Part shown: positions 1-64,000 of the stretch, piece by piece | How positions within the stretch are numbered: position 1 is the stretch's first letter | Layout of the letters: each line of letters opens with the position of its first letter | Assembly (NCBI GenBank): GCA_002269645.1 | Contig: NIVC01001023.1 | Location: 1 to 64,000 of the forward strand | Length of the DNA stretch: 64,000 nt | Direction of reading: 5' to 3' | Origin: Macrostomum lignano | Lineage: Eukaryota | The notes under the pieces: generated by a model | What the model was told of the DNA's origin: nothing | Databases searched by the model: none | The model's input: the letters and a program-made list of their open reading frames with translations, nothing else | Program-made: the position numbers and the translations under genes

Positions 1-466
1 CCTACAACAATACCTACACAGAAGCATCAAAATGGCACCCACTAGTGTCTGCAAAGAGAATGAATCTGAAGTGTGGATGAACCTGTACGATGGAAAAGCA
101 GTCGAGACTCTAGAAAAATTAAAGGAAGCCTAAGTTCGCTGAAAACCAGTCAGTGAGAATTTCAATGCTCCACGGATATTCAAAAAGGGATACAAAGCGA
201 GCTGGAGTGAGGAAGTGTACACCGTGGTGAGCAGAGCCCCAAAACATTATCCCTACATGTACAAGATTAAAGACATGCGGGGGCAAGAGATTCGAGGACT
301 CTTCCATGAGCACGAGCTGCAGGCTGTCCCGGACTCACAGCGGCTGTATGTGATTGAGAAGATCCTGAAAACGGAGAAGCGGAAGGGAAAAATTCGCTAT
401 CTGGTGAAATGGGCGGGCTACGACTCGACTGGCTGGGTGGATGAAAAAGACTTAAGAAAGGTTTAG
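1..466 (+). CDS. Retroviral-type integrase C-terminus with chromodomain (partial, frameshifted)
   Basis: Across frames reads YNNTYHRSIKMAP..NLY..PKF..VRIS..IFKKGYKASWSEEVYTV, then the chromodomain YVIEKIL..YLVKWAGYDSTGWV. Confidence 0.85.
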
Positions 467-501
467 CTTTGGCACATCCTCATCTGTAGTTTATCATTAT
501 A

Positions 502-1310
502 ATGCGAACTATTTTGATTAACAGTGAGCATGCTGAAGGTACTCCTAGTGACTTTAATTTTTACCTGCCTTCACCTATTTACTTGGATCGAAATGTGGAC
601 TATGAGGCAGGTCTGGCTGAAATCCATCTGCCTGCTGCATGGTTCAATGTTGACGAGCCTTACTGCTTCACTGTCTCAGATGGAAGAGAGCATGAGGCCC
701 TGGTTCTTCAACCCGGACGCTTTGCTAGAGTGGAGGAGCTGGTGGAGCGCCTGAATGAGCTGCTGGCCAACTCTGATTCGCTGTTCTTTGATGCAATGAG
801 TGACAGGGAGTCTGAGATGGAGGCTGATGAGTCCGGCCTGATGGGGCGTAGTGGCAACAGGGAATTCGGTATGAAGTTCGAAATCCGCAACTCACGAACT
901 GTGGTGCACAACAACACTGCGAGAGCAGAGCTGTTTCTTCCATCTAGTAAAATTCTGCATTGGCTGGGATTTGGAAACCAGGCTGTGAAAATCCAGCCAG
1001 GGAGCCGCGTGTCCGAGCATTGCATTGGCTGCCCGCGCACCAGCTTAATCAATGTGCACTGCAGTATCGTTGAGTCAACTAATTGCAACTGGAGCTCCTT
1101 GTTGAGAACAGTTGGAATGAAAGCCGGCATTGAATGGGGCAACTATCAAACAAAAATATTTAAGAAAACAATATTCTTCCCGATTCAACGAATCAGTCTT
1201 CTTCACAGCATTCGAGTTCAGCTCGTGACATCTATGGTTGCCCACTGATTGCACAGACTCACAGCCCTGTTCTGCTTACAGTTCAAATTCAGGAGAAACG
1301 CATTCAATGA
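502..1310 (+). CDS. Minor capsid protein (penton)
   Basis: N-term TPSDFNFYLPSPIYL..YEAGLAEIHLP is typical of Polinton pentons; restoring one G near 1227 gives SIRVQLVDIYGCPL..TVQIQEKRIQ* with TGA at 1308-1310 overlapping the next ATG. Confidence 0.75.
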
Positions 1311-1684
1311 ACTACCAGCAGCTAATCCAGCAATATTCGGGGGTGAGGACAGGACACGAAAAGCCTGCACTCTATGGCTGTGGGAGCTTCCCAGGGATCA
1401 TGACATACCAGCCTCCGCCAGCGGCTATATCATCATCATCAGCCTCGACGCTTAGCAACGTCAGGCGCAAAAGAAATACTGAAGCAAGTCCGAAACGATT
1501 GAAGAAAAAGAAGGGCACCCGAAAGGCAACTGGTGGAAATCGCAGTAAGAGGTCGAGCAAGGCTAGTGGGAAAAAGCTTAAGAATAGGAAGACGAAAGCA
1601 AAGAAGAATAGAGCAGGCGGAGGAAAGCGAAAGCAAAAAGTCAGCAAGAAAACTGTGAAACGCGTGCTCGACTCTCTGTCATAG
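1307..1684 (+). CDS. Small Lys/Arg-rich putative core (DNA-condensing) protein, 125 aa
   Basis: ATG 1307 in an ATGA overlap; very basic C-terminal half; sits between penton and capsid genes; LYGC/G motif. Confidence 0.6.
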   Translation: MNYQQLIQQYSGVRTGHEKPALYGCGSFPGIMTYQPPPAAISSSSASTLSNVRRKRNTEASPKRLKKKKGTRKATGGNRSKRSSKASGKKLKNRKTKAKKNRAGGGKRKQKVSKKTVKRVLDSLS

Positions 1685-1686
1685 AC

Positions 1687-2967
1687 ATGGCTTACGGATT
1701 CAATCCCAGACTTGATTTATTTAAGACGCCCGTTCTACAAACCTGCATTGAAAAAGCTACTTATGTTGATATTCACCCAGTTAATTCCATTGTTGCAAAC
1801 TCTCCCATTGAATTTGACTGCCACCAATCTGCCGATGAATACACAGATCTGCTAATTCTTTTCTTTATATTCGCTGCCGCCTTGTGAGACTGGATGGGGG
1901 TTTGCTGAGGGAGGATGTTCGAGATGGAGATGGCATCATCACCGAGCGCAGAGACAGTGACGTGCACCCAGAAAATTTTGTTCTGTCTACAGCCTTCTCA
2001 GATGTAATTGTGAGCATTAACCAGCGAGTGGTGTCTGGTGGAGACCAGCTCTATCCCTACCATGCGTACTTCAAAGCACTAATGAGCTCATCCGATGCCC
2101 AGCAACTAAAACTTTACCCTGCTGGCTTCCTGGAGCCGAACTCGGCAGCTGAAGAGCACACGGAGAGCCACAGGGAATCCCAATGGATGGAGTATGCGGG
2201 GCCGCTCTTCAGCGATGTTTTCCAGTGCCCAGTGTTTCTGCTAAGCAATCTGCACCTGCACATCAAACTGGTCCCCAGCGATGGGGCCTTTGCCATCAGA
2301 ACCCGAATGCAAACAACGCGGCATACCGAATGGAAATCTCTCACAGCATTCTGCATCTTCGCCGAGTCAAAGTGATGCCCCACATCAGCCTGGCCCATGA
2401 GCAGGGGCTGACAAACCAAAATGCACTGTATCCCATCGAGCGAACTGAAATGCAGAACTTCATCCTACCCCAGGGTATTCAGTCAAAAAACATTGAAGGA
2501 TTCACTCATGGAAAATTGCCGAAGTTCATCATGCTGGCCTTCGTGAGCCACCGAGCATTCAACGGTCATCATCACGCGAGCCCGTTCCAGTTCCAGAGCT
2601 TCAACCTTAGCCGATTGGCTCTAAAGAAAGGTGGGGAAACCGTGTGCCACGGCGCCTTCACACCTGAAAACAATTCCTTTGTAAGAGAATACTTGCACTA
2701 CCTGAAAAGCTGTCAATCTGCAAGCCACACAAACTCGGTTCCGTGGATCCCCTACCAGCTCTTCTCCAACAACAGCACGGTGTTTGCTTTCGATCTCACA
2801 CCGAGGGAGCGGCTCTGTGGTACGGACAGAAGGAGGGCAACCTGCGGCTGGAGATTCGCTTCCAACAGGCTCTGAATGAAGCGGTGTCCCTGATTGCTAT
2901 GTGCCTGTATGACTCGCTGATTGAGGTCACCAAGCACCGAGAGCTTTTGCTGGACTATTCATCTTAA
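1687..2967 (+). CDS. Major capsid protein (double jelly-roll), split by three 1-nt frameshifts
   Basis: RLDLFKTPVLQTCIEK..DIHPVNS..PIEF, YPYHAY, GKLPKFIMLAFV..AFNG..PFQF, TVFAFDLTP, GNLRLEIRF; frames rejoin by adding one base near 1851, 2303 and 2803. Confidence 0.88.
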
Positions 2968-2972
2968 TTGAC

Positions 2973-3485
2973 ATGGATGCAATTCAACTACTTAATCTCG
3001 CCAGAAAATTTTTGCCTTACCAAAAATTTCTCATAGTTACTTTACATTTGCGCTATAAAAATTCTCTGCCCTTGAATGTAAAAAGAAAATTTAGATCATC
3101 AATTTCCTTTGAAAACAAGTTTGTTTTTGTCCTACTTCAGCACAATGGCTCATTTGGTCACTGGGTGGTGTGCTATGTTGGGCAAGGAAATCGCATTGAG
3201 TTGTTCAACTCCCTCGGCTGGGAACCTGAAATTTTATCTTTGGTTTATAATTTGTTTCGAGAGATTAAAACAACTGGCTTTTGGCTCCGAAGCAATATAA
3301 ACAGATTTCAATGTGCTAACTCTAATAAATGCGGAGTGTTTTGCATCTATTTTGTTTATCAAAAGTTTCTGTTCAATCGGTCATTTGAGGGGATTTTGAA
3401 GCATTTGCATGCTAATGAAAAAAATCATTTGAATGATAGAATCTTACAGAGGTTTGAAGCCAACTTAAGAAAAAGATGTCCGTGA
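2973..3485 (+). CDS. Adenain-like (clan CE) maturation cysteine protease
   Basis: GHWV (His), ELFNSLG, FQCANSNKCGVFC (oxyanion Gln and catalytic Cys). Confidence 0.85.
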   Translation: MDAIQLLNLARKFLPYQKFLIVTLHLRYKNSLPLNVKRKFRSSISFENKFVFVLLQHNGSFGHWVVCYVGQGNRIELFNSLGWEPEILSLVYNLFREIKTTGFWLRSNINRFQCANSNKCGVFCIYFVYQKFLFNRSFEGILKHLHANEKNHLNDRILQRFEANLRKRCP

Positions 3486-4156
3486 TTTCTAATATTTATG
3501 CATTAAACATGGGAGAAAAGCAAGTTTGCTACGATATCCGCCTCAGGCAGGGAAGCTGCATGATTGTCTGCGGGCCCACCAATGCAGGAAAAACAACCTT
3601 TGTCAAACACCTGATCCAGTACAGAGACGTCATGTTTGATGTGAAGCCTGGCAGAGTTCTGTGGTACTATGGGATCTCACAGGCAGGCCATGCAGAACTG
3701 AGCAGCCTAGGTGTGCAGCTGCGCCAGGGATTTCCCACCAACATCGAGGCAGCACTTAGGCCCAATGACCTGGTTGTTTTCGATGACTTAATAGAGGAAA
3801 CTTCAAACTCTGCTTCAATGCGAAATTTTTTCACAGGAATCGCACATCACTTGCCGTGCTTTTTGGTGATGCTGACTCAGAATATATTTTTCAAGGGAAA
3901 AGAGTCGCGAACAATGAGCTTGAATGTAATGTATTTAGCTATCTTGAAAAACCCCAGAGACCAGCTGCAGATTGCAGCACTGGGCAGGCAGTGCTTTACA
4001 GAGAAGCCCGGCTTTCTGCTGTCAGTGTTCAAGCACGTGACCGCGCAGGGCAGGGGAGCTTACCTGTTCCTGGATTTTCATCCATCAACTCCCGATGAGC
4101 TGCGAGTGCGGGCCAGAATTTTACCCAACCAGCGACCCCATCTTGTATTTGCTTAA
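3476..4156 (+). CDS. A32/FtsK-like genome packaging ATPase
   Basis: Walker A GPTNAGKT, Walker B LVVFDD, HH..TQNIF, KNPRD, YLFLDFHP. Confidence 0.92.
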   Translation: MSVISNIYALNMGEKQVCYDIRLRQGSCMIVCGPTNAGKTTFVKHLIQYRDVMFDVKPGRVLWYYGISQAGHAELSSLGVQLRQGFPTNIEAALRPNDLVVFDDLIEETSNSASMRNFFTGIAHHLPCFLVMLTQNIFFKGKESRTMSLNVMYLAILKNPRDQLQIAALGRQCFTEKPGFLLSVFKHVTAQGRGAYLFLDFHPSTPDELRVRARILPNQRPHLVFA

Positions 4157-4197
4157 GAAAGTGAAGCTTGTTTTTATCAGCTATTGTTTTCATCGCT

Positions 4198-4536
4198 ATG
4201 GAAGTGCTTGATTCACATGCAAGTCTTTTTGCGGTTCTTGCGTCACCTAAATATACCGTGCGCTTCAAGCGGCTGTTGATAAAAAATTGTCCAAAAGAAG
4301 TGCGTTATTTTCTTGTCGAGGCCTGCCATAATCTCTTACAAAACAATCTATCGTTTTCGCTCGATGAAAAAGCTGTTCTTGCAAAGTCAAAAGAGATAAT
4401 TCGAAAAATTACTCACAAAAGAAGAAAGACAGACTTGTTGAAGGCTGGCTTCATCAAAATACTCCCGATTCTGCTTAAGCTGGTAAAGAAGAAGAAGCAA
4501 AATGAACAAATTTTCAGAAATGGTTCTGATTCCTAA
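4198..4536 (+). CDS. Small basic Polinton-type conserved protein, function unknown
   Basis: Intact ORF from ATG 4198 within the viral block; EACHNLLQNN..IRKI..GFIKILP pattern resembles small Polinton ORFs (recalled, not searched). Confidence 0.55.
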   Translation: MEVLDSHASLFAVLASPKYTVRFKRLLIKNCPKEVRYFLVEACHNLLQNNLSFSLDEKAVLAKSKEIIRKITHKRRKTDLLKAGFIKILPILLKLVKKKKQNEQIFRNGSDS

Positions 4537-5194
4537 AGCAGAGTATGAGATGTTGATGCAGAATTTGAAGCCAAATGAGACTACCACTGAAGCTGACTTG
4601 AAGCAGGCTCAGAAGAAATGCGATGACATCTTGTATGCCGAGGATTGTCCAGAAGATGTGAAAACCGCCATGTACCAAAGTGCAATGCAAAGTTTGCTGG
4701 CCAAGCGCAAGCACGCTGGAAAAGAAGGAGCACGCAATACTGAAGCCAAGTTGATGAAAACAGAGACACCCCAGATAAGCACCTGGGAAGAGAAGATCAG
4801 CAAGTCGGTGCCACAGAAATTCAAAACCAGGGCTCGCAGTCTGTGGACGATCCTGTCCACCAATCCAGAGCTGATTCGAGTTTGTGAAAACGGGGAGGTG
4901 GAAATCGCAGGCACGTCAATCCCTTCCTCAAACATACTGGACTTGATTCAGCACACAGTGAGGGATTCGCCATGTGAGCGTGAACCAGTTGGGTGGAACG
5001 AGTTCATCGATTTTCTGCAGCAGAAAAAGCTTAATGTTCCGCTTTCCGCTATTGGTAAATCAGTTAAGAAGAAAATGGCAACCAGCAGAGGGGGTGAACT
5101 GGAGAAAGAACAGGAGAGTCTAGTCAAGGGGTACGGGAGCAACACAGCCTGGCTGAAACTGCCTGCCAGAAAAGTATATAAGAAGGTGGACTGA
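4502..5194 (+). CDS. Polinton-type conserved hypothetical protein, 230 aa
   Basis: Intact ORF; MVLIP..K..MYQ, ENGEV..IPSSNILDL, PVGW..F..NVP pattern recalled from Polinton ORFs. Confidence 0.6.
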   Translation: MNKFSEMVLIPKAEYEMLMQNLKPNETTTEADLKQAQKKCDDILYAEDCPEDVKTAMYQSAMQSLLAKRKHAGKEGARNTEAKLMKTETPQISTWEEKISKSVPQKFKTRARSLWTILSTNPELIRVCENGEVEIAGTSIPSSNILDLIQHTVRDSPCEREPVGWNEFIDFLQQKKLNVPLSAIGKSVKKKMATSRGGELEKEQESLVKGYGSNTAWLKLPARKVYKKVD

Positions 5195-5223
5195 CTCCGA
5201 AATTTTCGAAGGAAAGCTGCATC

Positions 5224-5700
5224 ATGAACTACATTGACTTCCAAGGATTCCCGTGCAACAGCACAAGCAAAAAATTTGTTGTGAAGGAGTTGGCAGTTGT
5301 TCAAATCAGAGCGGGGAGCTACCGCATTGCTCACCATGTGTACGCACCTCCGTATCCATGGGAGAGAGTCTCACCTGACATGCGAGTTTACTACAGACAG
5401 CTATCTAAGAGTCTGCACCAGTTTAAGTGGAATGATGGAACCCGTCCGTACATGGAACTGGCGGAAGACATTCTGAGCATTGCCAGTGGTCCGATCTGGT
5501 CAAATGGGGAAAGGAAGTCGATTTTTCTGACTGAGCTGCTTGGAAGACAGGTTTATAACCTAGAAGATTTGGGAGCACCCTCGACTGAAGATTCAGATAC
5601 TGGCTGTGCAGTGAGAAATTCGTTGCTGCACTACAGTTGGCTTAAGCCAAAGTTCTGCATCAACTTAAGAAGCGAGCAGTGTCCGTGGCACACGAGCAGT
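5224..5700 (+). CDS. Polinton accessory protein, possibly DnaQ/DEDD exonuclease-like fold; true 3' end uncertain (frame stays open to 6075)
   Basis: YIDFQGF..FVVKELA, HQFKWNDG, YNLEDLG, CAVRN..WL motifs; the tail after about 5700 overlaps the TBP ORF and looks like noise. Confidence 0.5.
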
Positions 5701-5743
5701 AAAGTTGGCAGAAGCAGATTTGGTGAAGAAGTTGACGATCGAA

Positions 5744-6316
5744 ATGAGCCCACCAGCTACAGCCCTAAGAGTGACCAATCTGGTTGGCGGAGTAGATCTG
5801 AGACTGGATGGTGGCAGGGGCGCTCAGCTGCCTCTACGGGAACTGGCTCTCAGCATGGCTCATGTGATCTACCGGCCCGTCTGGCCCCGGGTGCTCATCA
5901 AGCGGATGCGGATTCCCAGAGTGACTCTCCTACTCTACCCTACTGGGCAACTGAGCATCTGCGGTGCCAAGACCCACGCAGACGCCAAAAGGGCTGCCCG
6001 TCGCTTCGTGGCTATGCTGCATCGGAGAGTGCCGGCTCAACTGCTGCCTCATCAAACAATTTGTGTTCGAATTAAAACTATTACTGCTCATGGACAGCTC
6101 CCAGTTCATTCCGCACTTTCCTTATTAATGTTAAAATCAATTATCCCAAACGCCGAATATGAACCAGAATCCTTTTCTGCTTTAATTTTCAATTTAAACT
6201 TTTGTAAATGTCTGCTTTTTCACAGCGGCTCTTTTGTTCTCAGTGGAGCTCGGTCCTTGAATCAGTTGCATACCGATAGCATGCGTCTACTCAATGTAGT
6301 TCTTTCCATTGAATAA
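5744..6316 (+). CDS. TBP: TATA-box-binding protein (TBP)-like protein, virus-encoded, 190 aa
   Basis: Two TBP repeats: TNLVGGVDL..YRPVWPRVLIKRMRIPRVTLLLYPTGQLSICGAK and EYEPESFSALIF..CLLFHSGSFVLSGAR. Confidence 0.88.
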   Translation: MSPPATALRVTNLVGGVDLRLDGGRGAQLPLRELALSMAHVIYRPVWPRVLIKRMRIPRVTLLLYPTGQLSICGAKTHADAKRAARRFVAMLHRRVPAQLLPHQTICVRIKTITAHGQLPVHSALSLLMLKSIIPNAEYEPESFSALIFNLNFCKCLLFHSGSFVLSGARSLNQLHTDSMRLLNVVLSIE

Positions 6317-6323
6317 AAATAAA
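6312..6323 (+). terminator. Tandem AATAAA polyadenylation signals closing the + strand viral gene block
   Basis: GAATAAAAATAAAA overlaps the TBP stop codon. Confidence 0.6.
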
Positions 6324-6894
6324 AGTCAAGTCAAGCAATTTGCCGCAAATATTTCAATGATTAGTGAAAAGTGAATAAAAGGATAAACTTAGTATTCTTT
6401 ACATTCATTTTCCCAGGCAGACAGCTATGGAACACTTCAAAAACGTATTTAGCCCATCACCAAAAGTATCGCAAAACGCATATCAAATCCGAAAGTAAAC
6501 AATACTACCATCGTTATAACAAACGATGTGCACCGAGAGAAGAGAAATAGAAAAGTGATAGAGAAAATATGATTAAAACGCTGATTGAATTTACAGGAAC
6601 AATTTATGTCAGATAAAAACCAAAAACACATTTTAAACTAGTACACAAAGCAAACAAAAATGAATTAATATTGTATGAGCGCACTTGCCACAGCTTTATA
6701 AAAAGTAAAACTTAAATTGATATCAATATTTCACGCCGCAAAAACAAATTGACAGCTAAATCTAGCGCAATTAGCCAAGCATACAAATTTGTAAAAGTTA
6801 CTACATGCAAGTCACTACATTTAAAACAGAATTTGGCAATTTAAACAACTCTAAAAGCAAGAAAAAGTACTAAACAGTCTGTTAAACACCCGCA

Positions 6895-9800
6895 CTAGAC
6901 CAGTCGGATGCGCTTCAGCTGATCGTGGGATGCGGGCGTCAGCGCATAGTGTCCGTAGGGCAGGCTTCGATTACTGCTAAGCCACACTCGCTTATCCTCC
7001 CACACCGATAGGCTTCTTTTCTCCATGACCGACGTGAAGATTTCGTGTTTCTTGGAAACAATCGCTGTCATGGCAACCATCTGCTCTTGCTTGGACTCGA
7101 ACGCGTCGACATAGTTCGCATGCGAAATTTGCTGTCTTACTACTGACTGCTTCACGCCTTTGGCAGTTTTCTTGATCTTTGCACTCGAATTCTCGGCAGG
7201 GAGAAACGAATAAAGTTTTGGACGCAAAAGAATCCACTCCTGGTAAATTCCACCAGCAGATTCATCTTTAACGCAGCCCAGCTTTCCTTTTAACTCTTCA
7301 GAGAAATGCGGATGGTCTCGAGAATAGTTGGATGTGTCAAGTATTTTTTCCTCTCTAAGCTTCGGGATTACCTCCGATGTTAAATCATGATTCTTGAAAG
7401 CTAGAAAAAATGAGTCAGTATCACCTCCGCAAAGCATCATGTCTCTGGAACCGTCTGAATGACAGAACAGCGGTCGGAGCCTGTCATATAGTAGGCTGTA
7501 CATGGCCATCTTAGAGAGATCGAGAACTGCCTGGCCAACGAAAATGGCCTTGTCAAGCGTGACTTTATCTTTTTTGAGCTGAAAAATGCTCAACGACTCA
7601 TTGATAATCGAGAATGCGGCACAGTTTGGTCGAGAGGTGCAAGTTTCTGCTTGAGTCTGGTTAGTGCAAATTCGAACATCGCATCTTTTTCGAACGTTCT
7701 CCATAGTTTTTCCAAAGAGAGAATTGTTTTTCAATTTGTAAAAATCCTTAGCAAACTCGGAAGTTGCCAAAGCTCTTTTTTCATTGTTGCTGGCAATGTA
7801 CGGCGCGAAAATATTTTCCTGCTTGAACGAAATCATTTTTTTGACGCACTTGATCCGCATTCCGTGTTGCAGGTAAAATCTTAAAACGGTGCTGTGAACT
7901 ACGTAAGAATCCTTGTCGGTACAGGTGAGTAGAAGCTTCTCCGTTGCTTGAAACTTAGCTTCAGCATTGCCAGTTCGCTGTTCAGCAATCTCTTTCCATA
8001 GTTCGGCCATGTACGGCGAGAATTGATCTGGCTGTGGTTTTGATTTTTCAGGTGCAAACGGTAACTCCTGAGTCGAATCGTGAATCTCAGCTGGGTATTC
8101 TAGATCGAGTTGAACAAGGTAGGCGATCTCGGCTTCTGGATTGAGTGACAGAAACCGATTGGAGTCCCAGAACTGGATTTCCTGTTCCGGTACCCACCTG
8201 AATTCCCTGCATGGAAGCGGAAGCGACAGGGCAAAGCCATACAAGTTGTTCATATCGATCGGCATGAGGCTTACACTCTCTTGCTGATCATCATAACCTG
8301 GCAAGCTAGGATTATTACCTTTGACGCAATGCACATTAATGAAGGACATGCCTCCTCGTATTCCCTTCTCAAACAGATGATACATGTCAGCATCAGTCAG
8401 CTGCTCTAGAACCACTCCAGTCGACTTTAGAGCTGAGTCGTAAGACAAACCAGGAGTAGTAAAGTAGTGTACCGGATCCAATCCGTCCTCTTTCAGACTG
8501 GCCTGTCGGAATGTCTCGAAAATGTCAGCCAGCTGCCTTACATCCATTTCAAGATAGGCGAGCATATAATCCTTCAAACTTTTGCATTGAAATGCCGCCC
8601 ATGCCGCTCTTGCTCTATTGTAGTCGTCGTCGGAAATTCCCCTATCGGAAAGTCGATTAAAAAAAGCATCTTTAGGCGGCAAAACCGACTGCTCGAGAAT
8701 CTCAAATCCTGTGAGGTAATCATATGGGAAGATCCCTTTTTTTCGAAGTAGCTCTCTTGAAAGATGTGGTCTTGACTCAAGCATTTGCATTGTCAGCTTG
8801 CATTCAGCTTCGGGAAGATTAGCAAACAAATTGGACAAACTTCCCTTCAAAAAGCAGAGCGAGTCGATGAACTGAATTGTAAACATGATTGGCACAACTT
8901 TTCCGTTCTTTACGTAACTTGCAACCGGGAATTCCGCCCTTAGTGACAAGTATCGCTCGGATGATTGCGGAACAACACTAAGTTTCCAATTTTTCATGCT
9001 CCCAAGCGCAGTGGAAAGTAGAAGATGAAGGTCGTAGCCACCTAAGTTGTGAAAAACCAGGGGCAGAAACCGGCGTCGGAGCTGTGCTCGCAGGTTGCAT
9101 TCTTGACATGCTGCACCTTTGTACTGTCCATTTAAATGATCGTGGTCAAAATGTTTATCTGTAGAACTTTTAAAGTTCTTCTTGCAGTAGTGACATACCT
9201 CAGCAGAATTGAAATCATCCATGACGGTCGCGGATGATCGGTCAGCCGGCTGGTGGCTATGCTTCTGGTTCCAGTGAAATATATCCTGAGCCAGGCTTTC
9301 AAGAGATTTGAGAAAACCAAGGATACACTCATCAGGGTCCGCATTGCAAAAGACCTTGTACATGTCTCCTTCTGGCCTAAGCGGAGGTCCTGTCATGCCT
9401 TCACGAGGCACTGCAAGAAAAGCTGCTGCACATGGTTCATGCTTTGAGATCAGGTTAGCAGGGTCTGTGTTCGCTCGCAAAATGGCTTCCAGGTCGGCAT
9501 AGGCAACGAATGGTGGACTGACAGTGTTTTGACAGTTTCGGAACTTTATTTCATTCTGTCCTGGAACTGGAAGCGTTTCTTTGACAGGATTTTCTGCAGT
9601 AATGCAGCTGGGGCGGCCAGAGCAGCTGGGGCGGCCAGAGCAGCTGGGGCGGCCAGAGCAGCTGGGGCGGCCAGAGCAGCTGGGGCGGCCAGAGCAGCTG
9701 GGGCGGCTGGAGCTGCAGGTGGCACAATTGCATTATGCGACTCATTGTCGCTGCCCTCCTCTTCTAGGATTTCCATTTCGTGGTCGTCTTCAATTAGATG

Positions 9801-10514
9801 AAGTTGTTTTCCAGCAATCACCGGAACCGAAGAGACAGGTTGCTGCTGCTGCTGACCAGCGTTGAATTCCCTGAGGAACTGATCCAGGACATCTTCCTCT
9901 ATGAAGTTTATGACAGCAGCAGCCTCGACTCCAGCAGCCTCGACTCCAGCAGCCTCGACTCCAGCGGCCTCAACTCCAGCAGCCTCGACTCCAGCAGCCT
10001 CGACTCCAGCAGCCTCGACTCCAGCAGCCTCGACTCCAGCAGCCTCGACTCCAGCAGCCTCGACTCCAGCAGCCTCGACTCCAGCAGCCTCGACTCCAGC
10101 AGACAGCTCAACTTCAAATTCTGCAGCTGCTGAAGACCCGCTTGGCCTCATCCTCTTCAATGTAGAGTCAATTACTTGACTCAAGTGAGCTGATAGCAGA
10201 CTCCTGCTGGCTCCTTTTTTCTGCTGGATCTTCTTTTCTCTCTCGTTGCTCTTTTTGATGGCGCGGATTACTTTCCAGCGGTTACTTTCTTGCTTTTTCT
10301 TGTCATCGCTGACGATCCTGTGTCCTCGATGATATGCTGGAATTTTTCCCTCCTGCAGAGCTTCGACGGTGCCGCACTGGTCGCATGCCAACCAGCATGA
10401 GACCAGACAGTTCTCATTCTCGTGGTGTCTTGGGGACACGCCTCCAAGCAGGCACACTTCGCAGCTTATACAGACCTCATAGAGGTCTCTATGACAACTT
10501 TTAAAAGTTTTCAT
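6895..10514 (-). CDS. polB: Protein-primed family B DNA polymerase with endonuclease-VII-like insert; probably one ~1206-aa ORF joined to 9546..10514 by a 1-nt frameshift
   Basis: KFRN..PPFVAYADLEA (ExoI, upstream of the track start), CHYC..DHDHLNG..CQECN, FHNLGGYD, KGIFPYDY, DMNNLYG, KLKNNSLFGK, GGDTDS, LRPKLYS, AKGV; pol frame is open from about 9732 with no ATG upstream of ExoI. Confidence 0.9.
9604..9711. repeat. 18-bp coding tandem repeat, 5 full plus 1 partial copy (APAALA on - strand)
   Basis: Unit GCAGCTGGGGCGGCCAGA read directly. Confidence 0.95.
9917..10100. repeat. 15-bp coding tandem repeat, about 12 copies (AGVEA on - strand)
   Basis: Unit CAGCAGCCTCGACTC read directly. Confidence 0.95.
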
Positions 10515-10615
10515 TTTGAAAGAGAAAGAGTTGTTTTTTAGAAGTAGTAAGGTTTTTAAAAATCATTTTATACAATTTGTTTTTGTCTATTTGTTTATTT
10601 GTACTTGCGTGGCTG

Positions 10616-10624
10616 CTTATATAG
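10616..10624 (-). promoter_or_regulatory. TATA box of the polB transcription unit
   Basis: CTATATAAG on the - strand about 100 bp upstream of ATG 10514. Confidence 0.5.
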
Positions 10625-10974
10625 TAATTTGTACATGCATGCCCTCTCCTTATCATATCGTATATGAACATCCAGCCATGCTCAGGTAATAATTACTTTA
10701 CCGTTATAGAGGCCACCGGCTGTAATTAGTGTATCCCCCCGTCCCCTTATCCAGGTAAGCAACACCAGCCGTCCTCTGTGCAGTTGTAAAACTTTATAAC
10801 CTTACCCTAACACAGAGCACAGAGATTGGCCACCCCTCTTATCTCTGCAATGTTTAGCCGTTCCCAATGCACAGAGATAGGATCCTCTCCGCAGTGTATT
10901 TTTCCTATATCCTTTTTGCCGCCTATCTCGCCAGTGCTAGTGCGGCAGTATCATGAATCGCCTCCATCTCCGCA

Positions 10975-11447
10975 GTGCTTAGCCGTCCCCAATGCACAGA
11001 GATAGAGCTCATATCTCTGCAGTGCTTAGCCGTCCCCAATGCACAGAGATAGAGCTCATATCTCTGCAGTGCTTAGCCGTCCCCAATGCACAGAGATAGA
11101 GCTCATATCTCTGCAGTGCTTAGCCGTCCCCAATGCACAGAGATAGAGCTCATATCTCTGCAGTGCTTAGCCGTCCCCAATGCACAGAGATAGAGCTCAT
11201 ATCTCTGCAGTGCTTAGCCGTCCCCAATGCACAGAGATAGAGCTCATATCTCTGCAGTGCTTAGCCGTCCCCAATGCACAGAGATAGAGCTCATATCTCT
11301 GCAGTGCTTAGCCGTCCCCAATGCACAGAGATAGAGCTCATATCTCTGCAGTGCTTAGCCGTCCCCAATGCACAGAGATAGAGCTCATATCTCTGCAGTG
11401 CTTAGCCGTCCCCAATGCACAGAGATAGGGCTCATATCTCCGCAGTG
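10975..11447. repeat. 47-bp subterminal tandem array, 10 copies, each with an internal hairpin
   Basis: AGCCGTCCCC recurs every 47 bp from 10981 to 11404; stem CAGAGATA/TATCTCTG around GAGCTCA. Confidence 0.95.
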
Positions 11448-11926
11448 TATTTTTCCCTGTACATTTGCATTGCCGCCTATCTCGCCAGTGCTAGTGCGGC
11501 AGTATCATAATTCGCCCTACTACTTATAGTCATAAACCGGATCTAGGAGTCAAGGACAAGTGCGTAGTTTATGACGATGGTTTATAGGCCTAGGCCAAAC
11601 CCTAAAAACGATCAGCCTTGTGTATCAACCCAGCCCTAAATTCTCCTAAATAAATATGAGAACAGTGTTAAAACATGAATCTGTCTTCAATCTTGAAGAT
11701 CTTGAAAACTTGAATCTTCAAATCAAAGAGCAAGAAAAAACCACTCGGTTTAAATTGGATTATTATAATATTACGAGTACTTCAGCTTTGTGCTTCATGG
11801 CACTACATGTACTAGGATAAATAATGTGGCCGCAGCCTTCTGCTGCAAGCATAGGACCGCAGTCAAATCTTAGGCACTTCTGTCCGCTGCTGTATCTGGA
11901 ATAGGAACTCGTCACTGCCAAGATGT

Positions 11927-12121
11927 CTATTTCGTCTGACTGAATTGCTCTAGAAGCACCGACAGGAGCTGCTGGAAGCGAGCGCAGGAGACCCTGTAAT
12001 CGCGAGAATGCGCAATGCCAGCAATTTCGGGTGGTATCGGAGCGGCCTCTGAAGTTGGTACAATGGTTGCAAAAAGTGTAAATACTACCAACGGCAAGAA
12101 TATTAGGACAATGGAAGACAT
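11927..12121 (-). CDS. Possible small secreted peptide precursor (signal peptide); may be frameshifted
   Basis: MSSIVLIFLPLVVFTLFATIVPTSEA-AP looks like a signal peptide; no family recognised. Confidence 0.3.
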   Translation of the reverse strand: MSSIVLIFLPLVVFTLFATIVPTSEAAPIPPEIAGIAHSRDYRVSCARFQQLLSVLLEQFSQTK

Positions 12122-15100
12122 TGAACGAGCTTGAACGAGCAGCCTAGCATTGATCTTCTTGCATGGCTCGATGCAGTCAGAGATATTATTTATAAGCTAA
12201 AGTACTAGCAAAATAACACTCCTATTTATCAACTGTAGTTTGAGGAAGCTAAGGACGTCAAATGTAATAGTTGAGGACAGCCATTTCTCAATATCAGGAC
12301 TTAAAATATATTGTAGCAATCCCAGTCACCATAGCCATGGCTAAACAGTCATTTAGTTACCTACACTTGCTAAAGACATGTGTAACACCATGGGTAAGTA
12401 GCAACTCAGCAGCCTTGCTTTTGCCATTGTTCATTGCTTCATTGATGTACCAGCTGATGAGGTCATCAACCCCTTCAGTGCCAAGCAATTGTAATTGCAT
12501 GTTGTATTGCAATTGTTGCAATTGTAACTGCATAATTGCAATTGTAACCTCAATTGTATATTACCCACAGCCTTATTTTACCTACTAATTTACAAGCTAC
12601 TTTTTTAATTTCTTTGTGTTATAAAACCAAGCCATTTGTTTATAATATGAACAGGGTGGCTAAGCAGTAGAGTTAAATCTTATCCCATTATTTCTAAATG
12701 CAAATTAACATGCCAGTGTCATTTCTGATTGTTACTGTTATTGCCCAGGCTTAGTGACTCAACTGAAATTGAACTCAACCCCTTTTCAGATGCATGCACT
12801 TGTTATCTGTCTGCACCTACTTAAATTATAATAAATATATGTAGATGCTATAAACTTTAACAGCTGTCTGCTCAATGAACAAAAGTTAATGCAACTTTTC
12901 TACATATAACCTGCAGTGTATACAGCTAAAAAGAGCTTTATACTTGTTAGATACCTCAGTGAACACTGGTGGAAGTAAGGCAATAAATCATTCTATAGAA
13001 TAATGATTGCATTATTATGCTATAGAAAAATGCCCGCAGCCGGTGCAGGAGGTACTGCTGCTAACGCTTAAGGCACCTTACCGGCGCAGCCAGGCCCGAA
13101 CTCGGCGTTTCGTCGACTGCCTGCTAGCCGACGCTGGCGCCCCAGACTCTGCCGGTGGTGCGGCCTTTGTTCACGCCCAGGCTCTAAACTGTGCGCTGTG
13201 ACGCTGCATTTTTCCACCTGACAGCGTATTTTGTTGCTGAAGTGTTGTTGATCATCTGATCTGATCTGATCACATCACAATCCACAACAGAAGAGAGGTC
13301 TTACTCTAGCCGCAATCGCTACCAAACTCAAGATAGCCGTCAAGTACACCGAACGTCTAGGCAACTTTGCAAAGTTCGCATCGCAAAATCGTGGTCTACT
13401 CTGCTTATCACACTTCATGGATACCATCCTGAAATTCAAGTCGGCTATTGAGCGCCGTTGTGATGAGAACGCCAACTTTGCAAGCCTGTTTGGAGAAGAT
13501 CAACTTCCAACATTTAGTGGAGGCTCTGGTGTGCAAGATGACGCTTCAACTTCACCAAGACGATCACCTGTTGCAAGTGCTTCAGGACGATCTGACGTGA
13601 TGGAATTGGAAGAGGATGAGGATGAGCTTCTCAACAATGACTCATCGCTGTTTCGAAATCTTCGTTTTAGAATAGTAGACTTTCCTGTATTGTCAGGAAT
13701 TCCTGTATTGTCAGGAATTAGCGTGAGTTTAAAAATAAAAACCATCTCTTTGCAATTGTGCTTAAGCTGAGTCAGCCTTCTTTTGTGTCTGAGACTCTTG
13801 TTGTTCCAGTCTACCCCAGTTTTCTGTTTTCCAGTTTTCTACCTCAAATATATAAGCTGAAAATAAATATATAAAAACACCGATATGAGACTTGGGTATA
13901 GATATGAAAATGAATATGCACAAGGAGAAGGCTTTGCATCTTTGCAAGGCTCAGTAGGAAATTTTTTTCAGAAAGATCTATATTATCCTTTACGAATAGC
14001 CTACTCTGCCAAAGAACAACTCTGAGTCATAATGTAAGCAAAAAGATCATGCAAGTTTCAAACTATTAAAAAATGAAAACTACATGGCTAAAATTTTCCT
14101 AGAAAAAAGCTAATAACCCAAATGTTCGAAGGATGAGTCATCTAGTGAGTGGCGCGAACTGCGCCCGAACGATTAATGTGGATCAGCCCCTTATATCATA
14201 CCACTACTATCCTGGCCTTTAAGCATGAACATTTGAGCACCAGATTAGACAGCTAAAGGGCTACCTAATGCGCACCGCGCTGTTTAGGCTGGATAGAACT
14301 CTGCCTTAGCATGCCAACTAAGCCAAGACCATCGATCTATTCACAGCCATTACAAGGCATAGAAGCCTAGCAAAGAGCGGTCATGAGCGGTAGATAGTAC
14401 ACCCGGCCTGATGGGCATACTAGCACCAACTGCTCCGGAATGAAGTGTGCTAGGTGGCTTTGGAATTTTATTGACTGGTAATTGCCAATTGCCAAAAATT
14501 TTGCCATAAACAGACAGGTTGCTAATTGACAATCAATTTTAAACTAATTTTGGACTGCATTACACATTTCTGAAAATTGAGGGCAATACTTACATTTAAA
14601 ATCCATATTAAGCATTTCGAACCCTTATTTATCCATTGCGCAAGTCGCACCCTAATTTTATTCATTATGCTAGTGTTGCTGTCTTTATCCATTATCTTTT
14701 AACGCTAATAAGTGATTACTTAGCTACCATTTATTTTATTACATACTTTTGCTATTTTGTAAGAGACTAAAACAATGTTAGAAAGGAAAATACAAATGCA
14801 ACATAAACAAAAACACTTAATTTAAATCTTGTACACAATAGTTTACACTCTGGCGATGATCTTTTTAGTTGACTCTTTCATAACAACTTTAACAAAGTTT
14901 CAAGCAACAAAAAATCCTAGGACATTCAAATGCTGCTAATGCAACACCAACAGAGAAATAAGCCTCGATTCCTTTTTTAAGGACCTTTTATTGCTGTAGC
15001 AATGACTACATCATGGCATTCCAGAAATTTAAAGGTGCTAGATTCTCTGCGCATCTGTTTAAAACATTTTACAAAATCTGATTTTGTGACTTTTTTGGAT

Positions 15101-16429
15101 AGGATTGTATAAGGATAGGAACAAGCAGCAAAAGAAATTAAAGTTTGCTGCTTTAAATTGAAAACTGCAGTTGATTTGACTTAAAGCTACCGCTGTTCTA
15201 TCCCAATTTCAGGGCCTGCAGTAAAATTACCTGTCAAAGAAACTGGTAAGAAGCAAAATTTTAATAAATGCTGTCATGGGTGCCAGTAGTGTCTGGTCAG
15301 CAGGAACAACTTTTCAGCATTTATCTTCTACCATGCAATATTCTGTTTAACGACACTGTTGATTATGATGTCTAGATACTATGTCTGCGCCAGGAGCAGA
15401 TCACTCCTGAGTAAAGGAACTTTGGCTTCGAAGTTCTGGCTTGTAGTCAAAGATTTGAAACCTGGAGAAATAGTCTACTGGTTGCTACACAGAGGCTAGA
15501 AGACTGACTCTAATTGTCATGTCTAGTGAAGCTAAGTTTAAACTTCAAGGCGGATAATGCTTCAGTTGAGATGCTTCCCACTTTTTGCCCGAATCAAATT
15601 GCCAACCAGGCCTCAGAGCGCGCCGAGCAGAGTAGAGTTATTGAGGTTGAGGGAGATCATCAGCCAATGACTTTAGGGAGGCCAATCTAAAGCAGGCAGA
15701 ATATAATTGCAGCAACAAAAGAGAAAATCTGGCTCTCAGAGAAAAGTACAATGATGTACAAAGTTACAATAATTTTAAAAAATTAGTAACTTTTTTATTT
15801 TATATATATTTGTCAGTAAACAATTTTTAAATGTCATGGGCACATTGAGTTTTAAAATTGCACAAGTTTTTTAGGGTGAAGCCAGATAGTATATATTTTA
15901 AATAAAAAACCTGTGCTTGTGGACTGGAAGACATTGCGGACGGCAAGTGCTATGAAGGCCATTCAATTGAACTTGATGTTTTCCACTATGGCCAAGAGCT
16001 GCTTTCATTTCAGAGAAGACTGGACCAACAAAGCATAGAGGACATTATAGTAGCCGAATTAAACCAGAGCAAAATCAAGATATGTCCTTTTCAGAATTTA
16101 AATGGAACAACTTGCCAAACATCAATGACTATTTTTCCAAAATGGTAACTGCCATAGGTGCTTTTTTGGCCTGTCTTGATCAGGATTATCAACCATCTTT
16201 GTGACACAATTGACATAGGAGAAAATAAGCTAGTCTATAGGAGTGACCTACTATTTCAATAAGCATTATATCTTGAAATTGTGCTAAGTAAAAAAGACTG
16301 ACAATGTTTTGACAACCTTTTTGGCTAGATAAGCAAGACACACGAAAAAAATTTATTGCTGGCACTATTTTGCATAGTGCTATCTACCTTTGCCATCCTT
16401 TGCTATTCATTGCTTTTGAAAATCAGGTC

Positions 16430-17945
16430 ATGATCAGGTCCCCAGGCCCAGTCTCGTATGCGGATGCTGTTCAGCCCAAGCCGGTACTAGGCCTTATCGC
16501 GTTCAGGAACAAGGCCGCCAAGGAGCACGAGGCTGCCGCTGCTGCTGCCGCTGCCGCTGCCGCCCAATCAGCACAGTCCGTTCTGACCAACCAGACTGCA
16601 TCGCCTGCTAGTAGATCTGCACCTGCGGTATCCGAACAATCCACTGCTAATCCTCTGGCCACTGCTAACGCGCCGCTTGAAACTTCAGCTAAGACCAAGA
16701 TGCCTGCAACGACTCCAAGCAATGCTGATCCAACCAACATAGACAATGCCGCCACTTCTTTTGCTGGAAACGGTGAGAGGGGCTTTACCCAGGGGGACGT
16801 GCTCGAGGTGGTTCTCGGGGCACTCAACCGGATCATGGAGATCGAACCGGGGCGTCTGCTCACTGCCTGGGAAGCAAGCCAGCTTGCTATTCGGGTAGTG
16901 ACGGAAGTCCTGACGACCTTCATGAATCCCGGAAGAGTGCCCACTGTCAGGGCAGGTGAAGCCAAAGCAACTTGGTAAGCGAAGGCAGATCTGAGCCCTG
17001 AAGAAAACATCTTACTATACTATCATGAGAATATTATCATGAGAAAATCATGAGAATTTTCGGCCCCATGATTGCATGGTCAGAGCTCTGACCTACCACA
17101 GGGACAGGGCTGACCCTGATGATCTTGATAAGGAAGATATAGAATCTGACATCCTTAACATCCTAGATATTGACGTCCTCATGGAAACTAAAAATCTCAG
17201 GTCTGGGGGAGCCTCTGGCCCTGACCAGATCCCAAATATTGTCCTCAAACGGGGGCTTGGTCCGGACTCTGTCAGAAACATCGCAAAAATTTTCAATACG
17301 AGCTTTCTTCTAGGCTATTTTCCAAAGGCCTGGAAGCGGGCAACTATCAAAATGATCCCAAAACCTAAGAAATCTAGACATGAGATCAACAACTACAGGC
17401 CAATCAGCTTAACCTCCTGCTTGGGTAAACTTTACGAAAAGATTATTGCTAGGAATCTTAGAATTATCTTAGAAAACAAGGGCATTATAAATGAAGACCA
17501 ATGTGCGTAAAAACAAGATCACTGTACGTTTGACAACATTGTGCGACTCACAGACGATATACTAAAAATGAAGCAATGGAGACATGTGACACTCGGTGTT
17601 TTCCTTGACGTCAAGGGTGCCTTCGACGGTGTCTGGCACAGCTATCTCAGGTATCAGCTCCTGGGGAGTGACCTGCCGCACAACATGATCAGGACCTTGT
17701 CCAGCTACCTAGAAGATAGGGAGATCTCCATCCAGGCTGGGGGGGGGGGCGATCAGCAAAGGGTTCAAGCCCGTTGCAGGCGTTCCACAGGGTGGAGTCC
17801 TCTCTCCGCTACTATTCATCATCTAAGTCAGCACGATCCCCATCTCGCGTGACATCAAGGTTAAGAAAAGCCAGTTCGCTGACGACCTGGCCGTCTGGGC
17901 GAGCGCCAGAACATCTGCGCGCCCTGACCTGGAGGCTGCTGCCCG
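16430..17945 (+). mobile_element. Decayed non-LTR retrotransposon (I/Jockey-like): ORF1 tail plus RT fragment; no endonuclease domain seen
   Basis: SYADAV ORF1 motif; GPDQIP, WKRATIKMIPKP, YRPISLTSCLGKLYEK, FLDVKGAFD, GVPQGGVLSP, FADD with stops and frameshifts. Confidence 0.85.
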
Positions 17946-18159
17946 CCTTCACGTGAACAAGCGGGTCCTGTTGGGCAATTTCAAAGCTATCGAAGCTTCG
18001 CGAGGGAGGATTCGTTTGCTGCGCAATTGGCTCAATCGGGACCTAAAGTTTAATTGGCGTTACACGATCGAATTCACGCCTGAACTGTGGCGCCGGATGT
18101 TTGCCTCTCGTTTGGACAAGCTCTTCAGCTGAGGAGGACATTCTTCAGCTTGTAGGTCT

Positions 18160-18265
18160 CAAACCCTACCAATCTCCGCCCTGGGAAAATCTGTATAACG
18201 AGGGTTGGGACTGCTAGTTTTCTATTGGCTCGCACCGCCTCACTCGAACCGTCTATATAATTAGT
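18160..18265 (+). promoter_or_regulatory. Pol II-type promoter (CCAAT boxes and TATA) for ORF 18337
   Basis: CCAAT, ATTGG and CTATATAA about 80 bp upstream of the ATG. Confidence 0.4.
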
Positions 18266-18336
18266 GTTTCCTCTCTCACTCTCTGGAGAGTCAAACCTAT
18301 CCTAGCTCTAATACTTTACTCTCTGTTGATTCCAAC

Positions 18337-19350
18337 ATGGCCCGCCGAGCTCTATCCAACCTCTGGGATAATAATCGCCCGACTGAAGAGTTAACTAGCC
18401 TCGACGGTGATATCCCTGAACACATAGTTCCCCTAGGCACTGAAAACAACGGAACTGATAATTGGGAGGCTGATCAATATCTAGCTTGGGCTATGTCCTA
18501 TGATAGCGACACCGAGTCTGAAGTTTTTGACCTCCCGCTGCTGGCTATTGGCGGGGTTGTGAACGGCGCCCCTGCTGCTACTGCCTCTGATTTGACCACC
18601 GCCTCAGCCGCCCTCTTTGAGGTCTCTGTTGAGGAGCTGACCACAACCGGCCCTGCCTCTGCTGCGCCCGTCTCTGCTGCTGCCGCCTCTGTCTCTACTG
18701 CGCCCGTCTCTGCCGCCGCCGCCTCTGCTTCGACTACCTCCCACCGGGCCTCAATATTATCAGCCTCTACGCTCCTTCTCTTCGACGATGAGGACGAGGA
18801 TATGTCTGAGGAGATCGCCGTGGTTCGTGAGCGCTTTCCTCGCATTGTGGCCTCATTTTTCCGCGGGGACATTGACTGGTTGAGGTCTCGCCACCCTGGC
18901 GGGCTGCCCTCCCAAGCCACCTTTGTCGGAGCCTTTAATCGGGTTCTTGATACTTTGGTGTCCCGAGGGGCTGATCTGCGGGAGGTGCTGGAGGCGGAGA
19001 CGCTACACCAGGATTGGTTAATGGGGCGTAATTCGTATGCCCTCGACTCGGAGGCGTACCTGGCCGGTCCGGGAGCGCGCCCGACTGCGTGGGATGAGCC
19101 TGCAGTAGCTATCCGGTCTACCAACTGGGAGGAGCACCTTTCGTTGGTGCGCTATACAGCGTCTCTACGCCTGTGGAGGCTGGAGGAGGATCTAGATTTG
19201 GTAAGATATTACACTGTATACACAACACATCTAATCATATACCTTGCATATATTCTATCTACCACATTGCCAGTCATCCGACTACTGCTTCGAGAGCGTG
19301 GAGGAAGAGGCCGCGTACGAGACAGCCCTGAGGGAGCGTATGGAGATTGA
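18337..19350 (+). CDS. Intronless acidic ORFan, 337 aa
   Basis: Long intact ORF with an Ala/Ser/Thr linker and a globular-looking C-terminal half; no recognisable family. Confidence 0.55.
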   Translation: MARRALSNLWDNNRPTEELTSLDGDIPEHIVPLGTENNGTDNWEADQYLAWAMSYDSDTESEVFDLPLLAIGGVVNGAPAATASDLTTASAALFEVSVEELTTTGPASAAPVSAAAASVSTAPVSAAAASASTTSHRASILSASTLLLFDDEDEDMSEEIAVVRERFPRIVASFFRGDIDWLRSRHPGGLPSQATFVGAFNRVLDTLVSRGADLREVLEAETLHQDWLMGRNSYALDSEAYLAGPGARPTAWDEPAVAIRSTNWEEHLSLVRYTASLRLWRLEEDLDLVRYYTVYTTHLIIYLAYILSTTLPVIRLLLRERGGRGRVRDSPEGAYGD

Positions 19351-20409
19351 CTGATAAGGTATTTCTCTTTGTACGCGGTTTGGGGAACCCAACACTGTAC
19401 ACTGGGAGGTTAGAATGGGCGCTAACTGGGGGGTCTCTATGTACGTATGCACGGGGGTTAAAAGACCAATTCCGATAGCTCGCTCCTAGGGAGGAAATTG
19501 GCAGAGGGGCCGGCCCAAAAACTGTAATGGGCTGGCCCCGGGCTCGAGTCCACCCACCTGAAATATGGAGGGTCTTACAACCTAATGACTTGAAATACTT
19601 TCAACCTAATTGTACCCATAATAGGGTTAGGGTGGCGAAAACGGGCGGCTAAAACCTCCCTTTTGGGATTTCCCCGAACCGCTTTAGTTTAATATTTTGC
19701 GCTATGTTATTTATGCACCTGCGGGTTAGCCATACCAATATTTACTCTTTAGTCGGTGTGCCATAATTTACGCGTCTGTTGAAATTGCACCTGGGCGTTT
19801 GCCTGCTTTAATAATCTAATGTGTTCTTTATACATGCGCGCCTGTATTATACTTAATTTACACCTTCTGATATTTGCATGGCTTGTTAACCCGCTTTATA
19901 CATTAATCCGATATGAATCGAAAGTACACTTTGTAAACCGGCTTTATACTGTGTATTTCCACCTATGTTTTATTAGTGTTTACAGTACCCGCTTTGTATT
20001 TTGTCTATTTCTGTCAATATAATGTGCGCCTACACTGTGTGTTTTTGCTGCTCATATGCTCCAATATGTACATTTTAATATGCATTATGCGTCATTCTTC
20101 ACACCTACCAATATGTTTTATCTACATTTTTATGTAAATATACTCAATTTCACCTACTAAAAGTAGTTTTCACTAGCCTAATATCGTTGACTACATATCG
20201 GGAGAGTGTACTGGGGAGAGTGTACTGAGGAGAGTGTACCTTTGGCTTGGGAGAGTGTACATCAGAGAGTGTACATCGGGAGAGAGTGTACACTCGGGGC
20301 GCCTGCAGCATGGGCGCCTGCGGCATACATATCGGGAGGGAGAGTGCGCATACATATCAAAGGGTGAACATATCGGTAGGGTGAGCATACATATCGGTAC
20401 ATGTCGGTA

Positions 20410-20527
20410 GGGTCGCCTGCGGCTGGGGAGGGTCGCCTGCGGCTGGGGAGGGTCGCCTGCGGCTGGGGAGGGTCGCCTGCGGCTGGGGAGGGTCGCCTGC
20501 GGCTGGGGAGGGTCGCCTGCGGCTGGA
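20410..20527. repeat. 20-bp GC-rich tandem repeat, about 6 copies
   Basis: Unit GGGTCGCCTGCGGCTGGGGA. Confidence 0.95.
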
Positions 20528-20690
20528 TACGCGTAGATACCCTGTGATACGCGTATCGATCACCTAGTGATCGGGGCGCCAGCCAATGAGAGGCGAGGAG
20601 GGTTGACACCCACCCCCCTCCCAAAATTAACGGATATACCGGCCCTTAGTAGTCCAGTAGCCCTAACCGCGAGGTACCACGCTTGTCCAC

Positions 20691-21440
20691 TTCTATGACT
20701 GTTCACATGACAGTTTTATAATTTTTTACATGATGCTTCTATGATTTTTTATGACGTTTCTATGATTTTCTACATGACGCTTCTATGATTGTTTGCATGA
20801 CGCTTCTATGATTGTTTACATGACACTTCTAGGATTGTTTGCATGACGCTTCTATGATTGTGTTTACACAACGCTTTTTAATGATCTTTTCATGATGCTT
20901 CTATGATTGTTTACATTACACTTCTAAGATTTTTATGACGCTTCTATGATTTTTTTACATGACGCTTCCATTAATTTTGCATGACGCTTCTATGATTTTT
21001 ACATGACGCTCCTATGATTTTTACATGACACTCTTATGTTTTTTTCATGACGCTTCTATGATTTTTTACATACGCTTCTATGCTTTGTTCATGACGCTTC
21101 TATGATTGTTTACATGACGCTTCTATGACTGTTTGCATGACGCTTCTATGATTGTTCACATGACAGTTTTATGATTTTTTACATGATGCTTCTATGATTT
21201 TTTATGACGCTTCTATGATGTTTACATGACGCTCCTATACTTTTTACGTGACGCTTCTATGATTTTTTATATACGCTTCTATGATTTATACATGACGCCT
21301 CTATGATTGTTTGCATTACCCTTCTATGATTGTTAACATGACGCTTCTATGATTGTTTGCATGACGCTTCTATGATTGTTTACATGACAGTTCTATGATT
21401 TTTACATGACACTTCTATTATTTTTTAATGATGCCTTTAG
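20691..21440. repeat. Degenerate ~23-bp minisatellite
   Basis: Consensus CATGACGCTTCTATGATT(G/T)TTTA repeated about 30 times. Confidence 0.9.
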
Positions 21441-21480
21441 TCCTTTTTTATTCCTTTAATAAAAGCTTGCAATAAAAAAT

Positions 21481-21548
21481 TTACTGCTAGGATTCGAACC
21501 CTGGTCGCTGCATTAGCAGTCCAGTCTGTTAACATCTAGGCTAGCTCT
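21481..21548 (-). pseudogene. tRNA-Ser(GCT)-derived sequence (pseudogene or SINE head)
   Basis: - strand TAGCCTAGATGTTAA (A box-like), TGGACTGCTAAT anticodon loop, GGTTCGAATCC B box; acceptor stem poor, no long variable arm. Confidence 0.55.
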
Positions 21549-22406
21549 TATTGAAATAATAAATGAAATTGTAGCACTTAAAATTCAACACTCACTCACG
21601 AAGCAGTTATGACATAATCAATTTTTTAGACAAATCAGTATCAGTCTTAATCATACATGCGCAACTGCTGGCCGACCTGGCCGATCTGGCCACCGTAAAT
21701 TGTGGTGGACCAGGGGTGAGTCGCAAAAAATGCCGAGCCTAAAGAATACAGACGTAGTACTAATTAGATTCGAGGCATTTAGCCCTTATAAGACAGTCAT
21801 AGTTACTCCTGCCGTTTACCCAAAATTGCATTAGGGTTACTTTCACAGGTAAGTAGCATTTTTGGTCAAAAAGTAAGTCGCATGGCCAGTGTAAATCAGG
21901 GGGGTTGCGCATGTATGGTCTTAATTATAGTTGACAATATGGTTACACAATCTAAATCAAGTCTAGTGCTATATGCTTTTACACTACGTTTTTAACACTG
22001 TGATGCAATTGAATTCCGTGTTAAAATTCAGCCAGTATACTGACAATAAATAAAAAGCCTACATGATGCATTCTATTTTAGAATCAGAATTCAAACAGTT
22101 AGTTTTTTCTCTAGCATTCTTACAATGCATTTCAAGTCCAAAAGTTTACTTGACCTTTGCAAAAAAACATGTTTTTGGAATATTTAATCCCTTTAGCATT
22201 GACCAATTTCTTAGGCAGAACACATGTACCATCACAAGAAATTTTTTGATTGAACAGTGCAAGTCTCATGAAAATCAGTTAAGGCATTTTTTCTCTAATT
22301 GATTATGGACATACAAACATTACACTTTTAGTATATAGGAAAGGAGGAAAGAAGGAAGGAAGGATTTGATTCAATAAAAGAATAGATTTAATAGAATCAG
22401 TATATA

Positions 22407-23376
22407 CTTCGGGTGTGTCATAAGTAATGTCACTGCAGGCCTCTGTCTAAAATATGTAGGCACATGGACTTGTGGGTAGTGTAGCTGCAAAGTATACTTA
22501 GTGAAGCAATAGCAGTGTATTTGAGACGTGCATAGGTTGTTTATGGCCCAAGCTATCGCAAGAATACGCCAAGCAGATTTAGCAAGTGCAACGCGATAAA
22601 AAAATCGTCTATGCAGCGAACAAAAATCATCATGAATCTCGACATTACGCCTGCACCAAGCAGATCCGCAAGGTGTTTAGCAGCCGGGGCTTGAATGACA
22701 TCCTAAACTGCCTGGTTGCTGAGGATGAAAGCTGGCTCCACCTGGATGGCAAGGGCAGCAAGGCAGACAATCGCTGCTGGTTGGGAGCTGGGGACTTCAG
22801 GCCGATGGTGACTAGGAAGTCCATCTCGGACAAGAAGACCATGCTACTGGTAGCCTTCACGCCAAACAAACGAGTCTCCATCTGCACAACTCCACCGAAC
22901 ACCAAGGTCGATGGCCAGTACTTTATCGACTTTTTCCGGCACACTGGGGACCTTTGGTGCACTCTCCGGTCAAATCCATGTCACCTGGACGAGGTTCTGT
23001 GGCAGATGGACACCGCACGGCTGCACACCTGAAGGCTGTTTCGAATTTTCTGCCTGCACGGCAAGTGAATATGCTCTGACAGTCCCTACAGCCCAGACTT
23101 CAACTTTTGCAAGAGATTCCTGTTCAAATGGCTGAAGGCTGACTTTTCCAAGAAGAGTTTCGCAAACCATGAAGAGGTAAAACAGGCTGCGTTGCACTGG
23201 TTATGGCAGTTGGAGGAAAAACACCTGCAGGCTGAGGTGGACAAGCTGTATGAGCACTGCCAGAGGGTGATTGATATTGGGGGACTCTATGTTGTTGAGT
23301 GGTACAGTTTTGTTCATCTGCGATTGCAAGTTCGTCTGTTTTCACATCAGTGACATTACTTATGACACACCCGAAG
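22407..23376 (+). mobile_element. Mariner (DD34D) element, 970 bp, internally deleted
   Basis: Perfect 29-bp TIR CTTCGGGTGTGTCATAAGTAATGTCACTG with TA on both sides; DESW, QMDTAR and YSPDF motifs with stops. Confidence 0.92.
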
Positions 23377-23379
23377 TAA

Positions 23380-24070
23380 TAAATGGAACTTATTTGCCTG
23401 CATGATCATGGACAATCCTATCTGGAAACATTTTAACTGAGTTTCTATTTAAAAAGCCGCAATCTGCCTCTTATGCAAGGCAGAATTAAAAACAACAAGC
23501 TTTTTAACTATAGGACTTTGGAGACATCTCCTAAACAAAGATATTAGTCTATATGAGATGTTGAAAAATGAAGTAATAAATGGAACTTATTTGCCTGCAT
23601 GATCATGGACAATCCTATCTGGAAACATTTTAACTGAGTTTCTATTTAAAAAGGCGCAATCTGCCTCTTATGCAGGGCAGAATTAAAAACAACAATCTTT
23701 TTAACTATAGGACTTTGGAGACATGAAGATGAAGATGAAGATGTTGAAAAATGAAGAAAAGGCTAAGGCAGCAGCATATGGTCTATAAATACCTTTATCT
23801 TTATCAACTTCAGACAATTAGAGTGCTGGTACTGCAAGCAATGGCTATAATACCAGTTGCAATAAGGACAATGATTTATCATATATGCAATCTTGTCTTC
23901 CTCCATCAAAGCAAGCTAAAATTGATTCAATGTTTCAAGTCAACAAGCCATGGGATAAAAATAACCTATCAAGTTGTGCTATTGATAGGCTAATTGTCCA
24001 AACGATTGCAGTGGACAGCCAGCCTATTTTTATTATAGAGGATCTAGGCTTCCAATGGCTGCCAATGTAT
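23380..24070 (+). pseudogene. hAT transposase relic; the BED-finger segment is tandemly duplicated (~150 bp)
   Basis: IWKHF..AICLLCKAEL..GLWRH occurs twice; IAVDSQPIFIIEDLGF. Confidence 0.65.
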
Positions 24071-24281
24071 AATAGTTGCATAATGGTAATAATGCAATGA
24101 TGAAAAATGACATATATGCAATGTTGCATGGCACAACACTTCACCATTTTTCACAATATAACTTTTTAATATTTATGCAATGTTGCCACAACAAAATGTG
24201 TTACTAGAGTTAGCTGTTGCATTTAATTGCTAGATGCACCAAAAATTAAATATCTTTATGATTTAACCTAACCTAACTTTC

Positions 24282-25838
24282 TGTACTAGTGCTATGCCTT
24301 TATAATAGTAAGTTTTAGTATTAGGATACTCGAATGTTCTTTAAATGTAATAACTGTATATTCGAATCTTTCTTAGAAACTGAATCTACGCGAAACGCTA
24401 AATAATAGTTTGTTTTAATGCGCGAAATAAATTGGGGAAAAAAATTTTTGTTATAAATGTATCGGGAATTCAGGGTATATATAGGAGCGGTTTTGCGACA
24501 AATATACTCCAACTGTCTTTTACCTATGAGCAATATTGCGAACAAAATAAGCAGTTCAATCTAAACCTTTCAAAGTTTTTCAAGTTGAATAGCGACTTGT
24601 TTATTTGCAAAGTCTGAGAAACGATTCCAAGAGAATTGCTAAGAAAGGGAATCGGGGAATAACTCACAGAAGTATTACGAGAGGCGCCGTGACCCTCTAG
24701 TCTCGGTAACGCCCGATTAGGACTATTCACTAATACATATACCAGTACTAGACCGCTCAGGCCATAAGCTACCAGAACGCTACCAGAAAGCAAGCCATAA
24801 GCTACCAGAACGCTACCAGAAAGCAAGCCATAAGCTACCAGAACGCTACCAGAGACGCTACTAAGAACGCTACCCAGAATTATTTAAATGAAATTCTAAG
24901 AAATAGTTAGGGAGTAAAAACAAGTAAAATCAGGATAACTGTAGGAATAACCCCTGTAACAACTTGGTGATAGTTAGTGAAGTTAGTTGGAGGATAGAAG
25001 AAAAATCCCTGTTACAACTTTGGTGGCATAACGGTGGAATTTTATAGAGAGCCAAAAGGCCTGTTACATTTCTAACATACCAATCTGCAATTTATGCTAA
25101 GGTAGAGACTCCAATAAGGTTATTGTAAGCTAAAAATTACATGAAAAATCATAAAATAGTGTTTTTTTAATGAAATTGCCAAGCATTGAAAATGTTTTTA
25201 GTAAAAACAAAATGTACTAGTGTTATGCCTTTATAATAGTATGCTCGAATATTCTTTCTATGTAATAGCTATATAATCGAATAATATTGTAGCCTTTTTT
25301 AGAAATTGAATCTACGCGAAACGCTTAAATAATAGTTTGTTTAAATGCACCAAATGTTTGTTATATATTAAAATCATTTGTTTTAATGCACAAAATAAAT
25401 TGGGGAAATATTTTTTGTTATAAATATATCGGGAAATCAGGGGTATATATAGGAGCGATTTTGTAGCAAATAAACTCAACTGTCTGATACCTATGAGCAA
25501 ATATTGTGAGCAAAATAGCAGTTCAATCTATATATTTGAAAGTCTTTCGAGTTGAATAGCGACTTATTTGTTTACAAAAGCTGAGAGCAGTACTAGGAAA
25601 CTTGCTAAGAGAAGGGAATTGGGGAATAATTCGCAGAAGCATACTAAGAGAGGCGCCGTGACCCTCTAGTCTCGGAGAACGCCCGATTAGGACTATCTAC
25701 TAAGTCATGTACCAGTAATAGACCACTCAGGCCATAAGCTACCAGAACATTACTAGAAACGCTACCAGAACGCTACCAGAAATGCTACTAAGAATGCTAC
25801 CTAGAAATATTCAAATGAAATTTTAAGAAACAGTTAGC
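24282..25838. repeat. Pair of diverged ~625-bp direct repeats (24282-24910 and 25213-25838)
   Basis: Shared GAGGCGCCGTGACCCTCTAGTCTCGG and CTACCAGAACG sub-repeats in the same order. Confidence 0.85.
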
Positions 25839-26339
25839 AACATTAGGGCAAGATTTAGTGTCAGCAGTAGAAATTTAATAGAGAAAATTAAAAACCTGTC
25901 ACAGTTGGTGGCAATTGGTGGGATATTTGGAGGTCAGAGGTAAGCCGTATGCAAAAATATATACATTAAAGAAGAGTTTATAATTGTTTTAATCAAATAA
26001 AGAAACAAAATATATATACATTACATGCCAAGTAGTGTCTCACTGAACTTTGTCTTGTTTGTATACACTTGTTTTGTTGCCACAAAAAGTGACTTTTTAA
26101 AGTTAAAATTTCCACTTTCAGGACATTTGCATACACTTACTTGTATTTTTAATATCTTGCATTGCTCATCTGTACCGCCCCCTATTTCCAATTTCAGGAT
26201 CTTTGCTTACATTTGCTTGTATTTTTAATCTCTTCATTGCTTATCTGTACCGCCCCCTATTTCCAATTTCAGGACCTTTGCTTACATTTGCTTGTATTTT
26301 TTGTATTTCTAATCTCTTAAATTGCTTACAAAAATGAAG

Positions 26340-28470
26340 AATAGGCCTAAAAGAAGACTAAAAAAAACAAAAAACAAAAATTCCAGGCCGCAATTGATGA
26401 CGTTGTTCAGCGCATCCGAAGTGGGCAGGCTGTAACTACTGGAGCATAGCAGCTTCCCATAGAGTCGCGGTGACAACACTACAACAAGGTCCGCTCTCTG
26501 CGGGATGGCAAGGAACTAGTAGCCAAGAACACCAATAGACGCTACTTCACCGAGGCGGAGGAAGCAACTTTTGCAGGTGCCATTATTCAAGCCGCTAAAC
26601 AGCAAATTCCGTGACCAGAAAGCAGCTGCTCGAGATGGCCTCAAAAACGCTCCAGAAGTGCGCCGGGGAAGATCAAACAGGTTTTTGTGCCATCAAGGAA
26701 GTAGGAAAAATCCATTTCTCACGCTCATTCTACCAATTCTTCCATCCGTATTTCCTGGCTACTTCCGCTCTCCTTCCGCACTTCCCCTTTCCTTCTGCTC
26801 TCCTTCCACTCTCCTTCTGAACTTCCCCACTACTTCCCTCTTTTTCCGCACTTCCCGGCTGTTTCCGCTCTCCTTCCGCACTTCCCCGCTGCTTCCACTC
26901 TCCTTCCGCACTTCCCGCTGCTTCCACTCTCCTTCCGCATTTCCCCGCTGCTTCCGCTCTCCTTCCGCACTTCCCCGCTGCTTCCGCTCTCCTTCCGCAC
27001 TTCCCCGCTGCTTCCGCTCTTCTTCCGCACTTCCCCGCTCCTTCCGCTCTCCTTCCGCACTTCCCCACTACTTCCCTCTCCTTCCGCACTTCCCCACTCT
27101 TTCTGCTCTCCTTCTGCTCTCCTTCCGCACTTCCCCACTACTTCCCTCTCCTTTCGCACTTCCCCGCTGCTTCCACTCTCCTTCTACACCTCCCCGCTCC
27201 TTCCGCTCTCCTTCCGCACTTTCCCGCTCATTCCGCTCTCCTTCCGCACTTTCCCGCTCATTCCGCTCTCCTTCCGCTCTCTTTCCGCATTTCACCACTA
27301 CTTCCGCTCTTCTTCCGCACTTCCCCGCTGCTTCCGCTCTCCTTCTGCTCTCCTTCCGCACTTCCCCGCTCTTTCCGCTCTCCATGCTCTCTCTTTCCGC
27401 ACTTACCCACTACTTCTGCTCTCCTTCCGCTTTTTCTTCTTGTTTGCCAAATCCGTGCTTTCATGCATTCGTATTTTGTTCAACTCTTTCTGCCAGGCAT
27501 GCAACTTTGCTTTGACCAAGGGTTGGCTGGATGCCTTCCTTAGCCGGCACCCGGAGATTGTTCTGAGGACGCCCTGGGCAGTGAATCCGGCCCGGAACCT
27601 GGTGACCAAGAAGCGAATCAGTGACTGGTTTGTGGAGCTCGCAGACTTTAAGCGAGAAGCGGCCGAGCTGCTAGACGGCGCGCTGCAGGACCCAAACCAA
27701 ATTTTCAACTGCGATGAGATCAGCATTTTTTAAGGACTCAAGTCGCACTCAGTTCTAGCTCCGAAGGGAATGCTTAATGTCATTCAGAAGATTTGCGGTA
27801 GCGACTGGAAGCACACAACTGTCCTGGCTGCTGTACAATGCGCAGGCCAGCTGCTGCCACTGCATTTTGTTTTTCCTGGCAAAAAGCCTTTCCGTAACAA
27901 TAAATTTCCCACTGACTGCCACTATTCAGTGTTTCCATCTGGCTGGATGATGGTAGTCATTTTTCAAGAATTCATTTGAAAAACCTTCATTCCCTTTTTG
28001 CTACAGGAAAAAATCTGTCGGCCGGTTGTTCTTTTCACGGACCTGCATGAGTCACGGCTGTCCATTGAAGTCCTCAAGCTGCTGAGGGAGGAGCGGATCG
28101 TGCTGTACAGCCTGGTGCCCAACGCCACCCACGTCATGCAGCCGCTAGACTTGGCTGTGTTTCGACCAGTGAAGGGCAGTTGGCATGAGCTCCTGGCCGA
28201 GCAATCACGTCAGGCGGCTGTCGGCAAAACAATCAGCAGACTGCAGTTTGTGCGTCTCTTCCGTGATGTTGCACAGCAGAGATCAACGGCAGAGAACATC
28301 CAGTCAGGATTCAAGAAAGCCGGCATCTATCCCCAAAACCCAGACGCGCTAGCCTTCGACAAGCTGACGTACTTCCCCGAAGCTCCTGCGCTAGCTCCAG
28401 CCGGAACAGCAGCCGAAAGTTCTGGCAGTGCTGAAACCGATAGCCACCGACAGCGGCAGGAGTGATCTAA
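26340..28470 (+). pseudogene. pogo/Tigger (CENP-B HTH + DDE_1) transposase, degenerate, with probable intron 26701-27496
   Basis: GWLDAFLSRHP, IFNCDE, TTVLAAV, SGWM, LFTDLHES, THVMQPLDLAVFRPVK; several stops. Confidence 0.8.
26755..27430. repeat. CT-rich ~30-bp minisatellite
   Basis: Units like CTTCCGCTCTCCTTCCGCACTTCCCCGCTG. Confidence 0.9.
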
Positions 28471-29149
28471 TTGGGCCTGTCAAACAATGAGCTGCTCCGT
28501 CGAGTATTGCTTTGAGCGGATCCTGGGCTTTGAGAAGCTGCAGCAGCTCAAGACAGGTCCTGTGGCAGCTTTTGACCGTCCGTGGAAGGATCTGCTTGAC
28601 TTGCTGTCAGGTAATGTCGACTGCTCTGTCACTAGTGAGGAACATGTGTCTCCCCCTCCTCTGTCGCACCACAGGTTAGTCTGACTCGTCCGACTTCCAG
28701 CAGTCCAAGAGCTCCGGGCATGATGGATGACTCATGTGACACTCAGCCTATGACCAACGGAGAGAGGATGGAGACAGATTCAGTCCAGTCAAAAGGTAGG
28801 CCTAAGCTGAGATAGCTAGTTATGAGTAATTGAGCAAATATATGCATTCCGATCAATGTCTTATTACCTTCTTTGCATTCCTCTCCATGCATATCATCCA
28901 ACTCACATGTCCACTGCAATACCCTATCATCCTCTGGTCTCCCATCTCACTCTCTGCATCCTCTGGTCACTTATCTCATCCTCTGCATGCTCTGATCTTT
29001 CATCTCACCCTCTGCATCCTCTGGTCTCTCATCTTATCCTCTGCAAGCTCTGATCTTATCCTCTGGTCTCTCATCTCATTCTTTGCTCTTCATCTTTTTG
29101 CTTGCCTTCCTTTGAAGTCTGCTATTTTGTCATAAGTTTCATAGCTTAT

Positions 29150-29904
29150 ATACTTAGATGCAACAATACCTACGCTTTTTAATAGTTCAACAGAACACTT
29201 CTCACCAGTCTCATCCGTGTTGGACGCCTGCAGTGCCACGGTCAGAGACATGCTGGCAGCCGGACACTGACGCAAGGCTCCAAAACTGATTTGACGACGG
29301 AAGCCAGTCTTCCAGGAGATCCCTTACTCAAACCTAACTAGCCAATCAACCCTATTTTATTTTCGAAACAGAGACCAACGACGAAGGAACCAGTTGCAGG
29401 CATCCCAAGCACAGAAGGTCATTCGCCAGGACAAGCTGCGGATGCATCGCAAAAAGCTGGCAGACAACCAGGTGGACACAATTTGACAGCTGGCATCCAG
29501 GAAATCTCAACCTGTCAGGATGTCGGAGTCTGATACCATCAGCGTCCTCAAGTCATTTGCTACAAGCCTAGACTGCCATTTGAGAGACGTTGCTCACCTG
29601 GGCAACTGCTTCTTTGAGAGCGTTAAGAAGCTGTTGATGGCTGAGGGTGGCAAGGCAGATAGATGCCCTTCAACTGCGGCGACAGGCTTGCGACTATCTA
29701 TTGGAGAACCCAACAATCACAGAAGAGCCCGTGTCAAATTTTCTCCAGCAGCCTTTTGACGTATATATTACCAATATTCGATCGCCAAGTACATATGCTG
29801 ATCATGTAATCATTCACTCTCTCATCCATGCATTAAACAGGGAGTGTAGAGTTTTATATCTCCCAGAAAAGTTATTTAAAATTGTTAACGTACTACTTAA
29901 ATAG
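29150..29904 (+). pseudogene. THAP-like tail plus OTU-like cysteine protease domain, frameshifted
   Basis: DATIPTLF (THAP AVPTIF-like); DVAHLGNCFFESV, LRRQACDYL, YADHVII..LNR. Confidence 0.5.
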
Positions 29905-29919
29905 TAGTAATTTGAGGAG

Positions 29920-30600
29920 CATGTATAAGGATATGCGCTGAACCATACATATATTCGAATTAACCAATAGAAAGAGAGAAATCTCGAGCATGCTAATTTT
30001 AGAAATCACCCAATCACGTGCGACCAACAACTGTCAATTCAAACCCCACCTTCAAGTCATCATTTGGTTTGCACTCGGGTTGCACCCGGATGAACCAATC
30101 AAAGTCTACCAGCTACGGTAACCAATCATGCGCTTTTACAGTAGACTAGTTGCGCAACTTTCTACCCTGTCATGCTTGACAGCCACCGAATCGTGACCCT
30201 TTGACATTTGCGAAGACAGTGATGTACGACCTCGAGAGAGGTCTGAACGCCTATAAATACAAGTGGTCCGGAACGGACCCGGAGCCACAATTCCTCCGGA
30301 AGGAGAAGAGCTCCGAAGAGGAAGCCACTACAGGACTTCCTACAGAAGACTCGTCGAGTTCTTGCAGTAAGCCTTCCTCATTTGCGCCTGTGTTTTGAGA
30401 CGTCTTGTTGGAGTTTAGTTTGAGTCTGTTGAGACTCCTGAGTCTGTCTAGACTCTACTGGTTACAGTCTCCAGAAGGACTGCCCCTGATAGATCTTAGA
30501 AGACTATCAGTGGTTTCCGGAGCTATACCTAGAGTGCATAGAGGCACTGCTAGAAGGAGTAGGCTTATGTTAAACCGCAGTTTGGCGCAGGGTACCCGTT
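29920..30600 (+). mobile_element. Probable LTR with PBS-like site; no coding region retained
   Basis: Several CCAAT boxes, CTATAAAT at 30251, TGGCGCAG at about 30582; termini not sharply defined. Confidence 0.35.
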
Positions 30601-33504
30601 GTTAACTTGGAAGCTTCCGATTGGTCCGAACTACAGATAACCGGCTGGCAAGAAGTCAAGGAGACAATTGCAAGAGCGGACCAGATCAACTGTTGACCGG
30701 CGCCCGGAATTCCTGAAGGACAGGAACGCTACTGATAACGAGATCAACGAATAAGGAGTATTGACGAGAGCTCTCAGTTAAGGACTCAAGGTAATTGAAT
30801 ACCTTCTGTTGACGTACTGGGTTGCCTAGCTACTGAGCTAGAAGTGAGTGTTCTTTGATTACCAAAAGTCGGGTAATAAGGAACACATCAGGAGATCAAC
30901 ATCTACTAGCCTGATGCAGTTGTGCCAATCGTTATGAAACCGCAGTCAGCAGCTGAAGCTCCACTGAGGGTGGCCCACATCCCTGAAGCCTATTACATGC
31001 CGCTGCTGCCAATCGATACGCATGTGCCAGTTCCTTAGTCATTGCCTTGTTTGGCTGAGAAATGCTAGGCGCTCGTGGCTGTGCAAGCGATGCGAGGAAG
31101 GGCTAGCAAGGCCTCCAGTTGACAGTTCTACCCGTGCCGTATACTACAGCTGGGGAACGGTCATGTGCGAGTGTCCGCCTGCCGCAAGACCCTGTTCAAC
31201 TGGCTGGCAGGGGGCATGAAGCCGTTTATGTTCCCAGAACCAGACGACATATTTGATGTATCAGGCTAAGCTATCGGCGCTGCTGGCCCCCCACAGACCT
31301 CAATGTGCAAGAGGATACGGCTTCCAGTGGGAGAAGGCTGAACTGATCAGAGCACGCAATTGCATTTAGCTTTAAGTCAGCTTTTAGACCTATTTAAAAT
31401 TCTGTGAGTTTTCATTGTTTTTTTCTTTTCATTTTTTATCCATCCAAGCCCTATCATGATGCAAACTGCAGCACAAGCGAGTCAGTGACAGGCAGAACTG
31501 CATTTGAATTTAATTGATTGATGGTCAAATTACGCATAATATGCAGTTTTGTCTGTTGCTAGCAGTGTGCACTGCTAAAACAACTGTCCCAGTTTTTGGC
31601 AACCAAGACTCAATTAGCATATTTCACATGTATATTACATGTGTGAAAATGCTGAGTTAGGACTGACTCTTTGTTCTACGAGTTAGAATAGGCCTAGCCT
31701 CAGCTGCTAGGATAAGCTGAGGTGGGTAAGTCTGTTAGATGAAGAGACTTAACGGTCCAAGACCTTCCTTGAGTGTTTGAGTGAAAATGCTAAGTTAGGA
31801 CTAACTCCTTGTTCTACGAGTTAGAATAGGCCTAGCCTCTGCTACTGGGATAAGCTCACTCTGCTATTTATTATCAGACGGCTATACTACCTACATGTAT
31901 AATTTTACTTTTAAATAAGTAGATTTTTAAAATTTATTTTAACATTTTCCTTTTTGGTCTTTGCAAAAACATTTACATGTATGAGCGTATGCAAAGTTGA
32001 GGTGAGCAGATGAGCCCAATAAGCCAACGACGCTTTGGCGGCCTCACATTTAGGCCTATTGGTTGCGTCAAGGGTTGCGGGCACCAAGGAGGCACTAAGA
32101 ACGAGGTGATGGTTTTCAGCAAAATTTTAAGAATCCACTGCAATTTTTCCCCATGTTGCATGCAGCTACTTAAAGTAAAAATGTACGAATATGATAAGAA
32201 AAAAAATTAGGAGAATTTTTGTGTAGAAAAATGGTTCTTTTTATTTTTTCTTGACTTTTTCCTTCTTTTCCTCTTTTATCATTTAAAAATACTTATAATA
32301 TGGTCAGAAGAGGACGAAAGTAAACTATGGGTACCTTTATTTTTATAAAAGCAGGGTATTATAGCAAAATAAATGCTTGTGTTGAAGGCTTTAACATTAA
32401 TAGGTCCTCCGGAGGCACTTTGAAATGAACAAAATATCTTGTCTGCTTAAAGAAACATGTGATAGTTTAAACTTTGTTAATGCTTATCAAATAAAATAGT
32501 TTAAAATCAGAAAAAAATTTGGCTTTTTCATCAATTTTAGTATCAAAAAGTTCAAAGAAATGGTAAAAATAAAACAGTCACGATTTTTCTGTTCAATGGG
32601 GGTACTACATTTAAATGCAGATAAACAATATTTTTCTGTAATTCTTAGTGCAAAAGTTATACTTTTTAGAAAGAGTATGAATTAATCTTTACAATGAGAT
32701 GCATTGCAAAAAAAACAAACAAGAATTTAAAAAGTTATTAGTGTTCAAACTCAAAAACTGAACACCAGATACCTTGTTTGGTCTGAAGATCCCCTAGAAT
32801 CATTGTTCGGTTTTCAGATAAAATCATCAGACATCAATAACCTTTTTTCTACTTTTGCAATAAGGTAAAGCGACCATTTATTCAAAAGAAAAAAATGTTA
32901 TCAACAACTTCTGGGTAGTTTCTGGGTACTTCTAGGAACTTCTAGGTACCTATGCTATGCAAGAAAGAAGGTCGAAAAATGATACTTTTATATTTGGTTG
33001 ATGATGCTTTACCCTAAATTTTAAAGGTTATATAGGCCTAGATTTATTTAGCATTTATTTTTAAAAACTAACTTAAGTTAGACCTAGATAAAAGTTTTTA
33101 TTTACTACTTTTGATAAGTAGTTAAATTGAATAAATTCATTACAAACCAAATATATTTTTGTTATAATATAATTATAACTATTTAAAATAGGAAAGATTC
33201 AATTTACTTACCCACAAGATTTCATAGGCCTATCCATATGAATTAAATAGAAACATTGAAAATAATATGCTTGTATGAAGCATCATAAGTAAAACTAGAA
33301 AACAAACCAGGTCAGAATGCAGATTGGCAAAATTTTTTTACTTAATCTGTGTAATTAACTTAGTTCTTACTTAGCACTACTTAGTTGTAGTGCTTGGTAT
33401 AGCTTGCCCCGCCTCTCAAAAATTTTCTGATCCGCGCCTGGTCAAGTCAAGACAACTGGGACAAGATTTGCAGTATGCATTAATGCTTAATGCTTAATGC
33501 ATTA

Positions 33505-34256
33505 GGCAGTGCTTATCCCCACGGTACCGTAGGAATAATTTCTGTCTTATTCCAACGGTACCGTGCGAATAATTTTCTGCTTATCCGCACGGCACACTAA
33601 GGAGATAGCTGCCCTATCTTCTACATATGCCGTGGGAATAATTTTCTGCTTATCTGCACGGCACACTGACGAGATAGCTGCCTACACGTCCTCTGTTTTA
33701 TTCCCTCTGCTTAACTAGCTGCCCTATCTGCTACATATATATGCTGTGCGTGAATAGTTTATAGCTTATTGAAAGGGAATTTGAACTGAGGATACAATAA
33801 ATTTAAATAATAAACAATTCTTAGAGTTAATTTAATTTAAATCATTTGTTACTACACAAAAAAATTCTTTCTCATAGAAAAGTCGTTAAATCTTTATTTC
33901 TTTAGAACAAATGTTCAAGCCAAGTTATGTTGTTATACTGCACTCAAATCGTATGTACTGAACTTCCCCCACGTCGGCTTATAGAGCCAAATACATAGCT
34001 CTATAATATATTGGCCAAACAGGCTAATTGCCTGAGCCAAATTCTCTTGCTACTACTACTACTTTGTAGAAGATAGGGCAACTATCTCGTCAGTGTGCCG
34101 TGCGGATAAGCAGAAAATTATTCCCACGGCACATATATAAAAGATAGGGCAGCCATCTCCTCAGTGTGCCGTGCGGATAAGCAGAAAATTATTCGCACGG
34201 TACCGTTGGAATAAGACAGAAATTATTCCTACGGTACCGTGGGGATAAGCACTGCC
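33505..34256. mobile_element. Mutator-type MITE, 752 bp, long TIRs with internal sub-repeats
   Basis: GGCAGTGCTTATCCCCACGG...CCGTGGGGATAAGCACTGCC, inverted match over about 200 bp; 9-bp TSD AATGCATTA on both sides. Confidence 0.92.
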
Positions 34257-36607
34257 AATGCATTATTACTTAAAGCATTTTCCGTTACTGAATGAAGGGT
34301 TGATCGAATATAAATTGCCAATTGCTTTAAGCTGGAGCGAAATATAACTTTCTATTTGGCACGCAATAAATTGAGTCTTCGCAAATGTCTTTAGAGGTTG
34401 TTGTTTTCGCAGCAGCGTTGGGCCAGGACAAAGCCAGGGGAAGAAGTTGAAGAACGTGCGCGCAGAGAGGGTCTCCCTAAAACACGCCCCGCACCGCCCC
34501 AGCAGCGCTACACGTTATAACAATTTGGTTTGTAAGACTTTGCAAAATAAGTTTTATGCTAAGATAAAAATTTTAATTAAATGCATTTATTTTATTAGAA
34601 GTAGAAAATCCTAAGTTTAAAGAATTTTTAGCAGAAAGCGCACTAGACTTGTCAACAGGTATTCAACTTTACCGTGTTACATTAGTTTGTTGAATCGTGA
34701 ATAGAAAATAACACGTGCTTATATAATACGTTGAATCTAATACACTTATACACGGTCATTTTGTTAGGAGCTCCACTCATGATGAAGCTCTCTGAATATC
34801 TAAGCTAACGCCAACGGTAAAGTAATTACATTAAGACAATTCTAAACTAACCAACAAGCAATATACACGCTTCAAGTATCTAACCAAAGAACTAGAAAAC
34901 CAACAAGTCCAGGTAAGCTACTTTAGTCATCTAGCGTAGCAAAGCGAAAGTAAAGCCGTAGGCCCCCACAACAGTGTCAATAACTTAATGTATCTTTGGT
35001 TCTCTTTCAACAAGAAATACCGTCTGCCTGCTGAGTAAACGAAGTGGTTGTAACTACATTTCATCTGCTATTTAATAGCATAACTTGGTTAGCCTAGCCC
35101 TAGGTCTAGGTTATAGCCAAAATTTCACTCGAATGTTGTTACAAGCCTTTTTTTAATTTAGCGGCAGATTTTGCATCTTTAACGCCCCCAAATTTTCTGG
35201 AATTTTTTTCACCTACACTTGCACTTTTTTACTCTGAATCTCTGATGTTATTTTTTATTATTTCTCCTGCATTTGATTTATATTTAATGTCTAATGCATT
35301 ATTCGATTGTATATAGTATTGATTATAGTTGGCTCATTTCATTTTTCAGACACTAAACATAAATAATTAATTCAACAATATGCCAGTAATAAAGTACATT
35401 TTTATGATAGTAACAAATTAAAACAGCATATTTTTTCAAAGTCTATATTAACCAATATAATTAGATGGCTTAGAAAAAATACACAGTAAGCAAAATAGCA
35501 CATATTCCAGATTGAAAAAAGGACAAGTTCTAATAACAGGGAACACAAAAATTAAAAAGTAACAGGGATATATTAGAATTTAACATTTCAAGAGAACAAA
35601 AAAGTGCTTTTCAAAAATGTTATAACAGAAAAAGTTGTAACAGTGCCATTTACTTAAAAACAAGAAAAAACATTATTAAACTAAAAGACTATTTACACTT
35701 AATTAGATCTTACTCTTTTAAATTTGGAAAAAAAGGCAAAAATGTTCAAAGTTGCAAAAAATATTGTTTTTTTATTCTCAAATAGACAAGTAGGCAAAAT
35801 AGGCAAAATGGATTCTCAATAGACAAAATAGAAAAAAGTAACAAATAGTAACATCTGATGCATAAAGTGCCATTTTATATGAAATTTTTCTTGCTATATT
35901 GAAAGTAAAATAAATGTTGGCATTATAGCAATGAAGTAAGTTGAACACTTAATAATATAAATAACTTTAAGCATACAAACAGAAAAGGTTTAAACATAAA
36001 AAGTTTAAGTAAATACATAGCCATTTTCTTATCAGCAAACAATTTAATAATAATATGATGATTAGCTATAAATGAAAACCTCTAAACTATGATCTCATTG
36101 CCATTACCATTATGACATGGTTGTGCATTGTGCACTCTTGGAATTCACTGTCCTTAACATTTTCATGCAAACAGACAGTTCAAAAGCACTCAGGTCCCAA
36201 TACCTGACTCAGCACCCCTATCTAGCCTATCTATTCTCCATACTCATGAACATTATCATGTACTCAATGTACCAAAATCTGTTTCATCAGTCAATAAATA
36301 GGCACTGCCACATGCTTTTTTCACCTTAGTGAAACAAACTTACCAAGAAACAGGCATACAAACACAAGCTCATTGCTATACTATATACTACAAGCTATTT
36401 TTCTTTTAATCTATTTCACAGATTCACACAACTCTTTATTCAAAGTCCACTTCTTGCAGGGCTTTTTATGAAATGTAAATGCCCATTTGAAAATAATCAT
36501 CAGTACTCTGCTATATATAATAAACGAGCTATGCTAGAAATTAGCTAAATTATTATTACCACAGGACGAAAATACAACAGTTTCGTAGCTTCAGAGTTGA
36601 TAGAAAA

Positions 36608-39600
36608 TTAACCTTTCGGCTGACGTTTGTATATAACTAGTCGAGCATCTGACGAAATATTTTTCAGCAAAGACGTAGAAGTGCTTAGCTCTGTGGTCAT
36701 TAGATCGTCCAGCAAGTAGCATATGTCACCTTTTGATGGAAATACATAAGCGACGTAATGACCTTCGTCGACTCGTTCTCCCAGGTGCACAATCACACTT
36801 TGGAGGCAATAGCGCTGATTGTTATAGTCAATTTCTGGCGTTAAATCGAAGCCCACTCGGTTCTTGACAATAGTTGCCTGGCTTCTCAAGAGCCTGTTCA
36901 CGACGAAGCACAGGAGAGGTGGCGCATTTTGAGGAGTTCTGCTATGAACGCAGCTACTTGTCTGACAGGCTGTGCATGTGATGTCATCAGACTCGTCCGG
37001 TCGTAGTGCCGCATTCACAAGCTGAATCAGCTGCTGTCCTTCAACTGGTTGAACCACCACGAATGTTTCATGCAAACTTTCAGTAGTCGCGGCATTATTG
37101 CACCGGAGACATAGGGTGGACCCGCCGAGCTAAAATAATAAAGCCAAACAGCTGAGACGGAATTGAAAACATCGATTTAAAGTGCCTGTACTCTCTTACT
37201 GCCATCTATGCTGTACGTGTCCGATCCTGGATTCATATTTGTTTACATGTATTTGCCTCTTTTTACTACATTAGTTCCCTATGATATTGTCGTTTCAAAT
37301 GGTTTCCGTTCAAAAAGTAAAGCAAGTTTCTGTACTCGTAAGTGCTTTTTGAAATTTAGAAACGAGAAGTATTACCTGAATTCTAAACTGGCGACGAATA
37401 GTCTGCAGCTTTTGAGAAATGAGCACGAAAAATTCAAAGCAGTCGTTATATTCGTTGGTATTTATTTGACCAGCCGTACAGCATTCTTCCAATGCAGTGT
37501 TGTACAAATATTCGCTGAATCCAGATCCGCTCGAAATGTTGGCCAAGAGTCGTATAAGAAAGGACGAATTCACGGCTGTTTCAGAAAAATTTCTCCCTGA
37601 CAATGCCGCACCAACTGCGTGAAGACTGGCGTTGAACCAACAGAGTTTTCCATTACGATTGGGTAGGCCGAATGGACGATAGCCTGATGTCGATAGCGCC
37701 GAAGCTTCGACAGTAACAAAACTGGCGACATGATCAGAACAATCAACAAAAGCATGAGCGGCTGGCTCGTTTATCACTGTTGGCAGTGGCGGATCTAGGA
37801 TTTTATTTAAGGTGGGCGGTCCAAGTTTGTGGCGCAACATGAGTATGAGGGGCGCCAATTTTTAAGCTAGGGGCGCAAAAAATGCGTGTAGGGGGCGAAA
37901 AATCAAGTTTAAAGGGCACAAACTTAGGTTTTTTGGGGGGGGGGCAATATGTTTCATCCAGCTGTTTCGGGGGGGGCAGTCGCTCCCCCCGCTCCCCCCC
38001 CCCTAAATCCGCCCCTGACTGTTGGTATTCGTGGAAACTCACCATTGCTACGGTTAGCAGACTCACAAGTTATAGATTCATGTGCACGTTCATGACGCCA
38101 AAGCTTATTTTGTTCGATGCGTTCCTCTCGAGAAAATCCTTTGCGTCGACGTCCCTTATTCGATCGAGAAGCTTTTAAGATTTTGCCGATTCCTACAGGC
38201 TTCTCGGCAACTCGGGGCAATCCAATTTTTCGTCTAACCGCTGCGATATGCGAACACGATTGAGCAGAGACACAAGAACACGAAGCAACGCCGTTGCTAA
38301 ATGTCACAACATTATTTCGTCCGGCAACGTTAGTCACTATGAAGTTACCAAGAGTAGGGTTGAATGAAACTTTATGTTGCTCACTAAGCAAGCTGATCCG
38401 TGTCGACTGTTCGTTGTCGTCTAGATCGACATTAACTCGCACAGATTTGTGGCTAGATTCTCCAACGGGCTGGTGAACAGGAGTACCAGTAGCATCATTG
38501 GACAATGAAGGCCCCGTGCCACCTGACTCATTGCTGTTGCTATCATAGAAACTCATGTTGGGACGTATGACAGTCACTTTAATCGCACCAATTTCTCGAA
38601 TTTCTCGAGTCGCTGAAGTCTGAGAGTGCCGGCGTTGAATGTTCGCAGCTATTTGTTCTAACGACAACGATGGAGAGAGTGTTACAGTTTCGGGCGACTG
38701 TTGTAGATGTTGGAACTCCGGCTTTAGTGTGTAGTTTCCTTGGCCACACAAACCACGAAGAATTTCGTTCCTGTAGTATCGAGAAGTTTGGTAAAGTCCG
38801 ACAATGCAGTCATCGATCGTTGCATCCTTGAAGTTAAGCACACGCTTGAGCATTGCGTTTATTGATTCTGATTGGTTCTGAGTTACACCGGTAACTGGGC
38901 AGTAGTGCGATTGTAGAATCCACTTTGCAAAAAATTTAGGGATTAATGGGTGAATTTGATTGTCAAAATAAGCGGCAAAACTTGGATTCCAGTTTTTTTT
39001 GCAGCTTGCATACTGGGCATTGTACTGCTCGATGCTGTCTGTTTCTAGCAGGGAGAGTAGATCTGCTGAAATCATGTCTTCATCAGCCGATGTTCCACCG
39101 TTCTTGCGAATCCAGAACCGGACGTCCCGCTTCAGATGGTTCCAGCATCCCAAAAATCGGATATTGGGGAAGACAGAAGCCATCGAATTTCTCAGCCCAA
39201 TTTCTCCATCCATAACGCATGCCACATTAGTAGTTGCCAATGCAGGAAGCGAGGATTTCACTTCTTGCCACAAAAGTTTGTGGCGAGCCTCGAGCTTTCG
39301 ATGGTGAATGAGAAAAAAGGCTGGGCAAACCGGATTGTTAATGAAAATTGGTAATCGAATTACAAGAGGTGAGACTAGTGCTCTTGTCATCTCAAATCCA
39401 GTATCATACGACAATAGCTGATTCCTATCGTCCAACAATAAAATGCGATTTAGCAAGTCCAGAAGCTCAGGACAGCCAGCTGGAATAGCTAAGTCAGGAA
39501 ACGTCTGGATTGTACGAATGAATCCTGGTAGTTCATTGGCAAGAATGTGAATGTTCATAATTTCGTCTTTTGAAAGCATATTTGGCATAGAGCTCTTAAG

Positions 39601-41539
39601 GTTCTCGACTTGCTTTAGATTCCGAGGATTACGCACTGGGTTGCTGCTCTGACCTAGATAAAGTCGATATGCTTGCGAAGGAGCAAGGGTCGAAAGTTCG
39701 GCTCGAAGATTGCCGAGCACCGATGGGCTAGTCCGCATAAAAGTTCCACAGTGCTTGCGGTTTCCGTGATACACCATGTTAGCAGGTGGTTGCACTGATG
39801 GATTTCCGATATAGTGGATCAGTGTCTTGCTGAAATAAGAACATTAGAAGCAGTTAGTATATTAAACTGTCAAAAACAGGATGCTACACCCGATTTTATT
39901 CAACATTTTATAATTTATATTTACCTTGAATCTTTAGAGCCATTAGAATTAATTAATTGATACGCTTGTCTGATGAACAAGCGGGACATTTGTCCAGAGG
40001 TGTCTCTGGACAAATAGCGGTACTTATATAGAGTTGGACGTATTCTAAAAAGTTATTATTAATTTTGTCAAAAATTATAATTTGCTAGATTAAATTCGAA
40101 AGCGCAAGGTTTTATATTGTATATATGTAGCTGTAGCATTTTATAAAAAAAAACATAATATTGTTCTTAAAGAACATACCAGAAACAACTTGTTTGGTGT
40201 TATAAGCATATCTTATGGCTATGTCAATGTGTTAATGGATTTATGCATATTTCAATAAGTTGATTCTAAAAATAATTTTTATATATTATTTTTGGAGACA
40301 AAATGCCAATTATTTTAACAAAACTTTTATACTTTTGGATGGAAAAAACGTTTTGTATGAATTTATATGAGGAATTTGTTTATAAATTATATTCTTATTT
40401 TATTTAAATTAGTTCATGTACTACACTAAAGCCTATAACCTATATTATCTAAAATAATTTTGACTTTGCTAATAATCTAGCCCCACTCTAATACAAGCTT
40501 ATTTGCATAAAAAACATTCAGAACAGTCAAAATCAATAGCTTTAATTGTGGCAGCAAGAATGTACACAACTGGCAACACCAATGCAGCCACACTGGAAAC
40601 CACCCAACCTTATCTAGCTGGAGTGGGGTGGTGCATACCAAGCTAGTCGGCTTGCTAAGTCGGGGCAGGAGGGGGTTGGCAAAGCCTATCATGCCACACC
40701 ACCTTTTTGCACCTCCCTAGGCCCCTCAATCTTGTGCTTTTAGTAATTTTACAAATATACATACAGAGAAGCACAAACTCTTCACTGCCATTTTATCTAT
40801 TGAAATAAAAAGACCTTTTGTCTCCAGCTATTGTATACCAACATCATGCACAGGCCTTAACAATTAATCTTATTATCATTTACAAGAGACTATTTTGTAG
40901 GAGCTAAAATTAGTTTTATAACTTATCAAAGCCTATATTAACACAATCAATTTTAAGACTTTTAATGAAGTATTTATGGGTTAACCAATATTAATATTAA
41001 AAAGAAAGATTGTGTCAATATTTAAAATATTTATTCAAAAAAGAAAATATAATGCAATGCTAGTAATAAGACATTTACTAATAAAAAATCTGAAAATATC
41101 CAGTTTTATTGACATTAAGCAGCAAGAAATAATGTTTCTATGATCTATCTAGATCATTGGAAGCAGAACCTTGTCACAGGTATACAGAATTTACCTATTT
41201 ACTAAAATTCTACATTTAATTTTACATTACATTTTATATTTAATATATAAGATACAGCAAACAAATGCTGTATAACCTAATAGAAACTGTTTCAGTACCA
41301 TTTGAAATAGTGCTTTTAGACCTATTGTGTCTGGATGATCAGAATTTTTACCTCGGCAGTCGGTCTCGTCCTCCGTCTTTCCATAAATAGCCATCCGCCT
41401 TCCAGTCATCTGACTCGGACGTCGATTTAGGTTTATACAGATAAAGGGACTCTGTGGGTCTATATACAGGTGAGTCGATAACACAGGCTTGGGAGGAGTG
41501 CTCTTTTAATAGCTTTAAAGCAATAGCTGTCGATAGCAT
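36608..41539 (-). CDS. MULE transposase-SWIM-USP (peptidase C19) fusion; 4 exons (41539-41352, 40044-39925, 39829-37376, 37129-36608), interrupted by a MITE
   Basis: GT-AG introns with matching phases; SYDTGF, MDGE, CWNH, NQSES (DDE and CxxH); SWIM CSC..CSH; USP Cys box GLPNRNGKLCWFNAS and His box VIVHLG..GHYVAY..LDD; 3042 nt = 1013 aa after MITE removal. Confidence 0.88.
37784..38017. mobile_element. hAT-type MITE, 234 bp
   Basis: TIR CAGTGGCGGATCTAGG / CCTAAATCCGCCCCTG; 8-bp TSD ACTGTTGG on both sides. Confidence 0.93.
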
Positions 41540-44061
41540 TTAAAACTTTATTAAGAATAATTCATTTCTTGCAATAAAATAAAAATTAAGCTGCTTGACA
41601 CGCAAGTTGCTGGCATGCACGTGCAGCCCCCATACGATAAATTTAAATGATGGTAAGTATCAATGTTCGCTCTGATTAAAAAATGTATATATATATATAT
41701 AAAATTATTAAAATAGTTATTATTTTACACTAACATCAATCAGTTTTCTCAGCAATCAAACACTGCATTGACAAAAAAGTTATAATGTGTAGCGCTGCTG
41801 GGGCGGTGCGGGGCGTGTTTTAGGGAGACCCGCGCAGAGATTAGACTGAACAAAAATAGAGTAAATAAACAAATTTAATTAGTTTTTAATAAAAGTAAAG
41901 CAAACTTACATAAGTATTAGAAAAGTGTGTAACTTTAAGTATTGATAAGGTTGGATAAAGATTATTTCGATTACAGAATAAAATACGAAACTTGAAAGCA
42001 AATTATCCAAATATATTAACAGTGGAACTACCCCACTCACGTTTCGCTAGCGAATCATTATCACATCATTTTTTTAAAAACAATTCGCCATCGCAAAAAA
42101 TATGTCTAACAAATAAACTTCTTTATTATGAATATTCGCCACGAGGTTTTGTCTCCAATTTCCGCAGAGCCTTTTTCACAGAGCATTAAAAATTGCCGAT
42201 GAGAAGATAGTGCGAAAATAGCAATGTGATAGCTTTTGGAGGCATAACGCTTGCATGAATTCTTTCGCCGTTTGATATTTTGAAGAGCATAATTTGTTCC
42301 ACATAATATAGCAAACTTTTCAAATGAATCCATGAAGAAATGATTGCACCACACTGTGCCAAAGGTTGGGAAAGTACGTTTCTGTACTTTTTTCTTTTCG
42401 CCAACAGGGTAAATGGAGTGCGATACTTGCGCCATTTTCAAAAATAGATTCTACAAAGCCCATTTTTATATTCCAATCGATTTTCACACATTCGCCACTT
42501 ATTATATCAACCATAATGGACCTTCTTGTCAAAGATCCATTTGCTGCAAAGGCGCTATGCAATAATCACGTAGTATTGTTTTTTTATTGCAATAAAAACG
42601 GATAAAGTAAGTTTATTTTCATTTTTAGAAAATTGTTATGCAAACTATTGTACAATATAAAGCTTTCGCAATAATATTAATTACCCATGTTGTTATAATA
42701 ATTAGCATGCTACAATTTCAAATAGCAGTGCTTGTCACGGCTTTATGGTCTAAGGGATAGTCCAATTATCCTACACGGTAACGCTTCAAAGTGTATTTTA
42801 TACTCGTAGGCATGTGTTGCACCACATTAATTTGCTTTCAAATTTTTTTAGAAAGATACTTAGCAATGTTTACTAGGGCAATGTGCATGCAACCGAGTCA
42901 AAAAAATACTAAGTTGCAAAACTGTCTGCGAAAACTAAAATTAAGTGAATGAGTAGTATGGCGTAAGCTTAGTAGTATTGCGAACAAGATTCTTGAGTCG
43001 TCTTAGACTCTATTATACAGGTAAAAGTCACATTAAACAATGAACACAACATACTTTTATTTGTGGAGTGTGGATAGCTAGCCAGTAGTAGGTATCTAAA
43101 ATTTTAAGATATGTGGAAGTAAAAGGAAGAGTAAAAATTATGTAATTGCACCAATTCTGCTGTTATAAATTATATTTGGTTCCATATTTAAAAGAGTAAG
43201 ATAACGTAATAAAAAATAAAGCAATTAAAAGTTTTCAAAAATATTTTCTATCTCTAGTCATAATATAAACTACAAAGATAGGCTGTATTGAAAGTTACTT
43301 TGGTTATATCTATGATTAATAATTAGTTGGCTTACTTTTATTACAAAAAATTATATATAGTTTTATATAAATCAAATTCTTTATTTTATTTGTTTTGTAG
43401 CTGGTTAGGTAGTTAGTTAATTTTTTTATTTTTTCACTATAATTTATATTAAATGATATTGTGTTTCTTCATTTTTAACATATTTATTTCTAAAAAACGA
43501 TTGGGTTTACTAGTTAGCATCTAAGATTTAAGATTTAGTGTATTGTAAAGACAAGCATTTTCTATACAAATACATATATCTAAATTAGGCAATTAGACAA
43601 GAGGGAGCTGACATTGTGATTATAGCTGTCATCTCACATGACACTCCTCACAAAGAACTCTCACTCTCACAAATATGTTTCTCATATTCCAGATTTATCA
43701 TCCATATGGTTGAAAACGGAACTCACCTAAGTAAGTCACGGTAAAATGTTTTTATTGCTCTATTCTAATATCTACAGTCACATACTCATATAGGTACATT
43801 TATTTTTAAGCACGTATCCATTAGGTTGAGAAATGAATGCGGTCACTTATACTGTCCAGAGTTTGTAGTAAAACTTTGTTTGAGTTTGTGCATCGATTGT
43901 TCTTTTAATAACAAATTGACAACCTTCTTATGTGAGACTTTACTTGGTGAGGAAAGATGGGTGATGGGGGTAAACTGAAATTTTTAGTATGTCTGCTGCT
44001 TAATAAAATTCTTTACTCGTGACACATACACTACTACTTCAATAACTTTTCTTACTTTTAG

Positions 44062-47000
44062 ACTGGCAAGCAGTGTCTCTACTGGACCTCACACTGCCGT
44101 TTCGGGATGGTAGGCTAGAGCCGAAAGATTTTGCTGGCTCTCGTCTTCCCAGTTGGCGAAGCCAGGAAGACGCGCGTCTCTCTCGTTGGGCCCATTTTGT
44201 TGGATTCGATGGACGCTATGAAAAGAATCGGAAGTGGCTTTACGACCAACTGCAGAAGGATAGCCGAGGAATTCGTGCCGCCATTCTGGAATGCTGCAAA
44301 GAACCAACCAATCCCGCTGTGTAAGTTTACGAAACCTCTCCTTGATACTTTAAAACGTTTCAATTTAACAGTTTTAATGGGCAGATGTATGTTTCATTTT
44401 TTTCTAGATCTTCAGCTAGTCAAGATGACTTGAAGTGCACGTCTGATGGGACAGATACTGCAGACCTTGACTGTCCCACTTTCTACTATACAATTGGTCA
44501 GGACTGTGTGGTAGACGAACAAGGCCAATTGAAATATTTCTGGCACAACGATATCATTCCGGGATTCTCCCGCCAAGAAGGTTTCTGCTGCTGCCTGTGT
44601 GTGGATAAGCGACGAATTCTGCGCTCTGGCGAAGTCAAAGCGGAGTTATACTGCAGGTTTCATGCATGTGGTGCTCGATTTGTACTGTCGTCAGATGCTC
44701 AGCGACAAAACTGGCAACTGCAAGCTCTTTCGACCATCCGTGAGCATCCAGTTGTCAGCCGTCCAGTTCGCGGACCGAGGCGTCAGGAGGTGGCGAAAGC
44801 CGTAAGACAATCCAATGCTTTCAAAGTTGTAGCTGGACTGGCAACGGAGGGTATCAGCGCAGAGAACTTCTCTGCTAATGCAGCCCGCATCATGGCGTGC
44901 CGCGAGCAGCAGGCCGAAAACCCTTCTTCTGGAAATCTTTTTACTGATTTGGTTAATGCCGGTGAAATTCTCCAGCCACAATACATCCGACTAGTTGGAA
45001 CGTTTTTTGGGTCCGGGGAACCCCAATACGCAGCAGCCTGGCTTGACCGCGGGATTGAGCTGATGCGCACGCTGCACAGTCGGCGCCTGCCGATAGTACT
45101 GGGATTGGACTCCACCGGGGCGCCAATACGACGTGCAACGGGCAGTTCGGAAAAGCCACTTTACGACCACGCAATTGTCCTTCGCCACCCTAGGCCCGGT
45201 AGTGCCCCCATTGCACTGATGGAATTACTGACCACCTGCCAAGCAGGAGCTCTGCTGAAGTTCGTCACTGAATCGTGGTTTACGGATGTTCGACGCGCCA
45301 TTCCTGGGCTGCAAGTAAAAGCAGCCGTCACCGATTATAACCTCCCATCCATGCGTGCTCTTCTGAACTGCCTGCACGGGATGGACGTACTACCTTTTCT
45401 CCGGCACTGCATGCAGGCGCTCACAATGAACATGCCGTCAGCCGAGCTCCGTGAGTTCACAGTAGTTCAGCTGGGACGCAGTCACGTCATGCACGAATTT
45501 TGTTCTTGGCCAGAAGTTGCATCGTGCCCCCTAAAAGGCACTAAGCGTCTTTGGAAGCACGCTTTCGGTGCGCTAATCTTGAGCACCAGCTTGGATCAGG
45601 CAAAGACTATTCTGCGCGCGTTTCTAGCTATTTTGCTTGCGCCAAGCCTGGAGGGGGTGCACGTTGCTGTCACTGGAGAACGTAGAGATGAGCCACTTGC
45701 TGTTCTCCGAGATGCCATCACAGGAGAATGGCCAGGCGACGAGGCTGAGCTTCAAGAGAGAGAATTACAAGAGAGAGAGAGAGAGTATTGACTATCAGAG
45801 ACCGGACAAAACTCTAATGCGCACATCTCCCTTCTGGCAATGGGGACAGCGAGTATTGTCCGAAGTTGAAGGAGAGCTAACTTTGATGAATGAAGATGGT
45901 GAAACGAATGCCTATTTCAGCCGAGCTGTAGCTGATAAACTTTTGAACGTAATTGTACCTTGAGGCGGCGTGTTGGTTTGCAGGGTCAGACTCTTGAGTT
46001 ATTGATCTATATATTTTATTGAACCAATGAGCCAATGCCTTCTTACACCCGAAGTGTTCAGATGTACGTATTCACTCTAAGCACTTTATTTATTTTATGC
46101 CTTCTGTGCGCGCACTGCACCAACCACCCCAATATTATCACTATCGTGTTTGCTATATATCGTTAGTTTTCTCTCGCTTTGAAATCGTGAAATACAATAG
46201 CATTTTGACCATCCATAATTAAGCTAGACTTGTTTCATTCAATCGACGACACGTCATACCTTTCCTGCCCATGGTGACTAGCGTTCTTGTTCACCCACTA
46301 AGGTATGCAAATGATGGAACGTTTTTCTCCGTTTCGCGAGAGGAGCCCGCATTCACAGAGGCTCACACAGAGAGGTGGATGGGTTTGGTGAAAAATTCCC
46401 TTTGCGAAAGTCGCCTACTGCGCAAACCAATGGATTTCTGGCGCCAACAGCACAAATATCTCCCAGGACTAATTGAGATCTATCTGCGTGATCTGGGCGT
46501 GACAGATGGGGGTCCACACTCCATGATGAGAAACGAGGAGGCACCGACACCAGCACGAGCCTCAGCACCACAATTTTTCCCAAGTTTATCTCCGACTGCG
46601 CCACGTCTTGCAACTTTAGCTTCACGAGTTGCCCCAGAGCCACCTCCGGCCACGACACACACCACCTCAGTGCCACAAGTTTCCCCAAAAGGTCCTCCCG
46701 CTCCAGGACCAACTGACTCCTGTTCAGTGCCGCAATCAGGCCATTTCGCTTCAGCGCCACAAGTTGCCCCAGAAGGTCCTCCCGCTCCAGGACCAACTGA
46801 CTCCTGTTCAGTGCCGCAATCAGGCCATTTCGCTTCAGCGCCACAAGTTGCCCCAGAAGGTCCTCCCGCTCCAGGAACAACTGACTCCTGTTCAGTGCCG
46901 CAATCAGGCCATTTCGCTTCAGCGCCACAAGTTGCCCCAGAAGGTCCTCCCGCTCCAGGACCAACTGACTCCTGTTCAGTGCCGCAATCAGGCCATTTCG

Positions 47001-47482
47001 CTTCAGCGCCCCCTCATGCGACAGGAATTCCGACGGAGGAGCTGGTGACATCAAGACTTCATCAAACTGCGCCAATACCACCTCAAGGCTCGAGCCACCG
47101 CCCCTCTCCATTTTCCCCCATGATGAATGGCCGGAGCATCACTGTGGATGGTCTGCACGAGGCCACGGTGACGAACAAAAAGCGTCGTGGAAGGAAGCCG
47201 ACATACACTAGTATTAAACGCCCCTTCAGCCTTCCAACAAATTCGGCGGCACACACTTTCTCGACACTGCGCAACGGTGGACAAATCAGCGTTCCTGTTG
47301 GAAATGAATTGTTTACTCTCACCCTGAGGAATTCATGCACGGTAGATGGTGTGCTTACGGCCTTAACTTTTGCTTACAGAGACAACAATGTATTTCAGCA
47401 GGCAATTCAGGACACCCCAGACGGTCCTGCCAGATACTTTTTTGAATTTCTGTCAGAAGTAATTCAGTTGCAATTCAATTTC
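44062..47482 (+). pseudogene. NOF-like MULE transposase, multi-exon, with frameshift/stop and 3' disruption
   Basis: Phase-consistent intron 44321-44407; GLDSTG (D), VTDYN (D), GRSH, HTERWMGLVK (E); frameshift at the AG repeat near 45780 and TGA at 45961. Confidence 0.65.
46672..47008 (+). repeat. 84-bp coding tandem repeat, 4 copies (APQVAPEGPPAPGPTDSCSVPQSGHFAS)
   Basis: Read directly in ORF 46271..47737. Confidence 0.93.
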
Positions 47483-48345
47483 AATTCTGCTACAGTCCTC
47501 GACTGTATCAAACTCCTCAACATGCTGGGTTCCACCAACAAAATTACCATTAAGTGGGTTCCGGGGCATGTGGGGATCCGAGGGAATGAGTTGGCTGACA
47601 CTCTTGCAAAATTTGGTGCCTCCGGCTCCTCTCTCGGCTCCAAACCTCTTGTCTCGATTCCCGGCTGTGTCATCGACTCGCGCATCAAAGCGTGGATCAG
47701 GACTCAAGCACCGCTCGATTTGGGCGAACTGCACTAACTGCAGGCAATTCAGAGGCGCTGTCCATCAGCCCTCTCACCAGCTCCGGAAGCTCCTCTTGCG
47801 CCTCTCGCGTAGAGACATCCGGGCTGCCACCATGACCCTTTCAGGCCATGGCTGCTTCTCCAGGCACCAGTACCTGGAGGGCAACGCCACCAACGCCATC
47901 TGCAATTTTTGTAACTCAGTTGACGAAACCGCTGAGCATTTCTTCAGCATCTGTCCCACCTGACGCGGGCCAGACTCACTTACCTCGGGCCACACACATC
48001 TATTACTGAAGCGTGCAAACCCGAAAACTTTAATCAGCTCTTGCGCTACCTCCGGGCCACCCGCAGGGCTGAACTCTCCTTTCCAGAGAGCACCATAGCT
48101 GCTGGCGACACTGGGGGACCTCCCTGGGCGGCGCCAACCCTCCGCCTACTAAGTAGTGGAGGCGTCAACTCCATGGAGTTGCAAATGGATCTCATCCCCA
48201 TTCAACTCAGTTCAGTGGCGATTATCCATTCCATTTTAGGCTTTTCACCCTCAGTGAGGGGATGCCCAAGGACTACTCAAGGACAACTGAAGGACAAGGA
48301 CTACTTAATACGGACGTACGTAATATATACGTAATATATACGTTA
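47483..48345 (+). mobile_element. 5'-truncated non-LTR retrotransposon (RNase H + zinc knuckle + 3' UTR)
   Basis: ITIKWVPGHVGIRGNELADTLAK; LSGHG..CNFC..ETAEHF..CP; short tandem tail GTAATATATAC. Confidence 0.82.
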
Positions 48346-51300
48346 CTTAAGTCGTCCTTGGGTATGCCTCACCCCACGGCGCTAGGGGTCGTCAGTGCCG
48401 CATTTCCTTCTGTGGCGATGATCGTCATCTACATCGTCATCTACATCTACATCAGCGTCATCTACTAATTCCGTGCAAAAATACAGTAGCTGATGAGCTA
48501 CTCCAATCCGGATACCAGCAGCAACATTTCCTCACCCACATCGACAATAACCACCAGCTCCTGAATACACACGGACATTACTACTACGAGTAAGGTTCCG
48601 GATGCATCTGAACAGGCGCCGAGAGGTCTCTAAAATGTCAATGCCGTTATTGACTTAAACACCACAATATATGTGATTCTTGACAAGAAACATTTTCCCA
48701 GAAGGAGGCAGCGTTGTCTCTGCTTCAGATGCCAATAGACGCAACTGAAATGTAAAAGTGAATGAAAAATAAATGTATCCAAAAATAGGAACGATACAGA
48801 CTGAAGTCAAAATAACAAGCTGTGCTAAGACTAACAGTAATAAAACCTAACTGATGCCAACTGCTAACCAACCAACTGGACACTATAGTAGGAGAAACCA
48901 ACTGGACACTATAGTAGGAGAAACCAACTGATGCCAACTGCAGACCTAAATAGACAATATAGTAGAGGAAAGCAACTGATATCTTATCTCTAAATGCTTT
49001 TACTATATCAACTTAACAAGCATTATAAAGCTGTAAAGAAACCTTGTTTTTTAAAGATTCTTAAATATTGAAAAATGTAGCTTTTTAGTTTGATAGTGAT
49101 AGAACTTTTATATATATTCTTACTTCACTAATCTTTTTTATTTTAGACATACAATGAATTATATTTACATTAGTATCTATCTACGCTTGTATAGTCCCCA
49201 GATCGCTAACACTGTTGTTTTTATTTTAACATTCTCTCAACAACAACAAATAACTCATTCCACCAACCAACATAAAGAGGCCAGAAGGGGAAAAGGAGTC
49301 AAATGGCACACTGGTAGGCCATGTCCCTCAAAAAGCCACACCTGCCTTGCATCCTTTATAAGTCAATCAATGTTTGATGTTAGGCTTTGTATATTGATAT
49401 AATAGTGGGAATGATTAATAAATAGCAAATTCTTTACAAATTAGAGATTCTGGTCAGTTTTATTAAACAATAACACCACCCTCATCTAAGGTTAAAATTT
49501 TTATCTAACAATCAATAAAAATATGCAAAAATCTATTATAGTCATATGTATGAATAAAATTATAATTTAAATATACGCACAATAGTTAAAGAAAATATAG
49601 CCTTAAAAAGGAATATGTAAAAAATAAATAAACTATTTGAATTAAAAAGAAATCTAGACAAAACTATTTAACAAGAATTCTTTTTAAAAACTTTGCTTTA
49701 AACTAAATATTACTAGGCTTAATCCACTGCAGCAATTGATAAAATAGACAAAATATATAAAATAGACAAAACTCTTGGTTTCATGTACAAATTTTCAATG
49801 CAATCATCAAATAGCAAGCACAAATACAAAGGAAAACAGCTGAAACAAAATGTGCTTCGGTTGCTTCTAATTAAACTGACTTTATGCTGAAAAAGCGTGC
49901 AAAATATACTAGATTTGGCTCTGGGTAGTTTTGGCTCTGGTCAGTTTGGCACAGGGGCGATTAAAGTATACCCTTGTCCCTTATATTATTATTAACGGTA
50001 TTCGACACGTTTGATAGATAACATCTTGGAAAGTAAAGCATTTGAAATTGTAGCATGCTAATTATTATAACAACATGGGTAATTAATATTATTGCGAAAG
50101 CTTTATATTGTACAATAGTTTGCATAAAAATATTCTAAAAATGAAAATAAACTTACTTAATCCGTTTTATTGCAAAAAAAAAACAATACTACGTGATTAT
50201 TGCATAGCGCCTTTGCAGCAAATGGATCTTTGACAAGAAGGTTTATTATGGTTGATATAATAAGTGGCGAATGTGTGAAAATCGATTGGAATATAAAAAT
50301 GGGCTTTGTAGACTCTATTTTTGAAAATGGCGCAAGTATCGCACTCCATTTACCCTGTTGGCGAAAAGAAAAAAGTACAGAAACGTACTTTCCCAATCTT
50401 TTGCACAGTGTGGTGCAATCATTTCTTCATGGATTCATTTGAAAAGTTTGCTATATTATGTGGAACAAATTATGCTCTTCAGAATATTAAACGGCGAAAG
50501 AATTCATGCAAGCGTTATGCCTCCAAAAGCTATCACATTGCTATTTTCGCACTATCTTCTCATCGGCAATTTTTAATGCTCTGTGAAAAAGGCTCTGCGG
50601 AAATTGGAGACAAAACCTCGTGGCGAATATTCATAATAAAGAAGTTTATTTGTTAGTCATATTTTTTGCGATGGCGAATTGTTTTTAAAAAAATGATGTG
50701 ATAGTGATTCGCTAGCGAAACGTGAGTCCCGTGGGGTGGGGGAATTTCCCATCGATCTGACAGTTTTTTTGCCGCGTCGGAACGGAACAACGTAACGCAG
50801 GCACATTAAATTAAGGAACACTAGCCAAACTTTTGTTGCGCACCTTCTCAAACAAGAATAAAGTCCCCAGCCCTCCGGACCGCCGAGAGAAAAAAGTACA
50901 ATAGTATCATTGTATTTTTGCCTGCTCATGGGGGGTGGGCGGAATGGGCAGTAATGCCTCTCGCCGATTGTGTGACAATTTCGTTAAAGTGCGCCAAGGT
51001 GCACACAGTTTCAATGTCTCTGATAAAAAAGGTTTTAAAGTACCCTGATCTTGGTGAGCCATTTTCTCTCCGATCGAATTTATAGGCCATATTTTAAAAA
51101 ATAAAACAGTTGGCTTGTTTGTTGTCATTGGGACAATAAATGATGAATTATATAGTGATTCATCAATTAATTTCTATTATAGTGAGTAAATTACGAGCTA
51201 CATGTAAATAATACCGTTTCTCGCGCGGGATGCCATATGCCAGCCAGTTGCGCGTAAACTCTTGCAGTTTCGATCAGAGAGAAATGGCACACTAGATCAG

Positions 51301-52539
51301 GGTGGATCCTTATGCAATGTCCCTGAAAGTACTCGCATAGCGCGATTTAATTACTCGCACTAAATTACAAGGATCTTGTCAACTGTTTAGACTTTAGAGA
51401 TTAATAGAGATACATGTAAAAACGATTTTCTTGGTAGCTAAAACAGCGCATACGAACTATATTCTACCTTTTATGCATTGGAAAACAATCGAAAAGCTTC
51501 TGCAAAGTTTTGCTTTTGTGAAAAAACACACACTACGAGCGTATTGCCAAAAGCATATACAAACATTGCAGAGCTTTTTCGAATTTACAGAAGCTTTTTT
51601 CTAGAAAAAGTGTATCTAATATCATTTCTAGCACGTGTTCTCCGCCAGCCAGGCATTTGTCGCAATTTACACAATCTAATTTTTTTGGTGGAACCTGATC
51701 TGAACACTGCAGTTGACACTGACGCAGATTTATCCGGAAATGTAGAGAATTCGTGCGAATTCCGTTAGACTCATTGTTCCCTATCTAAACCCAGGTTAGG
51801 CTTCAGTGTTTGAACGAAACTCAAATCCTGTTGTGAAACTCGAATAAAGAAATCAACATGTAGGCAGCTGCAATTAGTTGCGAGAGTTTGCATCCGCCCG
51901 GCATCGGGTTTGTGCGACATGTAAACATTTATCTTGGCAACTGCAAACTCTGATATTTAACACCGATCCAGACGGGGCCAACTTAGCGTTTTCCCAACGA
52001 GTTTCAGTTTTTAGTGGAAAATAAAAGATTTACATGTAGCTCTGCCTTATATTGAGATTAAAAGTGGGCTCAATTTCGTTGACCGCATAGTATAGCCAAC
52101 AAATTATTCACCTGTCAGCCTATAAGGGAGTGGCTGATATGTCAGGGCTTGTAGGAACGTTGATTGTTTATTTAATGAGAGCAAGGCGGTGGTTCTTTTG
52201 GTTGTTTATCGACGGTAATTAGATCGGGGATTCAAAGAGAGAAAAAGAAGGAGGCGTGATTCGTGTCACTGCCGTTGCTGTATATTTACAAACTTATAAA
52301 GCTTTCCGGAAATTTCTAGAAAGATTAAACGCATCTTAACAAATCGATTAAACACTTAATTATATACGTTGCGCAAATACAAGTAGAATATTAACAGTTA
52401 AGTATTAATTAATTATATACTATTAATAATGCGCACCTTATAGATAAGCTGCTAACCCGAAGAAGTTTCTGGAAATATAAATGAGTTTTTGACTTATAGA
52501 AATCTGACGAAATTTCTAGAAAGTTATTAAAGTACGCTA

Positions 52540-52865
52540 CAGGCTCATCAGGGAGTTGCTGAGATGTCAGGGCTCATAGGGAAGTTGCTGAGATGTCAAG
52601 GCTCATCGGGGAGTTGCTGAGATTTCAAGCTTCATAGGAAGTTTATAATATGTCAAGGCCCAAGAAGAGTTGCTGTCTTGCTGAGATGTCAAGGCTCATG
52701 GGGGAATGGCGGAGATGTCTAGGCTAATAGGGGAGTTGCTGAGATATTTAGGCTCATAGGGAAAATTGCTATGACGTCAAGGCTCATGGATGAATTTCTG
52801 AGACGACAAAACTCAAGGGGGATCGCTGAAATTTTGTGACTCTTGGGGGAAACTGCTGAGATGTC
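52540..52865. repeat. Degenerate ~29-bp minisatellite
   Basis: Units like GCTCATAGGGGAGTTGCTGAGATGTCAAG. Confidence 0.85.
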
Positions 52866-53182
52866 AAAACTTTATAGCGTCAACGATTCAATAGAAGATT
52901 CTATTTGTACAAGGAAACTAGAAAAAAAAGTTACGCAACACGCAACTAAGAAGTCCAACATCTAGTTGGCATAACAACCGATTCCCCATCGTGATAAAGA
53001 GCTATCAAACAACGGAAAACTCAGTCGAGTTGCTTCCATTTATTATTGGCTGATATTTTTTAACTATCCCCGATACGAGCGTACATATAAGAGGTGTGCG
53101 ACAACTTCGCACCAATAGATAAAAAATAATAAATAGCAAATCAGGAAGCCCTGTTTAGAGTGATAATTTTCCCACATCTAAA

Positions 53183-53764
53183 ATGAGCAAGATCGCGTTC
53201 ATATCGGTTTTCTTAATTACGTTTAGCTCAACTGATGGTCCGTGCCAGCTGTTCGTGTTCGACAAGTGCAGCAAGTCAGTGCGAGACTGCGGCTGCTCCA
53301 GGAGAGGTGAGGTGTTCGTGAAGCAGCTGCCGGTACTCGAGGCAGGCGAGCTGTGTCCCTCTGGCTACGGCATGGACCTGTGCGGAGTGAAGTACAGACT
53401 GTACTCTGGCATCGGGGCGTGGTGGCCGAGCAGACAGAAGTGCGAGTCTGAGAGAGGCCTGGTCATCATGGCCGACGTGACCAGCGCAGAGAAGAGCCGC
53501 GTTGACTCAATCTTTGATATCAACGCTAGGCAGCCATTCTGGCTCGGAGGCTACCAACAAGAAGGCATTGCCGAACCAGCAGGAGGATGGTACTGGATCG
53601 GCTGCAACGTCACTGTAAACGGTTTTGTATGGGCATCTGGAGAGCCCAATAACGGCAACAATCGAGAAAATGTAACCATAAAGTACATATCTAGCGGCCT
53701 GAGGGATACAGAAGTAACCCTGAGGGATGTTCGGGACGGCAATTTTTTCAGGGTTTGGGGTTAA
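53183..53764 (+). CDS. Secreted C-type lectin domain protein, C-terminus probably disrupted
   Basis: Signal peptide; W..SRQKC, FWLGG, WYW, WASGEPNN..EN (EPN motif); terminal Cys residues of the CTLD missing. Confidence 0.7.
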   Translation: MSKIAFISVFLITFSSTDGPCQLFVFDKCSKSVRDCGCSRRGEVFVKQLPVLEAGELCPSGYGMDLCGVKYRLYSGIGAWWPSRQKCESERGLVIMADVTSAEKSRVDSIFDINARQPFWLGGYQQEGIAEPAGGWYWIGCNVTVNGFVWASGEPNNGNNRENVTIKYISSGLRDTEVTLRDVRDGNFFRVWG

Positions 53765-54438
53765 CCTCGAACCCCGAACACTGAATCCGGTACCAAACCT
53801 GACCCCAAACCCCGAACACCCCTACTCATGCTGAACCTTTCTAAAAGCTGATTCAACAAACTGTGAAACTGGAGTTGCTTTATTATACTATCTAATCACT
53901 GAACCCCCGTGAAGCATTCTGACCTACACCGCTGGCTAAATGAGTTTTCACATTGACGACGTTTATAGGATGGAGAAAGTGCATGGACTGCCGCACGGGC
54001 TAGCTAACGGCGTTGCAATACCATCAACCATCAGTACGAGCTATCAAACTCTATTTACGAAACACTAGCTATACTTCAAACATATTTATCGAATAGTTGG
54101 CTTGAGAACTATTTCACTAGCAAAATACGTTATTTCACTCGTAAAGAAATTCTTCTTCAAGGAAAAATCTGTTTTATTCTTTATTCCTAATCAGAGAATA
54201 TCATCAAAATTAAAGTGTAAGTTCCTCAGATACGAGTACATTACTTTACTATCGGACCTAGCTACGAGAGTAGCTTTATTTCGATCGCCGCAACATCCTC
54301 GTTATTAAATCTCCGTAAACTGCCAAAATCCTTAGTTCCAGGTGCAATTTGTTCCTCTTATGGGTAAAAGCGAGCGTCGTATTTTAAATAGCTCACCTAA
54401 TTTCAGGAGTTTGAATCGCAACTGCTAGCCAAAAGATG

Positions 54439-54732
<294 letters not shown>

Positions 54733-57306
54733 TTTAATGCCACTCTGGCCAGTGCTAGCTTGTACATTGTATTAGCACGTACATGTCGCTACTCAACTTA
54801 TGTACGTAAGGCACGCGGCTCAATTGTGCACGTTGCAATCAGATCGCTTCCAAATATATAAATATCGTCTCACCCTACTTGGAGGGTTAAGGCTTTTTCT
54901 CGCACGCCACAAACACTGTTTGACTCCTGAGTCATTACATTGGCGTCGCAAGGCTGAACCATGGCCTTCCTACAACTGCCGGCCCCAGGTAACTTTAGCA
55001 TTAGAGACGACCCCCACTCCACAAGCAAGCGCTGGCAGGAGTGGTCATCCAACCTTCTACGCTACCTGGCGGCCACGGGCATCACAACGAGACACAGAAA
55101 CGCCAGATCCTCCTATACACGGCAGGCAAAGAAGTAAGCGACCTGTATAGCGAGATCATAACAACAGAGACCGACACAACAGAAGGCGAACCTACAGTCG
55201 AACCCACGGTCGACCAGCTGATCACGCTGCTCACCAAGCGTTTCCAAGGTCGCGACAACATTGTGTTTCTCCGCTACCAATTCCGCCAGTGCGTGCAGGA
55301 CGAAGGCGAGTCGATAGACGCCTGGCACAGCAGACTCTGGAGCGCCTCGGAAGCCTGCCAGTTCGAGAGCCTCCGTAATTCGCTCGTCAGGGACCAAATT
55401 GTGGCCAGCTGCCGCAGCGAATCGCTGAGGAAGCGCCTGCTGAACATCCCCAACATCAACCTGGCGGACACCCTCCAACTGGCCAGGACGCACGAGGCAG
55501 CAGAGAAGCAGGCGGCCATCATGTCCAGGACAGCGGCAGCCTCCGAGGAAGTGGCGCAGGTGCGCCGCCAGCGCAACCCGCCGCCGGAACCGTCGCGCCA
55601 GCCGCAGCCATCCGCGAAGTGCATCCGATGCGGCGAGTCGGGCCACAGGAGCTGCAACAGGGCGCAAGGCAAGCGGTGCACTAACTGCGGCAAGTTCAAC
55701 CACCTGGCCAAGGCCTGCCTCAGCCGCTCGAAGATCAACGCGCTACAGCCCGAGCAAGACCAGCTTGCAGACCAGCCAGTCAACGAGGTGTTCTGCACGC
55801 TCAGCGGCAAGGACAATAGCGCCAAATTCCCCATCAGCATCAACGGTCAGCAGGTCTGCACACTGATCGACAGCGGAGCAAGCTGCAACGTACTGGACAT
55901 GGCGACGTTCCGCAGAATTTGCCGCCGCGGCACGCCACTTGCGCCGTCCAGCACCAGAGTCTTCGCGCTCGGCGCCAGCGAGCCGCTGGAGGCAGCCGGT
56001 CAAACGACGCTCATCGTCAGGGCAAACCACCGCGAGCTGCAGGCGAACTTCATTGTCATCCGGAGCAGCTGCACCCCAATCCTCGGCAGAGCGTCCAGCA
56101 CGAAGCTCGGTATGCTGAGAGTCGGCCCAGAGGCCTGCACGAACTCGGCGGTGGTGGCCAGCCTGGCCAATCTAGCGAGATGCGAGGATCAGCACCTGCC
56201 CAAGCAGCTACAGCTTGAGAGCATCCTGGCCGACTTCAGCGACCGCTTTAAGGGCATTGGATGCGTGAAGGGCGTCACCATCACCATCAAGCTGAGATCA
56301 GATGCCACCCCAGTCTGCCAACCGCCATCCCGAGTGCCAGTGCACCTCAGGGCTGCCGTCATCAAAGAGCTGGAAGAGCAGCTTGCCCTGGGAATCATCG
56401 AGCGGGTGCATGGGCCAACAGCCTGGTGCTCCAGGATGGTCGCGGTCCCGAAGGCCGAGCAGGGAGAGGTGCGCATCACCCAGGACCTCCGCGAGGTGAA
56501 CAAGTACGTCATCCCGGAGAAGCAGCCGATCCCCACATTCGAAGAGGTAACCGACGAAATGGCCGGATCGACGTATTTTTCGGAGCTGGATGTCGCCAAA
56601 GCGTTCCACCAAATTGAAGTCGCCGAGGAGTCCAGGGATCTGCTGACGTTCTCCACGCCAATCGGGCTCCTACGGCTGCGCCGGCTCTGCATGGGCTACA
56701 CATCCGCCTCCGAGATCCTCCAGCGGGTGATGTCCTCCGTCCTCAGCGGCCTGCCCGGCGTCCGCTGGGTGCACGACGACATCCTGGTGTATGCGAAGAA
56801 CATTGAGGAGCACAACCAGCGCCTGCGAGACTGCCTGGCTCGGCTGAAGGCCAGCAACATCACGCTGAACCCCAAAATGTGCCGCTTCGCTCAGCGAGAG
56901 GTCGATTTCCTCGCCATGCGGCTGTCGGCAGTCGGCATTCACCCCAGCACCGAGAAAGTGGCGGCCATCAACAGTTTCAAGCGGCCGACCAACGCGACCG
57001 AGGTCCGCTCGTTCCTCGGCCTGGTCACCTTCGTCGCGCGCTTCATCAGCAACCTGTCCGACAAGGCTCGGCCACTCCGAGAGCTGACCCGACAGGCCGC
57101 CGAGTGGACATGGGGCGAGCAACAGGAGGCCGCGTTCAAGGACATTAAGCAAACGATCGCCAGCAGCGAGGCGCTGGCATTATTCAACAGCAAGCTTCCG
57201 ACCCAGCTAATCGTGGACGCCAGCCCCACAGGCGTCGGCGCCATCCTCACCCAAGTCCAACCTGACGGATCGACGCGGCCGGTGGCCTGACCCCTGAGTC
57301 ATTACA
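54733..57306 (+). mobile_element. Gypsy/Ty3 LTR retrotransposon with an internal deletion (5' LTR 54733-54939, gag-PR-RT, stub of 3' LTR)
   Basis: LTR ends TTACA then PBS TGGCG; gag from ATG 54961 with CCHC knuckles; LIDSGA, ITQDLREVN, VHDDILVY, VDAS; 57288-57306 matches the LTR end at 18/19 nt. Confidence 0.9.
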
Positions 57307-57309
57307 ACT

Positions 57310-57818
<509 letters not shown>

Positions 57819-58366
57819 GCTTTGTGTGTTTAGAAAATGGTATCGCATCAATAATAAAAGTTAAATGACCAAATGTTTAAAACCAATTATTCGCATATGA
57901 TTCTGTAGACGATAGAGTTTACCGAATGCAACAGGCGACGTAGAACTTTTTGGATTTTATTAGCAGAGAAAGCGAATAAACTTGTGTAATTTACTTACAG
58001 TTTTAAAATAAAAGTTTACAAAGAAACTTTGACGAAAAAAATCTGATTACCGGAAATGAATCGCAGCTCTGTTGCATGAAGCACGAATACTGTATGTTGA
58101 CAAACGTTTCAGTAGCCAAAAGGAGAATAATAAGGTTGTTAAAAATTTGAAATCTTATCTACTGCAGGTTCTTCAAAACATCAATTAAGAAGCAATAAAG
58201 GCCTGAATATTAAGCTTTCTAAAGGAATCAGTAGAAGCGATTAGACTACACACTCGATGAGGTAAAATGATAGTGTTAGTAGCTAAAAGCGCAAAAATCT
58301 TGCGCTAGTAATCTTGTTTTTCTTGCTCAAACAGTCCAATCAAAGTGTTCAAGTTCACTGATTCTA

Positions 58367-61300
58367 TTAAAACGCCGAGCCTGTTGAAGCCTGTCGACAC
58401 AGGAGTCCCAGGCCGACAAAGGTTGCGATGAGCATGCAGCCCGCCACCACGCTGCACCAGATGATGAGCCTATTGAAGTTGTCGGAGCTCGAGAAGCTGG
58501 TCCCTGTGGTGCCGGACTCAGCTGGTACAGCGTAGAATTTCCTGCAGCCGTTCAGAGTGCAAACTGCCAACTCGCTGCCCGAGCCGGAGCAGCTCGACCC
58601 GGTGCCGACCGCTGCGGGACAGCCGCAGGTTCGGCTGCGCGACATTGTGCCGCTGTTGGCGAGTCCAGCCTCCCAGCTGCCCCAGCTGCACCAACCGCCG
58701 TCAACTCTGGACGTTGTGGTCGTCTGGCAGGAGCTCACGTTGCAGGGGAAGTCCTCACTAGAGATGCCGGTGCAGTTGTAGCCGATCTCGTTCGGAGCCG
58801 AACAGTTGCACAAGCGAGTTCTGCAAAATGTTTTTTGATTCCGTCATGATTGAAACGCCTACACGATCTACACTTCATAAGAAGTTTGAATTTGAGGTCA
58901 CTATCATAGAGCACACCTGGCCCAAGGGATTTTTAGATTGCAAGTTAACAAACAGCTCACCTGGTAAGAACACCGTAGCCACTAGTCAGGCTACTCCATG
59001 CGCACCAGCTGCCGTTCACTTGAGTCAGCGAGTCTGTGGAACTGCCAGGGCAGCTGGAACCGGTATAGGCGGCCGCCGGGCAACTGCAGTTTCGAGTCCT
59101 AGAGCCGACGCCCGCTGTCACCGTGTAAGCGCTCCAAGCGCACCAGCCACCGTCAACGACGGCGCCAGTGTCATTGGAAGAACCTTGACAGGTGATCCCG
59201 CCGTAAGCTTCGGCGGAACAGGCGCAGGTTCTTAGTCGGGTAGCGTAGCCAGAATTGACAGTGTAGCTGCTCCAGGCGCACCAGGTGCCATTTACCGCCA
59301 GTCCAGTGTCGTTGCTGGTACCGGTACAGTCAAGTCCCGTGTAAGCCGGAGCACTGCAGTTGCACTCTCTGGTTCGAGTTCCGTAGGCTCCGTTGACCGT
59401 GTAGCTGCTCCAGGCGCACCAGTTGCCGTCAACAATCAGTCCAGTATCGTTGCCAGACCCGGAGCAGTTGGCTGTACCACCGTAAGCGGATGAAGGACAG
59501 GCGCATGTCCTTAGTCGAGTTGCGTAGGCACCTGATGTAGTGTAGCTGCTCCAGGCGCACCAGCTGGCGTTCACCGCTAGGCCTGTGTCGTTGCTGGTTC
59601 CCGTACAGTCAAGTCCCGTGTAGGCAGGAGCGCTGCAGTTGCATTCTCTGGTTCGAGTTCCGTAGGCTCCGTTGACCGTGTAGCTGCTCCAGGCGCACCA
59701 GTTGCCGTCAACAATCAGTCCAGTATCGTTGCCAGACCCGGAGCAGGTAGCTGTACCACCGTAAGCCGCTGAAGGACAGGAGCAATTCCTCAGTCTAGTT
59801 GCATAGGCCCCAGAAGTTGTGTAGCTGCTCCAGGAGCACCAGGATGCGTTTGCAACCAGGCCTGTGTCATTTCCGCTTCCAGGACAGTCGAGGCCACCAA
59901 AGGCGGGGGCGCTGCAGTTGCACTCTCTGGTTCGCGTTCCGTAGGCCCCGCTGACGGTGTAGCTGCTCCAAGAACACCAAGTGCCGTTCACAGTCGTACC
60001 CGTTTCGGAACTGTTGCCGGCGCAGGTTGTGCCGCTGCCCGCTGGTGCAGGACAGTTGCAGGTGCGAGTTCGAGTGGCAGTCGTACCCGTGTATGTGTAG
60101 TTAGACCAAGCGCACCATTCTCTGTTTACGTTAGCGGCAGGGTCCTCGCACGGTAGCGACAGACTAGCCAGCTCTGAACTCGACAACTGTTCAAAACGCC
60201 ATGTTGAGGAACTGCCACTGTTAATTTTTGCCACTTCATTGCCACTTAAGGTATCTCTCGTTAAGTAGTGACCGCTTGTACTGTTCCAGGTTGACTGGAC
60301 AGTGTACACTCCAGAAGTTGCTGTTGCCTTGATGTTCCAGAACTCCCGCTCGATGGTAACGTAGTCATAAACGACGTCGGACGTGTCGGTGGTGACGGAA
60401 ATAAAATTTGTGGCGCAGGGCAGTGGAATGCGCAAGATAAAGTACCCGTTGCCCTGGGGCATCACTTCGAATACGGTTGTTGCAGTCGAGCTCAGCACCA
60501 TTCGTGGAGAGCCGAACGTGCCCAGAGGAACACTACCACCTGCTTGGGTGAGTGACATGTTACAGTAGGTGCCGCCGCTACCACACCCATCATTCAAGTA
60601 GATGCGATAGAAGCCCCAGTTCATAGCTAGGCCGGTGTAGGTTCGGTACTTCCTGTAATACGGACAGACCCGGGTCATCTTGTTGGGCTGGTAGTACTGA
60701 TCTGTTGAGCACCAGATCAAGTACCAACGGGTAGCATCTACTGTTGTGCAGTCATCGTAGCACTTCTCCTTATAGTAGAAAGGAAATGTGCAGTTTCCAT
60801 ATTGGTCAGTCTGCAGTGTGCCAGAGATAGAATAGTTGCCAACCTGTGGCGGAATGTAGTAGGTTGTGGCCGAACTAAGAGACGCGCAGCTGGGATCGTT
60901 CTTTCCGGCGAAGGTGTACCGACAGTGCTTGTAGTTCGAGCTAACGTGCTCCGCTACGTCTGTAGTTGCGCACCAGGGCTCCGTGGCTGAGGTAACGCAG
61001 TCGTAGTGGCAGGCTCCGTTGTAGAGAAATGGAAAGTAGCAGCTGGTGCCGCTGCCGGAGCCGCCGTAGAGCAACGGCTCAGCCGAGGTTGTCGCCGAAC
61101 CCAAAGCGCTGCAGTTGGTCTTGGCCAAGTCGCTCAGCCTGAACTTGCAGTAGTTCCACATCGAATCTAGGCCATAGTTGCAGCTAGTTGCACACCAGTA
61201 GTTGCAGTATCCCGAGCCGTCACAGTATGGCGAGGTCAGCGGATCCCCTGAAGTGTCGCCTATGCAATCATTGTACGTCGTGCCGCTGTATTCGAATGGG

Positions 61301-61455
61301 AAAAAGCAAAGCGTTCCAGAAGTGCCCGTCTGGCCCGGGTCCAGTTTTATCTGAGTTGTATTCTTCGACCCGACGGGATCGCAGGTGGCATCGATCCTCG
61401 ACCAGGCCAGACTCGTAACAAAAAGTGCAATTACGCAATAAAAATAGTGAGGCAT
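58367..61455 (-). CDS. Host type-I membrane protein: signal peptide, 3 FN2, possible beta-trefoil, 10 TSP1-like repeats, TM; 2 exons (61455-58961, 58820-58367), 982 aa
   Basis: C.FPF.Y...C...WC x3; WC[AS]WS...R.R.C.C x10; intron 58821-58960 (GTGAGC..TTGCAG) restores GVLTRTRLCNC; TM LIIWCSVVAGCMLIATFVGLGLL. Confidence 0.88.
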
Positions 61456-62779
61456 GTTGATGGCTGAGGAAAGCGGTGCAGCTGCGATTTTGAGTGAGAG
61501 GTACGGCTTGGAGCTATAGGCGAGGGCGCTCGCTTTTATCCGGTCAGATGACAGCAGCCGGGGGTTGGGCAGAGACGTCAGAAGTGAATCGCAATGAGAC
61601 TTAGTTAGAAAAAAATGAGCGGGGCATTCACAGTTTTCTAAACTTTTAACGAAAAGAAACCACCCCTCACTCCACCAGCATGATAAGCCCAAGGCGATGC
61701 ACTGAATTGCATTGTGCGACGGGAGCCTTCCAATAAAAGGAGGCCTTTGACAGCGTAATTAATTTAGAGAGCTTATTTTGGCCTCTGGGGTCCAGCTGCG
61801 AAAGGCATTGTATCGCTACGGGGGGAGGGTGTTAACAGCTGCCTACAAGCATTGAAGAGCCTCGAAGCGTTTCGCACCGGCTCATGGAGATGGAGAGGCG
61901 ACAAGAGCCGCTAAAAGGTGTTGGCAGTGAATCCAAAGGCTACACACAATGCACAGCTCTTGTCGTCTCAACACTAAGCTCCACCCGCTAAGCAGCCTCT
62001 TAAATGCAAACTATATCGCTAGCTGTTTATACTGGCCCAGCGGGGTGACAATTTTTGTGGCATTTTGATGCCCCGCTATTGTTGGAAAGGCCAGGATCGC
62101 GAGAGGGGGGAATTGTGGCGTTCGAAATACAAAAAGATGATTAAGAATTTCCGACAGCAGCTGAGGCCTCAGCAGAGCATTTCGCTTCTTTTCAACAAGC
62201 TTTAAATTTTACAGCATCGCCAGTTTTCTGTTGTAGCAACAGGCGGAGGGGTTGTTCGTTGCCCCGTAAGCTGCAATCGCAGTAAAGAAGCAGTCCTGAG
62301 CTGCACTCATTCCAGTTTTTATCTAGGGTGAGAATTGCATTACAATTCGCAAACTGCAGAAATCTGGATCTTTAGTCGAGGTGCTACTGACTAAATGCAA
62401 TTAGCAAAATATTGTTTTTATAAGACCTCATCAGCAGCTGCCAGCCAGACAAGTGGCATCGTCATGCATTCAATTTGTTCTGTATTCGCTAGAGCAAGCA
62501 TCAAACCCTTTCGTGTGGAACTTAACTATACAGAAGAGTAGAGGCCGAATTTTGTTGGCATGTATCATTTTATGACAGAGTAACATGCACATTTGGGGCA
62601 TGTCTTTAAAGCTAGCTGTTTACTTTCAGTAACGTGTGAATGTACATGCATTTATATAAGTATAAAATATGAATTTACGCGAGAAAAAGGGACAGGGGCC
62701 GCGGACCCCAAGTCGAAAGAGGCAACCAATTAGATTGACGAATGACAAGAATTCAACTTTTGGTAGTACAGTCTTTGGG

Positions 62780-64000
62780 TGCAGTTGTTACACACGAAGC
62801 TTCACTACAGTGTTGTAAAAGTGTGTAAATAATAAATAGAAGGTCGCAGTTTTAATTGTACATTAATAATTATTTCAAACAAATATTTAATTGTGGTCAA
62901 GTTGGCTGCGAAATGTTCTCAAAGCTGAAAATTACCCGTTCTTTCCATCGAATGTGTAACCCTCTCTCCCAGGTAACTCGACCTTTTCTTCCTGGTGGCT
63001 CATGAGAGCAATATTTTAGTCTGCACCCCCTCCCTCCCATGCCACACTCTCGTTTGAAACTAGACTATCGTTTAGACCACTCGGACCCAGATTCCAAGAA
63101 TACGAGAGAACCCTAAGTGTAAGCTGTAAGCCGAGGCTTCCCGACCCAATCAACTCCTCTCCCAACTAGCCACGGCGCCGGAACCGACCTCGGAACCAGA
63201 CGAACAGAGACCCTATGGTGCTCTGTACAGCCACACAGGCTTGACAACGGCGGCAGAAAACGCGCTAAAGACCGACAAGCGCTACTTACTTACGGACGAA
63301 ACGCGATTGAATGACGATGCAAATTAACTAAACTCTAGGACTGCGTTTACCGTAAACTACATGTATGAACTGTATGATGTATAATGTATGAACTCAGTAC
63401 TTTGTTGTCTTGGAACAACCCTGTTTGTTTTATTTTGTGACAATTATATTAGTTTTTATGCGTTTTTAAAGGAATATTTTCTGAATATTAATTTTACCCG
63501 GTCCGAGCGAGTTGCGATCGATTTTTATTAATTAAATAGCTGTGCTAGAAAATTTCGAAAACGTGCCGGTTTGGTAACAATCCTTCCGGATCTAGTCGTA
63601 TGTGTCGATTGAGGCAAGGAAATGGCGTCAATCTGTTCTTGTGGAGCGACAGCTTCCATCGTGGTCTCACTGTCAGGATCCTCGATGGCTTCTACCGGCA
63701 TACCGGCTTCCCCCTAACGGGACTGTCTTCAGCCGGAGCTTGCTCCTCGGTGACATCTTCTGCCGCCTCCTCCAACAGATCGCCATTTTCATCGAACACA
63801 GCTCTGCCACTCTGTTTACCGTTCGAAACCTCGTGCGGATCACCTTCATCGATTACTCCCGCCTCTCCTTCCAAGGGCTCCATCGGCGGGGTGGCACTGC
63901 AACTGGCAGGTCGGGAGTGGCAACTGTGGTAACCTGCTGGGACTCATCCACAGGCGCCGATGACGCACTTTCTGATACCTGGAGCGGTTGAGTCGCAGCA
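62780..64000 (-). mobile_element. 3' end of a Gypsy-like LTR element (pol tail, long 3' UTR, PPT, 246-bp 3' LTR 62780-63025)
   Basis: - strand RSGRIVTKPARF* (stop at 63545); PPT GGGAGGGAGGGGG directly before TGCAG...CTGCA; ATTAAA inside the LTR. Confidence 0.65.

Follow-up and report, generated by a model that had tools for sequence, protein, structure and literature searches.

A TATA-binding protein gene in Maverick/Polinton elements of Macrostomum lignano and a candidate TATA-like box with G at position 6

Introduction

ORF24 of KSHV is a viral TATA-binding protein (vTBP) that works with TATTWAA late boxes and host RNA polymerase II (Pol II) and is changed at V122 and T124; as described in the text of PMC12529657, it is multidomain, belongs to a six-factor complex, is without the stirrup glutamates and binds Rpb1 directly. 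The two stirrup glutamates of TBP bind TFIIB or Brf, and the viral TBPs described in PMC7221094 mostly differ at this site and are accompanied by a viral TFIIB; those of large nucleocytoplasmic DNA viruses nearly all have a viral TFIIB alongside and are often diverged at the stirrup. White spot syndrome virus, a nuclear animal DNA virus, has a TBP, no recognised RNA polymerase and the late motif ATNAC (PMC1550435). For Polinton-type viruses, Starrett et al. 2021 (PMC8502044; the preprint likewise) name "TBP" in a figure legend, that of Fig. 5, which deals with MELD viruses carrying adintovirus-like PolB.

Here we analysed a 64,000-nucleotide stretch of the Macrostomum lignano genome (positions 1 to 64,000 of contig NIVC01001023.1, hereafter the window), in which a TBP gene lies within a Maverick/Polinton (adintovirus-type) element. 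The element and the beta- and gamma-herpesviruses have in common an altered TBP DNA face and a non-canonical box before genes, the timing in the element being a proposal only; unlike ORF24, the element TBP is a bare 190-aa core that keeps E186 and E188 and has no Rpb1-binding domain. The TBPs of large nucleocytoplasmic DNA viruses (BFVD matches) are also core-only and diverged and have the same fold (TM about 0.7, identity 8–21%), but no viral TFIIB was found in the element and its stirrup is invariant. White spot syndrome virus likewise combines a TBP with the lack of a recognised polymerase, and differs in being far larger, unrelated and in its late motif. With cellular TBP and TLF/TRF2 the element TBP shares the saddle fold, N69, V71, L114, F190, F207 and YEPE, whereas it is only about 25% identical to host TBP, carries fixed changes at V122, T124, Q158, N159, V161, P191 and V203 and mostly Pro in the F99 column, and falls on a separate branch. 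Compared with Mavericks/Polintons in general, with which it shares TIRs starting AGTAGT, a 6-bp TSD, pPolB, an RVE-chromo integrase, an ATPase and a protease, the element adds the TBP and a PC4-domain gene.

A TBP in a Polinton-type virus is less novel than first proposed, since Fig. 5 of PMC8502044 already labels a gene TBP. Both cases concern a TBP-like gene in a mid-size Polinton-type virus; there it is a legend label in a section on non-animal datasets, whereas the present case concerns animal Mavericks, three lineages and a matching box, and the accessible text of that paper yielded no analysis of TBP residues, selection or promoters. The terms TBP, TATA and PC4 were not found in the accessible text of the Polinton papers PMC11161782, PMC11131425, PMC8097293, 10.64898/2026.10.13.758929, 10.64898/2026.06.19.733378 and 10.1101/2023.08.22.554363, whose supplements may hold annotations. 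The literature searched, with Repbase and subscription journals outside its coverage, contained no study of a Maverick TBP or its promoter in the text accessible. What is new is the proposed pairing of a re-tuned TBP face with a TATA-like box bearing G at position 6 (G6 box) across three lineages; the TBP gene alone has precedent.

Results

The host element and its gene order

Our results support the TBP gene as a fixed, selected component of a Maverick/Polinton (adintovirus-type) element. The initial annotation had placed the gene in such an element, and TIRs, 6-bp TSDs, pPolB, integrase, ATPase and protease all bore this out. TIR pairs starting AGTAGT were detected in 7 of 13 regions and clear 6-bp TSDs in 4 of 13, the others being partial or running off contigs. 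The window copy is the right part of one element; it ends at 11524, its integrase starts left of the window, the putative capsid gene is fragmented and pPolB is shorter than in other copies. The features of this copy are as follows.

502–1248, plus strand: putative minor capsid (penton), labelled from position, no Pfam match; frame differs from other copies near the 3' end
1307–1684, plus strand: small basic (Lys/Arg-rich) ORF
1687–2967 (approximate), plus strand: putative major capsid, in pieces here and 427 aa in other copies; label inferred, no Pfam match
2973–3485, plus strand: adenain-like cysteine protease (Peptidase_C5 E 4e-4, just below the curated cut-off); no box upstream
3476–4156, plus strand: packaging ATPase with Walker A (weak Pox_A32 E 0.027, below the curated cut-off); conserved start 3509
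4198–4536, plus strand: conserved 112-aa ORF, no assigned function
4502–5194, plus strand: conserved 230-aa ORF, no assigned function
5224–6075, plus strand: 283-aa ORF with an N-terminal domain of ~165 aa; its tail overlaps TBP codons 1–110 in another frame
5744–6316, plus strand: viral TBP ORF, 190 aa, two PF00352 repeats, single uninterrupted frame
6895–9396, minus strand: protein-primed DNA polymerase B (pPolB; PF03175 E 7e-13), N-terminus shorter than in the 1152-aa other copies
9546–10514, minus strand: Cys-rich/repeat ORF, 322 aa here, behind TATATAAG at 10616–10623
10961–11524, no strand: terminal-repeat region with a 47-bp array; element end ...CTACTACT at 11524 (AGTAGTAG on the minus strand)

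The gene order, taken from other copies, runs from the PC4-domain gene through the rve-chromo integrase (identified in copy L051), putative penton, basic ORF, putative major capsid, adenain-like protease, ATPase, two ORFs without assigned function and the 283-aa ORF to TBP, the final plus-strand gene ahead of the converging pPolB on the opposite strand. The capsid genes are ORFs of fitting size and position without a Pfam match, and a genome search with PF04665 gave no match. Pfam scanning of the element ORFs revealed no TFIIB-like gene, a very remote homologue being possible; the genome search with PF00382 gave 15 matches from 23 candidates, none inside an element, and no RNA polymerase gene was seen in the element. 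The DEDD-like label of the 283-aa ORF was inferred from its D-x-Q/E-G-F start; it has no Pfam match, and its look-alikes are unnamed, arthropod-rich clusters. For the domain at 5224–5720 the nearest Atlas clusters are likewise unnamed and arthropod-rich, with a weak lead (0.88) to Maelstrom, a piRNA-pathway protein of RNase H-like fold. The PC4/Sub1 domain protein (PF02229) is encoded in both families (L051:2281-3054, L030:4795-5433) behind a canonical TATA; it may be another transcription cofactor that was captured, or may serve pPolB as an ssDNA-binding protein.

A genome search with the window TBP, in which 150 of 231 candidates were scored, returned at least 152 matches; 25 of these were identical across 190 aa. 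TBP subfamilies lay at about 88, 80, 76 and 38% identity to the window TBP, and the 38% group formed a second family (family 2; 26 matches at ≥83% identity over ≥156 residues). At loci with the identical TBP, the upstream DEDD-like ORF was present in 20/20 and the pPolB end in 19/20, so the gene keeps its neighbours in other copies of the element, a check that had been suggested at the outset. A third TBP-like lineage was found in one of seven other pPolB regions fetched as controls. Its gene had 67 matches from 73 candidates in the genome and lay near pPolB and an ATPase in 4/4 further regions, with pPolB in pieces in some, and one of the two third-lineage proteins scanned passed PF00352 (E 2e-7).

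The TBP protein and selection on its gene

The claim that 5744–6316 encodes both TBP repeats was confirmed by the profile and structure searches that had been recommended for it. The Pfam profile search matched PF00352 over both repeats (E 7.9e-25), solved TBP structures matched the product (best E 2e-18), and the superposed model adopted the two-repeat saddle fold (TM 0.83, rmsd 2.1 Å to human TBP 1cdw). The pLDDT of the model was 96.4 with a 98-row alignment rich in cellular TBPs and only 37 for a single sequence. A database protein with 99% identity carries the label Macrostomum lignano, and an AATAAA at 6312–6317 overlaps the TBP stop codon. The ORF is a core without an N-terminal extension and without introns, as originally described, but the absence of introns is no mark of viral origin, because the cores of the host TBP and TLF genes (L037, L038), located elsewhere in the genome, are equally intronless.

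Pairwise counting among 10 family-1 copies gave a dN/dS of 0.16 for TBP codons 1–110 (dS 0.32) and 0.13 for codons 111–183, where dS (about 2.3) is saturated; the comparison gene, the ATPase, gave 0.11 in family-1 copies. These ratios indicate that purifying selection is acting on both halves of the gene. Positive selection on the C-lobe was ruled out at this ratio and with dS saturated, and the contrast along the gene is due to recombination.

Recombination and ORF overlap inside TBP

6075–6100, no strand: recombination breakpoint zone in TBP, about codon 117

DNA identity to three sister subfamilies dropped from 91–97% to 53–64% at about 6100, and one contig changed subfamily at 6093. The drop and the switch together imply that a left module with most of the TBP N-lobe recombined with different pPolB arms inside the gene; the TBP reading frame is intact across the recombinants. 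Several diverged C-lobe and pPolB arms share one left module, and the breakpoint common to them falls at the end of the ORF overlap. The 283-aa ORF extends without a stop through the first 110 codons of TBP (129 in family 2), which synonymous shuffling produced by chance with a probability of 0.003–0.016 per family. The overlapping tail shows no amino-acid constraint, its dN/dS of 2.6 being a consequence of selection on the TBP frame. Possibly, the open overlap serves translational coupling or a frameshift fusion.

DNA-face and stirrup residues

Residues were placed in yeast numbering via host TBP in 16 element-type sequences, with identity down to about 33%, and the DNA-contact positions were those of Table 1 in PMC12529657. 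N69, V71, T112, L114, E186, E188, F190 and F207 were canonical and invariant in 16/16 element TBPs; F116Y, T124C, Q158K, N159T and V203K were changed and equally invariant; and V122S/T, V161T/S and P191S/T/N were changed with variants (16/16 each). The window TBP does not match the canonical, pseudo-symmetric base-contact set of N69/N159, V122/V213, T124/T215 and P191 (it has N159T, V122S, T124C, T215S and P191S). The earlier reading that the first-repeat Asn is kept and the second replaced by Thr held across all 16 sequences (N69, N159T), as did retention of the YEPE stirrup: the acidic C-lobe stirrup for TFIIB/Brf is present in families 1 and 2 through E186 and E188. The adjoining L189 is Ser in the window TBP.

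The intercalating phenylalanines had been read as W, Y, F, F. The last three hold, since F116 is Y65, F190 is F144 and F207 is F159 in the window TBP, but the first position is Pro in register: Pro48 occupies the F99 column and Trp47 aligns to R98, so that a W would need a compensated one-residue slip. The F99 column is Pro in 14/16 element TBPs, with Trp one place earlier, and W is not established there because sister family 2 reads His-Pro-Arg. Changes were also found at K201, K211 and K120, and the helix-2 basic patch is largely kept in family 1 (K133, R137, K138, K145R). Affinity for DNA or TFIIB may be weak, given the Pro or ambiguous residue at F99 and the changes at L189, K201, K211 and K120. 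By eye, the third-lineage TBP-like protein has Tyr-Pro at 116–117, Thr at 122 and Ser/Thr at 159, retains F190-P191 and has YDAE as its stirrup (first Glu to Asp). The changes V122 to S/T and N159 to T/S are common to all three lineages.

A G6 box precedes most module genes

The pattern (C/T)(T/A)TAAGA(A/G) occurs 7 times on the sense and 0 times on the antisense strand of the window element (at 451, 1159, 1577, 3464, 4152, 5177 and 5664). Most copies of the box read CTTAAGAA, a variant of TATA whose sixth position is G. In the window, 7/9 module genes have a box upstream; the two exceptions, the protease and the 230-aa ORF, are without it in 7/7 modules.

451–458, plus strand: CTTAAGAA box, 51 nt before the putative penton ORF
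1159–1166, plus strand: TTTAAGAA box, 148 nt before the basic ORF
1577–1584, plus strand: CTTAAGAA box, 110 nt before the putative major capsid start
3464–3471, plus strand: CTTAAGAA box, 45 nt before the conserved ATPase start 3509
4152–4159, plus strand: CTTAAGAA box, 46 nt before the 112-aa ORF
5175–5184, plus strand: TATATAAGAA, which reads as canonical TATA and as G6 box, 47–49 nt before the 283-aa ORF
5664–5671, plus strand: CTTAAGAA box, candidate autoregulatory promoter, 80 nt before the TBP start

De novo enumeration ranked CTTAAGAA as the top word in 2/3 modules (corrected p 3e-4 and 1e-4); the top word of family 2, TAAGAA, was not significant (0.12). With a relaxed pattern, 7 modules gave 59 sense and 4 antisense boxes, about 15 being expected on the sense strand, where the modules (5 of family 1, 2 of family 2) represent only two independent families and the motif was defined post hoc. 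Of the sense boxes, 46/59 sit 30–160 nt upstream of starts, in intervals that make up 16–19% of the length, a count that misses the 112-aa ORF start in 3/7 modules. The distance from box to ATG ranges from 35 to 149 nt, and the boxes occupy the 3' ends of upstream genes in different reading frames. The pPolB arms showed no clean strand bias of the box, and the strict pattern had no copy in the terminal 10–10.9 kb of the window element and none in the 47-bp unit.

Canonical TATATAA/TATAAAA boxes precede the PC4-like gene in 7/7 copies and are also found before the terminal ORF, family-2 pPolB and family-2 TBP (TATAAAAG); some boxes can be read both ways. In the third lineage, TATAAG occurs 27 times in sense and 3 times in antisense in 4 regions, 14 of these coming from one tandem-duplicate region, and TATAAGC lies 43–51 nt ahead of the penton in 4/4 regions. 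A complete TBP-less Maverick, the single control, showed no excess (counts of 9 and 6, with 9.1 and 6.7 expected). The boxes of all three lineages align to TATA with G at position 6; CTTAAGAA departs from the TATA consensus at three positions, and the third-lineage TATAAGC might be near enough to TATA for host TBP to read.

The TATA at 10616–10624 had been suggested as one possible target. TATATAAG does exist at 10616–10623 on the minus strand, and the 47-bp array, a second suggestion, is present inside the terminal repeat, but the G6 box CTTAAGAA is a better candidate than either. In TBP-DNA structures, V122 and T124 face base pair 6 and exclude G, and P191, V203 and L205 face pairs 1–2. The change V122S/T would fit the G6 box in all three lineages, and the loss of P191 together with V203K would fit the relaxed first two box bases of family 1; the third lineage keeps P191 and its box keeps TA.

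Origin of the element TBPs

In quick trees of 72 and 35 rows, which included part of 150 listed matches, families 1 and 2 formed one branch with seven proteins from metagenomes or read assemblies, apart from host TBP and TLF (SH 94; 88 in the smaller set); P0002-4, P0009, P0014, P0162 and P0163 are proteins from short contigs. The phylogeny proposed with the initial annotation thus places the element TBPs on a branch of their own. Recent capture from host TBP or TLF was rejected (element TBPs with host TBP, AU p 0.013; quick tree, long branches), and host TLF paired with P0013 (SH 93, 99), apart from the element TBPs. The third lineage sits on a very long branch and its placement is unsure. 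Three unnamed 170-aa TBPs (P0039, P0040, P0114) are found nearby. A metagenome search returned 32 TBP loci, of which the 14 inspected resemble archaeal, cellular or giant-virus TBPs, and searches of viral contigs returned only two unrelated TBP loci, one in an archaeal provirus and one in a giant virus. L077, L079, L108 and L116 hold archaeal TBP genes, some in tandem, beside restriction-modification or helicase genes and in one case in an archaeal provirus.

Other elements

At L147-L148 (G000:C362 549868-551121, minus strand) the third-lineage TBP-like frame runs into a P-loop kinase-like frame, labelled from its sequence; in C889 the two frames are separate. Third-lineage TBP frames have no obvious ATG at the first strand, which suggests splicing or another start. 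In a TBP-less, AT-rich Maverick (L120-L122, G000:C506 477328-494424), many ORFs start right after TA(T)AAAA-ATG-like sequences, which are reminiscent of poxvirus late starts. Elements of 9–10 kb with TIRs and pPolB, in which no capsid genes were seen, lie at L129-L133 (G000:C491 285031-295129; C173 199634-208632); one of their ORFs shows a match to the beginning of window ORF 18337-19350, and the window may therefore contain a fragment of an element of this type. Broken reverse transcriptase frames resembling a non-LTR retrotransposon were recognised from sequence motifs at window positions 16430-17852.

Discussion

An altered-specificity viral TBP probably reads a private box, mostly CTTAAGAA, and would thereby bring the host's TFIIB and Pol II to late genes. 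Most virion-module genes stand behind one box and the element has its own altered TBP, which suggests that it likely activates them with its own promoter-reading factor. What we observe is the gene with its modelled fold, the selection on it, its residue pattern and where the motif is placed; from these we infer DNA binding, TFIIB use and timing as follows. Host TBP would start the genes behind canonical TATATAA, namely the PC4-like gene, the terminal ORF, and either the 283-aa ORF or family-2 TBP. The viral TBP would then activate the G6-box genes, comprising most integrase, virion and packaging genes and, in family 1, its own gene, by recruiting host TFIIB and Pol II at the boxes. The result would be an early/late switch resembling that of herpesvirus vTBP with TATT boxes, achieved through a bare TBP core and host TFIIB. 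Redirection of host Pol II and TFIIB had been proposed initially and stays the favoured mechanism, with invariant stirrup glutamates and no TFIIB-like or polymerase gene seen, but the proposed target has changed. Eight contig sets (guessed RNA or unlabelled) cover the element evenly, intergenic DNA included, without splice joints, and were not used for expression because such coverage is indistinguishable from DNA of a multicopy repeat.

The same invariant stirrup, next to a heavily changed DNA face with F99 lost in register, could instead belong to a decoy or repressor that sequesters host TFIIB/Brf or TBP regulators, or blocks promoters, host TBP reading the boxes as weak TATA. The helix-2 patch retained in family 1 and the boxes that double as canonical TATA are consistent with this. 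We consider it unlikely, however, as the substitutions on the DNA face show no drift but are fixed, the G6 box accompanies the lineages that bear a TBP and is not in excess in the one TBP-less element, and CTTAAGAA lies three positions away from the TATA consensus.

It is quite improbable that the TAAG core is a late initiator for the RNA polymerase of a helper large DNA virus, in the manner of virophages, with the TBP as an accessory. We know of no such helper virus in flatworms, the element encodes its own TBP, and usable starts lie at least 35 nt past the box, which fits a TATA position. On the other side, the box contains (A/T)TAAG, the baculovirus late initiator according to the text of PMC1550435, and there is a literature on promoter motifs of virophages and PLVs.

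We also give little credence to a DNA-bending role outside transcription, whether at a replication origin or when the element integrates or is packaged at its terminal repeats, in which case a different factor would read the motif. The TBP C-terminal lobe travels with the pPolB arm in recombinants and the element codes for a PC4-type ssDNA-binding protein, yet such a role would leave the invariant TFIIB-stirrup glutamates unexplained, and the strict box is missing from the terminal region and the 47-bp unit. Very improbable is the same private-promoter role with Brf and RNA polymerase III as partners, or with a viral adapter that goes unrecognised among the unassigned ORFs: the same glutamates contact Brf1/2, most viral TBPs in the text of PMC7221094 pair with a viral TFIIB-like protein and three module ORFs are unannotated, but the long ORFs and the AATAAA after TBP suit Pol II, and none of the PF00382 matches falls in an element.

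Under the favoured reading of a private box served by the element's own TBP, Maverick/Polinton capsid-gene expression and virus-like behaviour would gain a named factor and a named target. The pair is testable with one purified protein and an 8-bp site, and three TBP-box pairs within one genome permit comparative tests. If true, this would be the smallest known viral late-promoter system, working without a viral polymerase, a viral TFIIB or a multi-factor complex, and a natural altered-specificity TBP informative on the TBP-DNA code. More tentatively, and at somewhat less than even chances, many animal Mavericks may carry such a one-protein orthogonal switch, in which a TBP with V122S/T and N159T/S reads G6 boxes ignored by host TBP and uses host TFIIB; if so, these Mavericks would gain a true early/late viral programme with lineage-specific TBP-box pairs.
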